24,000 nt of DNA from Gilvimarinus sp. 2_MG-2023 (GTDB lineage Bacteria > Pseudomonadota > Gammaproteobacteria > Pseudomonadales > Cellvibrionaceae), in the NCBI RefSeq assembly GCF_030547685.1, contig NZ_JAUOQM010000021.1:11445-35444 (forward strand), written 5' to 3'. How positions within the stretch are numbered: the first letter of the stretch is position 1; every line of letters begins with the position of its first letter. Below are positions 1 to 24,000 of the stretch, piece by piece. The notes beneath the pieces are model-generated. The model did not search any database and was not told the origin of the DNA. It saw nothing but the letters and a program-made list of their open reading frames with translations. The translations under genes and the position numbers were made by a program.

Positions 1-1410
1 ACAGTTCAGCCAGGCCGTTTACTTAACCCTGTGGCTATTAATGTGCAGCTTAATGCCGGGGTAGATTTAGCGCGCGTAAGCAGCGCCAGCCATGCGCTAA
101 AGGTCTCTCGCCCGAACGGTTCGGCCGCGGGGGTGAGGCAAGTACAATTTGCCCATGGACAGGTGAGCATGGATCGAGATTTCGAGTTAAGCTGGCTGCC
201 GGTGGCGCAACAGGCACCAGTGGCGGCGCAGTTTGTAGACCAGTGGCAAGGTGATCGCTACGCTCAGATTATGCTGATGCCGCCGCAGAAAATGAGCGCC
301 GAGCAAGTACTACCGCGCGAACTATTGCTGATAATTGATACCTCGGGTTCCATGGCGGGTCAATCTATTGAGCAAGCGCGTGCCAGCGCGCTACAAGCCC
401 TCGATCAGTTAACCCCGGGTGATCGCTTTAACGTAATTTTGTTTGCTGGCGAGACACGTACACTTTTTCCGCATGCTGTGGCGGCACAACCGAATAATGT
501 AAATCGGGCGGCCGATGCGATTCGGGCCATGCGGGCAGAGGGCGGTACCGAAATGCACGATGCGCTCGCGCGCGCTTTTGAGCACGAGCCTTTAGCATCC
601 CATTTACAGCAAGTTGTGTTTGTCACCGATGGCAGTGTGGGCAATGAATCGGCTTTGTTAAAGCTTATTCATCGGCACCTAGGTGATGCGCGATTGTTTA
701 CAGTTGCTATTGGCAGTGCTCCTAATCGTTATTTTATGCGCCGCGCCGCCGAATACGGACGCGGTACGTTTACCGAAATTACCAGTACCGAACAAGTGCA
801 AGCGCGTATGGCGCAGTTGTTGGAGAAATTGCGTAAGCCCGTGGTTACCAATATATCCATTGATTGGCCGCAACCGGTGGAAGCGTTTCCGCGCAAGGTG
901 CCAGATTTGTACTGGGGGGAGCCTCTATTGGTCACGGTTAAGATGAGCCCCTGGCCCGGTCGTTCCGATCAGCGCATCATTATTCGCGGCGATAGCGCCG
1001 GCAGCCCATGGCAGCGCGAACTGCGTTTACCGGAGCCTGGCAATGAGTCCGATGCGAGTAAAACACCGGTATTAGCACAGCGTTTTGGTCGCGAAAAAAT
1101 TGCCTTTTTAGAGGATGAAGCAATTCGCCAGGCAGAGGATGCGCGCGTGAAAGTGTTGCCGGTTGCCTTGCGGTATCAATTAATGTCGCGCTTTACCAGT
1201 TTGGTGGCCGTCGACAAGACGCCCTCTAAACCCGAGGTGCTGACAGCTAAAGAGCGGTCGGTGGCCAATGCCATGCCAGTGGGTTCACAAATGCAGGCGG
1301 TGGGTTATCCGCAAACGGCAACCAATTTATATTGGCATTGGTTAATAGGAGCATTTGCGGCCTTGGGGTTGTGGCGAATTCAGCGTCCGGGGGTGAACTG
1401 TGAATCGTAA
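1..1410 (+). CDS. VWA-domain surface protein, marine-proteobacterial sortase-target family (5'-truncated by window edge)
   Basis: The frame is open from base 1 (no stop in codons 1-30), so the GTG at 31 is probably internal. MIDAS motif LLLIIDTSGSMAG is present. The C-terminus has a tripartite sorting signal: YPQTAT, then hydrophobic NLYWHWLIGAFAALGLW, then basic RIQRPG. The gene overlaps the sortase gene by 11 nt. Confidence 0.85.
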   Translation, partial: TVQPGRLLNPVAINVQLNAGVDLARVSSASHALKVSRPNGSAAGVRQVQFAHGQVSMDRDFELSWLPVAQQAPVAAQFVDQWQGDRYAQIMLMPPQKMSAEQVLPRELLLIIDTSGSMAGQSIEQARASALQALDQLTPGDRFNVILFAGETRTLFPHAVAAQPNNVNRAADAIRAMRAEGGTEMHDALARAFEHEPLASHLQQVVFVTDGSVGNESALLKLIHRHLGDARLFTVAIGSAPNRYFMRRAAEYGRGTFTEITSTEQVQARMAQLLEKLRKPVVTNISIDWPQPVEAFPRKVPDLYWGEPLLVTVKMSPWPGRSDQRIIIRGDSAGSPWQRELRLPEPGNESDASKTPVLAQRFGREKIAFLEDEAIRQAEDARVKVLPVALRYQLMSRFTSLVAVDKTPSKPEVLTAKERSVANAMPVGSQMQAVGYPQTATNLYWHWLIGAFAALGLWRIQRPGVNCES

Positions 1411-2050
1411 ATCAGAGCGCAACGCATTGGCACTGTCACACCCCGGGCGTTTGGTAATCTCGGCTATTTTATTGCTGGTGTTGCTCTATCAATGGGGCAG
1501 TGCGCTGGGTATTGAAGCCAAGGCGCATTTGGCGCAAATACTCATAGAGCGCGCCTGGCAGCAAAAGCTTGAGGCGCCGGATGTGGCTGCTCGCCCTTGG
1601 CCCTGGGCCGATACCGAGCCGGCTGGGCGTTTACAATGGTTGGATGGCGAGGGACGGGTGCGCAAAGATCTGTTTGTGTTGTCCGGCACTCACGGTGAGG
1701 CGTTAGCTTTTGGCCCTGGGTTAATGGCCGGTGTAGTGGCCGGGGCTCGAGTGGTCGGTGGCCATCGGGATACCCATTTTGCCTTTTTGCGGGATTTGCG
1801 TGATGGCGATCAGTTGCGGTGGCAGAGTGAAAGTGGCCGCTGGCAACACTATGTCATCAGCAAACGCAGTATTGCCGATGCGCGCAATAATCATTTGTGG
1901 ATTGATCCGTCTGCGAACGCTATTTGGTTGGTAACATGCTATCCATTTGAAGCCTTGCAGGCGGGCGGGCCATTGCGTTATGTGGTGAGGGCCGATCCAC
2001 TGCCGGCTTACCCAGTGGAGCGAGCGTCATTGGCGGGGGTTCAGTGGTAG
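1400..2050 (+). CDS. Sortase (proteobacterial/marine type, class-6-like cysteine transpeptidase)
   Basis: N-terminal membrane anchor LVISAILLLVLLY. Conserved His in GGHRDTHFAFL, catalytic Cys in WLVTCYPF and Arg in LRYVVRA. GTG at 1400 is the first possible start after the in-frame TGA at 1394, and a G-rich SD-like GGGGG lies upstream. Confidence 0.85.
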   Translation: MNRKSERNALALSHPGRLVISAILLLVLLYQWGSALGIEAKAHLAQILIERAWQQKLEAPDVAARPWPWADTEPAGRLQWLDGEGRVRKDLFVLSGTHGEALAFGPGLMAGVVAGARVVGGHRDTHFAFLRDLRDGDQLRWQSESGRWQHYVISKRSIADARNNHLWIDPSANAIWLVTCYPFEALQAGGPLRYVVRADPLPAYPVERASLAGVQW

Positions 2051-2057
2051 TTTTAAC

Positions 2058-2951
2058 TTAGCGCTGCGTAGCCAGCAAGGGTTGGATCAACTCCGGTATT
2101 TGTGTGGGTGTTGGGTGATTGAGCACAATGATGTGATCCTTTTTTTGTTGAATAAGTGCTAGCGCCTCACCAAAATGTTTTTCCAGTAAGCGCGCCAAGG
2201 TGCCGTCGCGTTCTACTATAGCGAGCCCCTCGGCCACTCGGCGGGCGAGCTCGGGGTGCTGGCCACTCACTTGATATACCATGGCATGGGGGTAGTAAAT
2301 AATAGTCTCTTCGACAATAGTAAGTTGTTCTTGTAGGTGGCTGGCTGCGAGCTCGGCGGCGGCTTCAGCGACGCCAAACAAAACCATATCAAAGCGGCTG
2401 TAGGTCAGCATGTTGAGCAGGTTTTCGTAACGGCCGTTATCGTTTACGGTAAAACCGTTATGGCGCAAAATATCGACATCGGCCCAGCTGTGTCCTTGAC
2501 CGATTACCCAGCTGCGCAGGTCCGACTGTTGTACGGCCTGCTGAAAACGGCTGGCATCCTCTTGGCGAATAAGCACCGTGCGATAACCTAATAGCCCTTT
2601 CATAATAGGAGTGGGAATGGGGATGATATTTTGAGTACGAGTGTACTTATCTTGCCGTAAACCCGAGACATAAATATTTGCCAGTATGCCGTCGGCCACC
2701 GTCTGTCGGCCTCTTTCCGCACCTAAGTTTTGGGTGTTCATTTGCAAGTTAAAGGCGGGGTAGTGGGACGAGGTTTTTAGCAGAATTTGTTCAAGCAGGT
2801 CGTGTTCGTAAAGGCTGCGGCCGCTTTTGCCCCCCCATAGGGTGACTTGCATGACGGTCGTGTCGGCGGCGTTATCTTGCCCGGCAGCTTCAACGTGTGT
2901 CAGCGCCAAATTCGCGGTCAGAAAAAATAATACGCAGTGCTTAAATCCCAT
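2058..2951 (-). CDS. Periplasmic solute-binding-protein-like protein (family-3 SBP fold), orphan with no adjacent permease or ATPase
   Basis: I start it at ATG 2951 (MGFKHCVLFFLTANLALTHVEA signal peptide) rather than the ORF-track start at 3011. General resemblance to orphan amino-acid-type SBP domain proteins. No specific ligand motif recognised. Confidence 0.6.
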   Translation of the reverse strand: MGFKHCVLFFLTANLALTHVEAAGQDNAADTTVMQVTLWGGKSGRSLYEHDLLEQILLKTSSHYPAFNLQMNTQNLGAERGRQTVADGILANIYVSGLRQDKYTRTQNIIPIPTPIMKGLLGYRTVLIRQEDASRFQQAVQQSDLRSWVIGQGHSWADVDILRHNGFTVNDNGRYENLLNMLTYSRFDMVLFGVAEAAAELAASHLQEQLTIVEETIIYYPHAMVYQVSGQHPELARRVAEGLAIVERDGTLARLLEKHFGEALALIQQKKDHIIVLNHPTPTQIPELIQPLLATQR

Positions 2952-3001
2952 GGCTTGCCTGTCAGGTAAAGAGACGAACTGCTTGAATTGGGCTTGTCTG
3001 C

Positions 3002-3030
3002 ATTGTAGCACGTGTGCTTTACACTACAAT
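3002..3030. repeat. Inverted repeat ATTGTAG-N15-CTACAAT with a central CACGTG, in the divergent SBP/sulP intergenic region
   Basis: Read directly: attgtag at 3002-3008 and ctacaat at 3024-3030. A perfect TATAAT hexamer lies at 3097-3102, 39 nt upstream of the sulP ATG. Confidence 0.4.
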
Positions 3031-3140
3031 TTGAGTTGGTGTCGAGCTAGCGCCTTTGCTTAAACGCCGTCAACATTAAAATCTAAGGCTACAGTGTATA
3101 ATGAAAAGTCTGTTTCACCTCTGCGAAAAAGGATGCTCGA

Positions 3141-4883
3141 ATGCCCGCCCGCCGACAGCTTGAAGGCCTACAGTTCGCCTACGCCCTGCGCGATAGTCTA
3201 GGTCGTGAAGGTTATAATGGCAGCAAGTTACGCGGCGACTTATTGGCCGGATTAACCGTCGGTATTTCGGCTATTCCGCTGTCCATGGCTTTGGCCATTG
3301 CCATCGGGCTTCCCCCGGAACACGGCCTGTACACCTCGTTGGTGGCAGGGCTTATTATGGCGCTGTTGGGAGGGTCGCGTTACAGCGTATCGGGCCCTAC
3401 GGCGGCTTTTGTAGTGATATTGCAACCCATTGTGTTGCAGTACGGGTTATCCGGATTATTGTTAACGACGTTAATGTCGGCCTGTATTGCCCTGTTAATG
3501 GCCGTGGCGCAATTTGGGCGGGTGGTGACCTACATTCCCAATACCGTCACCTTTGGTTTTACCTTAGGTATCGCCGTCATTATTGCCACCTTGCAGGTGC
3601 CGGACCTTCTGGGGCTGGAGTTAGACGGCACCTTGCCAGAGTTTTATTTTGCCAAGGTGTGGGTCATTGTGGTGGCGGCATTGAGTTCAGCGCACTGGCC
3701 CACCTTGCTGATTACCGTCATCTCCTTTGCGGTGATGCTGGCTTGGCCGCGCCTGAAATTACCGATACCGGCCCACTTGGTGACGATTGTCGTGGCCACA
3801 GCGGCGGCGTTTGCACTGGCGGCTATCGATGCACCGGTGGCAACCATTGCCAGTAATTTCGAATACACCGCACAAGATGGCCATACCGGTGAGGGTATTC
3901 CCAATTTTTTACCCGCTTTCGGGCTGCCTTGGCAAAATGTTCCGGGTGAGCCTTGGTCGTGGAGTTTAGTCAGCACTTTATTGCCGCAAGCATTAACGAT
4001 TGCTTTGCTAGGTGCTATTGAAGCGCTACTGTGCGCGGTGATGTTAGAGCGTATGAGCGGCTCGCGTTACTACGCTAACGCCGAGTTGTTTGGCCATGGC
4101 TTGGGCAACCTGGTGGCGCCATTCTTCGGCGGTTTTAGTGCGGCGCCCGAGCTGGCTCGCTCCACCACCAACTTTCGCGCGGGTGCTCGCACACCTATAG
4201 CCGCGCTTATTCACTCAGGGGTCATCGCGGCCAGTTTAATGTGGCTGGCACCCTACCTTAAGCACTTGCCCATGGCTTGTATGGCGACGCTGGTGATTAT
4301 TGTGGCCTGGCGGATGTGCCACGGCCGGCAAATAGTCTCCACGATTCGAACGGCACCGGTGGCCGATGTGTTGGTGTTTTTTGTGTGCTTCTCCCTGACG
4401 TTAATGGTGGATATGGTGGTGGCCATTGGCAGTGCGGTAGTGATCGCTGCTTTTTTGTTTATGCGCGATATCGCCGAAATGACGAAAGTGCGCGATATTA
4501 CTAAGTTGCTTAAACATGTGCCCCGGCCATTGCCGGAGGGCTGGCGAGTGGTGAAGATTTCCGGCCCGCTGTTTTTTGCCGCCGCGGATAAAATATTTGC
4601 CGAGCTCGATGTGCTGGCCGAAGATCAAGCGGGGCTGGTGATGCATATGGACGGTGTGCCGCTGCTGGATGCCGGTGGCTTGGATGGTCTAACCAGCTTT
4701 ATTAAGCGCTGCAAAAAGAATGGTGTAGAACTTATTTTGTCCGATATTCAGTTTCAGCCTTTGCGGGCGATGGTGAAGGCCGAAATTAGACCGGAAAATG
4801 GTAACTTTGCCGTGTTTCCGACCCTGGCCGACGCGCTCGATGCTGTGCTGGATAAATCCCCCGAGGCGCCGCCGGCCTGTTAG
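3141..4883 (+). CDS. SulP family inorganic anion transporter with C-terminal STAS domain
   Basis: 580 aa and polytopic. SulP-type N-terminus (DLLAGLTVGISAIPLSMALAIAIGLPPEHGLYTS), a TNFRAGARTP motif and a C-terminal STAS-like region (VVKISGPLFFAAADKIF...GVELILSDIQ). SD AAAGGA lies 7 nt upstream. Confidence 0.9.
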   Translation: MPARRQLEGLQFAYALRDSLGREGYNGSKLRGDLLAGLTVGISAIPLSMALAIAIGLPPEHGLYTSLVAGLIMALLGGSRYSVSGPTAAFVVILQPIVLQYGLSGLLLTTLMSACIALLMAVAQFGRVVTYIPNTVTFGFTLGIAVIIATLQVPDLLGLELDGTLPEFYFAKVWVIVVAALSSAHWPTLLITVISFAVMLAWPRLKLPIPAHLVTIVVATAAAFALAAIDAPVATIASNFEYTAQDGHTGEGIPNFLPAFGLPWQNVPGEPWSWSLVSTLLPQALTIALLGAIEALLCAVMLERMSGSRYYANAELFGHGLGNLVAPFFGGFSAAPELARSTTNFRAGARTPIAALIHSGVIAASLMWLAPYLKHLPMACMATLVIIVAWRMCHGRQIVSTIRTAPVADVLVFFVCFSLTLMVDMVVAIGSAVVIAAFLFMRDIAEMTKVRDITKLLKHVPRPLPEGWRVVKISGPLFFAAADKIFAELDVLAEDQAGLVMHMDGVPLLDAGGLDGLTSFIKRCKKNGVELILSDIQFQPLRAMVKAEIRPENGNFAVFPTLADALDAVLDKSPEAPPAC

Positions 4884-4902
4884 GTAGAAATAACTCTCAC
4901 CG

Positions 4903-5856
4903 TCACCCCCGTGTGAAGGCTTTGAGAACTCCCCACTTTCTCACTGTATCCACTATGGCGTATACGCCATAACCGATTAAGGCGATACGGAAACTGTTGC
5001 TGGATGCCGCCCAATGGTTGGCGTTTTCTTCGGCCCCTATTATGAGCGTTATCGGATTGTCCCACTGGCTGATTAAGAAAAGTAACATTAAAGTGGGTAG
5101 GTGTAATGCCAATTCAGCGTAGACTTTCGGGCGGGTCCAGTAGGGTGTGATTAATTTGCTGAGCGCCAGAGCAAGGCTGGCAATCAGTACGGCGGTAATC
5201 CACGGTAGCAGGGTTGCCCACTCACTGGAGAATATGAGATCAATGCTGGGTTCGCCCAAGCTTTGGGGGATTGTTTTGTTGACCCATGCGGTTACGTAAA
5301 TGAGCACTACCACCTCAATGGCCGAGCCGGTACGGCTGATGTACTTTCCTCGTTCTGGCACTAAGGGCAGTGAGTCCGCTTGCCAGCGCTGCAGTAAATT
5401 GGCTTTTTTAATTGATTCTGCGAATAGATAAAAGAGTAATGTTAACCAGGCAAATCCATAAAGGCTGGTATTCAATATGCTCCACAGCAGTTGCGGTAAC
5501 AATTGCCAAAAGTTTGGGTCGGGTGCTTGCGCAGCTCTAATCGCACTAAAACTCAATTGAACCACGGCGATGAGCATCACCAGACCTTGCAGTAACTGCC
5601 TGTATAAAGGAAATAAGCTTTCGCTGATCAAGCTAGGTCGGGGTAGAAAGTTGGCCGCAACTAATAACGGGTGTCCCCGCTCTTGCAATAGTTGTTTGAC
5701 CTCGTCGTCGTTTAGTTCCCGCCCCAATGTTTCACTGCGGTAATCACACTCGTCGATAAGATCGCTGAGCAGTTCGTCGGCGACATCATTGCGCACTTGT
5801 GCTGGCAGGTGAGATTTTACTGCGTATGCGTATCGGTTTAACCATGGGTTGATCAT
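4903..5856 (-). CDS. HAAS/DUF1700-like N-terminal domain fused to a ~6-TM membrane domain (partner of PadR)
   Basis: I start it at ATG 5856 (MINPWLNRYAYAVKSHLPAQVRNDVADELLSDLIDE...DDEVKQLLQERGHPLLVAANF), which matches the L..LP...R.....EL...I.....SEEEV...LG.P..VA pattern of HAAS/DUF1700 domains. That ATG overlaps the PadR stop as ATGA (5853-5856). Multiple hydrophobic helices follow. Confidence 0.7.
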   Translation of the reverse strand: MINPWLNRYAYAVKSHLPAQVRNDVADELLSDLIDECDYRSETLGRELNDDEVKQLLQERGHPLLVAANFLPRPSLISESLFPLYRQLLQGLVMLIAVVQLSFSAIRAAQAPDPNFWQLLPQLLWSILNTSLYGFAWLTLLFYLFAESIKKANLLQRWQADSLPLVPERGKYISRTGSAIEVVVLIYVTAWVNKTIPQSLGEPSIDLIFSSEWATLLPWITAVLIASLALALSKLITPYWTRPKVYAELALHLPTLMLLFLISQWDNPITLIIGAEENANHWAASSNSFRIALIGYGVYAIVDTVRKWGVLKAFTRG

Positions 5857-6206
5857 TGTGCACCCTCCGTTAAGTTTGTTAGCGCTTGATTTAATTGTTG
5901 CCACTCGCGCGCCATTACCTCGCGCGCTTGTTCACCTAATGTCGAAAGTTGGTAGACCCGTCTTTTCCGCCCCTCTTGCACCTGCCAGTCGCTGGTTAAT
6001 AGCTCTTGGCTCTCTAGGCGTCGCAGCAGTGGATACAAAGTACCCTCATCGACTGTGAGGCCGTTTTGCTCCATATGCCGCCGCAGGGAGTAGCCATAGT
6101 GCGGGGTCACCACAGCCTCCAGAACCGCCATAACCAAAAGGCCCCGACGCAGCTCCATGGTTAATTTATTGAACTTGGCGTGGTTGTCTGACACGGTGCA
6201 CCTCAT
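5853..6206 (-). CDS. PadR family transcriptional regulator
   Basis: Winged-helix core LRRGLLVMAVLEAVVTPHYGYSLRRHMEQNGLTVDEGTLYPLLRRLESQELLTSDWQVQEGRKRRVYQLS is a typical PadR. The start is uncertain: ATG 6206 gives 117 aa and ATG 6158 gives 101 aa. Neither has a clear SD, and the ORF-track start at 6239 lies inside the operator or promoter. Confidence 0.85.
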   Translation of the reverse strand: MRCTVSDNHAKFNKLTMELRRGLLVMAVLEAVVTPHYGYSLRRHMEQNGLTVDEGTLYPLLRRLESQELLTSDWQVQEGRKRRVYQLSTLGEQAREVMAREWQQLNQALTNLTEGAQ

Positions 6207-6247
6207 ACTGTGTGATATACAGTATATACTATGTGTCACACAGTATG
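6204..6247. promoter_or_regulatory. Perfect 12-bp inverted repeat CATACTGTGTGA-N20-TCACACAGTATG, a candidate PadR operator overlapping the padR promoter
   Basis: Read directly: arms at 6204-6215 and 6236-6247. The inner segment TATACAGTATATACTATGTG is AT-rich and partly self-similar. On the minus strand a TTGACA (complement of 6251-6256) sits just upstream, with CATAGT 17 nt downstream. Confidence 0.55.
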
Positions 6248-6330
6248 TGTTGTCAAGTCATCCGCAAAATCAGGTGTTGTGTAATAAAATTGCGGTAAGA
6301 TAGAGAAACTGTGATTGCTGGAGTTAAACC

Positions 6331-6693
6331 ATGAAAAAATTACTGTCCGTATTAGCGTTATCCCTCTTGGCCGTGGCTTGCTCTAAGCCAGACCCACTGC
6401 ATGAGTCCATGGAGTCGATGGGTGATTCATTTAAAGCCATGCGCGAGTCTAATGACTTGGCGCAAATGCAATCCGATTGGGATGCGTTTAAAGAGGCGCG
6501 CAGTGTCGCTGCCGCGCAAACCATGGGCCCTGAAGAGCAAAAAGATTTTGAGCAGGGCATGCAGAGACTGGCAAAATTAAGTAAGGTGGTGGACGCCGCG
6601 TTTGCCAGTGGTGATGTCGAGGCGGTAAAGGCGAGCCTTCAAAAATTGGGTAAGGTCCGCAAGAAGTATCACGACAAACTCAAGGTCGATTAA
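6331..6693 (+). CDS. cybC: Cytochrome b562 family protein, secreted and probably lipid-anchored
   Basis: The mature region aligns by eye with E. coli cytochrome b562. LHESMESMGDSFK matches LEDNMETLNDNLK (axial Met conserved). EQKDFEQGM matches EMKDFRHGF. VRKKYHDKLK matches TRNAYHQKYR (axial His conserved). The signal peptide MKKLLSVLALSLLAVAC has a lipobox-like Cys. SD GGAG lies 8 nt upstream. Confidence 0.8.
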   Translation: MKKLLSVLALSLLAVACSKPDPLHESMESMGDSFKAMRESNDLAQMQSDWDAFKEARSVAAAQTMGPEEQKDFEQGMQRLAKLSKVVDAAFASGDVEAVKASLQKLGKVRKKYHDKLKVD

Positions 6694-6708
6694 TCGGCCC
6701 GAGAGATA

Positions 6709-6731
6709 CCCCGCAGGCTAAGCTTGCGGGG
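6709..6731. terminator. Hairpin between convergent cytochrome b562 and modC genes (CCCCGCA-N9-TGCGGGG)
   Basis: A 7-bp GC-rich stem read directly. The modC stop codon (6718-6720) lies in the loop. The flanking U-tracts are weak on both strands. Confidence 0.45.
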
Positions 6732-7695
6732 ATTTCACCGCATGAGCTTTAAATTGAGCAAACACCCCGAGCCCTGGGGTGAGGTCTAATGCTCGAACGG
6801 CCCGGTGAGTGATGAGCGAATACAGGCGCAGCTCGCCCCAGTGCAAAGTGAGCAGAGCGCTGGTTTTATCGAGCGCCGTTATTTTGCCTATCTCGACTTG
6901 CAGAGTATTGGCGATACTGGAGGGGCCCGGGTGCCGGCGAGCAATGGAAACCTCGTGGGCGTCAATGCTCACTCGGTTAATCGTTGTGGGCAATGGGCCT
7001 GTTTCGATTGCGTGGCCGGCTGCCATCCATTGCCTGCGGTCCTGGCACCACTGGACTGGCCAGAGCGCCGCTGCCTGGACCGGCGATTGCTCGGTGAGTT
7101 CGTGCTGGGCGCGGTTGATGTCGAGTGTTTGTCGGCTTTGCCATTGGTAGCAAAAATCGCAACTGGCGGCGAGATCGCGCCATTGGTGGCTGACGAGCAA
7201 AGCGCTGAGATTGCGCTGGTCGGCTGCCCGGCGCAGCGCCATTAATATTTCGCTGGCGGCCTGTTGATCCAACGCCGATACCGGCTCGTCCAGTATTAAC
7301 AGTTTGTCGGCACACAAGAGCGCCGCGAGCAGAGCGACGCGCTGGCGCTCCCCGCCCGATAGTATTGCGGTCGGTTTTTCCAGAAGCGGTAACACCTGAA
7401 ACTCGGCGGCAAGCGCTAACCAGTTTTCGCTTTTGTGGCGCTCGGCCAGTGCGCGCAGTTGTTGTTCCACTCGTTGATTGGGCCACAGCGGTGCTCCCTG
7501 CGCGGCCCAGCCGATGCCTCGCAAAGCCTGCGGGCGCTCTAGAAGATTGTTGTACTCCAGCTGAAGTTGGCCGCTCTGGCCCGACACGATTTGTTTCAGC
7601 AATTGAGTTTTACCACAACCGGAAGGACCGCTGATGCCCACCCAGGCGCCCCGGGGCCAGCGGATTTGATGCGCGCCGAGCTTAAGCTCCCACAT
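6718..7695 (-). CDS. modC: Molybdate ABC transporter ATP-binding protein ModC
   Basis: Walker A GPSGCGKT, signature LSGGERQRVALLAALL and Walker B LLILDEP. C-terminal TOBE/Mop-like domain (IANTLQVEIGKITALDKTSALLTLHWGELRLYSLITHRAVRALDL). I start it at ATG 7695 with SD GGGGAGG upstream. The longer ORF-track start at 7767 lies inside modB. Confidence 0.9.
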   Translation of the reverse strand: MWELKLGAHQIRWPRGAWVGISGPSGCGKTQLLKQIVSGQSGQLQLEYNNLLERPQALRGIGWAAQGAPLWPNQRVEQQLRALAERHKSENWLALAAEFQVLPLLEKPTAILSGGERQRVALLAALLCADKLLILDEPVSALDQQAASEILMALRRAADQRNLSALLVSHQWRDLAASCDFCYQWQSRQTLDINRAQHELTEQSPVQAAALWPVQWCQDRRQWMAAGHAIETGPLPTTINRVSIDAHEVSIARRHPGPSSIANTLQVEIGKITALDKTSALLTLHWGELRLYSLITHRAVRALDLTPGLGVFAQFKAHAVKSPQA

Positions 7696-8344
7696 GAAAG
7701 CCTCCCCGGCCTCGCTGCCAGCGATATAACATAAACAAAATAACCCAAGAAACAACCACCAACCCACCGGCTAAGCGGTGGGCGTTGGCATACTGCAGCG
7801 ACTCTACCTCGTCGTAGAGCAAAACTGATAACACTTGGGTTTCACCGGGAATATTGCCACCAATCATTAAGATTACGCCGAACTCGCCCACGGTATGAGC
7901 AAACCCCAGCGCGGCGGCGGCGACAAACGCATAGCCACAGCAGGGCAGGATAATGTGTCGGAAGACGGCAAAACGGTTAAGCCCCTGAGACTGCCCAAGT
8001 TGAATCAGTTGCGGGTCCAGCTGGCGAAAGCTTGCGGTTAAAGGCTGCGCCACAAACGGTAAAGAGTAAACACAAGAGCCGATGACCAGGCCGGTAAAGC
8101 TAAACGCCAAACCGCGGTCAAAAAACTGGCCGAATAAACCCTCGGGGCTTAATAACAGTAATAAATAAAAACCCATCACGGTCGGCGGCAATATCAGCGG
8201 CAGGGCAATGGCGGCCTCAACGCAGTTGCGCAGCCAGCCCGACTGCCCTCGGGCCAACCACCAGGCTAGGGGGGTGCACAAGAGCGTTAACGCCACCGTT
8301 GTGACGCCGGCGAGTTTAACGGTAATGATAATGGCGTCGATCAT
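7682..8344 (-). CDS. modB: Molybdate ABC transporter permease ModB
   Basis: 220 aa with 5-6 TM segments. Permease EAA-type loop QSQGLNRFAVFRHIILP. ATGA overlap with the modA stop (8341-8344), and it sits between modA and modC. Confidence 0.9.
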   Translation of the reverse strand: MIDAIIITVKLAGVTTVALTLLCTPLAWWLARGQSGWLRNCVEAAIALPLILPPTVMGFYLLLLLSPEGLFGQFFDRGLAFSFTGLVIGSCVYSLPFVAQPLTASFRQLDPQLIQLGQSQGLNRFAVFRHIILPCCGYAFVAAAALGFAHTVGEFGVILMIGGNIPGETQVLSVLLYDEVESLQYANAHRLAGGLVVVSWVILFMLYRWQRGRGGFHVGA

Positions 8345-9054
8345 GGCTGGGCCGCTTTGCTAGGCGGCGATGTATAGCCATTGTTACGGATAATCGTCTG
8401 CGCCGGTTCGCTCAGTAAAAACTGCATAAAGGCCTGGGTTGTATCGGAGGTGCTCAGCAACACGCCGGCTTGTGGCAGTGACGGGCTAGCATCGATGGGG
8501 TGCCAGTGCAGTTGAGGGGCAATATGGGCAAAGCTGGCGGCTACCAGCCCACAGGTGACATTGCCAGTTACAACAGTGTGTAGAGCACCGGCGACGGATG
8601 TTGACTGGACAGGCTGAGCTTGGATGGAGAATTGTTGCAACCACATTCGGGCGGCGCGACCATAAGGTGCGGTTTTGGTATTGGCAACGGCTAGACGGGG
8701 GCTGGTTTTAAGTGCCTCGGTGGCCGATGCAAAAGGTCGGTGGCATGCGAGCATCAACTGGCCCTCGGCATAAATAAAAGGCTCGGCAGTATCGAGCTTT
8801 TGAAATATACGCTGAGGGTAATCCATATCGGCAGAAAGAAAGACATCAAAAGGCGCGCCGGAGAGTATCTGCTGGGTAAAGACTCCGGAGGCGCCACCGG
8901 AAATAACCAGCGGATAAGGCGATTGCGACTGCCACAGTGGGCGCAGAGCCTCAAGGGTAGGCTTAAAGTTACTGGCTACCGCCACTTTTATACTGGTTGC
9001 GGCAAACGTGTTGGCGCTGGCCAGGATGAGATAGCTCAATAAAAAAAAGCGCAC
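8341..9054 (-). CDS. modA: Molybdate-binding periplasmic protein ModA
   Basis: ModA-like sequence (IKVAVASNFKPTLEAL..., VISGGASGVFTQQILSGAPFDVFLSAD, AVANTKTAPYGRAA). I start it at GTG 9054 because AAGGAG lies 5 nt upstream and the product then begins with a clean signal peptide, MRFFLLSYLILASANTFA. The ORF-track ATG at 9108 has no SD. Confidence 0.88.
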   Translation of the reverse strand: MRFFLLSYLILASANTFAATSIKVAVASNFKPTLEALRPLWQSQSPYPLVISGGASGVFTQQILSGAPFDVFLSADMDYPQRIFQKLDTAEPFIYAEGQLMLACHRPFASATEALKTSPRLAVANTKTAPYGRAARMWLQQFSIQAQPVQSTSVAGALHTVVTGNVTCGLVAASFAHIAPQLHWHPIDASPSLPQAGVLLSTSDTTQAFMQFLLSEPAQTIIRNNGYTSPPSKAAQP

Positions 9055-9138
9055 AATAGCTCCTTGGTTTGGGCGCGGGGTATTCGCCTGAAACAAGCTT
9101 GCTGTCAATCAGCGAGAACGCTATTGTGCCATAAATAC

Positions 9139-9154
9139 CGCGGCTTAGGCCGCG
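9139..9154 (-). terminator. Hairpin CGCGGC-TTAG-GCCGCG at the end of the nrtD-like gene, followed on the transcript by GUAUUUAU
   Basis: A perfect 6-bp GC stem read directly. The nrtD stop codon (9145-9147) lies in the loop. It separates the nrt and mod transcription units, and a TTGACA hexamer for modA follows (complement of 9104-9109). Confidence 0.5.
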
Positions 9155-9996
9155 TTATGATTGGTGCTTTTGGCCTTTGGCGGGGCGCTGCGCCGCGCGG
9201 TGAGCGGCTCAACCTTTTTTTGTTTTTCATACAAAAAGCGCAGTACCGAGCTGCGGTATTGGTTGTAGTGGGTGTCGTCCGCCAGAGCCAGTCGATCTCG
9301 GGGACGGGGCAAGTCGATATCAAGAATTTCACCAATGGTCGCTTCCGGGCCGTTTGTCATCATGACAATGCGGTCGGATAGCAGTACTGCCTCGTCTACA
9401 TCGTGGGTAATCATAATTACGGTGTTGCCCAGTTCTGCTTGTATATCCATTAGTGAGTCTTGCAGATGGGCGCGGGTTAACGCATCGAGCGCACCAAAAG
9501 GCTCGTCCATTAATAATACCTGAGGTTCCATAGCCAGAGCGCGGGCAATGCCCACACGCTGCTTCATGCCACCGGAGATTTCATCGGGTTTTTTATGCAT
9601 GGCATGGCTCATTTGCACCAACTCTAGGTTGTGTTCAATCCATTCACGCATTTCGGTCCGAGTTTTTTTTCGGCCGAATACGCGTTTAACCGCGAGCTCC
9701 ACATTTTGGTAGGCGGTGAGCCAGGGCAGTAGGGAATGATTTTGAAATACGACCGCTCGCTCAGGGCCGGGTTCATTCACTTCGCGACCGTTAAGTACCA
9801 CGCCGCCGGTAGTGGCTTGATATAACCCGGCAACAATGTTGAGTACAGTGGATTTGCCGCATCCGGAGTGGCCGATAAGCGAGACAAATTCACCTTCGCG
9901 AATTCTCAAGTCAACATTGTTAAGTGCACAAAAAGGCCCTTTGGGGGTGGGAAAGCTAATGCCAACCTGGCTGAGTTCTAAATGCGTATTGCTCAT
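9145..9996 (-). CDS. nrtD: ABC transporter ATP-binding protein, NrtD/CmpD (nitrate/sulfonate/bicarbonate) type
   Basis: Walker A GHSGCGKST, signature ISGGMKQRVGIARAL, Walker B LLMDEPFGALD and H-loop ITHDVDEA. I start it at ATG 9996 with SD GAGGAG upstream. Confidence 0.85.
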   Translation of the reverse strand: MSNTHLELSQVGISFPTPKGPFCALNNVDLRIREGEFVSLIGHSGCGKSTVLNIVAGLYQATTGGVVLNGREVNEPGPERAVVFQNHSLLPWLTAYQNVELAVKRVFGRKKTRTEMREWIEHNLELVQMSHAMHKKPDEISGGMKQRVGIARALAMEPQVLLMDEPFGALDALTRAHLQDSLMDIQAELGNTVIMITHDVDEAVLLSDRIVMMTNGPEATIGEILDIDLPRPRDRLALADDTHYNQYRSSVLRFLYEKQKKVEPLTARRSAPPKAKSTNHNAA

Positions 9997-10024
9997 AATT
10001 TTCTCCTCATCATTCGGTGATCTG

Positions 10025-11011
10025 TTAGCGCACAACGGCTGTTTTGTCCCAATTGACCCAGCTTTGAATAAATAGCAAGGCGCGATCTAGCAGAAATCCG
10101 ATAAAGCCGATCATCAATACCGCCACACAAATGCGGCCCAGTGAGTTGGATGAACCGTTTTGGAACTCGTCCCAAACAAATTTTCCGAGCCCTGGGTTTT
10201 GTGCCAACATTTCCGCGGCAATTAAAACCATCCAGGCGATACCCAGTGATAGGCGAAGGCCGGTAAACATCATAGGAATGGAGGAGGGCAACACGATGGT
10301 TTTGATGTGTGTTAACCACCCCAATCGCAAAACCCGACTAACGTTTTGTAAATCCTGATTAATACTGGCAACACCCACGGCGGTATTGATCATTGTGGGC
10401 CATAAGCAGCACAGGGTGACCGTGACAACCGAGGTAATAAACGATTTGGCCAGCACAGGGTCTTCTGAAACGTAAACCGCACTCACCACCATGGTAACCA
10501 AAGGCAGCCACGCCAATGGCGAAACTGGCTTGAAGATCTGAATGATCGGGTTAAGCGCCCGATAAACCGTATTACTTAAGCCGATAAAGATACCCAGCGG
10601 AATCGCAATCATCGTGGCCAGAAAAAAACCGGTCATTACGGTAATTAAGCTGGTAACAATTTGGTCAAAGAATGTAGGGCGGCGGTTAAAGTCACGCCAA
10701 CGAACCTCAGCACTTGGATTCTGTTCCAACTTTTTGGCATTGCGTTGTTCTTGCCTTTCGTAAAAGGCCGCTTCGCGCTCATTCTCACTGATGTGTTCGG
10801 TGCGTAAGTTTTGCCATTGCTCATGAACCTCGGCAGGTCCTGGGAATTGCCCTAACGATGTATCCACTTGTTTGGCACCGATATGCCAGACGCCGATAAA
10901 CAGCACTAGCCCGATCATGGGCGTTAATACGGCCTTAGCTAAGGCTTGCCACTGCTCCGGGCCAAAGCTCGCTCGTTGCCACTTTTGTTTGATCAATATA
11001 GAGGGGTTCAT
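10025..11011 (-). CDS. nrtB: ABC transporter permease, NrtB/CmpB type
   Basis: Polytopic permease with a long charged periplasmic or cytoplasmic insert after TM1 (EVHEQWQNLRTEHISENEREAAFYERQEQRNAKKLEQ), as seen in NrtB-type permeases. I start it at ATG 11011 with SD GAGGA. Confidence 0.82.
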   Translation of the reverse strand: MNPSILIKQKWQRASFGPEQWQALAKAVLTPMIGLVLFIGVWHIGAKQVDTSLGQFPGPAEVHEQWQNLRTEHISENEREAAFYERQEQRNAKKLEQNPSAEVRWRDFNRRPTFFDQIVTSLITVMTGFFLATMIAIPLGIFIGLSNTVYRALNPIIQIFKPVSPLAWLPLVTMVVSAVYVSEDPVLAKSFITSVVTVTLCCLWPTMINTAVGVASINQDLQNVSRVLRLGWLTHIKTIVLPSSIPMMFTGLRLSLGIAWMVLIAAEMLAQNPGLGKFVWDEFQNGSSNSLGRICVAVLMIGFIGFLLDRALLFIQSWVNWDKTAVVR

Positions 11012-11034
11012 GCTTATTTCCTCGTAGATAAAAC

Positions 11035-11053
11035 GGCGCCACAGGGTGGCGCC
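11035..11053 (-). terminator. Intercistronic hairpin GGCGCC-N7-GGCGCC followed by GUUUUAU, between nrtA and nrtB (candidate partial terminator or stabiliser)
   Basis: Read directly. It lies in the 76-nt nrtA-nrtB spacer, just upstream of the nrtB SD. Confidence 0.45.
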
Positions 11054-11087
11054 ATGCTCAAAGCGTAAATTGAGCGTCAATAAAAAA

Positions 11088-12494
11088 TTAAAGAGAGTCG
11101 GTCGCTTTTAAACCGATGTCGAGCGCTTCCAGGTACTCGGTGGGTTTGCTGCCGTCGTAGGTAATGCCGTCGATAAAGTCTGGCTGTGGACCTTTAAAAC
11201 CGGTCTCGCTCGCAAAGTCCGGGAATTGCTCCGCACTGATTTCGCCCTCTTTAATGAGCGACTGAGCGGCTTGTTGATAAAGGTCAGGGCGATAGACTTT
11301 TTGGGCGGTGTCGAAGTACCAGTTGTCGTCTTTATGCTCGGCAATTTGACCCCAGCGACGCATTTGGGTGAGATACCAAATCGCATCAGAGTAATAAGGG
11401 TAGGTGGCGTTGTAGCGGAAGAATACATTGAAATCGGGCACGGAGCGTTTATCGCCTTTTTCGTATTCAAAAGTACCGGTCATAGAATTGGCAATTACTT
11501 CCGCATCTGCCCCGACATAGTAAGGTTTAGACAGAATTTTTACCGCCTCTGGACGGTTGGCGTTGTTGTTCTCATCCAGCCACTTGGCCGCACGGATTAA
11601 CGCTTTGGTCAGCCTGATTGTGGTGTTGGGGTATTTCTCGGCAAAGTCAGCGGTAATGCCAAATACTTTTTCCGGATTGTTTTTCCAGATCTCATAGTCG
11701 GTGATAACCGGAACGCCAATACCTTTAAAAACAGCTTGCTGGTTCCACGGCTCGCCCACGCAATAGCCGTAAATAGTTCCGGCTTCCATGGTGGAAGGCA
11801 TCTGTGGTGGAGGTGTCACACTGAGCAAGGCATCCGCTTGTAATTGACCAGAAGTATCCCCTTTGTGTGGGGCGTAAAACCCAGGATGAATACCGCCGGC
11901 CGCTAACCAGTAGCGCAATTCATAATTGTGAGTGGATACGGGAAAAACCATTCCCAAATTAAACGACTTGCCCTCCTGTTGGTATTTTTCTACCACCGGC
12001 TTTAGCGCATCGGCCTTAATTGGGTGGACGGGTTTGCCGTCAGCTTGTTTGGGGATATGTGGTTTCATCTGCTCCCATATGGTATTGGAAACGGTTATGC
12101 CGTTGCCGTTTAAATCCATTGAGAAGGGGGTAATGATATGAGCTTTGGTGCCATAGCCAATGGTTGCCGCTAAGGGTTGTCCCGCCAGCATATGGGCGCC
12201 GTCAAGCTCGCCAGTGATGACTCGATCCAACAACACTTTCCAGTTTGCTTGCGCTTCCAGTTCAACAAAAAGCCCTTCGTCCTCAAAGTATCCGTTCTCT
12301 AACGCGATTGCTAATGGCGCCATATCGGTCAGTTTAATAAAGCCGAACTTAAGGTCTTCCTTTTCTGGCTCTCCCAGTGCCATGGCATGCACAGAGGCAG
12401 ATAAAACTGCGACGCTAAGAATGATGTTTTTCAAAGGTGTAAGCCAGTGCCCTATGCTTTTTAAATATGTCTTTTTTACCAGTCGATTTTCCAT
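11088..12494 (-). CDS. nrtA: NrtA/CmpA family periplasmic substrate-binding protein (nitrate/nitrite-type; exact ligand not determinable)
   Basis: [62 protein letters not shown] matches the NrtA/CmpA N-lobe signature. About 468 aa with a signal peptide. I start it at ATG 12494 with SD AGGAG 7 nt upstream. Confidence 0.85.
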
Positions 12495-12658
12495 CGTTAA
12501 TCTCCTAATTCCCAAGGGTGTTTAATTTAATTCGTTACTAGCACGGCAACGGTAGCGCTTAATGCTCCGTTACTTTTTAAGTTGTTTGTATCGGCCTCGC
12601 GCTAAAGAATTTGTCGTTTATTTTGAAAAACGTTTCATCAAAGTTCAGGTCGATAGTT

Positions 12659-12673
12659 TCAAAGGCCGTGCCA
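12659..12673 (-). promoter_or_regulatory. Sigma-54-like promoter upstream of nrtA (TTGGCACGGCCTTTGAA)
   Basis: On the minus strand TGGCACG-N4-TTGA matches the -24 element fully, but the -12 element reads GA instead of GC. It would give a leader of about 150 nt. Confidence 0.4.
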
Positions 12674-12816
12674 AAACTGGAATTGCCCAAAACCGTGCAG
12701 TGTTGACGTTTAATGACATAGGGTTTAGGGCGTAATACACTCTTATGCACACTTGTGGCTCATAGAAAAAATTGCGATGCATAAAAAAGTATCCTTGTTG
12801 TGCATTTTTTTGTGGT

Positions 12817-12870
12817 GGTTTTGGTGGTGTGTTGGTGCAATTGGTGTGCACGGGGGTGCATTACGGTGCG
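12817..12870. repeat. Helically phased short direct repeats (TTGGTG x3; GTGCA/GTGCG x4 at 10-11 bp spacing), a candidate upstream activator-binding array
   Basis: Read directly: ttggtg at 12821, 12832 and 12841. gtgca at 12835, 12846 and 12856, and gtgcg at 12866. GGTGCA/TGCACC is the NtrC half-site. The array lies about 160-200 bp upstream of the sigma-54-like element. Confidence 0.45.
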
Positions 12871-12940
12871 CAAAGTGAGGGGTTTCCAAAGCAATTTGCC
12901 GTCAACGGCTATACTTCAAAGAAGTCATGGAGGTTGGGCA

Positions 12941-14080
12941 ATGAAGGAAAAACAACTGCAGCGCTTAGTTAGTTTGACGGGAAGGCTCTTGATTGGTCCG
13001 CTGATAGCCTTGGCTATTGCCGGATGCACCAGTGCGGGGTCACGGATTTCTGCCAACCTGGCCCCGGCGCCGCAACCGCTTATTGATACGGCCCTTTCTG
13101 GGCAAGCCTTAGGCGTTGATGTGCAAGCGGTTTCTGTTGAGGCTGAGGAGCCCTTATTAGAGCTCACGCCGGCGATGCAGCGTTTTGCGGAGCGAAGTGT
13201 GGCCGGAAGTAGGTTTCAAGACCAAAAAGTGGAGGCTCTGCATAAGGCGCTGCTGCTGCCGGAATCTGCCGGTGGCATGGGTATTCGTTATCAAAGTTCC
13301 GCGACCCATAGCCCTAGGGACTCTTTTCGCCTGCGCGAAGCCAACTGTTTGAGCTTTTCGCTTCTGTTTGCTAGCTTGGCCCGACATGTCGGTTTAGATG
13401 CGAAGATAAATGATGTCACCATTCCACCAGCCTGGAATCTGTCGAATGACAGGGTTCAACTGATACGCCATGTAAACACTCGTGTGGACCTGAAGTTTAA
13501 TCGTGACGACATGATTGTCGATCTGGATATGGAGAGCTATCGCAGCTACTACCCTCAAAGAACGATTGACGACAATATCGCGGTCGCTCAGTTTTACAAT
13601 AATCGGGCGATGGTATTGCCAGCGCGCCGCGAAACCTTGGCAAAGCGTTTTGTCTATTTGAGACGAGCATTAACGCTCGCACCTAAACAAAGCTATCTGT
13701 GGAATAATTTGGCGGCTTTGTACTCGAGTGAAGGACATACTGAACTGGCCGAAGCGCTCTACCTAAGAGCTTTGGAGCTCAATGCCGAGGATCTTACCGC
13801 CATCATGAACTTAAGCCAGCTTTATTTGTATGCAGGGCAACTCTCACAGCACCGCCACTTGTCGGATCTTGCCAATCTGTATCGGGATAGAAACCCTTAT
13901 TATCAGTACCTAATTGCCTCCGAGCTGTTTGAGGATGAGTCCTATGAACAGGCGGCGCTTAAAATTGAAGCTGCGATTCGGAGTCAGCCCAATGAAAAGC
14001 GTTTTTACCGATTGGCCGCGGATATTTACCAAAACCTGGGAGATGAAGACAAACACCGCCAGGCGATTAGTCAGTTGTAG
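12941..14080 (+). CDS. Lipoprotein with a transglutaminase-like core and C-terminal TPR repeats
   Basis: I start it at ATG 12941 (SD GGAGG 8 nt upstream), giving MKEKQLQRLVSLTGRLLIGPLIALAIAGC with a lipobox. Candidate Cys/His/Asp triad context (REANCLSFSLLFASLARHVGL ... LIRHVNTRVDL). TPR-like repeats run from AQFYNNRAMVL to ADIYQNLGDEDK. The 47-codon N-terminal extension in the ORF track is rejected. Confidence 0.6.
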   Translation: MKEKQLQRLVSLTGRLLIGPLIALAIAGCTSAGSRISANLAPAPQPLIDTALSGQALGVDVQAVSVEAEEPLLELTPAMQRFAERSVAGSRFQDQKVEALHKALLLPESAGGMGIRYQSSATHSPRDSFRLREANCLSFSLLFASLARHVGLDAKINDVTIPPAWNLSNDRVQLIRHVNTRVDLKFNRDDMIVDLDMESYRSYYPQRTIDDNIAVAQFYNNRAMVLPARRETLAKRFVYLRRALTLAPKQSYLWNNLAALYSSEGHTELAEALYLRALELNAEDLTAIMNLSQLYLYAGQLSQHRHLSDLANLYRDRNPYYQYLIASELFEDESYEQAALKIEAAIRSQPNEKRFYRLAADIYQNLGDEDKHRQAISQL

Positions 14081-14331
14081 CCAATATTTTGCTTAATAGG
14101 TCACCCCCCGTGTAACAGAGCAAAGAATGGTTCAGGCATTGTTTGAGCGGGAAGTGCCGTTTGGTCATGACCGAGGAGCAAACGCAACGACAGCATCTAA
14201 ACATGCGGAGGCGTTAATAAAGGTACTTGTGAATAATATGGTGGCGCGGCGCAAAGGCTCGGATCATCCCCCGCTCTGGATGGCTTTGTGCTGTCATCCT
14301 GCGCAGACCAATTAATGCTAAAGTAGTGTTC

Positions 14332-15309
14332 ATGACGACCCCACCGATCACAACCTCTTCTCGCACTATTGAGCAGCCCAGTCAGGAGGCTCTCATTGCC
14401 GCTATTCATGCCGGCGTGGCGAAGTATTTTGCCGAGTGCCGGGCACGCGTGCCCAGTTTTGTAAGTCGACACTTTTGCTATCCTGGCGCCTGGCGTACCA
14501 ATCGTCATGGTTTGGGGTGGGATATGCTGCGCTCGCCTCTCAATCTTTTGTGGGTGCCATTTTACTTGGCGGCGCACTTGCTTGCCTGGGGCCTAGATAA
14601 ACTCAGTTTACGACAACCGGCAAGGTTATTGCGTCACTGTCCTGTGGGGCTGCGTACCCGGATTCAGCAGTACCTTATGGCCTGTGCCGAGCGCGACCTG
14701 CTATTGCGCGACCGCGACGATGGCGAATCTGGCAGTAGTCGGCTGCGCGAGTGCATTGTTGAAGCGATAGTTGAGGCTGAGCACTTGGACTCGCTGCCGG
14801 ATGAACAAGAAGCTTTGTTGGAAAAAAGCCTGAATGATGCATTGGCGCAATACGCTTTAACCCGTACCGCCAATGCGGATATTAGCAATACAATTATTGC
14901 CACCATCGCAGGTGCATTTACCTTGCAAAAATTCACTCCGGGCGGTATTGCCATCGGCTTTGCACTGGCCGGTTTTTTGGCCAACCGCCTGGCGGCTTGG
15001 AACTTCTTTCTAGGTCAGGGCGTGGGGCAGTGGTACTACGCCCTGTTTCCGGTTACGCCGGGTATCGAATTGGTTGTGCTGTCTACTTTGGGTGTAATGT
15101 TGGTGTTTGCGGTCTTGGCCTGCTTTTCCGGGCTGTTATCCGATCCGGTACAGGCGCTATTGGGCATTCATCAGCGCCGGCTCTATCGAATGCTCGATGC
15201 TTTGGAACGCGATATTAAAGCCAGTACCAGCGGCAGCTTCCGCCCCAAAGATGCCTATCTGGCTCGTCTAATGGATATTATTGATGCCGCGCGACAGGGG
15301 GTGGGCTAG
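14332..15309 (+). CDS. Hypothetical integral membrane protein (no family recognised)
   Basis: A long ORF on the same strand as its flanking genes. Hydrophobic segments LLWVPFYLAAHLLAWGL, IIATIAGAFTL, IAIGFALAGFLANRLAAW and LVVLSTLGVMLVFAVLACFSGLL are separated by an acidic soluble region. The start is ATG 14332 or GTG 14326. Confidence 0.6.
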   Translation: MTTPPITTSSRTIEQPSQEALIAAIHAGVAKYFAECRARVPSFVSRHFCYPGAWRTNRHGLGWDMLRSPLNLLWVPFYLAAHLLAWGLDKLSLRQPARLLRHCPVGLRTRIQQYLMACAERDLLLRDRDDGESGSSRLRECIVEAIVEAEHLDSLPDEQEALLEKSLNDALAQYALTRTANADISNTIIATIAGAFTLQKFTPGGIAIGFALAGFLANRLAAWNFFLGQGVGQWYYALFPVTPGIELVVLSTLGVMLVFAVLACFSGLLSDPVQALLGIHQRRLYRMLDALERDIKASTSGSFRPKDAYLARLMDIIDAARQGVG

Positions 15310-15372
15310 AGTGATCTTAACGACGGTGATTTCGTACTCTTGTTATGACTGTACTCTAAGTAGGAGAGTTAT

Positions 15373-15858
15373 ATGGTTTTACTAAAGGCTAAGGGGTTAA
15401 GTTTGCTCGTTTGGCTGGTTGTGTGTTTTGCCGCGGCTTTTATTGGCGGCTTAGCGTCAGTGAATGCAGGTGCGTTCTATGGCGAGTTGCGCCAGCCGGC
15501 TTGGGCGCCGCCGGGGTATGTGTTTGGGCCGGTGTGGACCTTACTTTACGCGCTGATGGCGGTTGCCATCTGGCGTGTGTGGGTGCGCGCCCCCGCACTG
15601 CGCCAACCTGCAGTATGGCTATTTTTGTTGCAGTTGTCCGTTAATGCGCTGTGGAGCTGGCTGTTTTTTGCCTGGCAGTTGGGGGCGGCCGCCTTGTTGG
15701 ATATTGTTGTGCTATTGAGTTTGCTTGTTGCTACGGTGTGGCAGTTTAGGCGGTTCGATAAAACTGCTGCCTGGTTGTTGGCGCCGTATGTTGGATGGGT
15801 GAGTTTTGCCGGGGTTTTAAACTACACCGTGTGGCGGCTTAACCCCGGCTTGCTCTAG
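15373..15858 (+). CDS. tspO: TspO/MBR family tryptophan-rich sensory protein
   Basis: 161 aa with 5 TM segments. Hallmark motifs LRQPAWAPPGYVFGPVWTLLYALMAVA, NALWSWLFF and LAPYVGWVSFAGVLNYTVWRLN. SD AGGAGAG upstream. Confidence 0.92.
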   Translation: MVLLKAKGLSLLVWLVVCFAAAFIGGLASVNAGAFYGELRQPAWAPPGYVFGPVWTLLYALMAVAIWRVWVRAPALRQPAVWLFLLQLSVNALWSWLFFAWQLGAAALLDIVVLLSLLVATVWQFRRFDKTAAWLLAPYVGWVSFAGVLNYTVWRLNPGLL

Positions 15859-15899
15859 TCTTTGGTTAGCAAACTATTTAGTTAATAAGGCTATAGAGG

Positions 15900-17057
15900 C
15901 TATGGTTGGTCTGTTTCATTGGCAGAACCTTCTGCCTGAGTGTTGGCCTCTAGGGTTCCCTCTGTTTCTGGTCTATCGTTTTCTATTAGGAGTGTATCCC
16001 AATCCTCATCCACATTAATTTCGCGCATAAATATGCCCCAAAAAGCGATAAATAAAGCAGCGATTAAGGGACCAATCACAAAACCATTAATGCCAAACAG
16101 CGCCATACCGCCCAGGGTTGAAAGCAGTACGATGTAATCGGGCAGTTTGGTGTCGCGGCCGACTAAGATGGGGCGCAGTAAGTTGTCGACCAACCCGATG
16201 ACACCGGCGCCGAAGCCCACCAAAATAATCCCTTGTATGTAACTTCCTGTGGCTAAAAGGTAAATTGCCACCGGCCCCCAAATAATGGCGGCCCCTATGG
16301 CGGGTAACAAAGAGGCAAATGCCATGACAACTGCCCACAGTAGGGCGGCGGGAATGCCGAGTATCCAGAAAATAACCCCTCCTAGAGCGCCCTGAGTCAT
16401 GGCGACCACAAGGTTACCTTTGACGGTGGCGCGGGTGACTTCGGCAAATTTGGCGAATAATAGGCGTTCGCGGGTGTCGCCCATGGGAAGGGCGCGCACC
16501 ATTAATTCTTTGATGTTGTTGCCATCGCGTAAGAAAAAGAAGGTGAGGTAGAGCATTAAGCAGAAATCCAGTACAAATTTGAACGCGTTTGAGCCGATAT
16601 CAAAGGTGTATTGGGCGATAAATTTGCCGCTGTTCATGGCTAGGTCGACGGACTGGTTTTTTAAATCAGAAAAATTAACGCCAAAACGTTCGAACGTCTG
16701 CTGGATCGCTGGGTAAGCATTTTGAAATTGTTCGATACGCCCGGCTAGGTCAAATTCACCCGATTCTATTTTTTGATACAAGTCCGCCGCTTGTGTGACT
16801 ACGGAGCTGATTAAAAATATCACCGGAATAATCACAATCACTAAACACATGGTCAAGGTAATGAGTGCTTGGCTATTGGGGCGGTGATTAAGCCCTTTCA
16901 ATAGACGCGTCTGGATGGGGTGGAAAATAATCGCCAGAGCGCAGGCCCAAAAAATGGGGCCAAAAAAAGGCTGCAATATCCAGAGAAAGGCGGCCGATAC
17001 AATCAGCAGTAGCGCGAGAAACGACTTAATTTCCAGATTCTTTTTAAGTTCTGACAT
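15900..17057 (-). CDS. AI-2E family transporter (PerM/UPF0118)
   Basis: Polytopic, with the typical AI-2E C-terminal core (VKGNLVVAMTQGALGGVIFWILGIPAALLWAVVMAFASLLPAIGAAIIWGPVAIYL...LLRPILVG). I start it at ATG 17057. The ORF-track start at 17126 adds a non-hydrophobic extension. Confidence 0.85.
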   Translation of the reverse strand: MSELKKNLEIKSFLALLLIVSAAFLWILQPFFGPIFWACALAIIFHPIQTRLLKGLNHRPNSQALITLTMCLVIVIIPVIFLISSVVTQAADLYQKIESGEFDLAGRIEQFQNAYPAIQQTFERFGVNFSDLKNQSVDLAMNSGKFIAQYTFDIGSNAFKFVLDFCLMLYLTFFFLRDGNNIKELMVRALPMGDTRERLLFAKFAEVTRATVKGNLVVAMTQGALGGVIFWILGIPAALLWAVVMAFASLLPAIGAAIIWGPVAIYLLATGSYIQGIILVGFGAGVIGLVDNLLRPILVGRDTKLPDYIVLLSTLGGMALFGINGFVIGPLIAALFIAFWGIFMREINVDEDWDTLLIENDRPETEGTLEANTQAEGSANETDQP

Positions 17058-17140
17058 ATCCTTACCCAGTGTCGATAAAAGGGCATCATAAGGCAGTGGC
17101 GGGGCGAAGGCCACCCCGACCAGCAAGGCAGCATTGCCCG

Positions 17141-18061
17141 TTATGCTGCGCTGGTTCGCATCCGCTCCAAATAGCCGCGCACTTTGCCCATAAGGCTGCG
17201 GTTCGTACTCGGTTCAGGGGTCGGATCGGTGTTGGCCTCGACTTTATGGCGACGCAACAAGGCAGGCTTGTCTTGCAGGGATTGACGGTGTTTGAGCGCT
17301 GAGCTGATGCTGTCGTACAGCATACGGCGCGATAAAGGCATAGGCAGTACCCGAAACACCTGGGCGCGGTTAATCAGCTTAATAAGATGGTTGGTGTCGG
17401 AAAAGGCGGTCACCACCAGAACAACTAGCTCGGGGCGGCGCTGTTTCATTAGAGCCAAGGCTTCGGAAATGTCCCCTTCGGGTAAAATGAGATCAGTCAG
17501 TAAGATCGCTTTGGGGTGTTTAATCAATAGCTCCATCGCATCGTTGACAGTGGTGGCGTAACCGACTCGATACTCGGGCTTCTCCTTGGCAATAAGCTGG
17601 GCCATGGCTTTTTTGCTGTGCAGCACCACAATGTCGCCGGCATTCGGTTTGGCTTTTGCGGGCTCAGCAATGGCCTGTTTTGTTTCCCGGGCGATGGCCA
17701 CGGCTTCGTCCAGGGTTTTGCGCAATTCGATCAGGTGCCAGGGTTTTTGTATGTAGCGGAAGATTTCGCCATCGTTAATAGAGCCGACGATGCTGGCAAG
17801 CTCGGCGTAGCCTGTAAGCAGAATGCGAACTGTGCCGGGGGATATATCCCGTGCACCGCGCAATACTTCTACTCCGGTCATCATTGGCATGCGCTGGTCC
17901 GAGATGATGACATCGACCGCGTGGTTTTTTAATAGCTCCAATGCGTCGCGGCCGTCGCTTGAGGTAAGCACGTTATAGTCGCGTCGAAAGGCCATCTCCA
18001 TCGTCCTTAAAATACGACTTTCGTCGTCGACAAACAATAAGGTGGGCTTAGCTGCCGTCAT
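17141..18061 (-). CDS. Response regulator: canonical REC domain plus a second, degenerate receiver-like domain, with no recognisable output domain
   Basis: REC1 has LLFVDDE, the phospho-acceptor context VIISDQRMPMMTG, LLTGY and IQKPW. Domain 2 (IVVLHSKK..LLTDLILPEG..VVTAF..FRVLPMP) lacks the acidic pair and the conserved Lys. ATGA overlap with the kinase stop (18058-18061). Confidence 0.85.
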   Translation of the reverse strand: MTAAKPTLLFVDDESRILRTMEMAFRRDYNVLTSSDGRDALELLKNHAVDVIISDQRMPMMTGVEVLRGARDISPGTVRILLTGYAELASIVGSINDGEIFRYIQKPWHLIELRKTLDEAVAIARETKQAIAEPAKAKPNAGDIVVLHSKKAMAQLIAKEKPEYRVGYATTVNDAMELLIKHPKAILLTDLILPEGDISEALALMKQRRPELVVLVVTAFSDTNHLIKLINRAQVFRVLPMPLSRRMLYDSISSALKHRQSLQDKPALLRRHKVEANTDPTPEPSTNRSLMGKVRGYLERMRTSAA

Positions 18062-19377
18062 ATTGGCTCCTCCGTGGATTGCGAGCTTTGCGTTTTAGGT
18101 AAGCGGATGACAAATTCAGTGCCTTTGCCCTCAACCGAGCGCACATTGATGACGCCCTTGTGCTGTTGAATGATCTGGTAGGAAATCGACAACCCCAGAC
18201 CAGTGCCTTCCCCCACTTTTTTGGTGGTAAAAAAGGGATCAAAAATCTTTTTGCGCACGGCCTCTGGCATGCCGCGCCCATTGTCGAGAATATGAATATC
18301 GACGCAGTCATTGCGCACGCGTGTTTTAACTTTAATTTTGCCCCAGTTGTCGATGGCCTGGGCGGCGTTGGTAAGAATGTTGAGCAGAACCTGATTGATT
18401 TGCGAGGATACGCACTCGATCACAGTGCCGTCTTGGTAGTCTTTTATCACCTGCGCTTTTTGTTTAATGATATTGCGGCCAATATTTAGAGCGCTATCGA
18501 TGCAGTCATTGAGATCGACCTCTGACATTTTAATATGATCAATGCGGGCAAAGTTTTTCAGGTTGCCCACCAGCTCCCCGATTTGATCCAGTCCGTGCAG
18601 GCTGTCGGCTACCAGTGTGCGCAAATCCTCAATCATACCTTGATCAACCGTCTCGTTGATGCTTGCGGCGTTGACGCTAATGGCCTGAGTGATGGTCTCG
18701 TCGTTTGGCTCATCGGCGAGAAGGGCGGCTACCAGCGCTTGGTTGCTTTGGGTCAATTGCTCAATGTGTTCTTGCAAGCTTGCCGCCAGTTCTACATTGG
18801 ATTGCACATAACCCAGTGGCGTATTTATCTCGTGCGCAACGCCGGCGACCATCTGACCGAGCGAGGCCATTTTTTCCGATTGAATCAAATGAGCTTGCGA
18901 CGATTTAAGACGATGGTTGGCCGTTTGTAGGGCGCGGTTGCGTATCTCGGCGCGCTTTTCAAGCAGCTCCAACAGCGACAGAACCATTCCCATGCCGTAG
19001 TACTGGTTTTCGCCGGTGATGATCACAAAGTCTTCGGTGATAGGGTTGTCGATGTGGGCGTGAACATAGCGGCTGGCCTCTTCGATATCGGTATTGATGT
19101 CAATGAGCAGCGGCTCTTTGTTCATAAAGTCACCCACCGGCCGGGAGCCGTAAATTTCGCGTCCGTAGGACTGCAAAAATATCCGCATAATCGCATAGCG
19201 GGAAATGGTGCCGGCTACCTGACCCGCAGTGACCACGGGCAGACACAGCAGTGCCCGATAATCTTCCGACAAAAACAGGTCGGCAACATCTTTAATGCGT
19301 GTTTGCGGGGTTAGCGGCTCAACGGATACGGCTAGGTCGCGAACCCGTTGGTAGGAGACGGCAATGTTCATTTTCAA
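18058..19377 (-). CDS. Cytoplasmic sensor histidine kinase with an N-terminal CBS-pair domain (CBS-HisKA-HATPase_c)
   Basis: No TM segment. N-terminal CBS-like region (IKDVADLF...[17 protein letters not shown]; [25 protein letters not shown]). H-box [16 protein letters not shown] box [11 protein letters not shown]1 ILDNGRGMP and G2 [21 protein letters not shown] upstream of ATG 19377. Confidence 0.88.
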
Positions 19378-19646
19378 TCCTTAAAATGATCTCTAATAGG
19401 CAATACACGCTCGCTGTAGTGGGTGTATCTCTGTGAGCATCAATGCCGAAATATTGAGCAGTGTGAAGGCTCAATATGACAGGCAAGTGAATGCTCTCTG
19501 GCAAAGCCACTGTAGTGCAGGATTGGCGCATGAGGTGATGCCTTTGCTCTGCATTGGTGCGGGGTTTTGGTGTCAACGCTGACTAGATTGAGCGGGATAT
19601 CTGCCAATCACTTGCAAGTTATTAAGAGGTAAGAAAAAAAGTACAG

Positions 19647-19661
19647 TGGCACGCAAAATGC
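19647..19661 (+). promoter_or_regulatory. Sigma-54 promoter upstream of amt (TGGCAC-GCAAA-ATGC)
   Basis: Read directly. GG-N10-GC spacing is exact and the -24 hexamer TGGCAC is perfect. It lies about 80 nt upstream of the amt ATG, consistent with NtrC/sigma-54 control known for amt genes. Confidence 0.7.
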
Positions 19662-19685
19662 GTTAAAGCGAGAGCAAAACCATAA

Positions 19686-19739
19686 TTGCACCATCGTATA
19701 ACACACGGTGGTACAACCGGCGTCAAAAAACCAAGCCGG
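19686..19739 (+). promoter_or_regulatory. Two potential stem-loops in the amt 5' leader
   Basis: Stem-loop 1 is TTGCACCATCGT-N7-ACGGTGGTACAA (19686-19716), with 11 of 12 positions pairing including one G-U. Stem-loop 2 is CCGGC-N13-GCCGG (19717-19739) and ends 2 nt before ATG 19742. Confidence 0.35.
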
Positions 19740-19741
19740 CC

Positions 19742-21085
19742 ATGAGAAAAACTAAGAGAATGCCCATGAAGAATGTACTGTCCCCACTGCTCAGCGCTGT
19801 GTTGCTGCTGTGTGTTTGTCCTGCGCTGGCGGCTGACTCGGTCGCCTCGCAAACCTCCGTTGATACTGTCTGGATTATTGTTGCTGCCGCTCTCGTATTT
19901 TTTATGCAAGCGGGTTTTGCCTTGCTTGAAAGTGGTATGTCGCGCGCCAAAAATACAGTTAATGTCATAATGAAAAACTACGCAGATGTCTGTGTAGGTT
20001 CGTTGGTGTTTTGTCTGGTTGGGTTTGGCCTGATGTTTGGTGCTAACCCAACAGGTTTTTGGGGGACCGACCACTTCTTGTTAAACCCTGACTTGGAGTG
20101 GGACTGGTCGGTCGTATTGTTTCAGGCCATGTTTGCCGCCACAGCTGCAACCATAGCCAGCGGTACTATGGCTGAGCGAACCCGGTTTAATGCTTACTTA
20201 GTAGCCGCCTGTGTGGTGATGGGATTTCTCTATCCGGTATTTGGCAGTTGGGCGTGGGGCAGTGCTTTTGAGGGAACCGGCTGGCTGGCCGAGCTCGGCT
20301 TTATCGACTTTGCCGGGTCAACGGTTGTGCATTCGCTAGGTGCCTGGGTGGCGCTCGCCGGGGCTTTAGTGGTGGGGCCGCGAATCGGTCGCTTTGACAG
20401 CGAAGGGCGTGTGCACCGAATTCCGGGCCATAACTTAAGCTATGTGGCCATGGGCGGCTTTATTCTCTGGTTTGGTTGGTTTGGCTTTAATGGGGGGAGT
20501 ACTTTAGGGGCGGATGTTTCTATTGGCCTAATTAATCTAAATACTCATTTGGCCGCCTGTGCCGGGGCCGCCGGGGCGCTATTAGCTTGTGCGCTGGGGC
20601 GTAAACCCATATTGGTGGAGCAGGTGGTAAACGGCTCGATAGGTGGCTTGGTCAGTATCACTGCCGGTTGCGCCACTATGGACCCATTGTTTGCGGTTGT
20701 GACCGGGTTGATAGCAGGCTTAGTGGTGGTGTATGGATCTCGTTTATTGTTAAAAATGCGAGTTGACGATGTGGTGGGGGCGATCCCTGTGCATGGTTTT
20801 GCCGGTGCCTGGGGCACCATTGCCGCCGGTTTGTTTTATGCCGAAGATATGCTTTCAATAGAGTTAGTGATTGTACAGTGCATAGGAGTACTGACCTGCT
20901 TCTTGTGGGCCTTTGTAGGATCTTTAATTATCTACGGATTGGTTAATTGGGTGATGCCGCTGCGGGCCGAGCCTTTGCATGAGCAGCGCGGCTTAGATAT
21001 TACTGAGCATGCTGAGCTGGGGTATCCTGAGTTTACTAAAGGCAACGCTTATAACGAGAAAACACTGGAGGTGCTCGAACGATGA
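19742..21085 (+). CDS. amt: Ammonium transporter (Amt/AmtB family)
   Basis: Typical Amt motifs: VFFMQAGFALLESG, FAATAATIASGTMAERTRF, DFAGSTVVHSLGAWVALAGALVVGPR, FGWFGFNGGS and IPVHGFAGAWGTIAAGLF. It has a signal peptide. The start could also be ATG 19760 or 19766. Confidence 0.93.
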   Translation: MRKTKRMPMKNVLSPLLSAVLLLCVCPALAADSVASQTSVDTVWIIVAAALVFFMQAGFALLESGMSRAKNTVNVIMKNYADVCVGSLVFCLVGFGLMFGANPTGFWGTDHFLLNPDLEWDWSVVLFQAMFAATAATIASGTMAERTRFNAYLVAACVVMGFLYPVFGSWAWGSAFEGTGWLAELGFIDFAGSTVVHSLGAWVALAGALVVGPRIGRFDSEGRVHRIPGHNLSYVAMGGFILWFGWFGFNGGSTLGADVSIGLINLNTHLAACAGAAGALLACALGRKPILVEQVVNGSIGGLVSITAGCATMDPLFAVVTGLIAGLVVVYGSRLLLKMRVDDVVGAIPVHGFAGAWGTIAAGLFYAEDMLSIELVIVQCIGVLTCFLWAFVGSLIIYGLVNWVMPLRAEPLHEQRGLDITEHAELGYPEFTKGNAYNEKTLEVLER

Positions 21086-21750
21086 GTGCCACCCCAGTGC
21101 AAATACAAAAGCGGCGCATTGTTTACACGGCTTTGTCTGACTTTTTGCAGGGCGAAGAACTGGCTAAAGCGTTTCAGTTGTGGGAGCAACAGTACGCTGA
21201 TAAGCCGGTTTTTGCCCTGAATGAGTATGTGGGTAAGTTATCGATGTTGGCTAGCAATTTGGGCCCGCGCAAAGAAGTCATCCGCGCCTTATTAAACCTC
21301 AGCCAAGATCCGAGCTCACAGACACTTTTGCCAGACCCCGCACCCTCAATCGGTGTGATGAAAGATTTGTCGGTTCGCGAAAGTGCCCCACGCGAGTATC
21401 CCGAGCGGTTAGATAAAGTGTTTGAGCATTTTTTAGTGGCGCTAGAAACGGTTATGCCCAGTAATATTTTTTTGCAATTTCGGTTAAATTTTTTGGTTCG
21501 TTTGGCCGACATGCCGTTAAACCCCGCCTTGAAAACACGCCTGCGGAGTTGGTTTGATAGCGATGGTGCGAGCAAGTCGTTTTCGGTGGTATGCGCCTCG
21601 CCTGAAATTCGGCGCGTGGTGAATCAGCTCTATGTGGTGATGTGTGAGTTGTTCGGCCCGGTACAGGCAGATGATATGTTGGAGCGCAGTGTCGAGTGGC
21701 TCGAGCGCTACCACCCCAATTGTGTGCGAGATATTCGGCGTTTCTTATAG
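21082..21750 (+). CDS. Hypothetical soluble protein, 222 aa, translationally coupled to amt (no family recognised)
   Basis: Its ATG overlaps the amt TGA as ATGA (21082-21085). No signal peptide and no TM segment. Leu/Glu/Arg-rich and apparently helical. No catalytic or nucleotide-binding motif that I can recognise. Confidence 0.65.
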   Translation: MSATPVQIQKRRIVYTALSDFLQGEELAKAFQLWEQQYADKPVFALNEYVGKLSMLASNLGPRKEVIRALLNLSQDPSSQTLLPDPAPSIGVMKDLSVRESAPREYPERLDKVFEHFLVALETVMPSNIFLQFRLNFLVRLADMPLNPALKTRLRSWFDSDGASKSFSVVCASPEIRRVVNQLYVVMCELFGPVQADDMLERSVEWLERYHPNCVRDIRRFL

Positions 21751-21756
21751 CTTGTG

Positions 21757-21788
21757 CTGGCGTTCATTGTTGCAACAGTTAACGCCGG
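21757..21788. terminator. Long imperfect hairpin between convergent orf222 and dxs (CTGGCGTT...GTTGCAAC...AACGCCGG)
   Basis: Read directly. The outer stem is 8 bp including one G-U, and the inner palindrome is GTTGCAAC. There is no strong U-tract. Confidence 0.4.
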
Positions 21789-21797
21789 TGAGCTAAC

Positions 21798-23681
21798 TCA
21801 AAGGCCCCCTAAGTGGCGCCAGCCAAGTTGATCGAGTCTTTGGTTGATGGCACTTTTTATGCCTTGTGCGTCCAGTCCCTGGCTGGCTAATTGGTCGGCT
21901 TGGCTGGCGTGGCCGACAAACTCATCGGCCAAGCCGAGTTGTAACACCGATGTCGTGTTTTGCTGGCTGTGCAAATATTCGGTGACTGCGGAGCCCGCTC
22001 CACCGGCGATGGCGTTCTCCTCCAGTGTTACCAGTAGGTTATGGTCGCGGGCTAGCTGATCGATCAATTCAGTATCAAGCGGTTTCACAAAACGCATATC
22101 GCACAGGGTTAAGCCCAGCTCGGCGGCGACTTTTTGCGCGCAAGTGGCCAAGGTGCCAAAACATAGTAGCGCGGCGCTGGTGCCCTGTCGCTTGATAATG
22201 CCCTTGCCAATTGGCAGGGCGTTCATGGCTTGTTCAATTGCAGTGCCGGCACCGCGCCCTCGGGGGTAGCGCACCGCGCTTGGCCCCTGGTGCTGGAAGC
22301 AGGTGTACAGCAGTTGTCGGCACTCGTTTTCGTCCGAAGGCGTGGCGAGTACCATATTGGGAATGCAGCGTAAAAAAGAGATATCAAAACTGCCGGCGTG
22401 GGTGGCGCCGTCTTCACCGACCAAGCCCGCTCGGTCAATGGCAAAGGTGACATCTAACTGTTGCAGGGCAACGTCGTGAATTAATTGGTCGTAAGCACGC
22501 TGTAAGAAAGTAGAGTAAATTGCCACTACCGGCTTTTGGCCTTCACAGGCTAAGCCTGCCGCTAGGGTTACCGCATGCTGCTCTGCAATAGCGACATCGT
22601 AGAAGCGTTCTGCGTATTGCTCGGCAAACTCCACCATGCCGGAGCCTTCACACATGGCCGGGGTGATGCCCACCAAGCGCGGTTCCACCGCCGCCATATC
22701 GCACAGCCACTGGCCAAATACAGCTTGAAACTTGGGCCGGTTGGGGACGGGTTTTTTCGGTGCGGGTTCGAGCTTGTTGAGTGCATGGTAGCCGACCGGG
22801 TCTAGCTCGGCGGGCTCGAAACCTTTGCCTTTTTGGGTGATAAGGTGCAACAGCTTTGGGCCTTTGACACTGCGCAGATTGCGTAAATAGCGCACAAGAG
22901 ATGGCAGGTCGTGACCGTCGATGGGGCCGATGTAATTAAACCCCAGCTCTTCGAATAAAGTGCCCGGTGAGACAAACCCTTTAAAGTGCTCCTCGGTGCG
23001 CCGGGCAAACTCCCACGCCGATGGAATTTTGGTGAGCACTTGCTTGCTACCCTCGCGCAGAGAGTTGTAAAACTTACTGCCCCAAATCTTAGATAAATAC
23101 GTGGCCAAACCGCCGACATTGGGCGAGATCGACATATTGTTGTCATTGAGAATGACCAGTAGGTCAGCATCGGTGTGGGCGGCGTGGTTGAGCGCCTCAA
23201 AGGCCATGCCGGCGGTCATGGCGCCATCGCCGATTATCGCAGCACATTTGCGCTCTCCCCCAGCCAGCGCCATACCTAAGGCCGCACTGATAGAGGTGCT
23301 GGAGTGGCCCACCCCAAAGGTGTCGTATTCGCTCTCTTCGCGCTTGGGAAAGCCGGATAGGCCGCCCTCTTGGCGCATGGTGAGCAACTGCTCACGGCGG
23401 CCGGTGAGGATTTTATGGGGATAGGTTTGGTGGCCCACATCCCACACGAGGCGGTCTTCGGGGGTGTTGTAAATGTAATGCAGAGCAATGGTCAGCTCGA
23501 CCACGCCGAGGCCAGCTCCAAAATGCCCGCCGGTTTGCCCGACGCTGTACAAAAGAAAGGCGCGCAACTCTTCTGCCAGTTTGGGCAGCTCTTTTTCGGT
23601 GAGCTCACGCAAATCAGCGGGGGAGTCGATGCGGTCAAGCAACGGTGTTGCCGGGCGCGTTTGAGGTATTTCGTTCAGCAT
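21798..23681 (-). CDS. dxs: 1-deoxy-D-xylulose-5-phosphate synthase
   Basis: 627 aa. N-terminus [64 protein letters not shown] and the ThDP motif [17 protein letters not shown]...NDN. It lies downstream of ispA, as in many proteobacteria. Confidence 0.97.
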
Positions 23682-23723
23682 TTGGGTACGTCGGTTATCG
23701 CAAACGTGCCATTGTAGGCGCCA

Positions 23724-24000
23724 CTAGTGTTCACGCTCAACCACATATTGCGCAATTAGGTGTAAAGCTTGGGTGTTGCCCGGTAACTGGGTGAGACTGG
23801 AGAGCGCTTCTTGTTGCAGTGCGCGGGCTTTTTCTTGAGCCGCTTCCAGCCCCAGCAGCGAGACATAAGTAGGCTTGTTGCGAGCTTGATCCGCACCTTG
23901 TTGTTTGCCTAGTGTTTGAGTGTCGGAGGTGATGTCGAGAATGTCGTCTTGCACCTGAAAGGCCAGCCCCAGTGCGCGACTGTAGCGAGCCAAAGCCGCT
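23724..24000 (-). CDS. ispA: Farnesyl-diphosphate synthase (polyprenyl synthetase), 3' part only; the gene continues beyond the window
   Basis: Second aspartate-rich motif FQVQDDILD, then GKQQGADQARNKPTYVSLLGLEAAQ. The frame is open to the window end, and the gene is syntenic with dxs. Confidence 0.9.
   Translation of the reverse strand, partial: AALARYSRALGLAFQVQDDILDITSDTQTLGKQQGADQARNKPTYVSLLGLEAAQEKARALQQEALSSLTQLPGNTQALHLIAQYVVEREH

Follow-up and report, generated by a model that had tools for sequence, protein, structure and literature searches.

An undescribed family of predicted soluble proteins encoded directly behind amt genes in Gammaproteobacteria and Betaproteobacteria

The pairing of glnK with amtB, in which the PII protein plugs the channel, is the textbook model for the control of ammonium entry into prokaryotic cells. 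In the stretch of Gilvimarinus DNA analyzed here (24 kb, hereafter the window), an amt gene is followed by a 222-codon gene whose product the preliminary description could assign to no family and regarded as standing in place of GlnK. This raises the question of what kind of protein this is, how firmly it is tied to the Amt, and what it might do there.

An amt gene and its overlapping neighbor

The amt gene lies at positions 19742 to 21085 of the forward strand and encodes 447 amino acids counted from the first ATG; the NCBI product has 439 amino acids, which is compatible with a start at M9 (position 19766). The protein, an ammonium transporter or receptor-like protein by family, matches PF00909 over its full length (377.7 bits, E=7e-113, profile positions 1 to 399 of 399) and exceeds the TIGR00836 cutoff (394.9 versus 343.3 bits). 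The second open reading frame (21082 to 21750, forward strand; 222 amino acids), here called the partner gene, begins within the end of amt. As the preliminary description had stated, the two share an ATGA (21082 to 21085), made up of the partner ATG (21082 to 21084) and the amt TGA (21083 to 21085), an overlap expected to couple their translation and found unchanged in all five other Gilvimarinus loci that were read. A Shine-Dalgarno sequence, GGAGG, is placed inside the amt 3' end (21067 to 21071, forward strand), 10 nt upstream of the partner ATG, and is kept as GGAGG or GAGG at the other Gilvimarinus junctions.

A sigma-54 type promoter is predicted at 19647 to 19662 on the forward strand, roughly 80 to 95 nt upstream of the amt start, with a -24 GG (19648 to 19649) and a -12 GC (19660 to 19661) at the correct spacing. 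Its core, TGGCACGCAAAATGC (19647 to 19661), is an exact match to TGGCACN6TGC, and 78 of 90 related loci have a motif of this type ahead of amt, where 0.08 per region would be expected. [quoted passage not shown] DH-1, a statement that cannot be mapped to the partnered paralogue. At the other end, a strong hairpin (21748 to 21795, forward strand; -23.9 kcal/mol, z = -4.26, with none of 200 shuffles folding equally well) begins at the partner stop codon, in the interval that separates the partner from the convergent dxs gene, and is a candidate for the operon end. It has no T-run and was not called by a scan for T-run terminators; an Rfam search of the region returned no relevant match. The two genes appear to form an autonomous operon under a sigma-54 promoter, and the overlap, the GGAGG, and the promoter motif all support the earlier proposal that they are co-translated from a sigma-54 transcript.

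A widespread protein family kept directly behind amt

Gilvimarinus sp. 1_MG-2023 has a "hypothetical protein" with 100% identity to the partner protein, and the eight Gilvimarinus orthologues are 62 to 100% identical, with 103 invariant columns. A word-index search returned only these eight Gilvimarinus proteins, as if the gene were a genus-restricted orphan; an exhaustive profile search overturned that reading, giving 397 clusters at E<=1e-3, of which 176 reach E<=1e-10, with lengths of about 200 to 260 amino acids throughout. Conservation at the protein level thus extends from 100% to about 21% identity over hundreds of clusters with invariant motifs, and this refutes the idea of a spurious open reading frame or annotation artefact, which the lone database label of "hypothetical protein" might have invited. 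With a Shine-Dalgarno sequence of its own and a confident AlphaFold2 (AF2) model (pLDDT 83.7) as well, the partner is a real, conserved gene, and we give an artefact practically no credence.

The protein is predicted to be soluble and all alpha. It lacks hydrophobic segments (the highest Kyte-Doolittle mean over 19 residues is 1.25; pI 6.75), in agreement with the earlier statement that it lacks a transmembrane segment, and the AF2 model consists of ten helices and no strands. Four of these make up an N-terminal domain (amino acids 1 to 78, positions 21082 to 21315, forward strand; pLDDT 75 to 92), in which column conservation picks out RR-x-V-Y-T, W34-E35, Y38, P42, F49, and R63. A linker follows (amino acids 79 to 108, 21316 to 21405), opening with a conserved LLPDP in which L82 is kept in 45, D85 in 44, and P86 in 45 of the 50 sequences of alignment A2. 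Beyond LLPDP it is predicted to be disordered (pLDDT below 50 for residues 90 to 107) and varies in length and sequence. The remaining six helices form the C-terminal domain (amino acids 109 to 222, 21406 to 21747; pLDDT 91 to 97 over most of the domain), which carries the family signature N181-x2-Y184-[VI]-x2-C188-E-x2-G192-P193-V-x-A-D197-x2-L200 (nucleotides 21622 to 21681). G192, P193, and D197 are invariant across 50 diverse family members.

No described family was found to which this protein could be assigned, which is in line with the failure of the preliminary description to recognize a motif. Searches against Pfam and NCBIfam returned nothing at E<=1, there was no match in PHROGs, PADLOC, or PDB sequences, and a plasmid collection held no homologue. 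The best Foldseek hits to the predicted fold were not significant (E of 0.77 against PDB and 0.27 against BFVD). The arrangement of two helical domains and a linker recalls an extracytoplasmic function (ECF) sigma factor, a candidate that was rejected, since hhalign of the family profile against E. coli RpoE gave a probability of 0.1% and no Sigma70 Pfam match was obtained. By its sequence relationships, the partner belongs to a widespread, unnamed family absent from Pfam and NCBIfam. It has no recognizable output, ligand-binding, or enzymatic domain, which counts against a dedicated role beside the Amt.

The indication of such a role comes from synteny. Loci were gathered with a hand-designed degenerate DNA pattern, so that the sample is biased toward members having YV..CE..GPV.AD, and counts of that motif are circular because the pattern selected for it; P0057 of Sulfuriferula was not placed on a contig. 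In all 116 loci with upstream DNA available, from about 30 genera of Gammaproteobacteria and Betaproteobacteria, an amt gene lies directly 5' of the partner gene on the same strand. The 4-nt ATGA overlap recurs in 40 of these pairs, and most other gaps range from -19 to +18 nt. The reverse test gave the same answer, as all four Amts picked by Amt similarity alone were accompanied by a partner. Conservation of the neighborhood across genera, which the preliminary description had put forward as a check, is therefore strongly supported, and the linkage is obligate within the loci compared. The partnered Amts form a clade found in Alcanivorax, the Pseudomonas oleovorans/mendocina group, Methylophilaceae, Sphaerotilus, Methylomonas, Gilvimarinus, and other genera, and the partner family was never seen apart from it. 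Pairwise identities of Amt and partner are correlated (r = 0.86, 82 pairs).

Everything around the pair is variable, and no third gene is conserved. One proposal of the preliminary description, a connection to the divergently encoded CBS-kinase module, is not supported by this comparison: the pair has the CBS-histidine kinase and response regulator at its side in just two loci, the window and Gilvimarinus algae (locus L006), where the sole relative of the window kinase was found, and neither occurs in three other Gilvimarinus loci or in any other genus. Signaling genes more generally were considered as a conserved output and set aside as too few, with GGDEF/EAL genes at 3 and CBS genes at 5 of 49 upstream neighbors. 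That no conserved neighbor points to a downstream target counts against a dedicated partnership, as does the much faster evolution of the partner (median identity of 27%, versus 60% for Amt).

These features bear on an alternative in which the partner acts during nitrogen starvation in a separate cytoplasmic task and stays behind amt for co-regulation alone. Operons do contain co-regulated genes whose products do not interact, the rapid divergence of the partner would suit such a protein, and its polar invariant residues could make up an active site. Set against this are the strict immediate linkage (116 of 116) across two proteobacterial classes while all other surroundings change, the frequent start/stop overlaps, and the confinement of the family to a single Amt clade. 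Adjacency conserved so tightly usually points to proteins with a joint function, and we consider mere co-regulation rather unlikely.

The class of the Amt and the place of GlnK

The partnered Amt appears to belong to a receptor-like class, a point that the first reading of the window had missed. Its closest solved structures are Ks-Amt5, an Amt-histidine kinase (6eu6, 312 bits), and Sd-Amt1, an Amt-HAMP-GGDEF protein (8qj3, 289 bits), with lower scores against the transporters Af-Amt1 (184 bits) and E. coli AmtB (139 bits). An alignment with the sequences of 8qj3 and 6eu6, interpreted in the light of Pfluger et al. 2024 (PMC11152129), places Q56, F59, E63, K78, N79, D82, T137, and S140 at the N1/N2 ammonium site (codons within 19907 to 20161, forward strand), with Y152 and the exit-funnel N297 encoded further 3'. 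Q56, E63, N79, D82, T137, S140, and N297 correspond to Q22, E29, N45, D48, T104, S107, and N269 of Sd-Amt1, and the likeness to the two receptors extends to F59, K78, and Y152. Of 90 partnered Amts, 79 have the N1/N2 ligand set, which E. coli AmtB lacks. The partner always sits directly behind this one sensor-like class and so probably represents a new type of Amt partner.

Several observations count against the receptor-like reading. The strict N1/N2 signature, QX6EX15NX2D[F/T]X54-60TX2[S/T], is matched by none of the 90 partnered Amts; the window protein departs from it at V83, where F or T is called for, and in its spacer of 53 rather than 54 to 60 residues. In a Sphaerotilus/Leptothrix subgroup, the partner is kept though the Asn and Asp ligands are missing from the Amt. 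The cytoplasmic C-terminal region of the Amt, HEQRGLDITEHAELGYPEF (20978 to 21034, forward strand), conserved in about 100 partnered Amts and followed by a variable 16-residue tail, is of the canonical transporter type. A YPEF ending was tried as a marker of the clade and discarded, as a PII-linked Methylomonas Amt has it too. Sigma-54 induction, for its part, would be expected of a scavenging transporter and also suggests caution about a receptor. So does the breadth of the class: in the available text of PMC11152129, Amts carrying the N1/N2 site account for 29.6% of all Amts and include true transporters, for example plant AMT1. Among single-domain Amts that have the site, the same text allows for receptors or dual receptor/transporters.

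The window Amt is of this single-domain kind. PF00909 is its sole domain, it carries no fused transducer and ends at residue 447, and the best 120 homologues are likewise all single-domain proteins of 414 to 498 amino acids. It thus resembles the single-domain "cluster 2" Amts, such as plant AMT1, in having one Amt domain and the N1/N2 ligand set; it differs in that a specific partner family is attached, whereas the available text of PMC11152129 describes no operon partner for the bacterial members. The difference from Ks-Amt5 and Sd-Amt1 is that the protein stops 16 residues past the canonical C-terminal region, and that a separate, coupled protein with no similarity to kinase, HAMP, or GGDEF domains takes the place of the fused one.

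No glnK lies near the pair, as has also been reported for Ks-amt5. A phmmer search with E. coli GlnK of all window open reading frames of at least 50 amino acids found no PII protein, in keeping with the earlier statement that the window contains no glnK, and the same query found no PII gene beside a partnered amt in any of 130 loci, where the one hit was an unrelated gene. Nor is the partner itself a PII protein, again as first described: it has no PF00543 match (nothing in Pfam at E<=1), and it is a two-domain, all-helical protein of 222 amino acids without the alpha/beta ferredoxin-like fold and T-loop of a PII protein of about 112. The notion that it stands in place of GlnK is correct for the operon but is not supported for the genome. 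On one Methylomonas contig, a canonical PII-amt pair adjoins an amt-partner pair, the PII-linked Amt lacking the N1/N2 ligand set and the partnered Amt having it. The two systems therefore coexist, and the partner is the mark of an additional Amt system that runs in parallel, not of one that replaces a lost GlnK.

A functional analogue of GlnK would be a different matter. Here the Amt would be a high-affinity transporter, and the partner, itself sensing some metabolite, would gate or inhibit it at the cytoplasmic exit once nitrogen is sufficient. The operon logic is that of amtB-glnK: nitrogen (sigma-54) control, an amt gene sharing its transcript with the gene for a small cytoplasmic protein, and a pairing kept across many genera. 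Translational coupling suggests matched amounts of the two proteins, the Amt has all canonical pore residues along with its transporter-type C-terminal region, and the polar invariant residues N181, Y184, C188, E189, and D197 of the partner C-terminal domain would suit a small-ligand site. However, the partner is unlike PII in sequence, length, and fold and has no known ligand-binding domain; the partner gene follows amt, the opposite of the glnK-amtB order; and PII coexists with the pair in at least one genome, so that the need for a second plug is not evident. The Amt also belongs to another clade, scoring 171 bits against a cutoff of 657 for the AmtB equivalog (NF007947), and resembles non-transporting receptors more than GlnK-regulated transporters. 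We regard such an analogue as possible but on the unlikely side. A literature search found no described non-PII Amt partner of the 222-amino-acid kind. The nearest parallel is from Methanosarcina mazei, in which, according to the available text of PMC10714827, a small protein mediates inhibition of ammonium transport; this is another non-PII accessory tied to Amt regulation, likened here by description, and differs as an archaeal small protein of less than 70 amino acids from the bacterial two-domain partner.

A proposed cytoplasmic partner for a receptor-like Amt

With the operon, the synteny, and the Amt class in hand, we consider it probable that the partner binds its Amt in some role. One such role would be in biogenesis or stability, with the partner aiding folding, trimer assembly, or protection of the Amt. 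Strict co-occurrence and coupled translation would fit a factor of this sort. Yet Amts, including the related Ks-Amt5 and Sd-Amt1, have been made heterologously and their structures solved (Pfluger et al. 2018 and 2024; PMC5764959, PMC11152129), and known membrane-protein chaperones bear no likeness to an all-helical protein of the cytoplasm that has a disordered linker. This role strikes us as improbable.

The reading that we favor, though tentatively and at less than even confidence, takes the synteny to mean that the partner is dedicated to a receptor-like Amt, which it serves from the cytoplasm. Translational coupling would set a fixed proportion of partner to Amt, and the partner would dock at the cytoplasmic face of the Amt trimer. 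There it may sense the occupancy of the internal N1/N2 ammonium site and hand that state to cytoplasmic targets, and it would then be the detached counterpart of the histidine kinase and HAMP-diguanylate cyclase modules fused in Ks-Amt5 and Sd-Amt1. To our knowledge, a fused signaling domain is the only other characterized route by which an Amt passes on information. That the partner relays the ligand state of the Amt onward, in this direction and to a downstream target, is a conjecture that we hold with equal reserve. Still more doubtful is the full form of the proposal, a "split" ammonium receptor in which a receptor-type Amt would sense external ammonium at N1/N2 and a separately encoded protein of new fold would carry the signal inward. 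If true, it would amount to PII-independent ammonium sensing, widespread in Gammaproteobacteria and Betaproteobacteria and parallel to GlnK-AmtB.

In any of these cases, a large Amt clade that has neither GlnK in its operon nor a fused signaling domain carries, invariably attached, a protein of unknown fold from a family new to Pfam and NCBIfam. Pfluger et al. 2024 left the role of single-domain N1/N2 Amts open, and the pairing offers a concrete, genetically tractable handle on it in culturable organisms. If the partner does neither regulate nor relay, a very tightly conserved operon is still to be explained; if it does one or the other, it would be a new component of bacterial nitrogen sensing.

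The probable amt-partner transcription unit

The ammonium transporter gene amt (19742-21085, + strand) is followed directly by an ORF of 222 codons (21082-21750, +), whose product we call the partner. The amt stop and the partner start share ATGA (21082-21085, +), and ORF listing and direct reading bore out both this overlap and the gene boundaries of the preliminary description. Direct reading also placed a GGAGG within the 3' end of amt, 10 nt before the partner ATG (21067-21071, +), and motif matching placed a sigma-54 type -24/-12 element, TGGCACGCAAAATGC, at 19647-19661 (+). A hairpin runs from the partner stop codon into the space before the convergent dxs (21748-21795; -23.9 kcal/mol, z = -4.3). 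It was equaled in stability by 0 of 200 shuffles, carries no T-run, and may act as a bidirectional terminator. Given the ATGA overlap, the internal GGAGG, the sigma-54 element, and the terminal hairpin, amt and the partner gene look like one bicistronic unit.

The sigma-54 transcript proposed earlier is not peculiar to this genome. TGGC[AC]-N7-TGC occurred in the approximately 350 nt before amt at 78 of 90 loci, against an expectation of 0.08 per region, so the module as a whole, and not only its copy in the window, has kept such a transcript. From these sequences, NtrC dependence of the operon is plausible. The NtrC regulon reported for Methylomonas DH-1 includes an "amt", which may or may not be the partnered paralogue (PMC12799797). 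Within dxs, the antisense strand carries a second exact match to TGGCACN6TGC (21848-21862); 0.46 matches are expected by chance in the window, and this one is probably fortuitous.

Matching PF00909 at E=7e-113, amt encodes an Amt of full length; the protein exceeds the TIGR00836 cutoff and scores far under that of the AmtB equivalog. The NCBI product of 439 aa is consistent with a start at M9 (19766) rather than at the first ATG (19742), and the N-terminus resembles a signal peptide with either start. The predicted amt leader of 74 nt has a folding energy of -21.4 kcal/mol (z = -3.1) and contains, 3' of the -12 element, a hairpin (CACCAUCG-loop-CGGUGGUG, 19690-19712) that had no match in Rfam. 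CACC...GGTG hairpins of a similar kind are present in the amt leaders of two other Gilvimarinus loci, L006 (G. algae) and L007.

The partner family and its linkage to amt

Gilvimarinus sp. 1_MG-2023 encodes a "hypothetical protein" identical to the partner. The partner has a pI of 6.75 and no hydrophobic segment, in line with the lack of a transmembrane segment in the preliminary description. The profile search proposed there returned no match in Pfam or NCBIfam, and PHROGs, PADLOC, and PDB sequences likewise gave none. A word-index search recovered only eight Gilvimarinus orthologues (62 to 100% identical). When a profile of these eight was run exhaustively with HMMER against 1.84 billion cluster representatives, the family grew to 397 clusters at E<=1e-3 and 176 at E<=1e-10. 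Nearly all of the best 150 of the 397 are 193 to 263 aa long, and most matched over almost their full length. Fifty diverse members are 21 to 55% identical to the window protein and contain no Pfam domain; G192, P193, and D197 are invariant among them, and L18, W34, F49, L82, P86, W157, Y184, C188, L200, and L222 are nearly so. Wherever a source names members, they are "hypothetical" or "uncharacterized" proteins. Judged by its sequence relatives, the 222-aa ORF is a genuine gene of a large unnamed family.

An AlphaFold2 model of the partner built with a 42-sequence alignment (mean pLDDT 83.7, pTM 0.52) predicts an N-domain of four helices (about residues 5 to 75) and a C-domain of six (110 to 221; pLDDT >90 over most of it). 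The linker between them (about 79 to 108) starts with a conserved LLPDP and is otherwise disordered and variable. The C-domain holds the motif N-x2-Y-[VI]-x2-C-E-x2-G-P-V-x-A-D.

A degenerate DNA pattern for this motif, scanned against one genome per GTDB species, yielded at least 120 loci, with a family member in 119 of the 120 listed. Among the matches listed, partners occurred in Alcanivorax, Alloalcanivorax, Ketobacter, Zhongshania, Spongiibacter, Thalassolituus, Bacterioplanes, Bacterioplanoides, Saccharophagus, Pseudomonas, Ectopseudomonas, Aquipseudomonas, and Moraxellaceae; in Thioalkalivibrio, Alkalilimnicola, Marinicella, Stagnimonas, Sinimarinibacterium, and Methylomonas; and in Methylotenera, Methylophilus, Methylobacillus, Sphaerotilus, Leptothrix, and Pseudaquabacterium. 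The pair was also seen on contigs binned as Planctomycetota (two MAGs, L040 and L060) or Chloroflexota (the Ca. Intricatilinea MAG L086), which could reflect horizontal transfer or mis-binning.

The preliminary description asked whether homologues sit immediately 3' of amt across genera. Among the matches listed, amt was immediately 5' of the partner on the same strand in 116 of 116 pairs with upstream DNA, and the 15 partner hits lacking a 5' amt were all truncated by a locus or contig end. The overlapping stop and start was also frequent: 40 of these 116 pairs have a gap of -4 nt, and most gaps fall within -19 to +18 nt. In a Moraxellaceae MAG and a JGI metagenome, partners with about 25% identity likewise occupy the position directly 3' of amt. 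In the reverse direction, four Amts (Thiohalophilus, Kaarinaea, and two metagenomes) were selected solely by 60 to 65% identity with the window Amt and by their place on long contigs; each is followed by a partner (E 1e-40 to 3e-70). The linkage is obligate. Across 82 pairs, amt and partner identities correlate (r = 0.86), with medians of 60% for Amt and 27% for the much faster evolving partner.

No third gene shares this conservation. No other neighbor cluster was present at more than 19 of 124 loci, and in a Pfam census of immediate neighbors at 74 non-redundant loci nothing exceeded 10%. In four other Gilvimarinus loci read whole (L001, L004, L006, and L007), amt, ATGA, and partner stand in that order with differing flanks. 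A GH20 hexosaminidase gene lies 3' of the pair in all four and a DUF805 gene 5' of amt in L001, L004, and L006; both are missing from the window, so the surroundings have been rearranged locally while the two genes stayed together.

Divergent from amt in the window are genes for a soluble CBS-pair histidine kinase (439 aa) and a response regulator (306 aa; receiver-type matches, recognizable output domain absent), overlapping by 4 nt (17141-19377, -). Of the loci read, just two, the window and the G. algae locus, have them beside the pair. An association confined to two Gilvimarinus loci gives no support to the earlier proposal that the partner links ammonium flux to this kinase. Upstream of amt (6718-12515, -), in a region abundant in nitrogen-assimilation functions, lie a nitrate/bicarbonate-type ABC system (NMT1_2 binding protein, 11088-12515; permease, 10025-11080; ATPase, 9145-10035) and a ModABC-like (molybdate) system (8341-9108, 7682-8344, and 6718-7767, the last with a TOBE domain).

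The partnered Amt

By sequence, the closest solved relatives of the window Amt are Ks-Amt5 (6eu6, 312 bits) and Sd-Amt1 (8qj3, 289 bits), against 184 and 139 bits for two transporters, Af-Amt1 and E. coli AmtB. According to their reports, Ks-Amt5 and Sd-Amt1 are ammonium receptors whose Amt module has an extra internal ammonium site, N1/N2, and drives a fused histidine kinase or HAMP-diguanylate cyclase (PMC5764959, PMC11152129). In a residue alignment with Sd-Amt1, window Amt residues Q56, F59, E63, K78, N79, D82, T137, S140, Y152, and N297 correspond to Q22, F25, E29, K44, N45, D48, T104, S107, Y119, and N269. The published N1/N2 regular expression found no literal match in the window Amt, which has V83 for F/T and a 53-residue spacer. 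Of 90 partnered Amts, 79 have the ligand set, which E. coli AmtB lacks. On these grounds the window Amt is receptor-like, with some reservations. A Sphaerotilus/Leptothrix subgroup keeps the partner with an Amt lacking the Asn and Asp ligands. The C-terminal region of the window Amt, HEQRGLDxxEHxExGYPEF, is canonical, and unlike Ks-Amt5 and Sd-Amt1 this Amt has no fused module.

The Sd-Amt1 report gives a further reason for caution: 29.6% of the family have the N1/N2 site, plant AMT1 and other true transporters among them, and for this reason single-domain members are called possible receptors or dual receptor/transporters (PMC11152129). In the Ectopseudomonas group, the gene divergent from amt encodes a membrane GGDEF-EAL protein (L043, 1418-3478), and in Alcanivorax a response regulator-GGDEF protein is encoded near amt (L042, 1210-2298). 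Such neighbors are suggestive beside the GGDEF fusion of Sd-Amt1 and are lineage-specific (3 of 49 non-redundant upstream neighbors).

Function of the partner

The preliminary description placed the partner "in place of GlnK". The window indeed holds no PII gene; the idea of replacement fits poorly with a Methylomonas MAG contig (L058, 837-8000), where glnA, a porin gene, a canonical PII-amt pair (PII gene first), and a convergent amt-partner pair lie within 8 kb. There the partner-linked Amt has the N1/N2 ligand set and the PII-linked Amt lacks it. Judged by this contig, the partnered Amt belongs to a separate system running beside the PII-linked one and is not a remnant of glnK loss.

The two genes are strictly and immediately adjacent over two proteobacterial classes, often overlap at stop and start, co-diverge, and have no other conserved neighbor, and the family does not occur apart from this Amt clade. 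The best explanation of these five observations is that partner and Amt probably act jointly; the simplest form of this would be a complex at the Amt cytoplasmic face. A co-regulated protein with an independent cytoplasmic function would fit the shared transcript and seems rather unlikely beside these observations; a role in Amt biogenesis appears improbable. Because the Amt is receptor-like and coexists with a canonical PII-Amt pair, we tentatively favor a relay or adaptor, which would be a separately encoded version of the transducers that Ks-Amt5 and Sd-Amt1 carry as fusions. Almost as likely, if still doubtful, is a GlnK-like inhibitor of a scavenging transporter.

Databases and literature yielded no name, domain, structure, or paper for the partner family or for its pairing with amt. 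The family is without known relatives, and the pairing is a further form of "Amt plus dedicated cytoplasmic partner".
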